This document shows positions 1 through 52,001 of a stretch of DNA of 52,001 bases, piece by piece. Source of the DNA: Chloroflexota bacterium (GTDB lineage: Bacteria; Chloroflexota; Limnocylindria; Limnocylindrales; Limnocylindraceae); contig JAPLHQ010000018.1 of assembly GCA_026389555.1 (NCBI GenBank), positions 1 to 52,001 on the forward strand. The letters run 5' to 3'. The position numbers were made by a program, and so were the translations under genes. Numbering within the stretch: the stretch's first letter is position 1; each line of letters begins with the position of its first letter. The notes under the pieces are model-generated. The model worked only from the letters and a program-made list of their open reading frames with translations, had not been told where the DNA came from and did not search any database.

Positions 1-137
1 GGGCCTGGGAGGAGGCTTGCCACAATGGCAACGCCAAGGAGGACCGCGATGCCGACCGACGCGGCGCTCTCGGGTGCTCGCATGACGGAGTTCATCTGTT
101 TTGCAATCTGAGCCTGGCGGCGCTTGAGGTTGCGCAT
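1..137 (-). CDS. hypothetical membrane protein, N-terminal fragment running off the window edge
   Basis: The minus-strand frame is open from 467 to position 1. It is absent from the ORF track because there is no stop in the window. ATG candidates lie at 137 and 95. Translation is MRNLKRRQAQIAKQMNSVMRAPESAASVGIAVLLGVAIVASLLPG..., ending in a hydrophobic helix. Third-position GC in 1-137 is higher for this frame than for the plus frame. No family recognised. Confidence 0.3.
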   Translation of the reverse strand, partial: MRNLKRRQAQIAKQMNSVMRAPESAASVGIAVLLGVAIVASLLPG

Positions 138-512
138 GATTCCCCAGCGCTCCAAGTGTGGCGTCAGCTTATGCGCGAGTGCAGCAAGGGCAAGGCCGCT
201 GGTTCGCTCGCGCAGTCGAGGGTGGACGCGAATACGACGTGGGAGCGGGTGCTTCAGAAACTCGCCCGCTCGGAAGAGGCTCAGCCTGATTGCTCGCTCA
301 CCCGCACGCTCAACAAGCCCACGAAGTCCATATGCCGCACGGCGAATGGAAGCGGCGAGGCGGAAGATGGCGCCTCCTCGGCGAACGCCGCCGCCTAGAC
401 GCGAGCGCCTTCTCTTTCGCCTATCGGGACCTCTCTGAGCCATATGCGCCTCCGATCTCGACCTATTCTACCCTTCGCCGATTCCGCCTCGGCGGGGTGC
501 GGGAGGTTGATC

Positions 513-1934
513 TCAGGCTGGGTTGGAACCCTCGGTCCCCTTCGTCAGCGAGGCGAGGAATTGCGCGTTCGACTCGGTCTTCGCGATGCGGTTCAAGAGG
601 AGCTCAATCCCCTCGTTGGCACCGACGGCCGAGAGCATGCGGCGCATTGTCCAGACCATCTTCAGCGTTGCCTCATCAAGGAGGAGCTCCTCTCGACGTG
701 TGCCGGAGCGCTGTACATCAATGGCCGGGAAGATGCGCTTCTCGGCAAGCTTACGGTCAAGGACGAGCTCGGAGTTACCCGTCCCCTTGAACTCTTCGTA
801 GATGACGTCATCCATCTTGGAACCGGTGTCAACGAGGCAGGTGCCGATGATCGTGAGTGAGCCACCCTCCTCCAACTTGCGTGCTGCGCCGAAGAAGCGC
901 TTCGGTGGGTAGAGCGCAATAGGGTCAATACCGCCGGAGAGGGTTCGCCCTGACGGTGGGAGTGCCAAGTTGTATGCGCGTGCGAGTCGAGTGATGGAGT
1001 CGAGCAGCACCACCACGTCGGCGCCAGCCTCGGTGCGTCGCTTCGCGATCTCCAGTGCCATCTCGGCCACGTGCGTGTGGTTCTCGGTCGGCTCGTCGAA
1101 CGTAGAGGAGATCACCTCGCCCTTTACAGAGCGTCGCATGTCGGTCACCTCTTCTGGTCGCTCGCCGATGAGGCAGACCATCAGAGAGATCTCTGGATAG
1201 TTCGCGGTGACACCCTGCGCAATCTGCTTCAGGAGGCTCGTCTTCCCCGCCTTTGGCGGCGAGACGATCAGCGCGCGTTGCCCCTTACCGAGCGGGTTGA
1301 CGAGGTTGATCAGGCGCTGCGAAAGATTCGTTGGATCGGTCTCAAGGTTGATCAGCTCAATCGGATGGATTGGAGTGAGATCACCGAAGTGCGGCCGTCG
1401 GCGTGCCGACTCTGGGTCGGTGCCAGAGATGATCTCAACGCGGAGCATCCCCCAGAACTTCTCCCCTTCGCGCGGCGCGCGAATCACGCCACCAATCGTG
1501 TCTCCCTGTCGCAGGCCGATGCGGCGCAACATAGGCGACGGAACGTAGACATCGTCCGCGCTTGGTAGGAGTCCGTTGCGTCGAACGAAGCCGTAGCCGT
1601 CATCAACGATCTCAAGGATCCCTTCAGCCCACACCTGGCCCTGCTCTTCAGCTTGCGCCGTAAGGATCTTCTGGATCACGCGCGGCAGATCCTCTTGCTG
1701 TGATGTGGTGACGTTGAACTTCTTTGCTGCGGCCATCAGCTCGCTCGCGGTCAAATTGGCGAGCGCTGCGAAGGTGAGGAGTCCCTCGGCGGCGAGATCT
1801 GCTTCAGAGAGGACCTCAACGTCTTGTGGGAGCGAGCTCTGCGGCATGCGCATGCCGCCCTGTCCACCGTTCATTCCGGGTCCGCGGCGAACGCCGCGTC
1901 GTGGTCCGCGATTACGGGGATCATTCATAGACAT
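513..1934 (-). CDS. rho: transcription termination factor Rho
   Basis: From ORF 513..1994. Walker A motif [15 protein letters not shown], and the Rho ATPase core ...[49 protein letters not shown]. The N-terminus is Arg/Gly-rich. ATG at 1934 follows a GGAAGG Shine-Dalgarno-like motif; GTG at 1994 is the alternative start. Confidence 0.95.
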
Positions 1935-2087
1935 TGTTGGGGGTACCTTCCTTGACTCTTGTGGGGGTTGCCTGGGAGTGTTCGCGATCCCCACACGAAA
2001 CGTCCAACGCCTCTTAGCGGGAGGAGTGGGGGGATGCGAGAACTCTACGGGATCATCTGCCCCACGTCAACGGGGCGTTGCGAGCGG

Positions 2088-4552
<2,465 letters not shown>

Positions 4553-5473
4553 CTATCGCAGGCGGCGACGGAATGGGAGTTGCGTTTGGCGCCCCGCCCA
4601 AATCCCCAGGATGATCAGCGCGCCGCCGAGTGCCTGCACAGGCTCAAGCGCCTCGCCGAGCACGAATGCCGAGATGATGACCGCCAAGAAGGGAACAAGG
4701 AGCTGAAAGCTCGCCACGCGCGCAGGGCCAACCACCGGCACCGCGGTGAAATAGAGGACGTTGGCGAGGCTGCTCGAACCGAAGGTGGCATAGAGGATGC
4801 CGAAGATCGCAACGGCGGGGATCGCCGGCGACCCAAGTTCGCTCCACTGGTTCGTGCCGAATGGAATTAAGACAACACCACCGATCACCATGCTCCACGC
4901 CGTCCAGGCGAGCGCGCCAGTACGTGGGATCACGCGCGCGCCGGCCAAGAGATACGACGCCCAGCATGCGGCGGCGAGCAGCGTTGCCGTCACGCCAGCG
5001 GTGGTACCGCCGAATGCGCCAGCCCCTTCACCAATTGCGACGGCGGCGACGCCAGCAAATGCGATCAGCCCACCGATCGCGATCGCAGGCCGGAGCGGAT
5101 CGATGCGTAGGATCGCGGCGAAGATGGCGGTGAGGAATGGTGTGACCGCAATCAGCAGTGCGCTCGTTCCAGCATTAATGGTGCCGAGTGATCCAGCCCA
5201 GAGCAACTGATACGTCCCCTGTCCAATGATGCCGAAGAGTCCGGTCGTCAAGAGGTCGCGCCGTGACATGCGGATGCTCCCGCCACGCAGGCGCGTCCAA
5301 AGCAAGACGATGAGCCCTGCCGCCGTGATGCGGATCGCAGAGAACGGGAGGACGGGCCACGCCGTCACCGCAGCTTTGACGACGGTGAAGTTCGCCGCCC
5401 AGACCAACATCGCAATCAGGACGCCGATCTCAGCGACTGCACGCGGGGTTCTTGTGCGTTTGGTTCCACTCAT
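4553..5473 (-). CDS. EamA/DMT family transporter
   Basis: 306 aa with about 10 hydrophobic helices and two EamA-like halves. 4-nt overlap with the upstream ABC-2 permease stop. Confidence 0.75.
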   Translation of the reverse strand: MSGTKRTRTPRAVAEIGVLIAMLVWAANFTVVKAAVTAWPVLPFSAIRITAAGLIVLLWTRLRGGSIRMSRRDLLTTGLFGIIGQGTYQLLWAGSLGTINAGTSALLIAVTPFLTAIFAAILRIDPLRPAIAIGGLIAFAGVAAVAIGEGAGAFGGTTAGVTATLLAAACWASYLLAGARVIPRTGALAWTAWSMVIGGVVLIPFGTNQWSELGSPAIPAVAIFGILYATFGSSSLANVLYFTAVPVVGPARVASFQLLVPFLAVIISAFVLGEALEPVQALGGALIILGIWAGRQTQLPFRRRLR

Positions 5474-6378
5474 GAGGCGGTGCTCCGATCCAAATAGCCC
5501 TTCTCTCGCGCGCGATCAATCCCGATCCTAAAGAGTCTCGGCGCCGCGAGCGTAATCAGCACCGTTCCAACCGTCAGCACGAGGAGGAGGAGTGGCGTGG
5601 AGAGCTCGCCAAGCAGCCCTGGCGAGGCTGTCCCCAGAAGCGCGCGTCGCACCCCCTCAATCCACCAGGTCATCGGAAGCGCTGCGCCAATGAGCTGGAG
5701 CGCTCTCGGAAGTGTATCGAGCGGAAAGATTGCACCGCAAAGAAGGAAGACGCTTCCGGCAACTGCTTGGGGGTAGCCCCACGCGTCGTTGCGCAACTGC
5801 ACGCAGACCGCGCCGAGCGCAATGCCGAGCCCAACAATTGACGTCAGCCCGAGTGCCATGACAACAAGAAGAAGCGGAAGATCTGGACCGCCTGCACGCA
5901 TCGGCATCCCGATCAGCGCACCAACGCCAATCACGATGACGGCGCTGATCGCTGCAATGAGCGCCTTCACTAGCGCACGGCCAATGGAAACAGGGAGGAG
6001 TGATGACGGTGTCGCAAAGATGTAGCGAATCGTTCGATACCGTTCGCGATCATCGAGCAGCGCATGCGTTGGCCCCTGCATTGCGGCGCCAACGATCTGA
6101 AAGACCGCCTGCCCTACAACAACAAAGCCGATCGAGGCGGGATTCAGCGCGCCACCAATAGAGAGTACGGCGAGGAAGAGCCCCAGAAATGCGAGTGGCC
6201 GGATGATTAGATAGACGAGCAGGAAGAACGGTTCAGCCCAGTTCCCTTCAATCGCCCAGGCGAGCCGCGCTGAAGCGATCAGCGAACGTGCAGCGTCCGC
6301 AGCGTCACCGCGCAGCGGACCGAACGGTCTCGATGTGCGCGAGGTGAGATCAATCTGCACGGGTGAGCAGCTTTCCAT
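5470..6378 (-). CDS. ABC-2 type exporter permease
   Basis: Polytopic hydrophobic protein downstream of a DrrA-like ATPase. ORF-track start 6441 overlaps the upstream gene by 92 nt. More plausible starts are ATG 6378 or GTG 6360. Confidence 0.7.
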   Translation of the reverse strand: MESCSPVQIDLTSRTSRPFGPLRGDAADAARSLIASARLAWAIEGNWAEPFFLLVYLIIRPLAFLGLFLAVLSIGGALNPASIGFVVVGQAVFQIVGAAMQGPTHALLDDRERYRTIRYIFATPSSLLPVSIGRALVKALIAAISAVIVIGVGALIGMPMRAGGPDLPLLLVVMALGLTSIVGLGIALGAVCVQLRNDAWGYPQAVAGSVFLLCGAIFPLDTLPRALQLIGAALPMTWWIEGVRRALLGTASPGLLGELSTPLLLLVLTVGTVLITLAAPRLFRIGIDRAREKGYLDRSTAS

Positions 6379-7231
6379 CCGCACGCCCGCGGCGCTCAAT
6401 GAACGCAAGTGAGAAGTGTGAGAGGAGGCTGAAGACCACAAACATCACAGCGAGAATCCCAAGCTCAACTGGAACAGGAAGGAGCCCGCTAGCGGCGAGT
6501 TGCGGAACGGCGAGTTGTCGCATCGCATCGGCGGCGGGGGCGAGCGGCAGGATCCCGATCGCAAGGAGCCCAAAGATGCCGAGGCTGCGCACGGGGGCGA
6601 AAAGGCCACCCAGGAGTTGCATCGGCTCATTCAGTAGGTCTCCCAGGTGATCCGCCTCCCGACCAGAGACCAAGAAGACGGCGGCAAGACAGACGCCGAG
6701 CGCATACATTGCGGCGATCCCGAGCAGCATCGTCAGGGCGAGAAGGAGTGGTTCTCGGATCTCATACTGTGCGCCGAAGAGGAGTGAGCCGCCAAGGATG
6801 ATGATCCCGGCGCGGAACGCCATGCCAACTGCACCACCAACCGCCATACCGAGCGCGATCGAACCAAGTCCGACGGGCGCTGTGATGTAGAGCGTCATGT
6901 TGCCGCTGTCGCGCTCCCAGCGGAACTGCCCAGCCATCATCCAGATCACTGATGTCCAGAAGGTGAGCAGCGCGCTCGCAAGGATCGTCGCGCTAATCCA
7001 GGCCTCATCGGCGCCACGTGAGCGCAAGAGGAAGACGAACGAACACATGCCGAGGGTTGGAAAGACGAGATCAAAGAAGAGCCACGATGGCTCACGCGAC
7101 ATGCCGAAGATGCGCGGATATGCGCGGCCAACTACCGACTGCGCCGCATGGCGCAACTTATGCGAGAGGCTCCACTCCGTCTCCGCGTAGATACGCGCGT
7201 GCAGATCTTTTGGAACGCCAGCGGCGCTCAC
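6350..7231 (-). CDS. ABC-2 type exporter permease
   Basis: 293 aa with 6 or more TM helices. The GTG start overlaps the ATPase TGA stop (GTGA at 7228-7231). Confidence 0.7.
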   Translation of the reverse strand: MSAAGVPKDLHARIYAETEWSLSHKLRHAAQSVVGRAYPRIFGMSREPSWLFFDLVFPTLGMCSFVFLLRSRGADEAWISATILASALLTFWTSVIWMMAGQFRWERDSGNMTLYITAPVGLGSIALGMAVGGAVGMAFRAGIIILGGSLLFGAQYEIREPLLLALTMLLGIAAMYALGVCLAAVFLVSGREADHLGDLLNEPMQLLGGLFAPVRSLGIFGLLAIGILPLAPAADAMRQLAVPQLAASGLLPVPVELGILAVMFVVFSLLSHFSLAFIERRGRADGKLLTRAD

Positions 7232-8271
7232 AGCGCCTGCTCACTATCTGACTCACTAATGCCACGTCCAACAAGTTGGACGAAGACCTCTTCCAGTGTT
7301 GGCTCACTCTTGGAGATCTCACGAAGGTGTGCCCCAGCAGCGGCGAGCGCGCTGATCACGCCACCAAGCGCGGCGTCTTCGCGAAGCGCGATCGCAAGGC
7401 GCGTCACCGGTGAGCCGACGCCGTTTCCATCAGCTCCATCAGCATCACGCACAACAACAGAGATGACGCCTGGAAGTTCGCGCAACGTTCCAAGGCTCAC
7501 CGCAGCAGGAAGCTCATCAACACCAACAATAAAGAGCGTCTCCTTCTGCACCATGCGCTTCAGTTCAGTTGGCGTCCCCTGCGCAAGGATGCGCCCGTGA
7601 TCAACGATCGCAATACGGTCACACATCTCATCCGCCTCGGCCATGTAGTGCGTTGTGAGCAGCACCGTGCGACCCGGCTGCTCCGCCTGGAAGGCACGGA
7701 CGCGCTCGCGCACATCGCGTGCCGCGGAGACATCGAGTCCAATCGTTGGCTCATCAAGGAAGAGCATCCACGGCTCATTCAAGAATGAACGTGCAAAGTT
7801 CAACTTCTGACGCTGTCCCGTTGAGAGGGCGCTGATCTTCCGGTCACGAATATCCGTAATGCCGAACGCCTCAATCTGGGCGTCAACGCGACGCATCCCT
7901 TCGGCATATGGCATTCCATAGAACTGCGCGAACATTGCGAGCTGCTCGCGTGCTGTGAGGAGGCCATACCCGGAAAAGTCGCCGCCAGCAACAAGGTTCA
8001 TGATGCGCCGAACGCGTGCCGTGTCGCGCACAACATCAAGGCCGAAGATGGATGCGCTCCCGCTACTTGGGAGAAGGAGTGTGCTGAGGATCTTGATCAG
8101 CGTGCTCTTCCCTGCGCCATTCGGCCCGAGGAGTCCGAAGAGCTCACCCGGCTCAATGCGCAGATCAATGTTGTGCAGCGCGGTAACTGAGCCTCCCTTC
8201 GCTTGAAAGACTCGGCCGACGCCGGAGACCTCTACCGCGGCAGCGGAGGCCGCGGGCGTTGAGATAGCCAT
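7228..8271 (-). CDS. ABC transporter ATP-binding protein (DrrA/ABC-2 exporter type) with C-terminal extra domain
   Basis: Walker A GPNGAGKST, signature LSTGQRQK, Walker B LFLDEPT. ATG at 8271 is preceded by GGAGG. ORF-track start 8352 is rejected as an extension. Confidence 0.88.
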   Translation of the reverse strand: MAISTPAASAAAVEVSGVGRVFQAKGGSVTALHNIDLRIEPGELFGLLGPNGAGKSTLIKILSTLLLPSSGSASIFGLDVVRDTARVRRIMNLVAGGDFSGYGLLTAREQLAMFAQFYGMPYAEGMRRVDAQIEAFGITDIRDRKISALSTGQRQKLNFARSFLNEPWMLFLDEPTIGLDVSAARDVRERVRAFQAEQPGRTVLLTTHYMAEADEMCDRIAIVDHGRILAQGTPTELKRMVQKETLFIVGVDELPAAVSLGTLRELPGVISVVVRDADGADGNGVGSPVTRLAIALREDAALGGVISALAAAGAHLREISKSEPTLEEVFVQLVGRGISESDSEQAL

Positions 8272-8376
8272 CTGACCTCCACGTAAGCGTGCGTTCGTGC
8301 CACAGGGGTGCCACGGCAGCGCAGTCGTGAGGAGTCTACAATCAGCAGACACCAGCCAACATGCAGGGGGTTACCT

Positions 8377-10425
8377 ATGGATTCACGACTGGAACAGTCC
8401 GCCATCACCACGATTCGCACCCTTGCGATCGACACCGTCCAAGCGGCAAACTCCGGTCACCCTGGCGCGCCAATGGGCTGTGCGCCGATGGCGCACACGA
8501 TCTGGACGCGACACCTCCGCCACGCGCCGAGCACTCCCGGCTGGTTTGATCGCGACCGATTCGTCCTCTCCAACGGTCATGCGAGTGCACTCCTCTATTC
8601 ACTGCTTCACCTCACCGGCTACGGGCTCACGATTGATGACCTGAAGTCGTTCCGACAGTGGGGCTCGCTGACACCTGGACATCCGGAGTACGGCCTCACC
8701 GCAGGCGTTGAGGCGACCACCGGGCCGCTCGGTCAGGGCTTCGCGAACGGTGTTGGGATGGCGATCGCCGAGCGACGCCTCGCCGCTGAGTTCAATCGAC
8801 CCGGGCACACCGTGGTTGATCACCGCGTCTTCGCGATCGTCTCAGACGGCGACCTCCAAGAAGGACTCGCGTCAGAGGCGGCATCACTCGCTGGTCACCT
8901 CAAGCTCGGCAAGCTGATCTATCTCTGGGATGACAACCTCATCCAGCTTGACGGACCAACATCAACGGCCTGGTCGGAAGACGTGCGCAAGCGATTCGAT
9001 GCATACGGCTGGCACACGAGCAGCGTTGCTGACGGCAACGACGTTGCATCCATTGACGCGGCGATTAGCGCCGCGATCAAGGATGATCGCCCGAGCCTCA
9101 TCGCCGTGCGCACCGTCATCGGCTTCGGTTCGCCGAATAAGGCGGGGAGCCAGAAGTCACACGGCGCACCACTCGGCCCGGACGAGGTGAAGCTCACCAA
9201 GGCCGCGTACGGCGCGAATCCAGATGCAACCTTTGATGTCCCAGCAGATGTTGCCGAGTTCTACCGCGGCGCGATCACCAGCGGCGAGACGCTCGTTGCA
9301 GCGCACACCAAGCGACTCCTCGCCTACGCGACCGCCTTCCCTGCAGAGGCGGCGGAACTCCAGCGCCGCATGGCGGGCGGGCTGCCGAGCGGCTGGGAGC
9401 GCGCGCTTCCAACGTATGAGTTCGGCGGTGATGCGCCAACGCGCAACGTCAGCCAGTCAAGCATCAAGGCGCTCGCCGCGGTGCTGCCAGAACTGATCGG
9501 CGGAAGCGCGGATCTTTCCGAATCAAACCTCACCGACATCCATGATGGCGGCCGCTTCACCGCAAAGGAGTCTGGTCGCAACATCAGCTTCGGTGTACGC
9601 GAACATGCGATGGCGGCGATCACGAACGGAATCGCGTATCATGGCGGACTGATCCCGTTCAGCGCCACCTTCCTCACCTTCAGCGATTACATGCGCGGCT
9701 CACTCCGACTCGCGGCACTTGCTGGACTCGGCAGCATCTTCGTCTTCACCCATGACTCCATTGGTCTTGGCGAAGACGGACCAACGCACCAGCCGGTTGA
9801 ACACTACGCCGCACTTCGCGCCATTCCAAATCTGCGCTTCTTCCGGCCGGGTGATCCGAATGAAGCCGCACAGGCATGGGGCGTTGCGATTGAACGCCGC
9901 GACGCGCCAACGGTGCTCGCCTTCACGCGACAGAAACTGCCCGTGCTACCTGGCTCCATCACTGGAGCGGCGGCTGGCGTAAAGCGCGGCGCATATGTTG
10001 TGCGCGAGGCAAGCACGCAGGCGAAGGCGATCCTCATTGCCACAGGGTCAGAGGTGCACCTCGCCGTTTCCGCAGCAGAACTCCTTGAAGCATCCGGCAC
10101 GCCTACGCGCGTTGTCTCGGCACCATGTCTTGAACTCTTTGGTGATCAAGATGCTGCGTACCGCGAGTCAGTCCTCCCCGCCGCAGTTCGCGCGCGCGTC
10201 GGCATTGAGGCCGGCGTCAGCCTCGGATGGGATCGCTGGACGGGGAGCGATGGCGCAATCATCGCCATGGATCGCTTCGGTGCTTCGGCACCTGCACCGA
10301 AACTCTTCGCTGAATTCGGCTTCACGCCAGAGCGTATTGCAGAGGTTGCGCGCGGCGTGATCGCTGGAACGCACCGGGGTGTGATCCCAACGCCGCACCT
10401 CCACGATGGTCATCAGGTCAGCTGA
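8377..10425 (+). CDS. tkt: transketolase
   Basis: [27 protein letters not shown], a thiamine-PP binding region, and [19 protein letters not shown] at 8377 matches the canonical N-terminus. Confidence 0.95.
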
Positions 10426-10894
10426 GGTGTCGGCTCGTAAGCTCGCGATTGCCGCAGATCACGCGGGGGCTGCGCTCAAGGCTGCACTGCTCAACGAACT
10501 TCAGACGATCGCCCCTGACTGGGAGGGGATCGACCTCGGCGGCGACGGGAGCGATCTCACAGACGACTACCCGGATGCATCACGTGCCGTGGCCGAGCTG
10601 ATGCAGCACGGTGGTGCCGAGCGTGGCCTGCTGATTTGCGGCTCAGGGATCGGCGTCACAATCGCGGCAAACAAGTTCAACGGTATTCGTGCATCTATTG
10701 CGCATGATCCCGCATCAGCGGAGCAGGGTGTGGTTCACGACGCCATGAATGTGCTTTCGCTCGGTGCAAAGGTGATTGACTCCGCAACCGCAGCCACGGT
10801 ACTCGCCGCATTCCTCGCCGCCACGCCGAGTGATGCCGAGCGATTTGTCCGCCGCACCAACAAGGTGCAACAGATTGAGAAGGAGCAGGGATGA
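10406..10894 (+). CDS. rpiB: ribose-5-phosphate isomerase B
   Basis: [10 protein letters not shown]...[22 protein letters not shown] is the RpiB/LacA/LacB signature. The start is either ATG 10406, which overlaps the tkt end, or in-frame GTG 10427. Confidence 0.9.
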
Positions 10895-12648
10895 GCGGCG
10901 AACTCAAACTTCCGTTCACCACCCGCATTGGACGCGTCACAGATCTCGCTGCGATCAGCTCCACGCTGGAGCGCGCAAGGGACGAAGAGTGGGCAACCCG
11001 CCTTGCCGATAAGGACGTCACGCTCTGGAGTAACGACGCTGCGGTCCAGGCGAAGATCGCGAACCGCCTCGGCTGGCTCGACGCACCAACGCACTTCACG
11101 GCACAGATTCCAGCGCTCGAGGGGTTCGGCGAAAAGATTCGCGACGCAGGCTTCACCACCGCAATCGTGGCGGGGATGGGCGGCTCATCACTCGCGCCAG
11201 AGGTCCTTGCTACAGCGTTCGCAGAGATTGATAACTGGCTGAAGGTTCGCGTCTGCGACTCCACTGATCCTGCAGCAGTTGCCGCTGCACTGCGCGGCCT
11301 TGATCCGAAGAAGACGCTCGTCATCGTTGCAAGCAAATCTGGAACCACGACAGAGACGCTCTCCTTTGCCGCGTACGCCGCAGAGTGGATCGGCGCAGCG
11401 GTAGGCGGCGCAGAAAACGCACTCTCATCAATGATTGCGATCAGCGATCCCTCGCCGTGCATTGACGTGATCCCAGGGAACGAGAAGATGCTTGACCGAT
11501 TCCTCAACCCTGCAGATATCGGTGGCCGTTATTCAGCGCTCAGCTTTGTTGGGCTTGTCCCCGCCAGCCTCCTCGGCATCGACCTTGACCCGCTCCTTGC
11601 CGCAGGTTCTGTTGCCGCCGCTGAGCTGCGTGAGCCAGAGCCAACGGCGAATCGTGCCGTTGCACTCGGTGTCCTGATCGGCGCACTGGCACGCGAAGGG
11701 CGTGACAAGTTGACGCTCGTTGTTGATGCCCCGATTGATGGATTCGGCGCGTGGGCGGAGCAACTCGTTGCCGAGAGCACCGGGAAGCAGGGCGTTGGTG
11801 TTGTCCCAATTGATGGCGAACCACTCGGCGCAGTCGCGGACTACCAAGACGACCGCCTCTTCGTTCGCATCTCGCTTGATGGCGGTCGACCTCCAGTTGC
11901 CGCAGATGGCAGCAGCGTTACGACGCGACTCAGTGAACTGGCGGCGGCGGGGCACCCGGTGATTGAGCTGAGCCTTAGTGACCCAATTGATCTCGGCGGC
12001 GAATTCATGCGCTGGGAGATCACCACCGCCATTGCGGGCGTGGTCCTTGGCATTAACCCGTTCGATGAGCCGAACGTCACCGAGTCGAAGAACAACACGG
12101 TGGCAGTGCTTGGCGAACTCGCTACGGCAGGAAGGCTTCCAGATCTTGCGCCAAAAGCTGTGGACGGCGCGCTGCAGATCTGGGTTGATGACGCGCTTCC
12201 CGCGGCATTCAGTGATGACGCAGTGAAACTTGTTGCCGGCCAACTGCAGCGACTTCCACCGCGCGGCTACGTTGGGATCCACGCTTACATCGCCACCACG
12301 CCTAAGCGCACCGTGGCGCTCACCTCACTCCGCTTGCTGCTACGCGATGCAACGCACCGTGCCACCACCGTTGGCTACGGCCCGCGCTTCCTCCACTCCA
12401 CTGGCCAGCTCCATAAGGGCGGTACGGCGACTGGCTGGTTCGTCCAGCTCGTAGCGAGCCATCCAGCCGATCTAGAGATTCCAGGCAAGCCATTCTCCTT
12501 CGGTCAACTCGTTGATGCGCAATCGCTTGGTGACGCGCGCTCACTAGTGGACCACGGCCTCCCTGTCATCCGCATCCACCTTGGGGCCGACCCAGATGCG
12601 GGGCTCGCCGCCGTGGAGTCACTCTTCCGCCGCGCGCTCAATGCCTGA
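10891..12648 (+). CDS. pgi: glucose-6-phosphate isomerase (type found in Tal-Pgi fusions, here without Tal domain)
   Basis: SIS-domain motifs VAGMGGSSLAPEV and VIVASKSGTTTETL, plus the C-terminal GYGPRFLHSTGQLHKGG. Confidence 0.85.
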   Translation: MSGELKLPFTTRIGRVTDLAAISSTLERARDEEWATRLADKDVTLWSNDAAVQAKIANRLGWLDAPTHFTAQIPALEGFGEKIRDAGFTTAIVAGMGGSSLAPEVLATAFAEIDNWLKVRVCDSTDPAAVAAALRGLDPKKTLVIVASKSGTTTETLSFAAYAAEWIGAAVGGAENALSSMIAISDPSPCIDVIPGNEKMLDRFLNPADIGGRYSALSFVGLVPASLLGIDLDPLLAAGSVAAAELREPEPTANRAVALGVLIGALAREGRDKLTLVVDAPIDGFGAWAEQLVAESTGKQGVGVVPIDGEPLGAVADYQDDRLFVRISLDGGRPPVAADGSSVTTRLSELAAAGHPVIELSLSDPIDLGGEFMRWEITTAIAGVVLGINPFDEPNVTESKNNTVAVLGELATAGRLPDLAPKAVDGALQIWVDDALPAAFSDDAVKLVAGQLQRLPPRGYVGIHAYIATTPKRTVALTSLRLLLRDATHRATTVGYGPRFLHSTGQLHKGGTATGWFVQLVASHPADLEIPGKPFSFGQLVDAQSLGDARSLVDHGLPVIRIHLGADPDAGLAAVESLFRRALNA

Positions 12649-12722
12649 GGCACAGCGGGTCGGAGTCACGCGCTAGCATCATCAGTGACGGCCCATCTGC
12701 GGCCACAAGTGAGGAGGTTCCT

Positions 12723-13622
12723 ATGAAGATCGGATTCATCGGCCTAGGGAAGATGGGCGGCAATATGGTGAAGCGCCTCCTTCGTGGTGGACACGAGGTG
12801 GCGATCTGGAATCGCTCACGCGAGAAGACTGACGAGATCGCCAAGGATGGCGCAACTCCCACCTACACGGTGAAGGATCTCGTTGCGGCGCTCCCCTCCC
12901 CTCGACGCGTCTGGGTGATGGTGCCGAGCGGCGATGCCACCGAAGCGATGATCGACGAACTGATCCCGCTTCTCGCCAAGGGCGACACGATCATTGATGG
13001 CGGGAATTCGAACTTTCACGACACGATTCGCCGTCACGAGAAGCTCGCAGGTCACGGCATCCACTTCATCGACGCGGGGACGTCGGGTGGTGTCTGGGGA
13101 CTAGAGAACGGCTACTGCATGATGGTTGGCGGGGACGAAGCGCCAGTGAAGGCGATGGAGCCGATCTTCCTGACCCTTGCGCCAAAGGATGGCTACATGC
13201 ACTGCGGCGCATCTGGTGCTGGCCACTACGTGAAGATGGTGCACAATGGGATCGAATACGGACTAATGCAGGCGTACGCCGAAGGCTTTGAGATCCTTGC
13301 GAAGTCGCGCTACAAGGTTGACCTTGCGCAGGTTTCCGACCTCTGGATGCAGGGCTCCGTTGTGCGCAGCTGGCTCCTTGAGCTCGCAGGGCGCGCCTTC
13401 CGTGCAGAGGGGAACGAGTTGAAGTCGATCAAGGGTTGGGTCGCCGATTCGGGCGAAGGACGTTGGACGGTGCAGGAGGCGATTGACCTTGATGTCCCGG
13501 CGCCACTCATCACCCTCTCACTCCTCACGCGATTCCGATCACGCCAAGAAGACTCATACAGCGCAAAGGTGCTCGCGGCACTTCGCAATCAGTTCGGCGG
13601 GCACGCGGTGAAGCCGGAGTGA
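12723..13622 (+). CDS. gnd: 6-phosphogluconate dehydrogenase (decarboxylating), short ~300-aa form
   Basis: Rossmann N-terminus MKIGFIGLGKMGGNM, and GAGHYVKMVHNGIEYGLMQAYAEG. GAGGAGG Shine-Dalgarno motif upstream. Confidence 0.88.
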   Translation: MKIGFIGLGKMGGNMVKRLLRGGHEVAIWNRSREKTDEIAKDGATPTYTVKDLVAALPSPRRVWVMVPSGDATEAMIDELIPLLAKGDTIIDGGNSNFHDTIRRHEKLAGHGIHFIDAGTSGGVWGLENGYCMMVGGDEAPVKAMEPIFLTLAPKDGYMHCGASGAGHYVKMVHNGIEYGLMQAYAEGFEILAKSRYKVDLAQVSDLWMQGSVVRSWLLELAGRAFRAEGNELKSIKGWVADSGEGRWTVQEAIDLDVPAPLITLSLLTRFRSRQEDSYSAKVLAALRNQFGGHAVKPE

Positions 13623-15235
13623 AGAGCGGTAAGGCAGGCGAAGGGGGCGGCGCAATCCGCGATCTGCGCATTGCACATAAAGGGAAGAAGGCAACGCCAA
13701 AGCGCAGTGGCAAGAATCCGCTCCGCTCTGGACTTCGCATTGAGCGCGTCCCAGATCCAAACATCGTTGTCCTCTTTGGTGCAACGGGGGACCTCGCGCA
13801 TCGCAAGGTCGTCCCGGCCCTCTACCACCTCTGGGCTGGCGACCTCCTCCCTGAGCGATTCGCTCTTGTCTGCTTCGGGCGACGCGAGGCGAGCGACGAG
13901 TCGATGCGCAGCGAGCTTCGCGCCTCACTCGAGAAACATGCGCGCGTTCAGCCGATTGATGAGGCGCGCTGGAAAGAATTCGCCTCGCGCATTAGTTATT
14001 TCAAGGGTGCGTTTGACGACCCAGCGTCGTACGCTGCGCTGAGCCGCCAACTTGATGCGATCGACGCGAGCTCTGGAACAAACGGGAACCGACTCTTCTA
14101 TCTCGCCACACCCGCTTCCTCATTCCCTGAGATCGTCCGCGGCCTTGGTGCCGCTGGGCTTGATCATGAGACCAGCGAGAGCGGCTGGCGACGCGTCGTC
14201 ATTGAGAAGCCGTTCGGCCGCGACCTTGAGTCGGCGGTGAAGCTCAACCGTGAAGTTGGGAAGGTCTTCCGCGAGAGTCAGGTCTACCGCATTGATCATT
14301 ACCTTGGAAAAGAGACGGTACGCAACATCCTCATCTTCCGTTTCGGCAACCTGATCTTTGAGCCGATCTGGCACCGCCGCTACATCGACCACATCCAGAT
14401 CACCGTGGCTGAGTCAATCGGCGTAGAGAGCCGTGGTGCCTTCTACGAGGAGACTGGTGCGCTCCGCGACATTTTGCAGAACCACCTCCTCCAGCTCCTC
14501 ACCCTCGTTGCGATGGAGCCGCCAGCAACCCTTGATGCAGAGGCGCTGCGCGATGAGAAGGTGAAGGTGCTGCGTGCCGTGCGGCTCATGAGCCCTGAGC
14601 AGGTTGATGGCCACGTCGTGCGTGGCCAGTACGGCCCAGGCTGGATCGGCGCAACAGAGGTCGCAGGCTATCGTGGCGAACCGGCTGTAGATCCTGCATC
14701 CGAGACGGAGACATTCGTTGCGGCACGCTTTGAGATTGATGACTGGCGCTGGGCAGGCGTCCCCTTCTACCTGCGCGCAGGGAAGCGACTCCCGAAGCGC
14801 GCAACGGAGATCGCGATCCAGTTCAAGGATGTGCCTCAGCGCCTCTTCTCACAGACTGGCGATGCTCCAGAGTCGAACATGCTCGTGATCCGGATTCAGC
14901 CAGATGAGGGGATCCTGCTCCGCTTCGCTGCAAAGGTGCCAGGGCTCGGCACCGATGTTCGCCCCGTCAATATGGACTTTGCATACGGCTCCGCCTTCTC
15001 AGTAGAGAGTCCAGACGCCTACGAAACACTGATCCTTGACGCCCTCCTAGGTGACGCCTCGCTCTTCACGCGCGCCGATGAGGTGGAGGCGGCTTGGCGC
15101 ATCGTTGATCCCATCATGGAGTCCTGGCTCGCCGGTCCTGAGCCACACCTTCCAAACTACGCCGCAGGGACGTGGGGTCCTGAAGAGGCGGATGCGCTGC
15201 TCACCCGCGAGGGGCGACGCTGGCGCAGGCTCTAA
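13619..15235 (+). CDS. zwf: glucose-6-phosphate dehydrogenase
   Basis: FGATGDLAHRK, RIDHYLGKE and EKPFG motifs. The GTG start overlaps the gnd TGA stop (GTGA at 13619-13622). This leaves an unusually long basic N-terminal leader of about 50 aa, so the true start may lie further downstream. Confidence 0.93.
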   Translation: MKSGKAGEGGGAIRDLRIAHKGKKATPKRSGKNPLRSGLRIERVPDPNIVVLFGATGDLAHRKVVPALYHLWAGDLLPERFALVCFGRREASDESMRSELRASLEKHARVQPIDEARWKEFASRISYFKGAFDDPASYAALSRQLDAIDASSGTNGNRLFYLATPASSFPEIVRGLGAAGLDHETSESGWRRVVIEKPFGRDLESAVKLNREVGKVFRESQVYRIDHYLGKETVRNILIFRFGNLIFEPIWHRRYIDHIQITVAESIGVESRGAFYEETGALRDILQNHLLQLLTLVAMEPPATLDAEALRDEKVKVLRAVRLMSPEQVDGHVVRGQYGPGWIGATEVAGYRGEPAVDPASETETFVAARFEIDDWRWAGVPFYLRAGKRLPKRATEIAIQFKDVPQRLFSQTGDAPESNMLVIRIQPDEGILLRFAAKVPGLGTDVRPVNMDFAYGSAFSVESPDAYETLILDALLGDASLFTRADEVEAAWRIVDPIMESWLAGPEPHLPNYAAGTWGPEEADALLTREGRRWRRL

Positions 15236-15240
15236 CGCCG

Positions 15241-16416
15241 ATGGGCCTCACCGCTACCGAACTCTCCGCACTCCGTTGGAAGTCAACTGCAACATCTGTT
15301 GCTGAAGCTGACGCCCTTCTCGCCCGACTCTGGGGCAGCACAGAGTCGCGACAGGAGATCACTGGCGACCTGATCAAGGACGCTGATGGGAAGACGCCGA
15401 TCGCCGTGCGCACTGGCGTCATGAACCTTGTCGTTGTAGCGCCAGGTGCAGAGCGTGCGGTTGGCGCCGCGAGCGCGCTGAGCAGCCTGCCGCGCAATCC
15501 GTCGCGCACCCTCTTCATTGTGCCGCGAGATCCAGAGGGGCCACCAACCTTTAGTGCGCGACTTGAGATCTTCTGCGCGGTGACGCCGCGTGGTGATGGA
15601 ACCTCCGCCTGCACCGAACTCCTCTGGATTGATGCAAGCGGCGAGGCGGGGCGCCACCTCTCCAGCATGGTGCCGCAACTATCGCTTCATGATCTCCCCA
15701 CTCTTCTCTGGTGGGATCACACGATTGATCCGTCGAGCCAAGACCTAAAGGAGCTGCTCCGCGGAGTTGATCGTGCCCTCTTCAACGGTTCAGATCAACG
15801 AGGTGCCGGAATCAACGTGGTGAGTGATCTCGTGAAGGTGGCAGCGTCAACCGGCACTGCGCTGAGCGACTTCTCGCTGATTCGGCAGGCGCGATGGCGC
15901 GACGCAGTGGCGAGCGCCTTTGACGAACCAGAGATCGCGCCATACCTGCACTCGTTAACCGAGATTCGCGCAACCTATTCATCAGGGAGTAACAGCAGTG
16001 CGCCGGTGAACATCGTGAAGCCCACCTATCACCTTGCATGGCTCACCTCGCGCCTCGGCGCGACAGTAATCACGCCGCTCAACAACGCAAGTGGGGCGTG
16101 GAGCGGCCTGATCAGTGATGCGGGGCAGCGCATTGCGCTGAAGCTTGAGCCTGTCGTCGACGCTGGCCACTCGGGCACAACGCTCGCACTACACCTCAAG
16201 GGTGAGCGGCGTGGCAGCACCCTAGAACTTACCGTCCGTGCTGACGGTGCAACGACGCAGGTTCAGGCAACGATCAACGGCACGCTCGTTAATGAGCGCA
16301 TCTTTCGTGCAAAGCGCGCCACAGACGCCGAACTGCTCAGCAGCGCCCTTGAACTCGGCGAGGTTGATCCGCTCTCGCCGTCGATCTTGCGCACCTTCGT
16401 CCAGCTCGTCGGATGA
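15241..16416 (+). CDS. opcA: glucose-6-phosphate dehydrogenase assembly protein OpcA
   Basis: Sits immediately after zwf. OpcA-like blocks are present: NLVVVAP, NPSRTLFIV and LHDLPTLLWW. Confidence 0.85.
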   Translation: MGLTATELSALRWKSTATSVAEADALLARLWGSTESRQEITGDLIKDADGKTPIAVRTGVMNLVVVAPGAERAVGAASALSSLPRNPSRTLFIVPRDPEGPPTFSARLEIFCAVTPRGDGTSACTELLWIDASGEAGRHLSSMVPQLSLHDLPTLLWWDHTIDPSSQDLKELLRGVDRALFNGSDQRGAGINVVSDLVKVAASTGTALSDFSLIRQARWRDAVASAFDEPEIAPYLHSLTEIRATYSSGSNSSAPVNIVKPTYHLAWLTSRLGATVITPLNNASGAWSGLISDAGQRIALKLEPVVDAGHSGTTLALHLKGERRGSTLELTVRADGATTQVQATINGTLVNERIFRAKRATDAELLSSALELGEVDPLSPSILRTFVQLVG

Positions 16417-17177
16417 GCGAACTGCCAGTGCGACGTATTGTTGACGACGCTGCGGCTGCGGCAATCGCAACGGCAGAACTCGTCATCGCTGCCGCGCAGC
16501 ACGCAGTAGACGAGCGTGGCGTCTTTCACCTCTGCACGACGGGGGGAAGCACTCCAGCCGCACTCTATGCGGCACTTCGGGAGCCAGAGCGCGCGGCACG
16601 CATGCCGTGGGGCGCTACGCAGATCTGGTTCGGTGATGATCGTCACGTCCCCCGCACCAGCTCACTCTCCAACCTCGCCCCCCTTGATGCGGTGCTACTC
16701 GCGAGGGACAGCCACGGAGTGACCTCCCCGATCGTCAACGACCAAGTGCACCCATGGCCAACTGATGAAGATGGCCCGAAGGCGGTGAGCGACTATCTTG
16801 CAGCCGCTCGCGCCGCGAAGATCCAACACACCCCTGAAGGTTTCCCGCAGTTTGATCTTGTGCTGATCGGCATTGGCGGCGACTCCCACTGTCTCAGTGT
16901 CTTCCCTGGCTCTCCGCTCACCGCCAGCAACGCACCAGTCGCCGCTCCAGTACCCGCACCAACGCACATTGAGCCGCATGTGCCGCGGCTCTCCTTCTCG
17001 CTCGGCCTCCTCTCGGCTGCACGCGCCGTCTGCGCCACGGTTGTTGGGGCTGGCAAGAGCGCCGCTCTTGCGCGGATCCTCAACGGCGAGGGGACGTTGA
17101 GCGAGGTTCCGGCCAAGGCGGCACTCACCTCAACCGCCACTTGGATCATCGACCGCGCCGCAGCAGCCGATCTTTAG
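16413..17177 (+). CDS. pgl: 6-phosphogluconolactonase
   Basis: LCTTGGSTPAALYAAL and IWFGDDRHVP motifs. 4-nt overlap with opcA. Confidence 0.9.
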   Translation: MSELPVRRIVDDAAAAAIATAELVIAAAQHAVDERGVFHLCTTGGSTPAALYAALREPERAARMPWGATQIWFGDDRHVPRTSSLSNLAPLDAVLLARDSHGVTSPIVNDQVHPWPTDEDGPKAVSDYLAAARAAKIQHTPEGFPQFDLVLIGIGGDSHCLSVFPGSPLTASNAPVAAPVPAPTHIEPHVPRLSFSLGLLSAARAVCATVVGAGKSAALARILNGEGTLSEVPAKAALTSTATWIIDRAAAADL

Positions 17178-17181
17178 CCAA

Positions 17182-17937
17182 CTACGGGACAGTAATTCCC
17201 CACTTTGTCCCGAGCGCGCGAATCACACTCGTCCGTTCGGTTGCGGTAAGCGCACGATCCCAAATCACCACCTCAGAGAGGGAGGCGCGGAGATAGCGCA
17301 TTGCCGCTGATGAATAGATCACGCCAACATGCGTTGCGCTATCGCTGCTGCTGTAACTGAATGAGTACTCTGTTCCTCCATTAATAGAGGCGTAATCAGT
17401 ACCTGCACTATTCATGCGAATCATCAAGATCGCATTCGTGTTGATTGACCCAATGATTCCCGAGAGGATGCTCCCCCCTCCGTTAATTGCACGGAGCCGC
17501 TTTGCATCAACAACGAGCCCGGTTGCACGGTCCGTCTTGCCGAGAAGCGGGTGATATCCCGTGTCACTCCCCCCTCGCATGACGAAGAACGCGGTCATTG
17601 AGTTAAGCGGGATCGGCTGCGCAAGGGCGAGCCCGTTATCCTCAAAGATCAGTTGCGCCCTCCCTGAGACGGCCGTTGCGTACGGCGCCACACCAGATGT
17701 GAGGGCCGTGAGGTGCCGCGCCTCTCCCGACTTATCAAACCAGAAGCGCACGCGTGGCGCGAGACCAAGGGTTGCCGTCTCCGAGCTATCAACCCAGAGT
17801 CGCAGCCCGCTGCTGCTCACACTGCCGAGCGTTGGAATCGTCCCTCCGCTCATCGGAAGGCTCAGCAAAGCACTCCACTGCGCGGCCACGCTCGTCATCA
17901 AGATGAGCAAGGCGAGGACAATGTGCCGACCAGTCAC
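17182..17937 (-). CDS. secreted LamG/concanavalin-A-like lectin domain protein
   Basis: N-terminal signal-like segment IVLALLILMTSVAAQW. The C-terminal motif LSEVVIWDRALTATERTSV is typical of LamG_3 domains. The GTG start overlaps the upstream peptidase TGA stop (GTGA). Confidence 0.6.
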   Translation of the reverse strand: MTGRHIVLALLILMTSVAAQWSALLSLPMSGGTIPTLGSVSSSGLRLWVDSSETATLGLAPRVRFWFDKSGEARHLTALTSGVAPYATAVSGRAQLIFEDNGLALAQPIPLNSMTAFFVMRGGSDTGYHPLLGKTDRATGLVVDAKRLRAINGGGSILSGIIGSINTNAILMIRMNSAGTDYASINGGTEYSFSYSSSDSATHVGVIYSSAAMRYLRASLSEVVIWDRALTATERTSVIRALGTKWGITVP

Positions 17938-18788
17938 GTTGGTCCCCAGAGCAACGGCAGCGTGAGACTCCCCCCGGTTGCAGCGGGGACACCAAGAAGT
18001 GTCACCTTCACCTCGCAGCGAAGGCCGCTCCGGGCTGCCGCTGCGCTCTGCTCCGTTAAGAGTCCACTCGCCTGATCACTCCCGCTCCACTCCGCTGTGA
18101 ATCGGTCACTCGTCTGGGTCCATACGCCTCCGGTAAGTCCTTGACACCTCGTTGCGATACGCAGCGCGCGTGCGAGTGCCTGTGAGGCATCCCCAACGCT
18201 GCCCGTTGGCGGAAGGAGTGCCGCGAAGCCAACAGGATCTATGCGCAGCGCATATGTTGCCGCACAGCGTGAACCGCTTACGCCACATGCGGAAAGGGTG
18301 ATACTCCAGAGTGCGTAGCCGCCAGGAAGGAGCCTCCCTTGCGCATCTGCGCCGGAGATGGAGCGCGCACCCTGCTCCGCCACGACCCCCCCACTACTTT
18401 TCAGTGAGACGCTAACCGGCAGCGATGCGGTGAAGCTCGCCGCCGTGCGTATGGCACGGAACAGGTGGGATGTTGGGATGACGAGAGCGAGCTGGCCCAG
18501 TACGTCGCTACGCTGCACTGGTCGGCTGTCACCGCTGAGGCTCGCGTCGCCCTGCATCCAGAGTTGCTCACCGCTCATCGCCCGTAACCGATGAAGCAAG
18601 CGACGTTCACCATCACGAACTAGCAGGATGCTCCCAATGCGTAGTTGATCAGTTGGCGGACCGATCGTCACCACGCTGTCGCCTGCGCGAATGCTCGGCG
18701 CCATTGACTCTCCATCAACGATGGAGAGTCGCACGTTAAAGAGCGCGCAGGCAGCGCCGATCACGATGGCGACGAGCACGGTACGCAC
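17934..18788 (-). CDS. SipW-type (Ser/His, ER/archaeal-like) signal peptidase I fused to a ~180-aa C-terminal TasA-like domain
   Basis: N-terminal TM helix, then catalytic-Ser box VDGESMAPS, His box RLLHRL and MQGDASLSGDSRPV. The S26 core ends near residue 105. The remaining roughly 180 aa begin AASFTASLPVSVSL and contain a GAD...LPGG...SITLS block resembling the neighbouring gene. Confidence 0.7.
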   Translation of the reverse strand: MRTVLVAIVIGAACALFNVRLSIVDGESMAPSIRAGDSVVTIGPPTDQLRIGSILLVRDGERRLLHRLRAMSGEQLWMQGDASLSGDSRPVQRSDVLGQLALVIPTSHLFRAIRTAASFTASLPVSVSLKSSGGVVAEQGARSISGADAQGRLLPGGYALWSITLSACGVSGSRCAATYALRIDPVGFAALLPPTGSVGDASQALARALRIATRCQGLTGGVWTQTSDRFTAEWSGSDQASGLLTEQSAAAARSGLRCEVKVTLLGVPAATGGSLTLPLLWGPT

Positions 18789-18790
18789 CG

Positions 18791-19405
18791 CTACTGCGTG
18801 ACGTTGCGCGCCTCAAAGATCAGGGTGATCCCGGCGGAAGAGTCTGCCCCGTCCGTTGCGCTTGCTGGGAGGCTGATCGTGAACGTGTAGACGGCACGAG
18901 TGGCGTTGATCCCGGTGAGCGAGCCGCCGTTCTCCGATCGCCAGAGAGACCCGATCGGTGATGTGAAGGAGGCTGCCGCAGCGAGGCCCGCAAAGCTCCC
19001 TGAGTAGATAGTTTCTGGCGTCCTGCCACCAATTGACCGTGTGATCTGTACCTGCAGTGCCCCACCTAGCCCAGCGCTATTGAGCGGCGTTCCACTCGAA
19101 TCAGCCCGGAGCGCGATCTCCGTGTAGGCCGTTGGGAGTGTGACCGTTGACGCGTTGGTAACGGTGACGCTCTGGGTAAGCGTTGTCCCTGGGCCGATCG
19201 CTGAAAGGTCTGCGCCGCCGAAGGTGAGGCTACTCACATCGCCTGCGCTGAGCTCTACTCTTCCGCTCTCAAGCAGCGCATCGACCGGTTGTGTTGCGGT
19301 AAATGCGGCGCTGGTGCTGCTTATGGTTACTACAAGGGCAAGCACCGCTCCACACGCGGCGCCCGCGAGTCGCCAGTGCCTTAGGCCATCCACGCCTTTG
19401 CTCAT
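18791..19405 (-). CDS. TasA/camelysin-like secreted protein with SipW-cognate-type signal peptide
   Basis: Signal region RHWRLAGAACGAVLALVVTISSTSAAFTATQP (compare B. subtilis TasA GGGTWAAFND). ESGRVELSAGD compares with TasA ASGTLDLSAKE. Also an IGPGTTLTQSVTVTN block and a C-terminal ITLIFEARNV. GAGGAG Shine-Dalgarno motif 6 nt before the ATG. Confidence 0.62.
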   Translation of the reverse strand: MSKGVDGLRHWRLAGAACGAVLALVVTISSTSAAFTATQPVDALLESGRVELSAGDVSSLTFGGADLSAIGPGTTLTQSVTVTNASTVTLPTAYTEIALRADSSGTPLNSAGLGGALQVQITRSIGGRTPETIYSGSFAGLAAAASFTSPIGSLWRSENGGSLTGINATRAVYTFTISLPASATDGADSSAGITLIFEARNVTQ

Positions 19406-19515
19406 TCGTCACTCCTCTCGGCGAAGTGGCGGAGGTGAGGCGGCTCAGCATCCTCACATACGGCGGATATTGTGCGCGTACGCCCCACCCCCTCGCATCG
19501 GCTAGGATTCCGCGG

Positions 19516-20100
19516 ATGGCTGCTCAACGGATCCCATGGCTCCACGTGATTGCTGGCTGCATGAGCAGCGGCAAGACGGCCGAGGTCGTCCGCCTCCTCA
19601 GCAGGCGCGAGATCGCCGGGCAGAGCGTGCTCCTGATCACGCCTGCGCGAGACACCCGAGTAGCCCCAGGTGAAGTGGTGAGCCGCACCGGTACGCGCTT
19701 CCCAAGCGTGGTGGCGGCAGATGCGAGCGCCATCCGGACAGAGGTGCTGAAGCGCAATCCGGATGCGGTGGCAATCGAGGAGGCGCAGTTCTTCGGGGCT
19801 GACCTCCCAGGGATCATTGAAGAACTCGTCGCGGGACCTCGGACCGTGATCGTGAGTGGCCTTGACCAAGACTTTGCGGGGCGCCCATTCGCAACGATCC
19901 CTGAACTCTTGGCCCGTGCCGATGAAGTGACGAAGTTGACGGCGATCTGCGTCAACTGCGGCGCTGAAGCAACTCGAACCCAGCGCATGCGCAACGGTCA
20001 ACCGGCCAGCGTCAGTGACGAGCTGATCGTCATCGGCGGTATGGGTGGCGATGACACATACGAGGCGCGCTGTCGCGCCTGCCACGTCGTCCTCCCGTAG
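19516..20100 (+). CDS. tdk: thymidine kinase
   Basis: P-loop GCMSSGKTAEVV, EAQFF, and zinc cysteines CVNCG...CRACH. ATG at 19516. ORF-track start 19303 is rejected as an extension. Confidence 0.9.
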   Translation: MAAQRIPWLHVIAGCMSSGKTAEVVRLLSRREIAGQSVLLITPARDTRVAPGEVVSRTGTRFPSVVAADASAIRTEVLKRNPDAVAIEEAQFFGADLPGIIEELVAGPRTVIVSGLDQDFAGRPFATIPELLARADEVTKLTAICVNCGAEATRTQRMRNGQPASVSDELIVIGGMGGDDTYEARCRACHVVLP

Positions 20101-20104
20101 CGCC

Positions 20105-21427
20105 GTGCCCACCTTGGGCGCACTTGATCCACGCATCGCAACTGTGGCAGAGCAAGCCGCGCGCACTGCGCCAACACCCTTCTATCTGACGAGTGAGGCG
20201 GAGATCGCAGCGGCGGCGGCGCACCTTGAGGCGGCGTTTCCTGATCCATGGGTGCGCTCGTATTCACTAAAGGCAGATCCGCTTCCAGCGATCGTTCGCC
20301 TGCTCAAAGCGCGTGGCTGGGGGGCGAACTGCGTCTCACTCGGTGAAATCAACGCAGCACGGAGCGCTGGCGTTCCAAACTCACAGATCACCCTTGAAGG
20401 GATCGGTAAGGGCCCTGAAGAGTTTGATGCCGCCATTGCAGCCGCTGCCACTGGAGCGCCGTTCCGTTGGGTTGCCATTGAGTCTCTTGATGAGGCGCGT
20501 GCGCTCGCTGCCGCAGTGCAGAAATGTCTGACTCCGCTTTCTACGTCGATTCGCGTCCTGCTCCGCTTGAACCCATCGATTGAACCAGGGACACATGCGG
20601 GCCTCGCCGTTGGACGTGGCAGCTCAAAGTTCGGATCGGATCTCGCAGAGATCACCGCAGCAGCGCGTCTGATCGCGACGAATAGTGCTGGCATCGAGTT
20701 GATCGGCATTCACCTTCACGCTGGGTCGCAACTGCGCGATCTGAAGGAGTGGCAGACCGCCGTTGAGCGCTCACTCGCCGCCTACGCTGGGCTCGTCAGC
20801 GAGGGGCTAATCACTGAGGCAACGCACCAACAGCACGGCACGCTCTGCGTAGGTGGTGGAGAGCCGGTGGCGCTTGATGGAAGTGATGATCCTGCGGCGC
20901 AGGCGCGCGCATTCCGCGCAGCGGCAGATGCCGCCTGGAACGGTGCGTCCGGTCCTGTTCCACCGGTGCGCGCAATCGAACCTGGCCGAGCACTCGTTGC
21001 GGCTGGGACGTACCTGGTCGCTCGCGTCCTCCATGTTCGCGAGCGCGCGGAAGCTGTTAGTGGTCCGCTTGCACTCCCTGGCGCGTTGGAAAGCAGCTGC
21101 GAACGACAAGTCATCCTCGACGCTGGGATGGGTGAGCTGATTCGTCCCGCTCTCTACGGCGCACGGCACCCGGTGCTGCCGATCTCGTCAGGTAGCGGCG
21201 CGGTGCGGCTAAGCGCCGTGCACGGCCCAATCTGTGAGTCCACAGATGCGCTGGGCGCACACCAGCTACCAGAGGGGATCGCACGTGGTGACCTGCTCGC
21301 AATCACGGGGGCTGGCGCCTATGCGGATGCGATGTGGAGCCCGTACAACGGTCGGCCGCGCCCAGCACGACTCCTTCTGGGCGTTAACGGTGAGCTGAGT
21401 GAACTCCGAGCGCGAGGGTTGATCTAG
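20105..21427 (+). CDS. lysA: PLP-dependent Orn/DAP/Arg decarboxylase family protein, diaminopimelate decarboxylase-like
   Basis: PFYLTSE, PLP-lysine block YSLKAD, EPGRALVA, CESTDALG and GAGAYADAMWSPYNGRP. GTG 20105 lies just after the tdk stop. ATG 20045 would overlap tdk by 56 nt. Confidence 0.75.
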   Translation: MPTLGALDPRIATVAEQAARTAPTPFYLTSEAEIAAAAAHLEAAFPDPWVRSYSLKADPLPAIVRLLKARGWGANCVSLGEINAARSAGVPNSQITLEGIGKGPEEFDAAIAAAATGAPFRWVAIESLDEARALAAAVQKCLTPLSTSIRVLLRLNPSIEPGTHAGLAVGRGSSKFGSDLAEITAAARLIATNSAGIELIGIHLHAGSQLRDLKEWQTAVERSLAAYAGLVSEGLITEATHQQHGTLCVGGGEPVALDGSDDPAAQARAFRAAADAAWNGASGPVPPVRAIEPGRALVAAGTYLVARVLHVRERAEAVSGPLALPGALESSCERQVILDAGMGELIRPALYGARHPVLPISSGSGAVRLSAVHGPICESTDALGAHQLPEGIARGDLLAITGAGAYADAMWSPYNGRPRPARLLLGVNGELSELRARGLI

Positions 21428-21430
21428 CCG

Positions 21431-22585
21431 CTACTCGAGGGGGAGCAGCACCTCGAGCGGCACCCACGAGGCCCCCACTAAATCAACGCTTGCCGGAAGG
21501 TTCGCAAGAGCAAGCTCTAAGACGCGTCGGTCGATCAACTCGTCAATACTTGGCGCACTTGACGCACGTCCAACCTCAACCGCCTGTGCGACCGCGGCTG
21601 TCAGCGCCTGCTCGTCAATATCGAATGCACCGTTCGGTGCAGGCCAGAGTGTGCCGTTAAAGGCGTTCACCGACCAGAGCAGTCCGTCACCATAACGATC
21701 GGCAATCCCAGAGTCTTCCAGCACCACGGCGCAGGCGGCTGCATCATCTCTGCATGCAGCGAGGCCATCTGCAATGGCGATCAGGGTAAGCGCCAGAGCA
21801 ATGCGGTGATCTTCGTTCTCTAGCGTACTGCGCAGCGCCCAGATCCCAATCCCAGGTGCTGCAGCCGTTAGCCCGCTCTCATCTGCCAGCGCAACGGTAC
21901 CGTCGGGTCCAACTGGAAGGCCGCTATCGAGGTCATAGAACTCCTGAAGACGTGCTGCACCGTCATAGCTTGTCACCGCGGTAGCGGCGTAGGTGCCATC
22001 AAAGAGGCCGTACGGATCAAATGGGAGCGAAGAGTCTTCAGGGAAAGAGATCATGACACCTGATGGATCAAGCCCTGCGGCACTCAACGCTGCAAGAAGT
22101 GGCACGTCGTCGCCTGGTCGCCCCTGGACAAGGAGTGAGCCGCCAGCTAGATCACTGAGTGAGGTTGCCCCCTTCGCTGGGGCAGCAAGCTGCATCCCAT
22201 AGGTGCGCTGAAGCCCTGCGATCATCACGAGGTCGTTCCCCGCCTCACGCGCAATCAGTGCCGCGGCAGGTGTGGCGAAGAAGAGATCGGTCTGCCCGTC
22301 GCGATCGCGCACCGCAAAGGCATCTTCGCCTGCGTATGGGATCACGATCTCCACTGAAACGCCGGCTCCCGCAATCGACTCTGACCCTGCCGCCCGCGTC
22401 ACCGCCGAAGCGAGCGCGTCTGGGGCGCCTGGGAGGTGAACCGCGACCGCGATTTCTCTTGAAGGGATCAGTGATCCAGCGATCGAACTTGCGCTCGGTT
22501 CAACGCTGCCACCGATCGGTGGTCGACACGCCGCGACGATGACGAGTGAGAGGGCGACGCGTGCCGCCATGCGAAGCGCGTTCAC
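21431..22585 (-). CDS. lipoprotein, periplasmic substrate-binding-protein-like (NMT1/SsuA-like fold suspected)
   Basis: Lipobox LVIVAAC. The blocks [48 protein letters not shown] and [16 protein letters not shown] resemble NMT1-type binding proteins. GTG 22585 overlaps the pstB TGA stop; ATG 22570 is the alternative start. Confidence 0.5.
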
Positions 22586-23475
22586 CCGAATCGGCCTGCG
22601 ACGTAGCTTTCCGTCAGCGACTCCTTCGGGGAGGTGAAGATCATCGGTGTTGGGCCTGCCTCTACGAGATAGCCGGCTCGGTTCTCGTCCATGGAGAAGA
22701 AGGCGGTTGAGTCAGAGACGCGTGACGCCTGCTGCATGTTGTGCGTCACGATCACGATCGTGTAATCCGCAGCGAGTTCGCGAATCAACTCTTCAATCTT
22801 GAGCGTTGCAACAGGGTCAAGGGCCGAACATGGCTCATCCATTAGCAAGACACGCGGCTGAACCGCAATGGCACGAGCGATGCAGAGGCGCTGCTGCTGG
22901 CCACCAGAGAGCGACGTTCCTGGTTGCTTCAGCTTCTCTTTCACCTCATCCCATAGTGCTGCGCGACGCAGTGAAGACTCAACGACGCCATCCATCTCAC
23001 TCTTTGGCGTGCGCCCCAGAAGGCGAAGGCCTGCAGCGACGTTCTCGTAAATGGACATGGTTGGGAATGGATTTGGCTTCTGGAAGACCATCCCGATGAC
23101 ACGACGCACTCGCACCGCATCAACGTCAGCGTCATAGAGATCGATGCCATCGAGTGTGATCGAGCCCTTCACGGTCGCCCCCGGGATCGTCTCGTGCATG
23201 CGGTTAATCGTTCGAAGCAGGGTGGACTTTCCACAACCAGATGGCCCAATCAGCGCCGTGACGGCGCGTGGCTGCACTTCAAGTGAGACGTTGTTCACGG
23301 CGCGGAAGCTGCCGTAGAAGGCTTCAACCCCACCAAGCGCAAGGACCCCGCCCTGGTCGGCTGGGGTCGTCGCCGGCGAGCCCTGGTGCTGCTCTGCCGG
23401 CACCGCCGCCTTCGCGCGCTTCGACTTTTCGCTCACCATATCCAGCATCATCCCATCCCCTTCCAACTCCGTCAC
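22582..23475 (-). CDS. pstB: phosphate ABC transporter ATP-binding protein
   Basis: [41 protein letters not shown] and a C-terminal [10 protein letters not shown]. About 45-aa N-terminal extension. Confidence 0.95.
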
Positions 23476-23476
23476 C

Positions 23477-24352
23477 TCACGCCACCCGACTGTTCACCGT
23501 GCGCCAGCGCACGAGCACATTCAGCAGCAGCGCAATAACCATCAGGACGAGGGCGGTTGCCCACGCCTGGCCGATCGATCGCTCATCCGCAGCGTTCGCA
23601 TACTGGTAGATGACAATTGGCATTGCATTCATGGTGGTGCCGAAGTCAAGGAAGTTCTCGGCATTCGTGCCGCGCGCTGTCATGAGAAGCGGCGCGGTCT
23701 CGCCAAGGCTTCGGCTGGTTGCAAGGACAAGACCTGTCAACACGCCAGGGAGCGCCGTGCGCACCGTCACGAGCAGTGTTGTGCGCCAAACAGGAACACC
23801 TAAGGCGAGCGAGGCCTCGCGGATTGACGGTGGCACAAGACGCATCACCTCTTGCGTGGTGCGCATCACGATGGGCAGGGTGAGCACACCGAGTGCGGCG
23901 GAGCCAGCCCAGCCAGAGAATCCGAGAATCGGAACAAGCACCAGGAAGGCGAAGATGCCTGCAACGATGCTTGGAATCCCGAGCATGATGTCAATGACAA
24001 GCTCACCGATCGCTGCAACGCGGCGTGGAGCAAACTCACTTAAATAGACACCCCCAGCGATGCCGATTGGTCCGGTGACAAGGATCGCAAGTGCGGTCAT
24101 CTGCAGTGAACCCACAACAGCGTTGAGAATCCCTGGCTGCTGGTCGAGTGGATTATTCGTAAGGAGTGCTGGGCTAAGCCATGGAAGGGCGCGCAGCGTC
24201 ACATAGAAGACAAGGGCGAAGAGTGGGAGCACTGCCAGGAAGGCGGCCACCTGGAAGATTCGCTGCATGATCCAGTCGGTGCGCGCGCGGCGCAGGTCAT
24301 GCGCACCAGGTTGGAGGAGTGCTTCATGAAGGCTCACCCCTGGCGCACTCAT
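23477..24352 (-). CDS. pstA: phosphate ABC transporter permease PstA
   Basis: Polytopic protein. EAA-loop region [14 protein letters not shown]. Sits between pstC and pstB. Confidence 0.9.
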
Positions 24353-25335
24353 GAGACGATCCTTACCTGCGAGAAGCGCCGAAGTGTCAGCCGCACCGCG
24401 AGGCTAATGAAGAACGAAAGCAGGAAGAGCGAGAGTGCGAGTGCAACCATCGAAGCGAGTGGGATTGCACCCGACGTTTCGCCGATGTTGTTTGCGATCT
24501 TCGAAGCGATCGTCTGACCTGGCAAGAAGAGGCTAGACGGAATTCCCTCTGCATTACCAATCACCATGGTGACGGCGATCGTTTCTCCGAGTGCTCGGCC
24601 GAGCGCAAGGAGCACGGCACCGATCAGTCCAACGCGCGCGGTTGGGATCACCACATCGCGAATCGCCTCCCAACGCGTAGCACCCATGCCGATGTAACCC
24701 TCGCGGAGCGAGATCGGCACCGAGCGGAGGAACTCTCGGCTTACGGCAACGATCATTGGCAGGATCATGATGGCGAGCAGGAAGCCGGCACGGAAGACAC
24801 TGTCAGAGGCTGGTGCTGTTGGATCCTCAGAGAGCCACGGGAAGATCTGCCCAAAACTTGAGGCGATCCACCACTCAATTGAGTCGCGCAGACGATTGGA
24901 GAGGTCGCCGACCGCCCAGAGACCAAAGACGACCGAAGGGATTGCGGCGATGAGCTCTACGAGGAAGGCGAGTGGTGCGGCGAGACGGCGTGGCGCGAAC
25001 TCCACAAGGTAGACCGCGCCAAGGATGCCGATCGGTGCGGCGAAGATGACGGCGATCAGGCTCGTGGCCGCTGTGCCAAAGATGACGGATGCTGCGCCGT
25101 AGACCTCAAGGACGCTGCCGTCTGCCTGTTCAATGCCAGTAATCCAGGCTGGTGTGGTGAGGAAGCTGATCGGACTCTGGATCGCCCAGAGCGGTGAGCT
25201 GTACGCAATGAGATATCCGGTGATGACGAGGAGGAGAATCCCTCCTGCAGCGGCGCCGGCGGCGAGGATGCGTCGAAAGAGTGGGTCGGCAGATGCGCTG
25301 CGTTGGCGACTGAAGTCGAGTGCCGCACCGCTCAC
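24349..25335 (-). CDS. pstC: phosphate ABC transporter permease PstC
   Basis: Polytopic protein. REGYIGMGATRWEAI EAA loop. 4-nt overlap with pstA. Confidence 0.9.
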   Translation of the reverse strand: MSGAALDFSRQRSASADPLFRRILAAGAAAGGILLLVITGYLIAYSSPLWAIQSPISFLTTPAWITGIEQADGSVLEVYGAASVIFGTAATSLIAVIFAAPIGILGAVYLVEFAPRRLAAPLAFLVELIAAIPSVVFGLWAVGDLSNRLRDSIEWWIASSFGQIFPWLSEDPTAPASDSVFRAGFLLAIMILPMIVAVSREFLRSVPISLREGYIGMGATRWEAIRDVVIPTARVGLIGAVLLALGRALGETIAVTMVIGNAEGIPSSLFLPGQTIASKIANNIGETSGAIPLASMVALALSLFLLSFFISLAVRLTLRRFSQVRIVS

Positions 25336-25386
25336 CGTCGCCCCCCTTTCTGCCTGATCGTGGCTGCCACGTGCAGCCGAAGTATA

Positions 25387-25420
25387 TGCAGGGGGCGGGC
25401 CGCGTGGCCCGCCCCCTGCA
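25387..25420 (-). terminator. 15-bp GC-rich hairpin between pstS and pstC (attenuator or mRNA-stabilising stem-loop)
   Basis: TGCAGGGGGCGGGCC-GCGT-GGCCCGCCCCCTGCA is a perfect inverted repeat 20 nt downstream of the pstS stop. No strong U-tract follows. A second 6-bp hairpin lies at 25362-25378. Confidence 0.5.
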
Positions 25421-25440
25421 GAGTTCGGAACCTGTTCAGA

Positions 25441-26775
25441 TCACGGCCAGACGACCACCCCGTTGAAGGTGATCTTGTGCAGCTCGGCGATCGCTTTTGC
25501 CCGTGCTGCAACTGGGATTGGTGAGTACCCCTTGTATAGGTACATCGACCCCTGCCCATCAGTGAGTGCCCAGTTCAGGAATGCAATCATTCCTTGGACC
25601 TGGCCCTTAGTGACATCCTTAGCGTTGTCGTACTCGTGGTAGACCATCAACCATGAGTAGCCGACAATCGGATATGAGTTCACGCCTGCTGCGTAAACTG
25701 GCTGGACGTAGCTAGCTGAAGGATTCACTGGATCTTCCGTTTCCACGGCTGCCTTGAGGGCAGCTGCCACGGTCGCGGTTGTCGCCTTCAAATAGACCTT
25801 CGCGCCGCTGCGCTTCGTCTTTGCTGCAACAGCGGCCTCAGAGAGACCGTACTTAGATGCGTAGGATGACTCAACGTAGGAGATTGAATAGTTCGTTGCC
25901 TTCACATACGGCGCAATGCCACCATTGCCGCTCTTGCCGGTGATCGCTGCGGCACCATTCGCCGTGCGGATCGCCGCAAAGTATGTGCCTGGCTGCACCT
26001 TCGTTGGAGCAAAGGTACCGGCAGCATCATCAAGGTTCGCCTCGGTGGACGAAGTGAAGTTGCTGTGCATGCCGCAGTTCTTCTGCGCAGCCGTAGCTGA
26101 CTTGCCAAGATACGAAGTAAAGATGTACGTCGTTCCTGAGCTATCCGAGCGGCCAACAACACTGATGGTTGCGCTCGGGAGGTTTGCTACTGAAGGGTTC
26201 AGCGCCTTGATCTTGGCGTCGTTCCACTTCTTGATAGTACCGAGATAGATTCCGCAAATCGTTTCGCCATCAAGTCGAAGGGTCGCCTTTGCACCCGCTG
26301 TGGTCTTGAGACCATCAATTCGGTAGACCATTGAAACAGGGCCAGTGATCGCTGGAATTACTGAGTACTTCGTCCCGATGTCGGTCGCGGCAATTGCAGA
26401 GCGCTCAGATGAGCTGAGCACGCCGTCGTTACCAGAGAACATCTGGGTGGAGGTGCGTCGGTTTGCACCGTAGAAGTTTGTGACTCCAGCACCTGATCCG
26501 CCACCGGAGTACCCAAGGACAAGACCTGAAGTCGAGTTGCTCGCATGGAACTGGTCGAGCGACGCAACGGTGCCCGCAGTGTCTGCATGCTCATCAGTAA
26601 AGGAGGTGAACCAATCCTTGTACTGGTTCCATGGGAAGGTTGCGCCTGAACCTTCAATCTTCCCCTTTGCATCGGGATCAATGGATGGCGCGGATCCGTT
26701 CGCAACGCCGCTGATGCCGATTGCCAGCACGAGGGCGGCGGTGATGCTGACGCGGATGCTCTTTGCGAGATTCAT
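25441..26775 (-). CDS. pstS: phosphate ABC transporter substrate-binding protein PstS (long form, 444 aa)
   Basis: Sec signal MNLAKSIRVSITAALVLAIGISGVANG. GSGATFP phosphate-binding motif. ATG at 26775 is preceded by GGAG. ORF-track start 26910 is rejected. Confidence 0.87.
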   Translation of the reverse strand: MNLAKSIRVSITAALVLAIGISGVANGSAPSIDPDAKGKIEGSGATFPWNQYKDWFTSFTDEHADTAGTVASLDQFHASNSTSGLVLGYSGGGSGAGVTNFYGANRRTSTQMFSGNDGVLSSSERSAIAATDIGTKYSVIPAITGPVSMVYRIDGLKTTAGAKATLRLDGETICGIYLGTIKKWNDAKIKALNPSVANLPSATISVVGRSDSSGTTYIFTSYLGKSATAAQKNCGMHSNFTSSTEANLDDAAGTFAPTKVQPGTYFAAIRTANGAAAITGKSGNGGIAPYVKATNYSISYVESSYASKYGLSEAAVAAKTKRSGAKVYLKATTATVAAALKAAVETEDPVNPSASYVQPVYAAGVNSYPIVGYSWLMVYHEYDNAKDVTKGQVQGMIAFLNWALTDGQGSMYLYKGYSPIPVAARAKAIAELHKITFNGVVVWP

Positions 26776-26850
26776 CGTCACTCCTACCTGTTGGCGAGGC
26801 GCCCCTGGCTCGCCATAAATTGAGGGCGCACGCACATCCTGTGGGGGGCG

Positions 26851-26879
26851 CATGAACAGACTGCTACCGCCAGGTAAAC
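26851..26879 (-). promoter_or_regulatory. candidate PHO-box direct repeats upstream of pstS
   Basis: On the minus strand, GTTTACC and GTTCATG start exactly 22 nt apart, which is two 11-nt units. They lie about 75-100 nt upstream of the pstS ATG. They resemble the actinobacterial PhoP box unit GTTCACC. Confidence 0.3.
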
Positions 26880-26893
26880 GGCGCGTTAATTTA

Positions 26894-27853
26894 TTATCGA
26901 CCCCGCCCACGGCGTGCCTGGGCCGGCCGAATCGCCTCCCACTCAGCCACGACGACGGCCCCCAGGATCGCCGCCCCTCCCAGGAGTTGGACGGGGGTCA
27001 GCCGCTCACCAAAAACGAGACCGGCCGCCACGATCGTGAAGATCGGCTCAACGGTGCTGACCAGCGCGGCGCGAGCGGCACCGAGCCGCTGGGCACCAGC
27101 GTAGAAGGCGCCAATCGGCACAATCCCGGCGATCGTTGCAACGCCGAGAATTGGAAGGAGTGCATCGGCTGGAATAGGCATTGGAAGCAGGTCGCGCCCC
27201 GCGAGAATCCGCAGTGCGAAGACGCCGAGCGCAGTGCCCGCCAGGCTGAGTGGCACCGCGGCGAGCGGTGGGATGCCACCACCGCGACTCGCGCCAGTAC
27301 CGCTCTTTGATTCGCCGCCGAGGCGCGCCGCCAGGATGATGTAGCAGCTGTAAATGATCGGCGATGCAACTCCGAGCACAAGACCGATCAGCGCTGGTTC
27401 CTTTCCAGCAGAGATGCCGCCCACGCCGAGCGCCACGCCAGTGGTAGCGATCCCAAGTGCAGCCCAGGGGCGCAGGCCAGACGGCGCATGCGCGAAGAAG
27501 ATGGAGAGGACGGCAACGATCGCAGGGTACGCGTAGGTCATAAGTCCTGCGAGTGAAGCGTCAATCCAGATCAGGCTTGCAAAGTACGTGGAGGCATTCG
27601 CCACAAAGAGCGCACCGATCGCAAGCGCCGTTAGCGCGCGACGCAACGAGAGCGAGCGGAGCGCCGCGCGCCCAGCTGGGAGTGCGAGCACGACCGCGCC
27701 AAGGATGAGTGCGGCAAGAAAGTGGCGCCAGGCGAGGAGGTCGAGCCAGTCGAATCCGGTTGGGTAGATCCACTTCGCAAAGAGCGGTCCCGATCCGTAG
27801 CCGAACGCGGAGATCGCAACGAAGAGAATCCAAGGGAGCCGAGATCCACGCAT
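26894..27853 (-). CDS. EamA/DMT family transporter
   Basis: 319 aa with 10 hydrophobic helices in two EamA-like repeats. Confidence 0.75.
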   Translation of the reverse strand: MRGSRLPWILFVAISAFGYGSGPLFAKWIYPTGFDWLDLLAWRHFLAALILGAVVLALPAGRAALRSLSLRRALTALAIGALFVANASTYFASLIWIDASLAGLMTYAYPAIVAVLSIFFAHAPSGLRPWAALGIATTGVALGVGGISAGKEPALIGLVLGVASPIIYSCYIILAARLGGESKSGTGASRGGGIPPLAAVPLSLAGTALGVFALRILAGRDLLPMPIPADALLPILGVATIAGIVPIGAFYAGAQRLGAARAALVSTVEPIFTIVAAGLVFGERLTPVQLLGGAAILGAVVVAEWEAIRPAQARRGRGR

Positions 27854-27891
27854 CTCCGCAGGATACGCGACGAACGGAGTATGATCCGAGC

Positions 27892-28851
27892 ATGTCTTCC
27901 AGTGCGCGCCTCACCTCGGCATCCCCGCTCGCAATTGCGCTGGGGATGCTCGCAATCTATATCGTCTGGGGTACCACCTACCTTGCGATCCGCGTGGTAG
28001 TTGACCCAGCTGCAGGCAGCGCAATCCCTCCGTTCACCATGGTCGCGCTTCGATTTGCTATCGCTGGCGTAGTGATGCTCGCGATCGTCGCCGTGGTGGC
28101 ACGGCCGGCGCTGCGCTCGCTGACGCGGGCACAGATCCGCGACCAGGTGATCGTTGGCCTTGCACTGAACGTTGGAGGGCTTGGGGTCACTTCGTACGGG
28201 GAGCAGACCATCCCTTCAGGAATTACGGCGCTGCTGATCGCACTCCTCCCAATCTGGGTGGCGCTGATCGGTCGCGTGGTCTACAAGGATCGCATTGCGC
28301 CGCTCACCCTCTTTGGCATTGTGATCGGCATCATTGGTGTTGCAATCCTGATCTCACCTCGTACAGATGGTGCTGGACTAGATCCACTCGGACTCGCCTG
28401 CATCCTCATTAGCCCGCTGAGCTGGGGAGGCGGGTCAATCTGGAGCCAGCGCGGTGCAGCAACACCACCAGATCAACGTGTTGCGGTCATGATCCAGATG
28501 TTCGCGGGGAGCGTTGGTGGCGCCATCGTTGCCGTACTGCTGGGTGAGCCTGCTCAGATCCGAACCGAGACGCTTGGACCAGACGTGATCTTTGCGCTCT
28601 TCTACTTGACCACTGTGGGGAGTCTCTTCGCCTACAACGTCTACACCTGGCTGCTGCGCGTAGCGCCGTTTGGTCTTGTCTCAACCTATGCCTATGTCAA
28701 CCCGGTGGTCGCCGTGATCGCTGGCGGCCTGATCCTCGCAGAGCCAATCTCCCCGCAGATTGTGCTCGGCGGTGGCATCGTGATCGCAGGGGTCGCGATG
28801 ATGGTGACCGCGCGGAGTCGCACCATTAAGGCGGGCGGCACCGCGCACTGA
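27892..28851 (+). CDS. EamA/DMT family transporter
   Basis: LAIYIVWGTTYLAIRV is an EamA-type N-terminus, and there are 10 helices. ATG at 27892. ORF-track start 27709 is an Arg-rich extension that overlaps the divergent gene. Confidence 0.78.
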   Translation: MSSSARLTSASPLAIALGMLAIYIVWGTTYLAIRVVVDPAAGSAIPPFTMVALRFAIAGVVMLAIVAVVARPALRSLTRAQIRDQVIVGLALNVGGLGVTSYGEQTIPSGITALLIALLPIWVALIGRVVYKDRIAPLTLFGIVIGIIGVAILISPRTDGAGLDPLGLACILISPLSWGGGSIWSQRGAATPPDQRVAVMIQMFAGSVGGAIVAVLLGEPAQIRTETLGPDVIFALFYLTTVGSLFAYNVYTWLLRVAPFGLVSTYAYVNPVVAVIAGGLILAEPISPQIVLGGGIVIAGVAMMVTARSRTIKAGGTAH

Positions 28852-28866
28852 GGCTAGGATGCACGC

Positions 28867-29394
28867 ATGGATTTAGCGAAGCGTCGTGCATTCACGGAGC
28901 GAGTGGTGGCGGCGGGTCACGCCGTGGGGATCACGGTGCAGCCTCGCGCCATGGCAGAGACCACAGCAACCGCCGCACAGGCGGCGGCCGCCCTCGGCGT
29001 CCAGGTGGGTCAGATCGTCAAGAGTCTCGTCTTTACCGTTGAGGGTGAGGCGAGTGCGCGTGGTGTCCTCGCCCTCGTCTCTGGTGCGGATCGCGTTGAC
29101 CTCAACGCACTCGGCGCCGCGCTCAACCTTGAGGCAGCTGAACACGTTCGGCGTGCAACGGCGGATGAGGCGCGCGCCTTCACCGGATTCGTCATCGGCG
29201 GGATCCCGCCGCTCGGACACGAACCGCTACCCGGCGCTGCACCGCTCACACTCCTCGCCGATCGCGGACTCGCCGCGTGGGGTGAGCTCTGGGCGGCATG
29301 CGGCACGCACCTTGACGTCTTCCCGATCAGCTACTCCGACCTGCTCCGCGCCGCTGGCGCACGCGAGGTTGTGATCAGCGAGTCGCCCACGTGA
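28867..29394 (+). CDS. YbaK/EbsC-type aminoacyl-tRNA editing (deacylase) domain protein
   Basis: 175 aa. IVKSLVF, GFVIGGIPPLGH and a C-terminal block are typical of the YbaK/ProX family. Confidence 0.72.
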   Translation: MDLAKRRAFTERVVAAGHAVGITVQPRAMAETTATAAQAAAALGVQVGQIVKSLVFTVEGEASARGVLALVSGADRVDLNALGAALNLEAAEHVRRATADEARAFTGFVIGGIPPLGHEPLPGAAPLTLLADRGLAAWGELWAACGTHLDVFPISYSDLLRAAGAREVVISESPT

Positions 29395-29412
29395 TTGGCG
29401 TGGTCCACGTAC

Positions 29413-30765
29413 ATGAGTAAGCCGATGCGCATCAGCAAGGTTGCGGCGCGTCGCTTCCTAGCCGAACGCCACATGCTCCTTCCGCCGCGATCGCTGCCGG
29501 CGGGACGCGGCTCAGTACTTGCACTTGTTGAGCGGCTTGGCTCGCTGCAGTTTGATCCGGTTGACCTCGCTGGTCGCAGCCACGAGATCGTCTGTCATGC
29601 ACGCATCGACGGATTCGAACCGCGCTGGGTTGACGAGCTCCTTTACGCAACGGTGCCAGCGAAGCGCGCACTGATTGAGCAGTACAACGGGGTGCTCGTG
29701 ATCATCCCCACCAACGAACTCCCCTACTACCGTCGCCCCGCAGATCGGCGTCGTGAACGCTTCTGGAGCGACGGCACCTACAAGAAGTTGAAGCCGTGGG
29801 CGGACACCGTGATGCAGCGAATTACGGCAGAGGGGGCGTTGAGCGCCGCCGACTTCGGCCCGTCAAAGATCGTCGACTGGTCGTGGGGCCCAACACCCGC
29901 CTACCGCGCGGCGCTCGAGATGCTTGCAAACTCCGGCCTCCTCTTCTTGGCACGACGCGAAGGGTCTATCCGCTGGTTCGACCTTGCCGAGCGACTCGTC
30001 CCACGCAACGTCTTGGAGCGGCGCGTCAGCGAAGAGGAGCAGATCGAACACACCTTCTTGGCACGACATCGCGACCTTGGTCTCGCCTCAGCGAACGGCG
30101 TCTGGGTACAGAACGACTGGCCGCTGAAGCGCAAGGAGCTTGTGACTCGGCTCACCGCTCGCGGCGCCCTTGATGAGATTGAGATCGAATGGCTCCCTGG
30201 CATCTGGCGTATTCCAGGTGCCGAACGCTTTGCTCTGGAGGCGGCGGTGCGCGCCACCACCGGGACACGAACGGCAGTGGCAGATCCGAACGCCGTGGCG
30301 CTCCTCTCGCCGCTCGACCCACTGATCCACGACCGGAAGCGGCTTGAGGCGCTCTACAACTTCCACTACCGCTGGGAGATCTACACGCCCGAGCGGAAGC
30401 GCGAGTACGGCCCGTACACGCTGCCGATCCATGCAGGCGACCGCTTTGTTGGGCGGATCCAACTCCGCCGCGATAAGGGCGACAAGCGCGGCACGGGAGC
30501 AGCTCTGGTGATTGACGGCCTCTGGTGGGAGCGCAGTGCGAAACCACGCAACCATCTTGATGGACTCACCCGCGCAATTCGCGCGCACCAGCGGCTCCTC
30601 GGCCTCAGCGCCGGCAGGATGCCACGCGAACTCGCTGATCGCAGCGACGGGAAGGGGCTCTTTAATAAGTTGAAACGATCTGATCTTGCCGACCGCCGCG
30701 CCGCTGTGCTTGTTGAGCCTCCTGAAGATCCAGCGGAGCAGCCGAAGAGCGAACTGGCGCGCTAG
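29413..30765 (+). CDS. winged-helix YcaQ/AlkZ-family DNA glycosylase-like protein
   Basis: N-terminus RISKVAARRFLAERHML...LVERLGSLQFDPV, with Q-F-D at residues 46-48. C-terminal YTPERKREYGPYTLPI block. ATG at 29413; TTG at 29395 is the ORF-track start. Confidence 0.7.
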   Translation: MSKPMRISKVAARRFLAERHMLLPPRSLPAGRGSVLALVERLGSLQFDPVDLAGRSHEIVCHARIDGFEPRWVDELLYATVPAKRALIEQYNGVLVIIPTNELPYYRRPADRRRERFWSDGTYKKLKPWADTVMQRITAEGALSAADFGPSKIVDWSWGPTPAYRAALEMLANSGLLFLARREGSIRWFDLAERLVPRNVLERRVSEEEQIEHTFLARHRDLGLASANGVWVQNDWPLKRKELVTRLTARGALDEIEIEWLPGIWRIPGAERFALEAAVRATTGTRTAVADPNAVALLSPLDPLIHDRKRLEALYNFHYRWEIYTPERKREYGPYTLPIHAGDRFVGRIQLRRDKGDKRGTGAALVIDGLWWERSAKPRNHLDGLTRAIRAHQRLLGLSAGRMPRELADRSDGKGLFNKLKRSDLADRRAAVLVEPPEDPAEQPKSELAR

Positions 30766-31472
30766 ACGCCGAGGTACGCCTCTTTCACCTTCGGATTCTT
30801 TGCGAGTGCGCTCGCGTCATCTTCAATGGTGATCTCGCCGATCTGCAAGATGTAGCCACGATGCGCAATGCCGAGCGCCATCATGGCGTTCTGCTCCACC
30901 AGCAGCACGGCGGTGCCACGCGAGTTGATCTCTTTGATGATGTCAAAGATCTGCTCCACCAAGATTGGCGCAAGGCCCATTGACGGCTCATCGAGCAACA
31001 GGACTTTTGGTTGCGCCATCAGTGCGCGACCGATCGCAAGCATCTGCTGCTCGCCGCCAGACATCGTCCCAGCCGCCTGGAACTCGCGCTCCTTTAAGCG
31101 CGGGAAGAGGTCAAAGACCTTCTTGAAATCTGCCTGCACCTCTGGGCCTGACTTGCGCAGGAAGGCGCCCATCTCCAGGTTCTCGCGAACGGACATGCGG
31201 GCGAAGACGCGTCGCCCTTCAGGTGCGTGGCTGATGCCGAGCCGCACGATCTCGTGTGGCTTCGCCTGATGAATCGGGGTCCCGCCGAGCGTGATGCTGC
31301 CCGAACGAGCGTGCTCAAGTCCAGAGATCGTCCGCAGCGTGGTGGTCTTACCGGCGCCGTTAGAGCCGATCAGTGTGACGATCTCTCCCTCATTGACGTT
31401 GAGCGAGATGCCACGCAGGGCGTGGACTGCCCCGTAATACGTATTGACGTCTTTTAGTTCAAGCAGAGCCAT
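30762..31472 (-). CDS. livF: branched-chain amino acid ABC transporter ATP-binding protein LivF
   Basis: GSNGAGKTTTL, MSGGEQQMLAIGRAL, LLLDEPSMGLAP and a KEAYLG tail. Confidence 0.9.
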   Translation of the reverse strand: MALLELKDVNTYYGAVHALRGISLNVNEGEIVTLIGSNGAGKTTTLRTISGLEHARSGSITLGGTPIHQAKPHEIVRLGISHAPEGRRVFARMSVRENLEMGAFLRKSGPEVQADFKKVFDLFPRLKEREFQAAGTMSGGEQQMLAIGRALMAQPKVLLLDEPSMGLAPILVEQIFDIIKEINSRGTAVLLVEQNAMMALGIAHRGYILQIGEITIEDDASALAKNPKVKEAYLGV

Positions 31473-31484
31473 CTCGCGCTCCTC

Positions 31485-32495
31485 TCAGTGACCACTCGCG
31501 GCGCCGCGGCCAAGGTAGGCCTCGATCACACGCGGATTGCTGCGAATCTCTGCAGGGAGCCCCTCGGCAATCTTCTCGCCGTGATCGAGCACGGTGATTC
31601 GATCCGAGATCCCCATCACGACGCGCATGTCGTGTTCGATCAAAAGAATCGTTGTGCCAAGCTCATCGCGGATCCTTCGAATCAGCGCGGTCATCTCTTC
31701 GGTCTCCTTCGGGTTCATGCCGGCGGCCGGCTCGTCGAGGAGGAGGAGCTTCGGCTTTCCGCCAAGGGCTCGGGCGATCTCAAGGAGTCGCTGCTGGCCG
31801 TACGGGAGCGCCTTAGCGAGCTGGTTCTCCATGCCGCCAAGGCCAACGAAACGGAGCAGCTCACGCGCCTCATCCTCTGCGCGCTGCTCCTGCTCCGCAA
31901 CCTTTCGCGTCCGGAAGAGTGAACCGACAAAGCTCGCATGGATATGGACGTGCATGCCAACAAGGATGTTCTCCAGCACGGTGAGCGACTTATAGAGGCG
32001 AATGTTCTGGAAGGTCCGTGCAAGTCCCGCCTCCACCATGTCGTTCGGGCGAGCTGGGCGCGAGATGCCGAGCCGAGCAACCAGACGCACGTACCAGGCG
32101 GGGCGAATGATGCTCAGCAAGAGTGCGCCCACAAAGCCGAGGAGGGCCAAGACGACCGATGCCACGCCAGGGTAGAAGCCAGCATCGCCGCCAACTGCGT
32201 AGAGGAAATAGGTGGCGAGGAGGGCGAACGGCGCAATCGCCGCCACGAGAACAAACGACTCGCGCCCTTCACCACGGGGCGGCTTCACCAGGGTGACGCC
32301 ATCAAGTTCGATCTCTCCCTCAGATGGCGCGTAGATCCCGGCGATCACGTTGAAGAAGGTGGTCTTCCCGGCGCCGTTCGGCCCGATGATCGCCGCGATC
32401 ATCCCCTTCGGGATCTCAAAGTCAACGGCGTTCACTGCAACGAGTCCACCGAAGCGTCGAGTAATTGCGCGGGCGCGGAGCATCGGCGCGCTCAC
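31485..32495 (-). CDS. livG: branched-chain amino acid ABC transporter ATP-binding protein LivG with ~78-aa internal hydrophobic insertion
   Basis: GPNGAGKTTFFN, RTFQNIRLY, LPYGQQRLLEIARAL, LLLDEPAAGMNP and IEAYLG. The insertion lies between the Walker A region and the Q-loop. Confidence 0.87.
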   Translation of the reverse strand: MSAPMLRARAITRRFGGLVAVNAVDFEIPKGMIAAIIGPNGAGKTTFFNVIAGIYAPSEGEIELDGVTLVKPPRGEGRESFVLVAAIAPFALLATYFLYAVGGDAGFYPGVASVVLALLGFVGALLLSIIRPAWYVRLVARLGISRPARPNDMVEAGLARTFQNIRLYKSLTVLENILVGMHVHIHASFVGSLFRTRKVAEQEQRAEDEARELLRFVGLGGMENQLAKALPYGQQRLLEIARALGGKPKLLLLDEPAAGMNPKETEEMTALIRRIRDELGTTILLIEHDMRVVMGISDRITVLDHGEKIAEGLPAEIRSNPRVIEAYLGRGAASGH

Positions 32496-33607
32496 TTCGC
32501 CGTCTCCTTGGAATCAGCAAAGGTGCGCATGCGACGTCGCGCCGGGTAGATCCCCTGTGGCCGCTTCAGCATCATGATTACCAAGACCACGCCGTAGAGG
32601 ACGTATTGGAACTGCAGGAAGTCGATGTCGCCCAAGATTGGAATCCCGAGCTGAGAGACCAAGATGTTCAACTGCTTCAAGAAGATGCTCTGAATCAGGT
32701 AGATCACAAAGGCACCGGCGCCAACGCCAACAACGTTTCCCATACCACCAAGCACCACAGCGGAGAGGGTGCTCACGGAGACAACAAAGCCGAACTGCCC
32801 TGGGGAGACGATCGTCAGCTTTGCGGCATTGAAGACACCGGCAAATCCAGCGATCGCAGCGCCGACGGCAAACGCCTGCAGCTTCGAGATGACCGTGTTG
32901 ATGCCGGAAGACTCGGCCGCAAGTTCATCCTCGCGGATCGCCTCCCATGCGCGACCAATCTTTGAATCCTCAAGCCGGAAGACGGCGACCGTCACCAGCA
33001 TGAGCATGAGCATGATCAAGACATAGAAGGGCCACGGGTTGATCAGCGTGAACTCAACAATGCCTGGAATCTGTGGCTTGTCGATTCCGCCGATGCCGAT
33101 CGTTCCGGCGGTGAACTTATCTGCGTTCAGCAAGGTAATGGGGACGATCTCACCGAAGCCAAGCGTCACGATCGCTAAGTAGTCGCCGCGGAGGCGCAGG
33201 GTCGGCGCCCCAAGCAGGATGCCGAAGATCGCGCCGATGATGGCGCCGAAGATCAGCATCGGCCAGAACGGGATGTGGATGCCAAAGAAGGGTGACGCAA
33301 CGATTGCGTAGGTGTATCCGCCGAGCGCAAAGAAGGCGGCGTAGCCAAGGTCAAGGAGGCCAGCAAAGCCAATCACCACATTGAGGCCGATCGCAAGGAT
33401 CGCGTAGATTGCTGCGATCGTGAAGGCGTTTGTCCAGGCGTTAATTGACTGGAGCTGACCGAACGGCGGAACCCGGCTGAGCAACGGGAGCGCGATGCCG
33501 ATCACGAGGATGGCGAAGATCACCCCCTGAGTGCGATGCGCGCCGAAGTGGCGGCGCATGCGGGCACGCAGCGCGGCAAGCGGCGCAGGAAGTTTCAGTC
33601 GGCTCAT
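32492..33607 (-). CDS. livM: branched-chain amino acid ABC transporter permease LivM
   Basis: 371 aa and polytopic. GYAGLLDLGYAAFF-type motif (GFAGLLDLGYAAFFALGGY). 4-nt overlaps on both sides. Confidence 0.87.
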   Translation of the reverse strand: MSRLKLPAPLAALRARMRRHFGAHRTQGVIFAILVIGIALPLLSRVPPFGQLQSINAWTNAFTIAAIYAILAIGLNVVIGFAGLLDLGYAAFFALGGYTYAIVASPFFGIHIPFWPMLIFGAIIGAIFGILLGAPTLRLRGDYLAIVTLGFGEIVPITLLNADKFTAGTIGIGGIDKPQIPGIVEFTLINPWPFYVLIMLMLMLVTVAVFRLEDSKIGRAWEAIREDELAAESSGINTVISKLQAFAVGAAIAGFAGVFNAAKLTIVSPGQFGFVVSVSTLSAVVLGGMGNVVGVGAGAFVIYLIQSIFLKQLNILVSQLGIPILGDIDFLQFQYVLYGVVLVIMMLKRPQGIYPARRRMRTFADSKETAK

Positions 33608-34620
33608 GCGCGGTCACCCGTATGCGAGCCGAGGAGGCCCGTTGGGCGGAAGACGAGGAAGATCACGAGGAGGGAGAAGACCACCGCACCACCCCAACGC
33701 GAGAAGCCGAGCACCACGGCGCCAACCTCAACGAAGGCGATGATGAAGCCGCCGAGCGCGGCGCCAGCCGTGTTCCCAATGCCACCGAGCACCGCGGCGG
33801 TGAACGCCTTTAGGCCCGACTGGAAGCCGACCTGGAAGTTGGTGTTGCCGTAGTAGAGCCCATGGATCACGCCGGCTGCGCCGGCGAGCCCGGAGCCGAT
33901 CAGGAAGGTGATCATGATCGTGCGGTCAATGTTCACGCCCATCAGTGACGAGGCGTCGCGGTCCATTGACGTTGTCCGCATCGCCTTTCCGGTGCGAGTG
34001 CGCGAGATGAAGAGCTGGAGCAGCGCCATCAAGCTGACAGCTACCGTGATCACAAAGATATTGAGGAATGGGACGCGAGTCTCCCCAACCATGACGGCCC
34101 AGTCAACCGGGAAGAGCTGTGGGACGTTGTACGTGTACGGCCCAACCAGGTACTGAATGATGTTCTGCAGGATGAAGCTCACGCCGATCGCCGTAATGAG
34201 CGGGGCGAGTTTTGGCGCCCGTCGTAACGGTCGATACGCAAAGCGTTCAATCACTGCGCCGATGATCGCCATGATGGAGATGGTCACGGCGAAGACGATG
34301 ACGAGGGAGAGGATGAGTTGTGGGATGCCATAGATCCCCTCTTTCTGGTTCAGGATGGTGCCGCTAACGAACATCGTCACGAAGGTGGCGACCATGAAGA
34401 CGTCGCCGTGCGCGAAGTTGATCAGCTCAATGATGCCGTAGACCATGGTGTAGCCAAGGGCGACCAGCGCGTAGACAGCGCCGAGCGTCAGGGCGTTCAG
34501 GAACTGGGTGAAGCCCATCCAGACGAACATGGCCGCCAGGAAGGCGAGAATGATCACTGGGAGCGCGAGGGCGCTGCGCGGCTTCTCCGTTCGGACGGTG
34601 CTGACCGTACCTGCTGCCAT
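33604..34620 (-). CDS. livH: branched-chain amino acid ABC transporter permease LivH
   Basis: YALVALGYTMVYGIIELINFAHGD is the LivH signature. Confidence 0.87.
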   Translation of the reverse strand: MAAGTVSTVRTEKPRSALALPVIILAFLAAMFVWMGFTQFLNALTLGAVYALVALGYTMVYGIIELINFAHGDVFMVATFVTMFVSGTILNQKEGIYGIPQLILSLVIVFAVTISIMAIIGAVIERFAYRPLRRAPKLAPLITAIGVSFILQNIIQYLVGPYTYNVPQLFPVDWAVMVGETRVPFLNIFVITVAVSLMALLQLFISRTRTGKAMRTTSMDRDASSLMGVNIDRTIMITFLIGSGLAGAAGVIHGLYYGNTNFQVGFQSGLKAFTAAVLGGIGNTAGAALGGFIIAFVEVGAVVLGFSRWGGAVVFSLLVIFLVFRPTGLLGSHTGDRA

Positions 34621-34740
34621 TCGCCCTCCTTATGAACCTGCTCATCTTCGGAACAGTTTTGCCATTGTGCCGCCCTCGTGGTGCGCTGGCAAGACTGGGG
34701 GAAACCCCTCGTCGCCCCCCTCGTGAAGGGGTGAAAGAGA

Positions 34741-34770
34741 AGTCCCGCAGCCCAGATGGGCTGCGGGACT
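34741..34770 (-). terminator. 13-bp perfect hairpin between livJ and livH (attenuator or mRNA-stabilising stem-loop)
   Basis: AGTCCCGCAGCCC-AGAT-GGGCTGCGGGACT. On the minus strand it is followed by TCTCTTTC. It lies 49 nt downstream of the livJ stop. Confidence 0.5.
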
Positions 34771-34818
34771 CCCGTACGAAACCTTCGCTCTCTGAAGCGG
34801 GGTTACCCCCGCATCAGA

Positions 34819-36015
34819 TCACTGGGCTGCGTAATCGATCTGCGCGTCGAAGACCCAGTCGCCATTCTCCACCTTGTAGAGGGAGATGATCTTCTGAGTC
34901 GTGTCGCCGTTCTCGTCGAAGCCAACTGGCCCAAGAACGGTGTCGTACGTAGCGCCAGCCATAACGGCTGCGGCACGCACGGTCTCACGAGTGACCTCGC
35001 CGCCAGCGATGGCAGCCTTGATCGCCTCGATGATGATCTGTGCGCAAGCGTAGCCAGAAGCCGAGTATGAACCCGGATCCTCGCCGAACTTGGCCTTGTA
35101 CTTCGCTGCGAAATCAGCAGCAGCAGGAATGTCGTGGATCGCTGCAACTGAGCTGTAGGAGTCCGCCGAAGCGTCGCCCGCAACTGCAATGTAGGAACCA
35201 TCGCCATTACCGTCCTGGATGCCGTCGCCGCCATAGTACGGAACGTTCAGGCCGGCCTGGATCATGGCCTTGCGGACAAGACCAGCACCGGATGACGTTA
35301 CGCCACCATAGAAGAACGAATCAGGATTGGTTGCAGCAGCCTTGGCAACGATTGCGGAGAAGTCGGTCACCGTCTTGTCAGCCGCTTCGCGACCAACAAC
35401 GGTTCCGCCGAGCTCAACGAACTTCGCTGCGAATGCGTCAGCAATACCCTTACCGTAAACCTCCGTGTCGTCAACGATGAAGACTGACTTCTTGCCCTGC
35501 GAGAAGGCGTATGCCGCCACCGCTGGACCCTGAATGTCGTCTGTCGTTGCAACGCGGATGTAGTTCACTGGTCGGCCTGCGCGGAGCGCAGCACCAGCGT
35601 CACCCTTGGTGAGGTCCGGGTTGGTGTTCGACGGCGAGCACTGAAGAAGTCCTGCCTCAGACGAGACTGGAATCTGTGCCTTGGCTGAACCCGAGTTGAA
35701 TGGGCCAACAACGGCCACAACCGTCTCGTCGCCAACAAGCGTCGTCATGTCCGCGGCAGCCTGTGCCGGGTCGTGCGCGCCGTTTACAGCGTGGTCAAGC
35801 ACCTTGACGGCGAGCGTGTAGCCGTCAATCGTTGCCTCGCTGACGGCAAGCTCTGCGCCGTTCTGGGCTGGGCCGGCCGATGCCAACGCCGAGCCTGAAA
35901 GCGGAAGGCTGATTCCGATGGTCAGCGTCTTGCCGCCCGTCGAACCGCCGCATGCAGCTGCGAGAATCGCAACCGCTGCAAGGGCTGCGAAGCCCTTCTT
36001 GTTAAAGACCTTCAT
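34819..36015 (-). CDS. livJ: branched-chain amino acid ABC transporter substrate-binding protein
   Basis: Signal peptide with Cys (AAVAILAAACGG). Type-I periplasmic binding fold blocks: VVAVVGPFNSGSA and VFIVDD. AAGGAGG Shine-Dalgarno motif. Confidence 0.85.
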   Translation of the reverse strand: MKVFNKKGFAALAAVAILAAACGGSTGGKTLTIGISLPLSGSALASAGPAQNGAELAVSEATIDGYTLAVKVLDHAVNGAHDPAQAAADMTTLVGDETVVAVVGPFNSGSAKAQIPVSSEAGLLQCSPSNTNPDLTKGDAGAALRAGRPVNYIRVATTDDIQGPAVAAYAFSQGKKSVFIVDDTEVYGKGIADAFAAKFVELGGTVVGREAADKTVTDFSAIVAKAAATNPDSFFYGGVTSSGAGLVRKAMIQAGLNVPYYGGDGIQDGNGDGSYIAVAGDASADSYSSVAAIHDIPAAADFAAKYKAKFGEDPGSYSASGYACAQIIIEAIKAAIAGGEVTRETVRAAAVMAGATYDTVLGPVGFDENGDTTQKIISLYKVENGDWVFDAQIDYAAQ

Positions 36016-36263
36016 GAGGTCCTCCTTCTACTATTCCACGTCGGATCCGACGCGGGCTCGTGGCTGATTCGGACTACGTACTCACGTGCGGTTTGGCTTG
36101 CGCCATCCTCAAGTGCGGCTGCGTCCGAGGCAGTCGAGGATCGTCATCATGAACGAGGGAGCGCAAGTGCGCAACCTTTTTCTGGTAAATGAACGGGGAA
36201 ATCATGCGAAAGGGGGCGTTTATTTAGAAAACGCAACCAAAGATCGCACCGACCTTTACGGGA

Positions 36264-37151
36264 TCAGGGGCGCGAGGCGAAGAGGAGTGCCGCTCCACGT
36301 GGGATCTCTATGGCGGCTGAGCCCTCTGCCACGCGCGCCGATTGCAGCGGCTGCAGTCCGAGGCCAGCAACGTGTCCAGCCGCGCCGCTCACCGCGCCAC
36401 TCGCTGGAGCGCTGCTGATCAGCGTGGCGATAGCACCGTGCGGAAGCTGCATCGGCTCGCTCCACGGACCCACCACCACCGTGACGTTGAAGGCGTCATT
36501 CGTGATGAGCGTTCGTGTTCCGGGAGCCTCCCAGTCAAGGCTCGTTAGGCGCTGCGCGATTGCGGCAGTGTTGACGGCGCGAAGTGCTTCGGCCTGATGA
36601 AGTGGTCGCTCGCTGCTGCTGCGGCCCCAGTCGCTCACTCGATATGTTCGGTCCGAAGGTTGCTGCACCTCCCAGACAAGCAGCCCGGGCATCAGTGCAT
36701 GCAGCGTCCCTGGCGGAACGTCGAGCACGTCGCCCGCCGTGACCGGAATCTTTGCAAGGAGCGGAGCAACGTCGCTACCAAACTCAAGCGCGTGCTGAAG
36801 TTGCTCAGCACTCACCGCTGGATCGCGGCCAAGGAGAAGATGTGCACCTGGCGCCGCGTCAAGGATCACCCACGCCTCACGCTTTCCAATCGATCCTGCG
36901 CCGTGCAGTTCTGCGGCGAGGGCGTCAGTCGGATGCACCTGTACCGAAAGGCGATCGGCAACGTCAAGCAGCTTCACCAGTGGTTGGTTCTTCGAGCCGA
37001 TCTCGCCGAACCAGGCCTCGCCAATCGGCGGCGTAGCGGCGGCTGAGCCTCCGAGTGCGGTGAGCCGCTCGCCGCCCCAGACGCGCGACACAAGGCGCGG
37101 TGGAGCGAGGCTCGCCTGCGCGCTATTTGGCGTTTGATCGTCGTTTCTCAT
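36264..37151 (-). CDS. class I mannose-6-phosphate isomerase-like cupin protein
   Basis: RVWGGERL, GEAWF, LVKLLDVADRLSVQVHP, and KREAWVILDA with a downstream PPGTLHAL block, matching the type I PMI metal-binding pattern. Confidence 0.65.
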   Translation of the reverse strand: MRNDDQTPNSAQASLAPPRLVSRVWGGERLTALGGSAAATPPIGEAWFGEIGSKNQPLVKLLDVADRLSVQVHPTDALAAELHGAGSIGKREAWVILDAAPGAHLLLGRDPAVSAEQLQHALEFGSDVAPLLAKIPVTAGDVLDVPPGTLHALMPGLLVWEVQQPSDRTYRVSDWGRSSSERPLHQAEALRAVNTAAIAQRLTSLDWEAPGTRTLITNDAFNVTVVVGPWSEPMQLPHGAIATLISSAPASGAVSGAAGHVAGLGLQPLQSARVAEGSAAIEIPRGAALLFASRP

Positions 37152-37399
37152 CTGCCTATTGTGCGTCGTGGCGACTCATCGCGGCGAACCACCTTCTGCC
37201 GCGAGGTTGTGCCACGCACGATCATAAGGCGACTCTTCGGCAGGTCCCAGTGCTCGGCGAGCTGTTCAAGGAGCGCCGCGTTCGCTGCGCCGTCCACGGG
37301 CTTAGCGCGTAGGTGCACGACCAGGCTTCCATCTGCTGCGGTCTCAATGCGGTCACCGCTGCGACTCCCTGGCTTCACCGTGACGCGGATGTCAGCCAT
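37148..37399 (-). CDS. DUF167 (YggU) family protein
   Basis: 83 aa. VKPGSR...LRAKPVDGAANAALLEQLA...IVRGTTSRQK is the YggU signature. Confidence 0.75.
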   Translation of the reverse strand: MADIRVTVKPGSRSGDRIETAADGSLVVHLRAKPVDGAANAALLEQLAEHWDLPKSRLMIVRGTTSRQKVVRRDESPRRTIGR

Positions 37400-37411
37400 G
37401 CAACGTAGATG

Positions 37412-38638
37412 TCAGCGCAGCAGCGCTGCGACCGCCTTGGCAACAATTGGGATCTTGACGGCGGAGAGGCCGGCGAAGTTGATGCGGCCACGCGCCACAA
37501 GGTAGATCGCCTGCTCATCGCGTAGTCGCTTCAGCTGCGCATCATCAAGTCCGAGCAGTGAGAACATGCCGCGTCCAGTGAGTAAATGCGAGTAGTCGCC
37601 AGCACCTTCGCTGGCGAGTGCGGCAACAAAGGCGCGGCGGTTCCCGTTGATGCGTTCACGCATCGCCGTCACCTCTCCCTCCCACTGCCCGCGAAGCGCG
37701 TCATCAGCAAGGATCTCTGCAACGATCTCGCCGCCATGACCAGGTGGGTTGGACCAAGCGGCGCGAATCGCCACCTTTGCATGGGTAAGGATTGCGGCGG
37801 CCGCCTCCTTATCTTCGGCAACAATCGCGAGCGCGCCGACGCGCTCGTCATAGAGCGCGAAGTTCTTGCTTGCACTTGCGGCAACAAGGACCTCGCAGCC
37901 GGTCGCCAAGAAGGCACGCAGCGATGCAGCGTCTTCAACAAGACCGTCGCCGAGGCCTTGATATGCAAAGTCGAGAATTGGCAAGATGCCGCGCGCTGCA
38001 ACGGCGTCGGCGATTGCGCGCCACTCCGCTGCAGTTGGATCAATTCCGGTTGGGTTGTGGCAGGCACCGTGGAAGATGAACGCGTCGCCTGGCTTCGCCG
38101 CGGCGATCGATTGCAGCACGGCGTCCAGGTCGAGCGAGCGAACATCGGCGGTGGTCCATGGATGCGAGCGATGCGGTACACCAACCGCGTCAGCAATCTG
38201 TGGATGATTTGGCCAGGTTGGATCGCTCACCCAGATCTCAGCCTGTGGTCGCAGACGCTTCACCAACTCCACCGCGAGTCGCACCGCTCCCGTGCCGCCT
38301 GGTGTGTGCAGCACCTCAATGCGACCCTCGTTCGCGATCGCAGGGAGTGCGCCGAACGGTGCACCAGGCTCGCGGAAGATGAGGGCGCGCAGCAGCTTTA
38401 CGAGAGCGGGGTCGCCGCCGATCGGCTTGTAAAGCTTGGTTGTGGCGTTCGCGAGGAGGCGTCGCTCCGCCTCACGGACGCTGGCGAGGATCGGCGTGAC
38501 GCCATCCTCCTCCATATAGACGCCAGCGGCGAGGTTGATCTTCTCTGGACGTGGATCGGCGCGGAAGGCCTCCACGATCCCAAAGATGGGATCGGAGGGG
38601 GCGCTGCTGATCTTCGCGGAGAGGCTGCCATTTGACAT
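37412..38638 (-). CDS. aspC: aspartate/aromatic amino acid aminotransferase (AspC/TyrB class)
   Basis: Collinear with E. coli AspC: DPIFGIVEAFRAD, INLAAGVY, FHGACHNPTGIDPT, LDFAYQG, SASKNFALYDERVG, SNPP and GMFS. Confidence 0.9.
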   Translation of the reverse strand: MSNGSLSAKISSAPSDPIFGIVEAFRADPRPEKINLAAGVYMEEDGVTPILASVREAERRLLANATTKLYKPIGGDPALVKLLRALIFREPGAPFGALPAIANEGRIEVLHTPGGTGAVRLAVELVKRLRPQAEIWVSDPTWPNHPQIADAVGVPHRSHPWTTADVRSLDLDAVLQSIAAAKPGDAFIFHGACHNPTGIDPTAAEWRAIADAVAARGILPILDFAYQGLGDGLVEDAASLRAFLATGCEVLVAASASKNFALYDERVGALAIVAEDKEAAAAILTHAKVAIRAAWSNPPGHGGEIVAEILADDALRGQWEGEVTAMRERINGNRRAFVAALASEGAGDYSHLLTGRGMFSLLGLDDAQLKRLRDEQAIYLVARGRINFAGLSAVKIPIVAKAVAALLR

Positions 38639-38708
38639 GCGGAGAGTCTAGCCGAGGCTCCCCGGCGCCCCACCTCACGAATTCGCGCAGAGGCGTACGA
38701 TCGCGCTG

Positions 38709-38981
38709 ATGAACTTCTTCGACCTCGACCCGATCGGCTGGGCACTCGTCGGCTTCCTGGCCGGTGGCCTCTCTTCTTGGCTCGTTCGTGGACGCGCGGC
38801 ACGCGGCTGCCTGCCAAACATCTTGGTCGGCATCCTCGGCGGGCTGATCGGCGGGACGCTGGCGAAGGGTGCCGGCGTTGGTGACGCCGGCGGCTTCCTT
38901 GGGTCAATCTTTGTGGCGCTGCTCGGTTCGGTGCTGCTGCGACTTGCCATTGAGTTTGTTGATCGCAGACCGCAGCGATGA
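38709..38981 (+). CDS. GlsB/YeaQ/YmgE family small membrane protein
   Basis: 90 aa. Gly-rich TM helices: GWALVGFLAGGLSSWLV and NILVGILGGLIGG. Confidence 0.7.
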   Translation: MNFFDLDPIGWALVGFLAGGLSSWLVRGRAARGCLPNILVGILGGLIGGTLAKGAGVGDAGGFLGSIFVALLGSVLLRLAIEFVDRRPQR

Positions 38982-38991
38982 ATTGCAGCCG

Positions 38992-40086
38992 ATGAGCGAC
39001 GAGAAGGTCTTTAGCCCAGGTCTCGCCGGCGTCATTGGCGCGGAGACAGCGGTGAGCCTTGTTGATGGCGCGAACGGGAAGCTGCTCTATCGCGGCTATC
39101 CGATTGAAGAGGTTGTCTCTAAGGGGAGCTACGCCAGTGTTCTCGACCTGCTCCTTACTGGCGAGTGGCATCCAGACGCCGAACTGACTCCAGCGAAGGT
39201 GCCGCCCGCCGTGATGGCGGCGCTGCGACTCCTCCCCGCACACGCACATCCGATGGACGCGCTGCGCACCGCAATCTCCGTCTGGGGTGCGGGCGAGCGT
39301 CTCGGCTGGCCGCCGACCGCCGAAGAGGCGAAGAAGATCGCCGCAATTGCACCGTCAGCGCTCGCCGCCTTTGCGCGACTTCGACAGGGTCTTGAGCCGA
39401 TTGATCCAGAGCCAGGCCTTGGTATTGCCGCCGCCTTCTTGCAGCAACTTCACGGCAAAGCTCCAGACCCTGGCACCGCGCGTGCACTCGACGCCTATCT
39501 GATGGCGGGCGCTGAACACAGCCTCAATGCGAGCACCTTCGCCGCGCGCGTCATCATCGCCACGCGATCAGATATCGCATCAGCGATCTGCGGCGCGATC
39601 GGCGCACTGAAGGGCCCGCTGCACGGCGGCGCACCAGCAGAGGTGATCGGCCAGCTCGGCGAAATCGGCTCCATTGATCGCGCCGAAGACTGGGCGCGTG
39701 GCAAGTTGGCGCGACGTGAACTGATCATGGGCTTCGGACACCGCGTCTATCGCGCATACGACCCTCGGGCCGCCGCACTGCGCAAGGTTGCAGAAGCGAT
39801 GCCAGAGCGACCAGAGTGGCTCGACCTTGCGATTGGCGCCGAAGAGGCAATCCTTCGCGTCTTTGAAGAGATGAAGCCCGGTCGCGCAATGAAGACAAAT
39901 GTTGAGTTCTACGCTGCGGCAGTGCTCCAGGGTGTTGGGCTTGCGCCAGATCTCTTCCCCGCAACATTCGGCATCGCGCGCATCGCCGGCTGGTCGGCAC
40001 ATGCAATCGAACAGGCTGGCGTTGACAAGATCATTCGACCAGATGCGAAGTACGTTGGCCCAGCGGAGCGACACCTCCCAAGCTGA
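38992..40086 (+). CDS. gltA: citrate synthase (short ~365-aa type)
   Basis: SPGLAGV, LLYRGYPIEE, GPLHGGA and GFGHRVY motifs. ATG at 38992. ORF-track start 38869 overlaps the preceding gene. Confidence 0.9.
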   Translation: MSDEKVFSPGLAGVIGAETAVSLVDGANGKLLYRGYPIEEVVSKGSYASVLDLLLTGEWHPDAELTPAKVPPAVMAALRLLPAHAHPMDALRTAISVWGAGERLGWPPTAEEAKKIAAIAPSALAAFARLRQGLEPIDPEPGLGIAAAFLQQLHGKAPDPGTARALDAYLMAGAEHSLNASTFAARVIIATRSDIASAICGAIGALKGPLHGGAPAEVIGQLGEIGSIDRAEDWARGKLARRELIMGFGHRVYRAYDPRAAALRKVAEAMPERPEWLDLAIGAEEAILRVFEEMKPGRAMKTNVEFYAAAVLQGVGLAPDLFPATFGIARIAGWSAHAIEQAGVDKIIRPDAKYVGPAERHLPS

Positions 40087-40099
40087 GCTTAGTGTTTCC

Positions 40100-40116
40100 C
40101 GCGCCGCGGTGGCGCG
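40100..40116. terminator. short GC hairpin between convergent gltA and DinB-family gene
   Basis: CGCGCC-GCGGT-GGCGCG is a 6-bp stem. On the plus strand it is followed by CTACTTCTCTC. Weak. Confidence 0.25.
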
Positions 40117-40590
40117 CTACTTCTCTCCGCGCAACGCCTTTGCCATCTGCTCACCGTGATCCAACGGATGCTTCGAATATCCCGTAAGCCAGTCTGCAAT
40201 CGTGAACCTGCCGCGTTCTGTGTGCTCGCCATAGCGCGCAAGATCTTCGTCTTCAAGGTGCTGCAATACGGCGAGTGAGCCAGCTCGCACCGCCGCGAAC
40301 ACTGCTAGCGGAGTTTCAATTGGATCGCGTTCGTATCCGAGTGCAGGGTGTGCGGCCCAGAGACCTTCGTCATACCCCTGAATAATTGAGCCGAGCGGCT
40401 CAGCCACAAGGCGTCGTAGCCGCGCGTATGACTGCGCCTCGCTGTCCGCCAGATGGTGAATCACTTGCCGTGGCGACCACCCTTCCGGGTGCTTCAGGTC
40501 GAGTGTCGCTGGATCAAGCGCGGCAGCCTGCTCAAGAAAGGCGCGGGTTGCAGACTCGTACGCCGCGACGCGTGACGCGTTCAGCTTCAC
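40117..40590 (-). CDS. DinB-superfamily (DinB_2-like) protein
   Basis: 157 aa. Predicted four-helix layout with His residues positioned as in DinB metal triads: VIHHLADSE and a C-terminal HPLDHGEQ. Confidence 0.68.
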   Translation of the reverse strand: MKLNASRVAAYESATRAFLEQAAALDPATLDLKHPEGWSPRQVIHHLADSEAQSYARLRRLVAEPLGSIIQGYDEGLWAAHPALGYERDPIETPLAVFAAVRAGSLAVLQHLEDEDLARYGEHTERGRFTIADWLTGYSKHPLDHGEQMAKALRGEK

Positions 40591-41330
40591 TTCCCTGCCA
40601 CCCAGTTAATCATGTTCGCCATCAGTGGGGCGAAGCCCTCCCACTTCACGAACGGCTCAGGGCACCAGTGCGGTCCAATGTCTGACGTCCAGACGAGCGT
40701 TCGCCCCTTACCAACCTGAGATGCGGCAATCAGCGGATCGCCGTTTACTGACGCGATCAGCGTTGCGCCAGGCTTCAGCTGCACGCGGTTGTAGCCGAGC
40801 AGCGCAGGCATCGTTGTAGAAACGCCTGCGAGCACCGCATGCTTCGCGTCAATGATCTGCGGCACCGCCCCTTCAGGTGTTTCAGCGCGATCATCGTGCG
40901 TGAAGCAGGTCACGGGGAGCACCTCTTCAACTGCGGTGCCAGCGAAGCGTGCCTTCGCCTCAAAGCCCTGGAAGCTGAGGTAGCCGCCCGCCATGATCAG
41001 TGCGCCGCCGCCCTTCACCCACTCGGCGAGAAGCGTCAGTCGGTTCGGCATCGACTTCCCCTGGAGCCACGTCTCGGTTGGCAGGAGGAAGGAGTTCGTT
41101 CCAATGTCGGAGAGGACGATCACGTCGTACGCGTCGAGCCCCTCTTTTGTGAAGGGGAACTTTGCGGGCACGTCGTGTGCGTAGAGCTGCTCAACCTCAA
41201 TGCCTTTGCTTCGGAGCGCTGCGTTGTACCAGTCGGCGCCCGAGTGAAAGGTGACCGAGGTGAAGGAGTCGAACCCCTTGTAGTGTGTTGCCTCGGAAAC
41301 CCATGATTCACCAACGAGTAGGACCTTCAT
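40587..41330 (-). CDS. class-I glutamine-amidotransferase-like protein (GATase1_like/DUF1355-like)
   Basis: 247 aa. MKVLLVGESWVSEATHYKGFDSF, YDVIVLSDIG, GGGALIMAGGYLSFQG and PVT..HDDRAETPEG match my recollection of the roughly 250-aa GATase1_like family. No Cys-His-Glu triad is evident. Confidence 0.5.
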   Translation of the reverse strand: MKVLLVGESWVSEATHYKGFDSFTSVTFHSGADWYNAALRSKGIEVEQLYAHDVPAKFPFTKEGLDAYDVIVLSDIGTNSFLLPTETWLQGKSMPNRLTLLAEWVKGGGALIMAGGYLSFQGFEAKARFAGTAVEEVLPVTCFTHDDRAETPEGAVPQIIDAKHAVLAGVSTTMPALLGYNRVQLKPGATLIASVNGDPLIAASQVGKGRTLVWTSDIGPHWCPEPFVKWEGFAPLMANMINWVAGK

Positions 41331-41347
41331 CGCTCCCCCTTCTGCGC

Positions 41348-42388
41348 TTAACGCGCCTCTTCAAATAGCCGACGCGGATTATCCGTCATCAGCTCGAGTG
41401 ACCGTTCAATCGATACTCCGTGCCGAGCGAGGCGCGGGAGGAAGAACTCAACGATGTGTCCGTATCCCGGGCCTCCGTACGTTCGGAGGAGGCTCTTCAG
41501 GAAGATATCGTGTGACATCAGCACGCGATCCCCATGCCCACGCTCCACGAGGCGGGCGATGTTGCGCGCATCATCATCCCCGCTCGGGCACTGCGCCTGT
41601 TGATCAGCGTAAAAGACCTCCATGCCGATCATGTCGTATTGGATGTACGCGCCGCGGTTGATCAACCTTGATTGATACTCGTAGTCTTCGCCAGAAGGGT
41701 TTGAGTGGCAGAGAACAATGCTCTCCATCGGCACGCCACGGGCGGCGCAGAAGTCGAGCACCTCGTCGCCAAAACGGAACCAGGCTGGCATGTGCACCTG
41801 CATCGGAAGGTGCGTCGCCCGCTGGGCAATACAGGCCGCGGCGAGCGACTTCTTCTCGCGCGCAGTAAAGCTGCTCCCCACGCCAATTTCACCAATGATG
41901 CCGGATCGCACCGCTGTTCCGCGTGCCCCTTCGGTGATATCGCGAATGATCTCATCGGCAATCACCTGCTCGCTCTTTGCATCATTCTCCGCAGGTTGTG
42001 AACCATCAAGGTAGTAACCGGTCCCCATGATGATGTTGAGTCCTGTGGCGCGACTGATCTCGGCGAGCCCCTCTGGGTCGCGCCCGTTACCGTCTGCGCT
42101 CGTCTCAATGATGCTCGTCCCGCCCTGGGCAACAAATCGCTGCAGCTCTTTGATTGCGAGTGCGCGATCCGTCATGGTGCAGTTGTCCTTGTTGACGAAC
42201 GGATCGTGCCGCAACTCCCAGAGGTTCTCCATGGAGACCTTCTCGTCAACGAGTTCGCGCGCACGTGGTGAGTCATCGAGTGGCGCATGCCACCACGAGA
42301 GGACATCGTTAAGGATGTGTTCGTGAGTCAGCGTCAGACCGAGCTGCGCCGAATCAATCGCTCCAGTGACCGTCTGGATCTTGCTCAT
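41348..42388 (-). CDS. php: phosphotriesterase-family (PTE/Php) metal-dependent hydrolase
   Basis: TLTHEHIL is the HxH metal motif. Amidohydrolase TIM-barrel length (346 aa), a late HSNPSG/SHD block, and C-terminal NPRRLF. Confidence 0.85.
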   Translation of the reverse strand: MSKIQTVTGAIDSAQLGLTLTHEHILNDVLSWWHAPLDDSPRARELVDEKVSMENLWELRHDPFVNKDNCTMTDRALAIKELQRFVAQGGTSIIETSADGNGRDPEGLAEISRATGLNIIMGTGYYLDGSQPAENDAKSEQVIADEIIRDITEGARGTAVRSGIIGEIGVGSSFTAREKKSLAAACIAQRATHLPMQVHMPAWFRFGDEVLDFCAARGVPMESIVLCHSNPSGEDYEYQSRLINRGAYIQYDMIGMEVFYADQQAQCPSGDDDARNIARLVERGHGDRVLMSHDIFLKSLLRTYGGPGYGHIVEFFLPRLARHGVSIERSLELMTDNPRRLFEEAR

Positions 42389-43671
42389 CTGCGGAGCGTA
42401 GCGCGGCGGCGGTCGAGCAGGGTGGCGGCGCCCACGCCAACTGCGAGCACGAGTGCGGCCGAGATGAAGATTGGTGTCAGCGCCAAGAGGTCCCCCTCGC
42501 GTGGAGCGCCAGCGAGCGCGGCGAGCGAGGCGGCGGCGAGACCCGCAACATTTCCTGCGTAGAGCGGGAAGAGGGAGAGGCTGAGCGCCGCCGAACGACG
42601 GAGTGGCGTCACGCGCTCAGCAAGCCAGGTGAAGACGGCCGCCTGCAGGAGTGCGGAGACCGCGGCGATCGCCGTGATGCTGACCGCGAGGAGCGGAAGC
42701 GTGGGGGCAACGGCGAGTGAGGCGGCGGCAACAGCACCAACGGCGAATGTGAGCGCGGCACTTCTCGGGATACCAATACGCGAGAAGGTGAGCGCGGCGA
42801 AGAGTGGCGCGATCAACGCGCCGATAAGTGCAGAGAAGCCGATCAGTAGCCCGACCGCGCCAGCAACACCAGGGGCAGCGAGTGGCTCTGGCATTCCACC
42901 AACTGCGGGACCGATCGAAACCTCAGCGATGCGGAGCGGGAGGGCGGGGCGCAGCATCCGCTCACCGGCGATGCCGAGCATCAAGACGAGGTAGCCGGCA
43001 CGCGCGACGGGATCTCGCAGCACATCAGTAATCCCGCGTCGAGCAACCTGCAGCACACTGCCACGTTGTGGCGCAGTTGGGCGCACATCGGGGATCGCCA
43101 CAATGTTCGCAACGATCAAGAGGCCGTTCAGGAGTGCGGCAACGGCGATTGGCGCGGCGAGGGTGAGGCCAAGCCCGCCGATCAGCCATGCGGCGAGGAG
43201 TGGCCCAGCGGCAAAGCCCATCGGTGCTGCGGCGCTAAAGAGCGAGATGACGCGTGCACGCTCGCGCTCTGGTGCCACTTCACGAATCGTGGCAAGCATC
43301 ACGCCAGTGTTGCCGAGCCAGAAGCCGAGCGCCACCGTCGCGCCAACCAACTGCCACGCCTGGTCGGCGAGGGCAAAAGCGATCAGCGCCGCAAGCGCAA
43401 TGAGGCCGCTGCGCACGATGACGAGTCGACGTGATCGCAACTCAGCGATCGCGAGCCAGATCGGCACCTGCGGTGCACCAATCACGAAGAGCCCTGCGAT
43501 TGAGAGACCAGTCAGCGACGCAATCTCGCCGATGGGCACGCCGGCTCGTTCCAGCGCCATGGGGAGATACGAGTAGATCATGCTCACGCCAAAGATTTCG
43601 GCGAACTGCACCGCAATGTAGACGGCAACGATCCGCCGCCACGCTGGATGTCCCGAGCGCTCGCGGCTCAT
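42385..43671 (-). CDS. MFS transporter
   Basis: 428 aa with about 12 hydrophobic helices. 4-nt overlaps with both neighbours. Confidence 0.8.
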   Translation of the reverse strand: MSRERSGHPAWRRIVAVYIAVQFAEIFGVSMIYSYLPMALERAGVPIGEIASLTGLSIAGLFVIGAPQVPIWLAIAELRSRRLVIVRSGLIALAALIAFALADQAWQLVGATVALGFWLGNTGVMLATIREVAPERERARVISLFSAAAPMGFAAGPLLAAWLIGGLGLTLAAPIAVAALLNGLLIVANIVAIPDVRPTAPQRGSVLQVARRGITDVLRDPVARAGYLVLMLGIAGERMLRPALPLRIAEVSIGPAVGGMPEPLAAPGVAGAVGLLIGFSALIGALIAPLFAALTFSRIGIPRSAALTFAVGAVAAASLAVAPTLPLLAVSITAIAAVSALLQAAVFTWLAERVTPLRRSAALSLSLFPLYAGNVAGLAAASLAALAGAPREGDLLALTPIFISAALVLAVGVGAATLLDRRRATLRR

Positions 43672-45212
43672 AGCTCACCTCGCTGCGCGCGTTCTCGAAT
43701 CAACTTCGCCTCTTCAAGAATTGCTTCTCGCACCGCCTCTTTTCTTGTCTCCCACGATCGCACCTGTCGAGCCATGCGCGGGTTCTTTACGAACCGTTCG
43801 GCGTGCCGGTCAATGAAGTCCCAGTAGAGCGTGGTGAACGGACAGGCGCGATCGCCAACAGAGAGCTTTGGATCGTAGAAGCATGTGGTGCAGTCGTCGC
43901 CCATGCGCGAGATATACGCGCCACCAGAGATGTACGGCTTGCTGGTGATCTTCCCGAGGTCTGCATATTGACTCATCGCCACAACGTTTGGTGTTACCAC
44001 CCAAGGGTGCGCATCGACGAATGTCTCAAGAAACCAGGCATCAACTTCTTGGGGGCGCACGCCGATCAGCAGTGCGAAATTTCCAAGAAGCATCAAACGC
44101 TCAATATGGTGCGCATGTCCTCCGCTGATCAGCTTTCGCACCACGCGGGAGAGGCACGCCATCTTCGTCTCACCACTCCAGTAGAACGAAGGGAGCGGCT
44201 CGGTATGGTTCAGTCCGTTTGACGTCTCCCACTCCTGCCAGAATCGGTCGTATGCGTGGTGCATGAATTCACGCCAACCGAGAATCTGTCGGATGAAGCC
44301 CTCAATTGATTGCAGCGGGATCTCGCGAGGGCGCTTGGCGAACTCGTCGAGCGTACGAAGTGCGACCTCGTGTGGCGTCAGGAGGCCCAGGTTGATCGCG
44401 CTCGAGAGAAGTGAGTGATAGAGGTGCTCGTGCTCGCGCGACATTGCATCTTCGTACGGCCCGAATTCCGCCAGACGCTCGGCACAGAATTGCTCAAGCG
44501 CCTCAAGAGCCTGCGCGCGATTCGTCGGCCAACCGAACGAGTCGACGGTTCCAAAGTTTGATGCCGTTTCGGCGCGTGCCTCGTTGATCACCTCCTGCGC
44601 AATCGGTGTTGGAGAGAAGTGCGGCGTGCTCGGTACCGTTGCCCCCTTCGGCAGCCGTTGTCGATTCTCCTGATCAAGGTTCCAGACGCCGCCGAGTGGC
44701 TCATCACCTGCGCCAGGCTCCATCAGCCAACCACGCGCCTTGCGGACGCGGCGGTACCAGAATTCCATGCGGAGCTCCTTCCGCCCGCTCGCAAACTCCT
44801 CCCACTCATCGCGCGTGGTCAGCCAGAGTTCGTTGGGCACAATGCTGAGCTGCACGCTGGTCTTCTTAGCCCATGTCTGCAGCCGAGCAGTGAGTTGCGG
44901 CGCAGAAGGCTCCATCGCGACAAGTTCAGTGATCGGTGATTGACCGTGCGCAGCGGTAAGCCCCTCTTCGTAGGTGGCGGCACGGAGCATCTCAACCTTG
45001 AGGCCACGCGCGCACAGCTCCGCAACAAACTCGCGTCCAGCCGCACGCTGCGCAACCAGCGCCTGCACATGTCTCGGCGCAGACTGCGCGTCGAATGACT
45101 CGATAAACATTAATGACGGTGCGCTGGATGGATCCAGAAGAGCGGCTCGCACCGGGCCCACCTGGTCAGTGAGCTGGTCCGGAAGGATCAGAACGTGCGA
45201 GGAGCCGCTCAC
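43668..45212 (-). CDS. FeS-cluster bacterial cryptochrome/photolyase (FeS-BCP, PhrB/CryB-type, putative (6-4) photolyase)
   Basis: LILPDQL N-terminus, and the cysteines ...MACLS... plus C-T-T-C-x12-C (DDCTTCFYDPKLSVGDRACP). The C-x2-C-x12-C spacing matches the Cys438/441/454 cluster ligands of A. tumefaciens PhrB. GTG 45212 overlaps the DUF2256 TGA stop. ORF-track start 45308 is rejected. Confidence 0.85.
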   Translation of the reverse strand: MSGSSHVLILPDQLTDQVGPVRAALLDPSSAPSLMFIESFDAQSAPRHVQALVAQRAAGREFVAELCARGLKVEMLRAATYEEGLTAAHGQSPITELVAMEPSAPQLTARLQTWAKKTSVQLSIVPNELWLTTRDEWEEFASGRKELRMEFWYRRVRKARGWLMEPGAGDEPLGGVWNLDQENRQRLPKGATVPSTPHFSPTPIAQEVINEARAETASNFGTVDSFGWPTNRAQALEALEQFCAERLAEFGPYEDAMSREHEHLYHSLLSSAINLGLLTPHEVALRTLDEFAKRPREIPLQSIEGFIRQILGWREFMHHAYDRFWQEWETSNGLNHTEPLPSFYWSGETKMACLSRVVRKLISGGHAHHIERLMLLGNFALLIGVRPQEVDAWFLETFVDAHPWVVTPNVVAMSQYADLGKITSKPYISGGAYISRMGDDCTTCFYDPKLSVGDRACPFTTLYWDFIDRHAERFVKNPRMARQVRSWETRKEAVREAILEEAKLIRERAQRGEL

Positions 45213-45310
45213 CTCGCTGCCCGGCAGGCGTCGCTGCAGTACTTCACCTCGTCCCAGACCTTCGCCCAGCGCCGACGCCACGAGAACGGTCGGCCGCACG
45301 ATTTGCACAT
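45209..45310 (-). CDS. DUF2256-type small zinc-ribbon protein (33 aa)
   Basis: MCKSCGRPFSWRRRWAKVWDEVKYCSDACRAAR has a CxxC...CxxxC pattern and the RxxW..W..VKYCS block typical of DUF2256. It is the C-terminal part of ORF 45209..45484. ATG at 45310 lies after the phr stop. Confidence 0.6.
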   Translation of the reverse strand: MCKSCGRPFSWRRRWAKVWDEVKYCSDACRAAR

Positions 45311-45374
45311 CTTCTCGGCGCGGAGGCTCGGCGGTACGTAGCGTGATGTCTTGTGCGCTTGGCGCTTGTCACTG

Positions 45375-46895
45375 TTATTCGCCACGGGGTGCAGGGAGTG
45401 CCTTGACGGCACGTGCGTACGCCTCCAGCGTCCGCGCTCTCGCCTGTGCGTGATCAACCATCGGCTCGGGATAGTGCACGCCAAGCGTGATGCCAGCCGC
45501 TGCGAGCGCAGCGGCGTGCGCCCACGGTGCGTGAATTGCGGGGGCGTTCAGCGCAGCGAGCTCTGGAATCCAGCGTCGAACATACGCGCCATCCGGGTCA
45601 AAGTTTCCCGCCTGCGTGACGGGATTAAAGATGCGGAAGTAGGGTTGCGCATCTGTTCCGCTTCCTGCCGACCACTGCCACCCGCCGTTGTTCGCCGCAA
45701 TATCACCATCAACAAGATGCTGCAAGAAGTGTGCCTCCCCCTTTCGCCAATCAACGAGCAGATCTTTGGTCAAGAATGATGCGGTGATCATGCGCGCGCG
45801 ATTATGCATAAACCCTGTCTCGCGAAGCTGTCGCATGGCCGCGTCCACAATTGGGTAGCCAGTGCGCCCTTCGCGCCAGGCGTTGAAGGGTTCGTCGCGT
45901 TCATCCCACTCGATCGCATCGTATGCAGGCTTCCACGACGATCGCGCCGCATGCGGCGCGTGCCACAGCACCTGTGTGTAGAAGTCGCGCCAGGCAATCT
46001 GGCTCACCCAGAGCCGCTCGCCAGAGCGCTCCCCTTCGCGCTCGGGTGGCAGCGGAAGAAGCCGCGACACGAGCTCGCGCGGCGAAAGGAGTCCAAGATG
46101 CAGCGCCGCAGAGAGTCGACTCGTCCCATCTTCATCCGCAAGGGTGTTGCGTCGCGCGGCATAGCCGTTGGCACCGTTACCGCGTGCGGCGGTGATCCAA
46201 CGTTCGGCGACGGCGCGTGCGGCGTTCTCACCAGGCACGGGGAGAAGGGCAACCTTCGCCGTGGGTTGCGCCGCGCGATCAATCGCAGCAGCGTCAGACT
46301 GCAGCGAGCCAGGAAGCGTGAGTGACGGCGGCGAAGGGAGTCGTGCTGGTGCAGGCAGCGGCGACTCAGTGTTCAGCGCAACGCGTTCGAGCCAACGCCG
46401 AAAGTACGGCGTGTATACCCCGTAGGCGGTTCCGCCGCCAGTGAGCAGTTCATCCGGCTCAACAACGGTCAGACCGCGAGTGGCGTGCACGCTGACACCG
46501 CGCGGGATAAGGAGTTCCGCCACCGCACGGTCGCGCGCGCGGGCATACGGCGTGTGATCGCGAGTGAAGAAGAGCGAGATCTTGGCTGGCGCAATCCCGT
46601 TCGTGGTGAGGTGTTCAATAAGTGCTGGGAGTGCGCTCGTTGCGGGCCCCTGCAACTCCAGCAGCGTGGAGCCACGCGCCTCTAGTTCCTGCGAGAGCTC
46701 GCGCAGGCTCTCGCGCAGGTACCAGGTGCGATTTCCGCTGGCGCGACGACCGGCCATCACTCCCGGCTCCCAGATGAAGATCGGCAGAAGCTTGCCGCCA
46801 CTTGCGCGCGCATCTTCAGCTGCTGCGATCAGCGCTGGATGATCGTGGAGGCGCAGGTCGCGTCGTAGCCAGAGGATCGTCATAGGCTCACTCAT
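45375..46895 (-). CDS. phr: deoxyribodipyrimidine (CPD) photolyase / cryptochrome-DASH family
   Basis: ILWLRRDLRLHDHPAL, and the FAD-binding C-terminal blocks TGYPIVDAAMRQL, GFMHNRARM, NNGGWQW and FRIFNP. Confidence 0.9.
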   Translation of the reverse strand: MSEPMTILWLRRDLRLHDHPALIAAAEDARASGGKLLPIFIWEPGVMAGRRASGNRTWYLRESLRELSQELEARGSTLLELQGPATSALPALIEHLTTNGIAPAKISLFFTRDHTPYARARDRAVAELLIPRGVSVHATRGLTVVEPDELLTGGGTAYGVYTPYFRRWLERVALNTESPLPAPARLPSPPSLTLPGSLQSDAAAIDRAAQPTAKVALLPVPGENAARAVAERWITAARGNGANGYAARRNTLADEDGTSRLSAALHLGLLSPRELVSRLLPLPPEREGERSGERLWVSQIAWRDFYTQVLWHAPHAARSSWKPAYDAIEWDERDEPFNAWREGRTGYPIVDAAMRQLRETGFMHNRARMITASFLTKDLLVDWRKGEAHFLQHLVDGDIAANNGGWQWSAGSGTDAQPYFRIFNPVTQAGNFDPDGAYVRRWIPELAALNAPAIHAPWAHAAALAAAGITLGVHYPEPMVDHAQARARTLEAYARAVKALPAPRGE

Positions 46896-46927
46896 ACGTT
46901 TGCTCGCTCATACGCTTGCTCGCTCAT
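46891..46927. repeat. 16-nt tandem direct repeat (2 full copies plus partial) at the mobA/phr junction
   Basis: CTCATACGTTTGCTCG (46891-46906), CTCATACGCTTGCTCG (46907-46922), then CTCAT. One mismatch between the full copies. Confidence 0.85.
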
Positions 46928-47525
46928 CTGGCGCAGAAGCTGCAAGATCTTCAGCCGTGTCGATATCAGCGAGCGCGCCTCCGAGCGGATCGAGACGCGC
47001 AACGATCCGTGGATCAAGTGGCACTGCAGAGAGTGCGGCGGCAAGGTCGCGGAGACGCGGTAGTGGAGCGAGCGCAACGGCGACGCGCAGCGCACCGAGA
47101 CTCGTTGCGATTGGGAGTGGCTCGCCTGCGGCGATCACCACACTCGACTGCGCTGCGGCCATCAGGCCGAGCAGCAGTGGCGGCGCGAACGGGGCGTCGG
47201 CGGCGAGGATCAGCACGCGTGTCTCATCCGAAAGTACCGCAAGGTGGCTACCTGTCAGAAGATCACGAAGCGACACCGCTGGGCCTTCACCTGGTCGTTG
47301 ATCGGCCACGCACTCTGCGGGAGCGGAGAGCTTCGGTTCGCCGAGCACGATCACGCGGCCAACGGCGGCGGCGAGCGTCTCGTATGCAGCGTCTGCAACA
47401 GCAACTCCAGCGAGCTCTGGTCGCCCGCGCAGCTCTGCAAGCGCGGCAGGAATGTGCGCCTCCAACTTACCGGCGGGAAACCGCGAACTTGCACCCCCAG
47501 CGAGGAGGATGCCAATCGCACTCAT
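46908..47525 (-). CDS. mobA: MobA-like molybdenum cofactor guanylyltransferase / NTP-transferase
   Basis: N-terminus GILLAGGASSRF and the LILAADAPF block. Sits directly downstream of a molybdopterin oxidoreductase. Confidence 0.65.
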   Translation of the reverse strand: MSAIGILLAGGASSRFPAGKLEAHIPAALAELRGRPELAGVAVADAAYETLAAAVGRVIVLGEPKLSAPAECVADQRPGEGPAVSLRDLLTGSHLAVLSDETRVLILAADAPFAPPLLLGLMAAAQSSVVIAAGEPLPIATSLGALRVAVALAPLPRLRDLAAALSAVPLDPRIVARLDPLGGALADIDTAEDLAASAPDERASV

Positions 47526-47531
47526 CTCTGC

Positions 47532-49817
47532 CTATGCGCTGATCGGCTCAGCCGGGAGCAGCTCGACGATTGCGTTGTAGTCAGGGACGTGGCTGATCGG
47601 GTCACGGTGCGTCCCGTTAATCAGTGGATTCGCCTCGGGGAAGTGCATCTGTACGCTCCCAGCGCGGATCGGAGAGATCTTGACCTGCGCCCGAACTTCG
47701 CCTGTTGCACTGCGAACCTGCACGACGGCTCCATCAACAAGGCCGCGCGCTGCGGCATCAGCGGCAGAGATGAGGATGTCGCTACGCATTGCGCCATTGA
47801 GTGGATCTTTATCTTTCCAGACCATGGAGTTGAACTGCTTCCCGCGGCGTGTGGAGAGGTTGAGCATGCCCACTGGAAGTGTTGCCTCAATCGGAAGGAC
47901 GGTGGCGAAGTGCGCCTTCCCATCCACTGTTGCAAAGATCTGCCCTTCGCAGAGGCGCTCCCCGCCCCACTGAATCGCATCGCCGCTTTCCTTCAGGGTC
48001 TCAATCCCCGCGTATGAAGGAACAATGCGCGCGATCTCTTCGCGAATCGCCTGTGTGCCGCCAGGGAAAGCGACGAGGTGCGCGCGGGCTGGATCCACCA
48101 CCTGCGCAAGTTGCGTGAAGACCTCCCACTCTGGTCGCGCTTCACCGATACGCGGCCCAGGGATCTCGGGGCTGAAGGCAACACGTCGCTCGGTAGTTGT
48201 CTCTGTCCCGCCGCCCGGCACTTCATAGCGCGTGGTTGCGGGGAGGAGGAGTACGGCCTCACCCGGATCTACAAGCATCTGGCTGCTGATCACGATGTCT
48301 TGATGGACGCGAAGCGGCACCTTTGCAAGTGTGCGGGCAACCGCGTCTGGGTCTGGCATTGTCTCCAAGAAGTTGCCGCCAACACTCCAGAGCACATCGA
48401 TCTCGCCACGATCTGCGGCGTCGAGCTGCTGCGGCGCGGAGCGTCCGTTCACTGCGCTGATCGGGAAGCCGTACGCGGCGGCGAGTGGCTCGGTGTAGCG
48501 CGACTCAATCGGAAGGCCCCCAGGGAGCGCCGTTGCGTATGCGCCCATCTCTGCGCCGCCCTGCACGCCGCTATGTCCTCGGATCGGCATCAGCCCAGCG
48601 CCCGGTCGACCAATGTTGCCGCGCGCAAGCCCAAGGTTGACGATCGCCGCAACGTTCTCGCTACCGCACGCCTGCTGTGTGATCCCCATTGACCAGACCA
48701 GAACTGCCGACTTTGCGCCACCGTACATCGCGCAAAACGTCTCAAGTTCTTCGCGCTTCGCACCAGACATCGCCAAGTATTCGTCAATCGAGCGCGCGCC
48801 GAGTGCCGCACGCAGATCACTCCAGCCAGCGCTCTTCTCCTGGATAAACTGCTGATCAAGGGCGCCCATCTCCTCAAGGCGCAGCAGCGCCGCGCTGATA
48901 AAGGCGATGTCGCCCCCCTGTGCAACCTGCACCCAGGCGTCGGCCATCTTCGTCCCGAAGAGGAGCGAGTCAACGTTGCTCGGAACCCAGTAGCGATCGA
49001 GCCCTGGCTCGCGATACGGGTTCACCACGATAATCTTTGCGCCACGCTTCTTGGCAAGGTGCAGATACTTCATGAAGACCGGCTGCGCGTTCGCAACGTT
49101 GGAGCCGAACAAGATGATGAGGTCGCTCTCAATAACATCACGGTACGAAACCGTCGTGGCGCCGTAACCAATGCCGTGCTTCAACGCACCAGTGCTTGGC
49201 GCATGGCAGATGCGCGCCGCGTTATCAACGTCGTTTGTCCCAAGGAAGCGCACCACCTTCTGGATGGCGTAGTACATCTCATTCATGATGCCGCGCGCGG
49301 TGAGGAAGAAGGAGATGCGCGCAGGGCCTGCCGCCTTGATCTGTGATCCAGCGATCTGCAGTGCGCGATCCCAGCTGATGCGCTTGAAGCCAGCTTCGCC
49401 GCGCATGCGCAACATTGGATACGGCAGCCTGCCGAGTGCGCGGAGCTCTGTCGATGAGAGTGCGCGGAGCGCCGTAACATCGGCGAGTCGCTCAGGATCA
49501 AGCGCGCGCGCCGTGTTCACCTGCAGCAGATTCAGGCGTGTGGTGCAGAGGTGAAGTCCGTCGATCGTCCAATCTTTAAAGCCAGCGACGCCAAGGGCGC
49601 AGCCGTCGCAGACCCCCTTACTGAGGATGCGCCAGGCGTAGCGAAGATTGCCGCGGTTCTCCCAGATCGTGCGCAGCGTCTCCGTGACGTGATTCGGCTT
49701 CTGCAGGCCGAACCCATTCGGGCGCCAGCTGACGAAGAGGGATGGCTTGGGGATCCACGAGCCGCCGTAGCGCTTGCGTGGTGCGGGGGGCTGCACGGGT
49801 GTGGGGGTGGCGCTCAT
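47532..49817 (-). CDS. FdhF/YdeP-family molybdopterin oxidoreductase
   Basis: 761 aa. The N-terminal block LQKPNHVTETLRTIWENRGNLRYAWRILSKGVCDGCALG is characteristic of the YdeP family. MGD-binding domains follow. No in-frame TGA. Confidence 0.85.
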   Translation of the reverse strand: MSATPTPVQPPAPRKRYGGSWIPKPSLFVSWRPNGFGLQKPNHVTETLRTIWENRGNLRYAWRILSKGVCDGCALGVAGFKDWTIDGLHLCTTRLNLLQVNTARALDPERLADVTALRALSSTELRALGRLPYPMLRMRGEAGFKRISWDRALQIAGSQIKAAGPARISFFLTARGIMNEMYYAIQKVVRFLGTNDVDNAARICHAPSTGALKHGIGYGATTVSYRDVIESDLIILFGSNVANAQPVFMKYLHLAKKRGAKIIVVNPYREPGLDRYWVPSNVDSLLFGTKMADAWVQVAQGGDIAFISAALLRLEEMGALDQQFIQEKSAGWSDLRAALGARSIDEYLAMSGAKREELETFCAMYGGAKSAVLVWSMGITQQACGSENVAAIVNLGLARGNIGRPGAGLMPIRGHSGVQGGAEMGAYATALPGGLPIESRYTEPLAAAYGFPISAVNGRSAPQQLDAADRGEIDVLWSVGGNFLETMPDPDAVARTLAKVPLRVHQDIVISSQMLVDPGEAVLLLPATTRYEVPGGGTETTTERRVAFSPEIPGPRIGEARPEWEVFTQLAQVVDPARAHLVAFPGGTQAIREEIARIVPSYAGIETLKESGDAIQWGGERLCEGQIFATVDGKAHFATVLPIEATLPVGMLNLSTRRGKQFNSMVWKDKDPLNGAMRSDILISAADAAARGLVDGAVVQVRSATGEVRAQVKISPIRAGSVQMHFPEANPLINGTHRDPISHVPDYNAIVELLPAEPISA

Positions 49818-49925
49818 AGGGCGAGTCTAGCGGCGCGCCGAAGCGAGCGGCGGGTGGCGTGGGAGGGTACGATCCGCGCGCCGAGAACTCCTCGGCTCGT
49901 ATCACCGCAAGCGGAAGGGGTTCAG

Positions 49926-51230
49926 ATGCCTGCCAGCGTGATCGTCGGCCTACAGTGGGGCGACGAGGGGAAGGGGAAGACGACCGACTTCCTCGCCGAG
50001 CAGGTTGCGATGGTCGTGCGCTACCAGGGCGGCGACAACGCCGGACACACGATCGTCATCGGCGAAGACACCTTCAAGCTCCACCTTGTCCCGAGCGGCG
50101 TCCTCTACGGCCACATCACGCCGGTCATTGGGCCGGGGGTGGTGGTGAACCCAGCAACGCTGCTGCGCGAGTTTGACGAACTCACCGCGCGCGGCATTGA
50201 TGTCTCTCATGTGCGCGTCAGCCATGCCGCGTCACTGATCCTGCCGTATCACGTTGCACTCGATAAGGCGCGTGAGGCGGCACTCGGCGGCGCAAAGGTT
50301 GGGACAACCGGACGCGGGATTGGACCAGCGTATGAGGATCGTGCCGCGCGCACCGGCCTCCGCGTTGAAGACCTTATTGACCCCGCCTCCGCTGCAACGC
50401 GACTTGCGCGCGCACTCCCAGAGAAGCGCGCACTGCTGAAGGCGCTCAATGCCGAAGATGCCGCAGCGGTTGACGCAGATGCAATTGCAAAACAGATCGC
50501 CGCATGGGGTGAGCGACTCCGCCCAGATACCACCGATCTTGTGCAGCGCGCACTCGCCGCAGGTGAACACCTTCTCTTTGAAGGCGCGCAGGGCACACTC
50601 CTTGATCTAAGTCACGGCTCATATCCATACGTGACCTCATCGCATCCGATCGCTGGCGGCGCTGCAACGGGTGGTGGTATTGCACCGATGCAGATTGACG
50701 AAGTGATGGGCGTGATGAAGGCGTACGCCACGCGCGTTGGATCTGGACCGTTCGTCACGGAACTCACCGACGCGATCGGTGAACGCATCACCACAACCGG
50801 GCATGAGGTTGGTACCACCACCGGTCGACGCCGCCGCGTTGGCTGGAACGATGCGCTGCCACTTCGCTATGCGGTGCAACTGAATGGCGTTTCCAGCATC
50901 ATGCTGAACAAGCTCGACGTGCTCTCTGGAATTCCGGAGATTTTGCTCTGCGTTGCCTATGAGATTGACGGTAAGCGCGTGGAGCGTTGGCCATCGTCTA
51001 CCGCTGAGATGGAACGCGCAACGCCAATCTACGAGCGTTTCCCTGGATGGAGCGAACCGATCCACCAAGTGCGCGCACTCGCCGACCTCCCAGAGAACGC
51101 GCGTCGCTACGTCACGGCACTTGAAGAGATTGCTGGTGCGCCGATCGTCCTCCTATCTGTTGGCCCTGAGCGCACACAGACGATTGAACGCGCCTGGCGA
51201 CCGATGCGCCGCGCAACAAAGCGCGCCTAA
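49926..51230 (+). CDS. purA: adenylosuccinate synthetase
   Basis: VIVGLQWGDEGKGKTTD, GGDNAGHT and TTGRGIGPAYEDR. ATG at 49926 follows GGAAGGGG. ORF-track start 49551 is rejected. Confidence 0.95.
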   Translation: MPASVIVGLQWGDEGKGKTTDFLAEQVAMVVRYQGGDNAGHTIVIGEDTFKLHLVPSGVLYGHITPVIGPGVVVNPATLLREFDELTARGIDVSHVRVSHAASLILPYHVALDKAREAALGGAKVGTTGRGIGPAYEDRAARTGLRVEDLIDPASAATRLARALPEKRALLKALNAEDAAAVDADAIAKQIAAWGERLRPDTTDLVQRALAAGEHLLFEGAQGTLLDLSHGSYPYVTSSHPIAGGAATGGGIAPMQIDEVMGVMKAYATRVGSGPFVTELTDAIGERITTTGHEVGTTTGRRRRVGWNDALPLRYAVQLNGVSSIMLNKLDVLSGIPEILLCVAYEIDGKRVERWPSSTAEMERATPIYERFPGWSEPIHQVRALADLPENARRYVTALEEIAGAPIVLLSVGPERTQTIERAWRPMRRATKRA

Positions 51231-51242
51231 AGGGGTGACGAG

Positions 51243-52001
51243 ATGATTGAGCGCTACACACGCCCAGAGATGAGCGCCGTTTGGGGTGAGGCGGCTCGCT
51301 GGGAGGCGGCACTCCGCGTTGAGATCGCCGTTGCCCAAGCACAGGCGAAGCGCGGCGACATCCCCGCCGCTGCGGCACAGGCGATCGCAACGCGCGCCAA
51401 GGTCAACCTCCCGCGCATCGCAGAGCTTGAGGCGACGCTCGATCACGACACGCTCGCCTTCGTGAATGCCGTTGCAGAGTCAATCGGCGCTGAGGGGCGC
51501 TACCTCCACTTCGGCCTCACCAGTAGTGATGTCATTGACACGGCGCTCGCGCTGCAGTTGCGCGCCGCGAGTGACCTCATTCTCGCCGAACTTGATGCGC
51601 TGATCGTTGTCATCATCCGTCGCGCCCGCGAGGAGCGCGACACCGTGATGGCGGGTCGCACCCACTCCGTGCACGCCGAGCCGATGACGCTCGGCGCCAA
51701 GCTCGCCGGTTGGGCCTTTGAGGTGGCACGTGACCGCGAGCGCCTCGCTCTGGCTGCGGACGAGGTGGCGACCGGGAAGATCTCAGGGCCAGTTGGGACC
51801 TACAGCCAGATCAGCCCGCAGATTGAGCGTGAGGCGCTCGCCGCGCTGAAGCTGCGCGTGGACCCTGTGAGCACGCAGGTTGTCCAGCGTGATCGGCATG
51901 CGGCGCTCGTTGCTGCGATCGCGATCACGGGGGGCACGCTCGAACGTTTCGCGACCGAGATTCGCAATCTGCAACACAGCGAGATTGATGAGTTGCGTGA
52001 G
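51243..52001 (+). CDS. purB: adenylosuccinate lyase (5' part, runs off window)
   Basis: ATG at 51243, with the frame open to the window end. Translation is MIERYTRPEMSAVWGEAARWEAALRVEIAVAQAQAKRGDIP..., and later TVMAGRTHSVHAEP, which is the fumarate-lyase-family signature region. Not in the ORF track because there is no stop in the window. Confidence 0.85.
   Translation, partial: MIERYTRPEMSAVWGEAARWEAALRVEIAVAQAQAKRGDIPAAAAQAIATRAKVNLPRIAELEATLDHDTLAFVNAVAESIGAEGRYLHFGLTSSDVIDTALALQLRAASDLILAELDALIVVIIRRAREERDTVMAGRTHSVHAEPMTLGAKLAGWAFEVARDRERLALAADEVATGKISGPVGTYSQISPQIEREALAALKLRVDPVSTQVVQRDRHAALVAAIAITGGTLERFATEIRNLQHSEIDELRE

Follow-up and report, generated by a model that had tools for sequence, protein, structure and literature searches.

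In Bacillus subtilis the mature fiber protein TasA begins with A28-F29 and polymerizes via its N-terminal residues 28-38, among which F29 makes a donor-strand contact (PMC9674648), and the N-terminus of TapA resembles this donor strand and nucleates the fibers (PMC9674648, PMC10151520). Homologs of AbpX, a further filament-forming protein, have been reported in Chloroflexota (bioRxiv 10.64898/2026.01.04.697558; PMC9245690; PMC12518558). That phylum includes the Limnocylindria, abundant planktonic bacteria of lake surface waters that are thought to be monoderm and in which no secretion systems beyond Sec and Tat were found (PMC6169038). The organism from which the present DNA comes belongs to the Ca. 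Limnocylindrus group, an abundant lake bacterium. The locus described here is, in our judgment, probably a minimal three-gene TasA-type surface-fiber (or matrix) system of the monoderm freshwater Chloroflexota of the class Limnocylindria.

In the window, by which we mean the whole analyzed stretch of 52,001 nucleotides, three minus-strand genes coding for proteins of 204, 284 and 251 residues sit between pgl and tdk (Table 1), with pgl, opcA and zwf of the pentose-phosphate pathway on one flank and the thymidine kinase gene on the other, as labeled by Pfam. Gene 1 starts with ATG, 6 nt downstream of a GGAG ribosome-binding site (19415-19412), and its TAG stop (18793-18791) is followed by two bases (cg) and then by the GTG start of gene 2 at 18788. 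Genes 2 and 3 overlap in the tetranucleotide GTGA (17937-17934), which provides gene 3 with its GTG start, and 4 nt separate gene 3 from the convergent pgl. A sequence-only reading of this DNA had given the same coordinates, 2-nt gap, overlap and flanking genes, all of which agree with the list of open reading frames, the sequence and the Pfam labels, and the peptide strings that it quoted (SSTSAAFTATQP, ESGRVELSAGD, IGPGTTLTQSVTVTN, ITLIFEARNV, GESMAPS, LLHRL and QGDAS..D) occur in the translations. The divergent tdk lies on the plus strand with its real start at about 19516; the operon promoter is presumably located in the region between it and gene 1, where it is placed by position only, since a scan with the sigma-70 consensus found no promoter-like site there.

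Table 1. Features of the locus, in window coordinates
Feature	Position	Strand	Basis
Gene 1, 204 aa, proposed major fiber subunit	18791..19405	minus	profile and AlphaFold/Foldseek
Gene 1 signal peptide, aa 1-33	19307..19405	minus	single hydrophobic segment
Gene 1 aa 34-52 (AFTATQPVDALLESGRVEL), putative N-terminal donor strand with the segment after it	19250..19306	minus	
Gene 2, 284-aa membrane-anchored S26 signal peptidase with C-terminal beta-sandwich	17934..18788	minus	
Gene 2 catalytic domain, aa 20-105, ER/archaeal/SipW type	18474..18731	minus	motifs, alignment
Gene 2 linker, aa 113-125 (IRTAASFTASLPV), copy of the gene 1 cleavage/donor-strand motif	18414..18452	minus	column counts
Gene 2 C-terminal domain, aa 125-284, extracytoplasmic beta-sandwich	17937..18416	minus	AlphaFold model
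Gene 3, 251-aa secreted LamG/concanavalin-like protein, proposed accessory (nucleator or tip adhesin)	17182..17937	minus	
Intergenic region between gene 1 (minus) and divergent tdk (plus)	19406..19515	no strand	sequence read

To judge from their relatives in the databases (70-131 per gene, identity 36-99%) and from the intact gene order in 17 other genomes, the three are real genes and not chance open reading frames of high-GC DNA. The trio was recovered with unchanged order in all 17 Limnocylindria loci examined (identity 36-82%), confirming the expectation that the three genes would be co-localized in related genomes. The block had also been described as accessory-looking, and this description has to be abandoned: the same order throughout identifies it as a conserved syntenic core locus of the class and not an accessory island, and its genes are translationally coupled and inherited together. 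Sequences of genes 2 and 3 have diverged faster than those of the housekeeping genes beside them, showing identities of 39-80% and 36-82% respectively across these loci against 80-99% for tdk.

The product of gene 1 had been likened to TasA and camelysin, and both profile comparisons and a predicted structure bear this out, identifying it as a very divergent jelly-roll member of the TasA/camelysin superfamily that begins with a signal peptide. Standard models hardly detect it: no Pfam family matches at E <= 1 and the gathering score of PF12389 (Peptidase_M73) is not reached; among the gene 1 relatives listed 0 of 120 have a precomputed Pfam domain; the NCBIfam TasA model gives a weak N-terminal match (E 0.008); and TIGR04088, the model for the SipW-dependent-type signal peptide, does not match gene 1 itself, while scoring above its cut-off in the distant relatives P0323 and P0324. 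A profile of the gene 1 family searched against 1.84 billion proteins retrieved only 37 representatives at E <= 0.001, and because of this small number we regard the subunit family, on its sequences, as a separate and lineage-restricted one. The distant members of these matches are PF12389/TIGR04088-positive; P0322, P0323, P0326, P0330 and P0332, with E-values from 6e-9 to 5e-5, all (5/5) pass the PF12389 gathering score, and one PF12389-positive relative comes from a Firmicute cluster with an S26 peptidase and many Peptidase_M73 paralogs. Aligned by hhalign, the gene 1 family and the PF12389-positive proteins match over 177 columns with 99.8% probability (E 2.2e-28). The profile did not reach TasA among the PDB sequences; a Foldseek search of the PDB with the AlphaFold model (pTM 0.68) recovered the TasA structures 5OF2 and 5OF1 as its top two matches (E 5e-4, prob 1.00) and as the only two with E <= 0.001, at a modest TM score of 0.42-0.44 that is explained in part by the 47 disordered N-terminal residues of the model. 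As the gene 1 family escapes PF12389, surveys that rely on this model count too few of the TasA-like systems of the Chloroflexota.

The product of gene 2 is anchored in the membrane and is a type I signal peptidase with the Ser/His/Asp residues of the SipW/Sec11 kind, to which an extra extracytoplasmic beta-sandwich is joined. Its best NCBIfam model is TIGR02228 (E 6e-7; 29.4 bits, below the cut-off of 51.85) and Peptidase_S26 scores 19.6 bits, below 22.9; with relaxed E-values S24 matches 28 of 28 and S26 27 of 28 gene 2 relatives, most of which are 281-288 residues long and align over their full length. The catalytic residues Ser28 (GESMAPS), His66 (LLHRL) and Asp81/Asp87 (GDASLSGD) are invariant in the 28 aligned relatives. 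Human SEC11A/C are the best matches among PDB sequences and align the Ser, His and Asp with SGSMEP, IVHRV and KGDNNAVDD; Staphylococcus aureus SpsB has Lys in place of the His, as do bacterial P-type enzymes, and the earlier assignment to the Ser/His type thus holds. Fold matches comprise SipA, SEC11 and LexA. The only hydrophobic window of the protein coincides with an N-terminal helix predicted at residues 2-16, suggesting that the catalytic domain is held outside the cytoplasm by an N-terminal membrane anchor.

Gene 3 is a secreted LamG-like protein with a single, N-terminal hydrophobic segment; its signal peptide (aa 1-19) has a predicted cut V17-A18-A19|Q20, followed by a conserved QWSA..L.LPVSAG segment. 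On its own it matches PF13385 (Laminin_G_3) with E 0.012 and 16.2 bits (gathering 27.6) over only the C-terminal third of the model, and 16 of its 22 relatives match the same model at E <= 0.1, the best at 4.3e-7, so that at the level of the family the LamG assignment made from the sequence stands, weakly but consistently. A search of the PDB sequences with the family profile of gene 3 returned nothing. TapA itself was considered as a homolog and rejected, as no TapA chain among the PDB sequences is matched by the profile of gene 3 or of gene 2, and a TapA-like role may be ascribed to gene 3 by analogy only.

All three proteins display, after the predicted cleavage site, a motif of the form A-(x)-[F/W]-[S/T]-A…P-V: A33|A-F35-T-A-T-x-P-V in gene 1, AA|SFTASLPV in gene 2 and A19|Q-W21-S-A..L-P-V-S in gene 3, with the aromatic residue at the position of TasA F29. 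A regular expression for it, written after the motif had already been seen, matches only these three among the 320 six-frame open reading frames of the window. The family HMMs of genes 1 and 2 are each other's second-best match in the window (E 0.083 and 5e-4); the likeness of the gene 3 N-terminus was recognized by eye only, with no HMM detecting it among the window's reading frames. In gene 3, all 22 aligned sequences have A19 and W21, and among 64 relatives W21 is invariant and A19 present in 63. From the operon structure and the common cleavage-site motif we infer that the gene 2 peptidase processes the neighboring TasA-like and accessory proteins.

How a fiber would form, and what genes 2 and 3 would contribute, may be envisaged as follows. 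The gene 1 protein would leave the cytoplasm through Sec, the gene 2 peptidase would cleave it at TSA|AFTAT, and the freed, invariant strand (AFTATxPV...SGxVxL) would enter the next subunit as in the donor-strand exchange of TasA, giving an extracellular filament. Gene 3, whose putative lectin fold is preceded by a similar segment (A|QWSA..LPV), would act like TapA or an archaeal tip protein, supplying the first donor strand and capping one end of the fiber with an adhesin. The C-terminal domain of gene 2 would either be set free by the peptidase to serve as a minor subunit or stay tethered as a membrane-proximal anchor or nucleation site.

This last domain can be read in more than one way. 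The earlier reading had spoken of a peptidase-TasA fusion, and what stands of it is a beta-sandwich opening with a TasA-type N-terminal motif; comparison of the domain with TasA-like family profiles gave no significant similarity, and homology of the domain to TasA does not follow, although its secondary structure elements are collinear with those of gene 1 in order and length. In the linker F119 is invariant and A117 nearly so, the likeness to gene 1 includes the whole of F-T-A-x-x-P-V, the family HMM of gene 2 aligns this region with gene 1 residues 30-82 (E 5e-4 among the 320 window reading frames), and residues 111-122 are modeled with pLDDT < 50. There is no hydrophobic h-region before the motif, which renders cleavage by a signal peptidase acting at the membrane surface uncertain. 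No second hydrophobic segment follows residue ~20, and the protein ends with the beta-sandwich, which contains a disulfide; its invariant Cys215 and Cys258 fit the extracellular site proposed for the domain. It is conceivable, as a tentative and on balance doubtful proposal, that gene 2 is a signal peptidase fused to its own substrate, with the C-terminal domain being a degenerate TasA/TapA-like module whose motif is cut free by the same polypeptide or used while tethered; one polypeptide would then combine the maturation enzyme with the membrane anchor or nucleation site, and the LamG lectin would cap the distal end.

The domain might instead be a built-in accessory or substrate-recognition domain, comparable to DUF5305 or eukaryotic SPC22/23, and no component of the fiber, with the FTA motif of the linker being a relic or acting on the active site as a regulatory pseudo-substrate, and the remainder of the locus still making a TasA-like fiber. 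The lack of an h-region and of significant similarity to TasA-like profiles would agree with this, as would the occurrence of DUF5305, an extracellular beta-sandwich, in TasA-superfamily loci, sometimes fused to the peptidase as in the Chloroflexota member Anaerolinea thermophila (bioRxiv 10.64898/2026.01.04.697558). However, an identification as DUF5305 was rejected: in 28 gene 2 relatives the domain has no Pfam match, DUF5305 giving none at E <= 5, and it is devoid of that family's defining features, a pair of membrane helices and a cytoplasmic module. Furthermore, the 50 best fold matches of gene 2 include no SPC22/23 chain, both domains are modeled with high pLDDT (~80-94 for the C-terminal one) and yet the pTM of the whole model is only 0.55, so that no confident packing of the C-terminal domain on the catalytic domain is predicted, and the linker motif extends to the full gene 1-like form. 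We consider this explanation unlikely.

Less likely still, we estimate, is that there is no filament at all, gene 1 being a secreted or surface protein that does not polymerize, a camelysin-like protease or coat protein, and gene 3 an independent lectin or glycan binder, both matured by the neighboring peptidase. PF12389 is named after camelysin, a reported metallo-endopeptidase (Pfam description), and biofilm fibers are less expected in planktonic organisms such as the Limnocylindria (PMC6169038). It may be recorded here that the relatives of TasA include camelysin, annotated as a cell-surface protease, which counts against the fiber reading. Against the absence of a filament, every structurally characterized TasA-superfamily member in the cited papers (TasA, AbpA, AbpX and CanX) forms donor-strand-complemented filaments (PMC9674648, PMC9245690, PMC12518558), and no metal-binding motif was noticed in gene 1. 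The signal peptide of gene 1 consists of a charged n-region, the h-region AGAACGAVLALVVTI and a c-region ending in T31-S32-A33, with a predicted cut A33|A34 at which, by analogy to the mature start of TasA, cleavage probably occurs; T31, A33, A34, F35 and T36 are invariant in 106 gene 1 relatives, and F35 corresponds to TasA F29. Conservation is highest over residues 27-41 (entropy of 0.41 bits against 0.92 in the rest of the protein), so that the predicted mature N-terminus is preserved in a manner compatible with a donor strand and not readily explained by an enzymatic function. The segment of residues 34-52 is unstructured in the monomer model (pLDDT < 50), and by analogy it may act as the donor strand. 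Finally, gene 2 could be proposed to be the type I signal peptidase that serves these small genomes for general housekeeping and lies next to two secreted proteins by incidental synteny, since the trio sits among housekeeping genes, between the pentose-phosphate genes and tdk, in every genome examined and only Sec and Tat export was found in freshwater Chloroflexi MAGs (PMC6169038), but this is very improbable given the translational coupling, the motif that both neighbors share and no other window reading frame has, the fast evolution of genes 2 and 3, and the use of an ER-type enzyme as the dedicated peptidase of other TasA loci (PMC9674648; loci examined here).

If the TasA-type fiber is real, it would be the main candidate for a surface appendage of the Limnocylindria, for which two genome papers on the class mention no such structure, and might serve attachment to particles, algae or each other. 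For the study of donor-strand exchange it would offer a very small chaperone-free system in which an enzyme, a tip-like protein and a candidate for anchor or nucleator can be recognized in the sequence, and hence a compact model for the coupling of processing to assembly.

A surface-fiber operon of Streptococcus pyogenes also codes for an S26-fold protein, SipA/LepA, which belongs to the best matches of the gene 2 fold (4n31, E 3.6e-4). SipA/LepA is a signal-peptidase homolog needed for pilus polymerization; SipA is not known to retain the catalytic residues, and the pili that it serves are assembled by sortase. Unlike it, gene 2 keeps the Ser/His/Asp residues, and no sortase is found in the locus of the window. 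Like the present locus, the tapA-sipW-tasA operon of B. subtilis has three genes that overlap or abut; it codes for a TasA-superfamily jelly-roll subunit whose mature form begins with A-F, as is predicted for gene 1, for a dedicated Ser/His signal peptidase and for a third secreted protein with an N-terminus resembling the donor strand of the subunit (PMC9674648, PMC10151520), a likeness that gene 3 may share. In contrast to it, the order here is subunit-peptidase-accessory, the subunit is too divergent for PF12389, the accessory protein is LamG-like whereas TapA has an Ig-like fold, the peptidase has a 160-aa extracytoplasmic beta-sandwich and lacks the second membrane segment of SipW, and the host is a planktonic member of the Chloroflexota and not a Firmicute.

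The archaeal and bacterial TasA-superfamily loci of AbpA/AbpB, AbpX and Tafi pili are modular like the present one, combining a major subunit and a dedicated TIGR02228-type peptidase with tip or minor components of varied folds, membrane anchors and peptidase-accessory fusions (bioRxiv 10.64898/2026.01.04.697558; PMC9245690; PMC12518558). They differ in that the AbpX-associated peptidase has ten membrane helices against one in gene 2 and in that the domain fused to gene 2 is not DUF5305. With such loci published, the novelty is smaller than first claimed: the fusion and the LamG partner had been placed outside the described systems, and since then peptidase fusions and varied tip proteins have been described (bioRxiv 10.64898/2026.01.04.697558), while a LamG tip is not mentioned in the descriptions of these pili and neither "LamG" nor "lectin" occurs in the preprint text.

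Comparable in design are the TasA-like high-GC loci L027, L024 and L025, in which a Peptidase_M73-type subunit adjoins a TIGR02228-positive peptidase, similar to the arrangement here; in L025 an anchor protein that binds the cell wall has a TasA-like domain at its end. The peptidases of L027 and L024 continue into a SipW-type signal/donor motif and an FN3-like domain, an extracellular C-terminal beta domain that, like that of gene 2, opens with A-A-x-[F/W]. The L027 fusion retains a complete internal signal peptide, with two extra hydrophobic segments, ahead of its FN3-like domain, whereas in gene 2 the h-region is gone and the beta-sandwich is an orphan. If gene 2 is indeed fused to its own substrate, the combination of a peptidase, an internal TasA-type signal/donor strand and a beta domain would amount to an undescribed coupling of processing to assembly in chaperone-free donor-strand fibers, and a general one, as the same design recurs in these unrelated high-GC bacteria; it would also constitute a Rosetta-stone argument for a complex of SipW with the nucleator in Bacillus.

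The three genes lying on the minus strand between pgl and tdk are best explained as a minimal TasA-type fibre system, comprising a TasA/camelysin-like protein (gene 1), an S26 peptidase with a C-terminal beta-sandwich, hereafter the C-domain (gene 2), and a LamG-like protein (gene 3). The analysis supports the sequence-only reading, which delineated the three ORFs correctly, and all the peptide strings quoted there are found in their translations: the TAG stop of gene 1 is followed, after a 2-nt gap, by the GTG start of gene 2, which in turn overlaps gene 3 by GTGA. A GGAG lies 6 nt 5' of the gene 1 ATG, 4 nt separate the stop codons of gene 3 and the convergent pgl, and the GC content of the block (60-63%) equals that of the remaining window. 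On the other side, the mechanical tdk ORF (window 19303-20100, plus strand) begins within gene 1; as the alignments of its relatives start at about 19516 (MAAQRIPWLHV...), the real tdk and gene 1 do not overlap, which leaves a divergent intergenic stretch of about 110 bp. Consensus scans of 16900-19700 found nothing promoter-like, and the two terminator-like sites that they gave do not exceed chance expectation; Rfam and tRNA scans of the whole window gave no matches.

Coordinates of the trio in the window and of proteins encoded at comparison loci from other genomes (TIGR02228, SipW/Sec11-type peptidase model)
Feature	Coordinates	Strand	Description
Gene 1	18791-19405	minus	204 aa, ATG start
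Gene 2	17934-18788	minus	284 aa, GTG start
Gene 3	17182-17937	minus	251 aa
L027 fused peptidase	812-1843		TIGR02228 74.4 bits
L024 fused peptidase	5861-6676		TIGR02228 56.6 bits
L025 CWB2 protein	7079-8650		523 aa; three CWB2 cell-wall-binding repeats, proline-rich spacer, C-terminal TasA-like domain without donor strand

A Pfam search with gene 1 gave no match, the NCBIfam TasA model aligned weakly with its N-terminal part (E 0.008), and single-sequence and profile searches of PDB sequences retrieved chance-level matches only (EF-P, pectate lyase, crystal protein). As the latter were uninformative, the link to TasA rests on fold and transitive profile evidence. The AlphaFold model (24 relatives, pTM 0.68) has a beta-sandwich core and a disordered N-terminus, and its only PDB fold matches at E <= 0.001 in Foldseek are the TasA structures 5OF2 and 5OF1. 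The family profile recovered 37 matches from 1.84 billion representative proteins; the distant full-length ones exceed the gathering score of Pfam Peptidase_M73 (PF12389, the TasA/camelysin family; hereafter M73), and two of them pass TIGR04088 ('SipW-dependent-type signal peptide'). Profile-profile comparison (hhalign) of the gene 1 alignment with these M73-positive relatives, one of which lies in a Firmicute cluster with two S26 peptidases and many M73 paralogues, gave 99.8% (E 2e-28, 177 columns). Three independent lines of sequence and model evidence hence assign gene 1 to the TasA/camelysin superfamily, in agreement with the original proposal, and mark it as a subunit family that Pfam misses and that merits follow-up. 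Its best-conserved stretch is residues 27-41, around T31-S-A-A-F-T-A-T38 (entropy 0.41 vs 0.92 bits elsewhere).

The first 105 residues of gene 2 have the S24/S26 fold, with fold matches to SipA, SEC11A/C, LexA and SpsB. TIGR02228 (archaeal/ER type) is the best family model, scoring under its cut-off, and among PDB sequences the family profile matches human SEC11A and SEC11C best. Ser28, His66, Asp81 and Asp87 align with the SEC11 catalytic Ser, His and conserved Asp residues, the bacterial SpsB having Lys where gene 2 and SEC11 have His, and the single hydrophobic segment is N-terminal. Together, these features make gene 2 a peptidase of the SipW/Sec11 type with its active-site residues intact, the Ser/His type having been recognized from the start.

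Laminin_G_3 is matched by 16 of the 22 gene 3 family members (best E 4e-7) and weakly by the window protein itself (E 0.012), consistent with the LamG-like fold first suggested for it. Gene 3 has a single N-terminal hydrophobic segment with a predicted site between V-A-A and Q-W-S-A; across 64 relatives W21 is invariant and A19 nearly so, and a conserved L-x-L-P-V-S-A-G comes next. By eye, the family consensuses of gene 2 (A-A-Q-F-T-A-E-L-P-V-S) and gene 3 (A-A-Q-W-S-A-A-L-S-L-P-V-S) are alike; HMMs detected no support for this N-terminal likeness, and gene 3 did not match the gene 1 or gene 2 profiles. The motif pattern fits the trio ORFs alone in the window, which is no more than suggestive, as the pattern is post hoc, having been built after the trio was viewed.

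The C-domain (residues 125-284) yields a confident beta-sandwich model with three short helices and contains the invariant Cys215 and Cys258; in 28 gene 2 relatives it matched no Pfam family, including DUF5305. The poorly modelled linker ahead of it (residues 111-122) carries the motif R-T-A-A-S-F-T-A-S-L-P-V, in which F119 is invariant and A117 almost so, and which parallels T-S-A-A-F-T-A-T-Q-P-V in gene 1. In HMM comparisons over the 320 six-frame ORFs of the window, gene 1 was the second match of the gene 2 family HMM (E 5e-4), and gene 2 was the second match of both the gene 1 HMM and the independent M73 HMM (E 0.08). These alignments stay collinear across the A-x-F-T motif, a G-x-V strand, a P-G strand and an L-A-x-x-L helix, and reach no further than the first ~50-80 residues (E 5e-4 to 0.15 in the 320-ORF space); the order and length of secondary-structure elements in the C-domain are also collinear with gene 1. 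Run on the C-domain against gene 1 or M73 profiles, hhalign gave 0.1-3% probability whether the motif was included or left out, and also when secondary structure from the AlphaFold models was added, and Foldseek with the whole gene 2 model was dominated by the peptidase domain, the C-domain obtaining low-probability beta-sandwich matches only. Because the profile-profile comparisons were not significant and the alignment is so limited in extent, we do not call the C-domain TasA-like. The peptidase-TasA fusion of the sequence-only reading survives in its motif, as the TasA-type N-terminal sequence ahead of the C-domain is real; homology of the domain that follows to TasA is no more than a possibility. 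A peptidase with a domain opening with what would be its substrate's cleavage/donor-strand motif merits follow-up; the architecture is repeated in other high-GC loci.

High-GC TasA-like loci elsewhere (L027, L024 and L025) display a modular logic like that of the trio. The fused peptidases of L027 and L024 both pass TIGR02228. In L027 two additional hydrophobic segments come after the peptidase, then a full SipW-type signal/donor motif (AVSRAAFVGAEGNSGNTFQASTLG; AVSRAAFVGAEGNSGNTF), and last an FN3-like domain; in L024 the peptidase is followed by SSAASWAGS and then an fn3 match. In L025 the SipW-type peptidase is encoded separately, together with two TasA-like subunits and a CWB2 protein that, from its domain composition, looks like the wall anchor of a TasA-like fibre. 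Literature on SipW fusions and TasA systems yielded no description of a peptidase joined to a substrate-like module. In a protein from a brine metagenome (P0319, 579 aa; L023:5134-6873), a TasA-like jelly roll is interrupted by a long RCC1-repeat insert, gene 1 HMM positions 11-109 and 131-203 mapping to residues 78-178 and 569-639; a plain 210-aa TasA-like gene (1581-2213) lies a few genes away.

Relatives of the trio come almost exclusively from freshwater metagenomes and MAGs, the named ones being Chloroflexi/Chloroflexota or Candidatus Limnocylindrus, a genus within the class Candidatus Limnocylindria. The neighborhood survey proposed at the outset, made with the gene 2 alignment against one genome per GTDB species, yielded 17 loci with a substantial match (39-80% identity), all titled Limnocylindrus, Aquidulcis or simply Chloroflexota except two generically titled MAGs and L011; a further match, in a Gemmatimonadaceae MAG (L021), is short, covers the peptidase only and falls outside the 17. 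Genes 1-2-3 are adjacent and in constant order in 17/17 loci as far as the contigs reach, and, where these are long enough, pgl/opcA flank them on one side and tdk usually on the other. Compared with the window proteins, those of the 17 loci are 56-82% (gene 1), 39-80% (gene 2) and 36-82% (gene 3) identical, genes 2 and 3 evolving faster than their housekeeping neighbors. Given this conservation, the trio is a vertically inherited core locus of the Limnocylindria lineage and no accessory island, and its earlier description as an accessory-looking block was wrong.

L011 (CAMAXG010000004.1) is labelled 'Thermoflexus hugenholtzii JAD2 isolate MH-08apr19-222', probably wrongly, because its trio and pgl/opcA show identities like those of Limnocylindrus/Aquidulcis MAGs. 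Two apparent gene 2 relatives, P0186 and P0191, are chimeric gene calls joined to a 3-oxoacyl-ACP reductase and to an ABC permease, frameshifts or misassembly of short metagenome contigs being the probable cause. In L001 a phosphate-type ABC transporter sits between tdk and the trio, ahead of a 363-aa protein directly 5' of gene 1, whose homologue (46% identity) is a 384-aa lipoprotein-like gene at window 21431-22585 (minus). As this gene has moved, the surroundings of the trio have been rearranged among species with the trio intact, and we rejected it as a component of the system. Between gene 3 and pgl, 8 of the 17 loci (L011-L017, L019) encode a 374-aa multi-pass membrane protein (L016:5513-6637, minus) that passes Pfam PMT (protein O-mannosyltransferase; 23.9 vs 22.7 bits); it was likewise rejected, there being no PMT-like gene anywhere in the window. 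A glycosylation tie to gene 1 is conceivable, because Ser and Thr make up 27% of the mature protein.

In the proposed system gene 1 would polymerize as the major fibre subunit, gene 2 would be a dedicated peptidase cleaving at the shared motif, with its extra domain either tethered or cleavable, and gene 3 would be an accessory bearing a lectin, with a possible part in nucleating or capping the fibre. The C-domain could instead be an accessory of the peptidase, a reading compatible with its insignificant scores against TasA profiles and at odds with the TasA-type motif that opens it. Gene 1 could be camelysin-like and non-polymerizing, since its superfamily embraces both camelysin and TasA, though its conserved stretch resembles a donor strand. 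Gene 2 could be the general signal peptidase.

Returning to the favored fibre system, mature TasA begins at A28-F29; its residues 28-38 form the donor strand by which the next subunit is completed, with F29 as a contact residue (PMC9674648). The conserved 27-41 stretch of gene 1 parallels this mature N-terminus and donor strand. TasA polymerizes by donor-strand exchange, TapA, whose N-terminus resembles the donor strand of TasA, nucleates assembly, and SipW processes both (PMC9674648, PMC10151520). Homologues of PF12389 in Chloroflexota were noted in 2022 (PMC9245690), and Limnocylindria have been argued to be monoderm, with export by Sec and Tat only (PMC6169038); two Limnocylindria genome papers, including the latter, make no mention of a TasA-type fibre system, and a literature search on TIGR04088, TIGR04089 and 'alternate-type signal peptide' found no papers. 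A January 2026 preprint reports that in TasA-superfamily loci a major subunit is accompanied by minor subunits, by tip proteins that differ in fold, by a TIGR02228 peptidase dedicated to the system and by a DUF5305 accessory, at times fused to the peptidase, as in Anaerolinea thermophila (bioRxiv 10.64898/2026.01.04.697558). In its light the novelty is smaller than the sequence-only reading had put it: the trio is a lineage-specific, new variation on already known TasA-type fibre loci.

Follow-up and report, generated by a model that had tools for sequence, protein, structure and literature searches.

A three-gene cassette with a fused signal peptidase

The window, the whole stretch of DNA that was analysed (52,001 nt), comes from a Limnocylindria bacterium, a freshwater member of the Chloroflexota. 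On its minus strand lies a three-gene cassette encoding a TasA-like protein, a signal peptidase fused to a second domain, and a LamG-like protein, with the following features.

18791..19405, minus strand: gene 1, a 204-aa TasA-family protein with a signal peptide (hydrophobic segment, residues 11–38)
19283..19315, minus strand: gene 1 site motif TSAAFTATQPV, residues 31–41, with the predicted cut between A33 and A34 and Phe35 at P2′
17934..18788, minus strand: gene 2, a 284-aa fusion protein, with a GTG start 2 nt past the gene 1 stop
18711..18788, minus strand: N-terminal membrane anchor of the fusion, residues 1–26, from a Kyte-Doolittle scan (AF2 helix at 2–16)
18474..18731, minus strand: ER/SipW-type signal peptidase core, residues ~20–105, from profile and Foldseek matches and conserved catalytic residues
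18447..18473, minus strand: linker, residues 106–114, variable and modelled with low confidence, standing in place of the C-terminal TM of SipW
18414..18446, minus strand: internal motif copy TAASFTASLPV, residues 115–125, from conservation and alignment to gene 1
18438–18440 and 18435–18437, minus strand: codons of A117 and S118, which flank the predicted scissile bond; F119 at P2′
17937..18437, minus strand: passenger domain, residues 118–284, a predicted 9-stranded β-sandwich (AF2 pLDDT 77–94 over 121–284)
17182..17937, minus strand: gene 3, a 251-aa secreted LamG/ConA-like protein, with a GTGA start/stop overlap with gene 2
17857..17889, minus strand: gene 3 motif copy VAAQWSALLSL, residues 17–27, after the h-region of the signal peptide, with Trp at P2′

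The order of the three genes is syntenic even at 40% identity, and where the contigs of related loci extend far enough, gene 3 mostly follows the fusion. Two lake metagenomes carry a cassette-less junction that joins position 17182 to 19474; since the cassette is dispensable, the fusion enzyme is not a housekeeping peptidase. A promoter and terminator scan returned nothing beyond shuffled expectation, the RNA runs of those lake samples yielded no contigs on the cassette, and no sortase occurs among the genes examined near it (12.7–24.3 kb). The ATG of gene 1 is preceded by an SD-like GGAG.

By hhalign, the gene 1 protein aligned with actinobacterial and Chloroflexia TasA-like proteins over 172 columns (Prob 97.1%, E 6.8e-11), and its best PDB fold matches by Foldseek were the TasA structures 5OF1 and 5OF2 (E 7e-4); direct family matches, to NF046066 and TIGR04088 of NCBIfam, were weak. 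These profile and fold matches identify gene 1 as a genuine TasA-family member, and its product is probably the major fibre subunit. The mature N-terminus of TasA, which forms the donor strand, comprises residues 28–38 including F29 (PMC9674648), and the register of the gene 1 cut was set by it. Residues T31, A33, A34, F35 and T36 are invariant in gene 1 homologues (107/107) and S32 occurs in 105/107, giving a consensus site of T-S-A/A-F-T-A-T-x-P-V, with the slash at the predicted cut. In TasA, the Phe at P2′ leads to poor cleavage by LepB and a requirement for SipW (PMC10269814). At the other end of the cassette, gene 3 shows a weak Laminin_G_3 match over residues 189–234, and the LamG signature at its C-terminus can be aligned with the LamG passengers of Actinomycetota (E 0.002). 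The protein is probably an accessory or tip protein, and its orthologues carry the sites TSGA/AWSPRLDLP, TAGA/RWTAPVELP and ISGA/GWSNSASV.

Gene 2 is a single, conserved gene

The original prediction described the ORF at 17934–18788 as one 284-aa gene joining a peptidase to an extension, and all the sequence facts that it claimed were borne out. The same fusion occurs elsewhere: we recovered 118 full-length homologues from ENA, JGI, NCBI and Logan assemblies, and full length is maintained in more than 100 Limnocylindria homologues with identities down to ~40%. Conservation counts for the fusion refer to the 103 sequences of 270–310 aa. All the sequences come from one class-level lineage, so motif conservation could be partly phylogenetic inertia.

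The fused ORF might instead have arisen from two genes merged by sequencing or assembly error, or its motif from a chance match in Ala/Ser/Thr-rich sequence. Long spurious ORFs do arise in high-GC genomes, and the motif match between genes 1 and 2 reaches only E 0.027 by BLASTP. However, contigs carrying the fusion gene are identical across independent runs and metagenomes, with no indels, and conservation extends to the catalytic residues, the motif and the pattern of Cys. A six-frame translation of the window (104,000 residues) contains A[AS]FTA[ST] in just two places, the adjacent genes 1 and 2. We therefore consider an artefact of either kind extremely improbable; a frameshift or two-gene artefact is ruled out by homologue lengths, cassette synteny and the indel-free independent contigs.

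The signal peptidase core

Residues 1–26 form the sole hydrophobic segment of the fusion protein, with no TM after residue 26 by Kyte-Doolittle analysis. Peptidase similarity is confined to the N-terminal part (~residues 2–118), and the core ends at ~105, where the original prediction had placed its boundary; tblastn matches of unfused relatives stop at fusion residues 103–109. The catalytic residues are Ser28 (GESMAP), His66 (LHRL), and Asp81 and Asp87 (GDASLSGD), each invariant in 103/103 family members. The family profile matches human SEC11A/C at E 4e-5, pairing GESMAP with SGSMEP, LHRL with VHRV, and GDAS..D with GDNN..DD, so that the segment holding Asp81 and Asp87 falls on GDNNAVDD of SEC11A/C. 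The enzyme is thus of the Ser-His-Asp type, with His as the general base, and the family has no invariant Lys. It falls below the family cut-offs of TIGR02228 (29.4 vs 51.85 bits), PF10502 (19.6 vs 22.9) and PF00717 (17.5 vs 23.3); some homologues carry precomputed PF10502 or PF00717 matches.

By Foldseek, the predicted model of the fusion matched the LexA C-domain (E 2e-4), SipA (4N31), SEC11A/C (7P2P/7P2Q) and SpsB, with a probability of 1.00 each, which places the core in the S24/S26 protease fold. On these signatures, we assign it as a divergent member of the ER/archaeal-type signal peptidase I (S26B; SipW, SEC11). The invariant catalytic residues point to an intact, active-looking SipW/SEC11-type enzyme. 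Operon linkage and the shared A-x-[FW]-[ST] sites after the h-regions of genes 1 and 3 predict that it would process the signal peptides of its operon partners. The C-terminal membrane anchor of SipW was said to be replaced in the fusion, in agreement with our hydrophobicity scan, by which a SipW-like second TM anchor is absent. In a classical SipW of 173 aa, encoded by a Chloroflexia MAG, the equivalent 'IP' is followed by a TM helix.

A copy of the predicted cleavage-site motif at the start of the extension

The extension was predicted to open with a near-copy of the neighbour's processing site, and it does: residues 114–129 (nt 18402–18449) read RTAASFTASLPVSVSL, as compared with TSAAFTATQPVDALL in gene 1. 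As in the gene 1 site, the residues at −1 and −3 of the fusion motif are small and that at P2′ is aromatic. The match reaches past the cleavage positions to P at +7 and V at +8, where P124-V125 of the fusion pair with P40-V41 of gene 1, and then to a G-A-D...P-G stretch. Together with the A-x-W-S copy in gene 3, the motif is present in three cassette proteins. The extension begins with a SipW-type N-terminal site, an aromatic P2′ residue and a donor-strand-like segment comparable to that around F29 of TasA (PMC9674648).

Across the fusions (n=103) the motif is [AVT]-[AT]-[AT]-x-F-[TS]-A-x-x-P-V. F119 occurs in 103/103, position 117 is A in 81, T in 21 and G in one, position 115 is A, V or T, and position 120 is T or S. 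The linker upstream differs among clades in both length and sequence, with up to 16 extra residues, and AF2 models residues 112–121 at pLDDT <50. Because −3 (A/V/T) and −1 (A/T/G) stay restricted while −2 (A/T/S/G/V/N/H) and the linker vary, motif variation obeys the −3/−1 rule. The tryptic peptide spanning the predicted cut is TAASFTASLPVSVSLK, and its neo-N-terminal counterpart would be SFTASLPVSVSLK.

The passenger domain

The passenger is a confidently predicted, lineage-specific β-sandwich of ~165 residues with two probable disulfides (C168-C175 and C215-C258). The four Cys residues noted in the original prediction are all present, C215 and C258 in 103/103 sequences, with C168 and C175 lost jointly in 3. 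Judged from its sequence, the domain lies outside the cell. Each domain of the AF2 fusion model is confident on its own; as the pTM is low (0.55) despite this, there is no confident packed interface between peptidase and passenger.

The extension had been described as a second TasA-like domain, a paralogue of the neighbour, and here profile searches, global alignment and a fold search of the whole fusion model gave no support. Pairwise BLASTP against the neighbour covers only the 17-aa motif. By hhalign, a local alignment of 50 columns was obtained (E 0.041) and global alignment fails; with AF2 secondary structure included, the E-value was 0.028, against 0.38 for a reversed control. The similarity ends after ~50 residues (E ~0.03), and a greedy alignment that stays collinear over 137 columns is not significant. 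A further parallel that had been drawn, between GAD..LLPGG and GGAD..IGPG, does fall inside the sole profile-profile alignment found, but that alignment is itself weak (E ~0.03–0.04). Against 8 actinobacterial and Chloroflexia TasA-like proteins the extension profile scored E 0.47, while the neighbour served as the positive control at E 6.8e-11.

In the AF2 models, the nine strands of the passenger are roughly collinear with those of the gene 1 protein. By Foldseek, the passenger draws only weak PDB matches to β-sandwiches of a generic kind (E 0.005–0.03; FimA, CBMs and the PsrP BR domain), and TasA is absent among the best 50 matches of the whole fusion model, a list dominated by the peptidase domain. 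The extension had no match among PDB sequences, only noise in Pfam and NCBIfam at E<=10, and no DUF5305 match in any of 21 family members at Pfam E<=10. Among 1.84 billion representative proteins we found no stand-alone relatives of the passenger, only the peptidase-fused family; the other match to the extension, a 1689-aa repeat protein, looks like a compositional or repeat artefact. Nor is the extension related to the gene 3 LamG-like protein or the actinobacterial LamG passengers (E 0.14), or to the extension of a 490-aa SipW paralogue from Chloroflexia. We conclude that it is not demonstrably TasA-like.

Related fusions in Actinomycetota

SipW-like peptidases of Actinomycetota are also fused to LamG passengers, so enzyme-substrate fusion recurs. 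These ORFs of 455–683 aa, for example in Cellulomonas, Curtobacterium, Frigoribacterium and Acidimicrobiales, have a core 30–43% identical to the window core over residues 3–109 and match Laminin_G_3 at E 6e-16 to 6e-21. In these proteins the SipW-like core is followed by another TM, a basic loop in the cytoplasm, an entire signal peptide bearing A-x-F-[ST], and finally the LamG passenger. The full cleavable signal peptide kept in these fusions implies that the passenger is released. For the window, the claim that the enzyme is linked to its own substrate holds in part: the site motif is copied into the extension and the Actinomycetota fusions lend independent support, but the searches lend no support to the extension as a substrate paralogue.

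A model for the fusion and its alternatives

Because the extra domain opens with a copy of the neighbours' cut-site, the fusion is probably either self-cleaving or an anchor for the fibre. We favour, at slightly less than an even chance, a model in which the fusion is a self-processed donor-strand accessory subunit of a TasA-type fibre, carried by the cassette's dedicated peptidase. The aromatic P2′ residue would reserve all three cassette sites for a SipW-type enzyme rather than a housekeeping LepB-type peptidase. The tethered internal site would reach the active site in cis or from a neighbouring molecule and be cut between A117 and S118, freeing a low-abundance accessory subunit in a 1:1 ratio to the enzyme. 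The N-terminus so exposed, SFTASLPVSVSL, would then insert as a donor strand into a TasA-like subunit and, by analogy with TapA, prime or cap polymerisation. In Bacillus, fibre nucleation involves the N-terminus of TapA, which mimics the TasA donor strand (PMC9674648; PMC10151520). The donor-strand role of the passenger is likewise proposed by analogy, as the domain has no profile similarity to TasA-like proteins, and the cis or trans geometry of the site is hypothetical, as the AF2 model places the linker without confidence (pLDDT <50) and has the low pTM given above.

Type I signal peptidases normally use a membrane-embedded h-region before the site. The internal site has none, which counts against self-cleavage, as does the Thr at −1 in ~20% of members, a predicted poor fit to the −1 pocket. 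Both observations would sit better with an uncleaved fusion that acts as a membrane-tethered anchor or nucleator, such that the peptidase doubles as the fibre base; the motif would then be a membrane-proximal donor strand, or the passenger an acceptor, keeping a terminal TasA-like subunit, the first or the last, where subunits leave the membrane. The invariant F119 and P124-V125 could be read as donor-strand rather than cleavage-site features, the fusion is never split across the whole lineage, and in related loci of the TasA superfamily the membrane anchor is a protein of its own (AbpX preprint). Yet the small residues at −1 and −3 are kept although −2 and the linker vary, the actinobacterial fusions retain a full cleavable signal peptide, and steric hindrance may affect a donor strand tethered so close (~12 residues) to the peptidase core; on balance we think permanent anchoring unlikely, if a serious contender.

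A built-in accessory or substrate-handling domain seems more doubtful still. Here, the motif would fill or control the active site as a pseudo-substrate and have no part in the fibre. The analogues would be the β-sandwich accessory subunits SPC22/23 of eukaryotic signal peptidase complexes, or DUF5305, a domain that some Chloroflexota SPase I enzymes carry as a fusion. The passenger's want of similarity to TasA-like proteins and its confinement to peptidase fusions are consistent with this, and the AbpX preprint reports DUF5305 in TasA-like loci and, joined to an SPase I, in Anaerolinea thermophila. On the other hand, no member tested gave a DUF5305 or Pfam match even at E 10, the passenger has neither the two TM helices nor the cytoplasmic module of DUF5305, the two domains are not confidently packed together, and the motif matches the neighbour well past the cleavage positions. 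We rate this reading as improbable.

Under the self-processing model, the fusion most likely derives from a peptidase-substrate fusion like those of present-day Actinomycetota, with both a second TM and an entire signal peptide; later deletion of the TM hairpin would have kept the topology. With this hairpin lost, the site cut by the Limnocylindria peptidase would be soluble and tethered, with no signal peptide embedded in the membrane. We tentatively generalise, with rather less than even confidence, that SipW-class peptidases can be self-processing enzyme-substrate polyproteins, the Limnocylindria version making the donor-strand N-terminus of a fibre-priming subunit in exact 1:1 proportion to the enzyme.

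TasA-type donor-strand fibres are a recognised cross-domain route to the biofilm matrix, and to our knowledge their nucleation and anchoring are known only in Bacillus, via TapA. If the self-processing model is true, a peptidase bearing a substrate-like passenger would be a new way to couple secretion, processing and fibre priming or anchoring, and, among type I signal peptidases, the first to process itself. The same logic would account for SipW::LamG fusions in cultured Actinomycetota (Curtobacterium, Frigoribacterium), hundreds of which have gone unrecognised; they are open to genetics and offer a tractable experimental entry. The NCBI name of these proteins is just 'LamG-like jellyroll fold domain-containing protein', and recognising them as peptidase-signal peptide-LamG fusions corrects an annotation blind spot. 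The abundant uncultured freshwater Limnocylindria gain a predicted, strain-variable surface-fibre cassette.

Comparison with known systems

A full-text literature search found no description of a SipW-substrate fusion, and several known systems share parts of its design. One is tapA-sipW-tasA of Bacillus subtilis, also a small operon that combines a TasA-family subunit with a dedicated Ser-His-Asp SipW/SEC11-type peptidase and a secreted accessory protein. In both, substrates carry an aromatic P2′ residue just after an A-x-A-type site, and the N-terminal segment after the site, which in Bacillus is the TasA donor strand mimicked by TapA (PMC9674648), may by analogy play the same role in the window. 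However, SipW of B. subtilis has ~190 aa, a TM anchor at either end and no passenger, whereas the window enzyme has no C-terminal TM and an attached 165-aa β-sandwich that opens with the substrate motif. The accessory protein of the window cassette is LamG-like rather than TapA-like, and the host is a freshwater Chloroflexota.

Three other systems resemble the window fusion in fold or setting. LexA, UmuD and lambda CI (S24, clan SF) have the same protease fold, with LexA and UmuD among the top Foldseek matches, and provide a precedent for cleavage of its own chain by this fold, in cis or in trans. These are cytoplasmic, RecA-stimulated proteins with a Ser-Lys dyad and an Ala-Gly site N-terminal to the catalytic domain, whereas the window enzyme is of the Ser-His-Asp type, membrane-anchored and extracytoplasmic, with its candidate site C-terminal to the core. 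SipA/LepA of Streptococcus pyogenes (4N31), the third-ranked fold match, is a signal-peptidase fold encoded in a fibre/pilus operon and needed for polymerisation, but its role in sortase-mediated pili is that of a chaperone, and its catalytic residues are missing; in the window family the catalytic residues are invariant. The SPase I::DUF5305 protein of Anaerolinea thermophila (E8MZY1; AbpX/Tafi loci) is likewise a peptidase of a Chloroflexota TasA-superfamily locus with an extra extracellular β-sandwich. DUF5305 comprises this β-sandwich, two TM helices and a cytoplasmic α/β domain (AbpX preprint); the window passenger has neither the helices nor the cytoplasmic module, has no Pfam match, and starts with a substrate-like motif.

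The SipW-like::LamG proteins of Actinomycetota share with the window fusion a homologous core, a gene that adjoins a TasA/camelysin-like gene, and a motif that precedes the fused passenger. They differ in having three hydrophobic segments and a clear Laminin_G_3 passenger; the window fusion lacks the hairpin and carries an unrelated orphan domain as its passenger, with the LamG-like protein encoded by a gene of its own. The two are a related architecture, not the same family, and the window fusion is a real, conserved and undescribed variant of the TasA/SipW biofilm-fibre system.

Genomic context of the fusion gene

The fusion gene is the middle member of a tightly packed cassette of three genes, all on the minus strand:

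19405-18791, minus strand: gene 1, 204 aa, TasA-family
18788-17934, minus strand: gene 2, the fusion, 284 aa; GTG start 2 nt past the gene 1 stop
17937-17182, minus strand: gene 3, 251 aa, LamG-like; start/stop overlap with gene 2, GTGA

An SD-like GGAG precedes the gene 1 ATG. The cassette is flanked by tdk/lysA-like genes on one side and by a pgl-opcA-zwf-gnd cluster on the other, the latter being a constant downstream context in the window and its relatives alike. Upstream of gene 1, pstB and phosphate ABC genes adjoin the cassette in relatives at 40% identity (e.g. locus L001); they are separated from it by tdk and a DAP/ornithine decarboxylase gene in the window and in locus L003. Going by the names of its homologues, the sequence belongs to freshwater Chloroflexota of the class Limnocylindria (Ca. 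Limnocylindrus, Ca. Aquidulcis), and several freshwater and lake metagenomes contain the exact window sequence. The MAG with locus L017 is titled 'Thermoflexus hugenholtzii JAD2' and has a typical Limnocylindria-type fusion cassette; the bin seems to have been given the wrong taxonomic label.

Gene 2 is a single real gene, as the original prediction assumed, and not two genes joined by a frameshift. It has 118 homologues, mostly of 281–288 aa and with identities down to ~40%; the cassette keeps its synteny in distant members and, where the contig extends far enough, in most GTDB Limnocylindria loci; and contigs assembled from independent runs either match the window exactly or carry substitutions alone, with no indels. 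Two proteins, P0066 (346 aa) and P0071 (445 aa), combine part of the fusion protein with a 3-oxoacyl-ACP reductase or ABC permease domain, and are likely gene-calling or assembly chimeras from short contigs.

The three-gene cassette (17182–19474) is a presence/absence polymorphism. In lake metagenomes X8 (depth 9.4) and X14 (depth 55.6), contigs run straight from 17182 to 19474 through an 8-nt filler, ACAGAATC, and the matching loose end is seen in X10. The cassette-less form, in which precisely the three genes are absent, is shallower than the cassette-bearing form in the same runs. Since such contigs exist, the peptidase is dedicated to the cassette and is not a housekeeping enzyme.

The peptidase core

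Peptidase similarity in gene 2 is limited to residues ~2–118. Direct Pfam and NCBIfam scores are all under cut-off (PF10502, 19.6 bits; PF00717, 17.5 bits; TIGR02228, 29.4 bits). The family profile matches human SEC11A/C (E 4e-5), pairing GESMAP with SGSMEP, LHRL with VHRV and GDAS..D with GDNN..DD, and the best fold matches of the AF2 model are LexA, SipA, SEC11 and SpsB. Ser28, His66, Asp81 and Asp87 are invariant in all 103 full-length members. The core had been predicted to end near residue 105, with the extension in place of the C-terminal anchor of SipW, the dedicated ER-type signal peptidase of the Bacillus TasA fibre system. This description was correct: unfused relatives align to residues 3–109 alone, and the only hydrophobic segment of gene 2 spans residues 1–26. 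A classical SipW of 173 aa from a Chloroflexia MAG has a TM helix after the position equivalent to 'IP' at the end of the core.

A predicted cleavage-site motif shared by three products

Residues 114–129 of gene 2 (RTAASFTASLPVSVSL) resemble residues 31–45 of gene 1 (TSAAFTATQPVDALL), and the pattern A[AS]FTA[ST] occurs only twice in the window's 104,000 six-frame residues, with one occurrence in either of the two neighbouring genes. The extension opens with a copy of its neighbour's motif, as proposed, and both copies are conserved in their own families. T31, A33, A34, F35 and T36 are present in 107/107 members of the gene 1 family and S32 in 105/107, with P40-V41 nearly invariant. The fusion family (n=103) has F119 throughout; position 117 is Ala in 81, Thr in 21 and Gly in one, 115 is A/V/T, 120 T/S, 121 mostly Ala, 124 mostly Pro and 125 V/I/L.

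With the predicted cut register set by analogy with the TasA mature N-terminus, A28-F29 (PMC9674648), the internal site reads A/V/T at -3, variable at -2, A/T/G at -1, any residue at +1 and Phe at +2. In the most divergent clades -2 is N, H or G, with Ala kept at -1 and V/A/T at -3. Such variation is to be expected where a site must still fit a signal peptidase. Both the length and the sequence of the linker (residues 106–114) vary, and its pLDDT is <50.

A third copy, beyond the original prediction, occurs in gene 3 and all its orthologues, where a signal-peptide h-region leads into [ST]-x-[AG]-A, the predicted cut and x-W-[ST]:

17857-17889, minus strand: gene 3 motif copy, residues 17–27, VAA/QWSALLSL, Trp at P2′, kept in orthologues

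Because this site is conserved in orthologues, the motif is common to all three products of the cassette.

Nature of the passenger domain

Gene 1 is clearly TasA-family: aligned with TasA-like proteins of Actinomycetota and Chloroflexia, it scores 97% probability (E 6.8e-11) over 172 columns, and its best PDB fold matches are TasA (5OF1/5OF2). The extension (residues 118–284) had been called a second TasA-like domain, a description that was not upheld: against the same proteins it had no detectable similarity (E 0.47). Profile alignment to gene 1 succeeded locally, over the first 50 columns alone (E 0.041), and failed globally. With AF2 secondary structure added, E was 0.028 (reversed control, 0.38). 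Aligned greedily, the two are collinear and some of the invariant residues match up (both Trp, the LRID/LWAD strand), but this alignment is not significant. The extension sequence had no matches in PDB, Pfam or NCBIfam, and among 1.84 billion representative proteins searched by profile, the domain turned up in this fusion family only. AF2 models it as a confident nine-strand β-sandwich (pLDDT 77–94). In a Foldseek search with the whole-protein model, the peptidase domain dominated the list, which held weak generic sandwich matches and no TasA. Paralogy to TasA is unproven, and 'substrate-like passenger' is the defensible description. Repeats in P0241, a database protein of 1689 aa, match the N-terminal half of the passenger profile in eight stretches (summed E 3e-15); they (…TITWEELDGTTEYVWHVGL…) are unlike the passenger by eye, and the match is probably a repeat-summed artefact.

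The suggestion that the four cysteines of the passenger (17937–18437) could pair as disulfides agrees with their conservation. C215 and C258 occur in all 103 members, whereas C168 and C175 co-occur in 99 and are jointly missing from three (the P0109/P0110/P0113 clade), which suggests two disulfides and an extracytoplasmic passenger. The peptidase core lacks Cys beyond the TM.

Related peptidase fusions

The original prediction linked the enzyme covalently to a paralogue of its substrate, and comparable fusions of peptidase and passenger occur in other genomes:

L028-L033, L041, L042 (e.g. L029:3872-5239, L030:3929-5308, L033:3923-5323): Actinomycetota SipW-like::LamG fusions
L032:5756-7228: second SipW paralogue, 490 aa, Chloroflexia MAG, beside a tasA-like/sipW/tasA-like/tasA-like cluster (3309-5687)
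L037:3557-7738: SipW-like core with repeated bacterial Ig-like domains, 1393 aa, Actinomycetota MAG; 'ASGRFTAES' site before the repeats
L035:3797-4786: SipW-like core with Pro-rich tail, 329 aa, Actinomycetota MAG; 'SSAAFVAT' before the tail

Actinomycetota contain the closest unfused-core relatives. In these the SipW-like core lies inside one ORF of 455–683 aa; after it come the second SipW TM, a basic loop and a third hydrophobic segment, then an A-x-F-[ST] site and a clear Laminin_G_3 domain (E 6e-16 to 6e-21). A camelysin/TasA-like gene adjoins. For the one from Curtobacterium, well over a hundred homologues exist, some of them in complete genomes of cultured strains. The fusion of peptidase to cleavable substrate is therefore a real, recurrent architecture. 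Cultured Curtobacterium and Frigoribacterium commonly have SipW-like::LamG fusions. NCBI names such proteins only 'LamG-like jellyroll fold domain-containing protein', so the peptidase half has been overlooked.

The L032 paralogue is an independent case of the gene 2 layout: its core runs, with no TM in between, into TGGWYVDAHEID, resembling its neighbour's TGAWFTSAREIN (BLASTP E 0.011), and then by a Cys-rich extension of ~250 aa, which on comparison was unrelated to the window passenger.

Cleavage or retention of the passenger

Sites with an aromatic P2′ are poorly cut by LepB-type peptidases, and the Phe-P2′ site of TasA requires SipW (PMC10269814). The TasA donor strand comprises residues 28–38, F29 included (PMC9674648), and the N-terminus of TapA, the accessory subunit of that system, mimics a donor strand and nucleates fibres (PMC9674648; PMC10151520). 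By extension, the aromatic-P2′ site of all three cassette products may be both a SipW-type cleavage site and the start of a donor strand. The tethered internal site of gene 2 would be cut at A117/S118, in cis or in trans, freeing an accessory subunit whose N-terminus would dock into the TasA-like subunit. We tentatively regard release of a donor-strand accessory subunit by this cut as the most likely reading, at somewhat short of even odds. Against cleavage, the h-region is missing before the internal site, and ~20% of members have Thr at -1. The main rival, in which the gene 2 product is left uncut and acts at the membrane as tether or nucleator of the fibre, we consider somewhat less likely; that the passenger is an accessory or pseudo-substrate domain built into the enzyme is less likely still.

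DUF5305, known fused to SPase I in Anaerolinea, was looked for in the fusion family and not found, and the gene 2 passenger differs in having no match to it. Most of the full-text literature searches returned no description of a SipW-substrate fusion. Whereas the Actinomycetota fusions have a complete signal peptide before the site, gene 2 lacks both the h-region and the TM hairpin; deletion of the hairpin from an Actinomycetota-type fusion would keep the topology and give the window's exact layout. TasA-type fibres, SipW-type peptidases and donor-strand accessory proteins are already known; what is new is the covalent arrangement of enzyme and passenger without a signal-peptide h-region.
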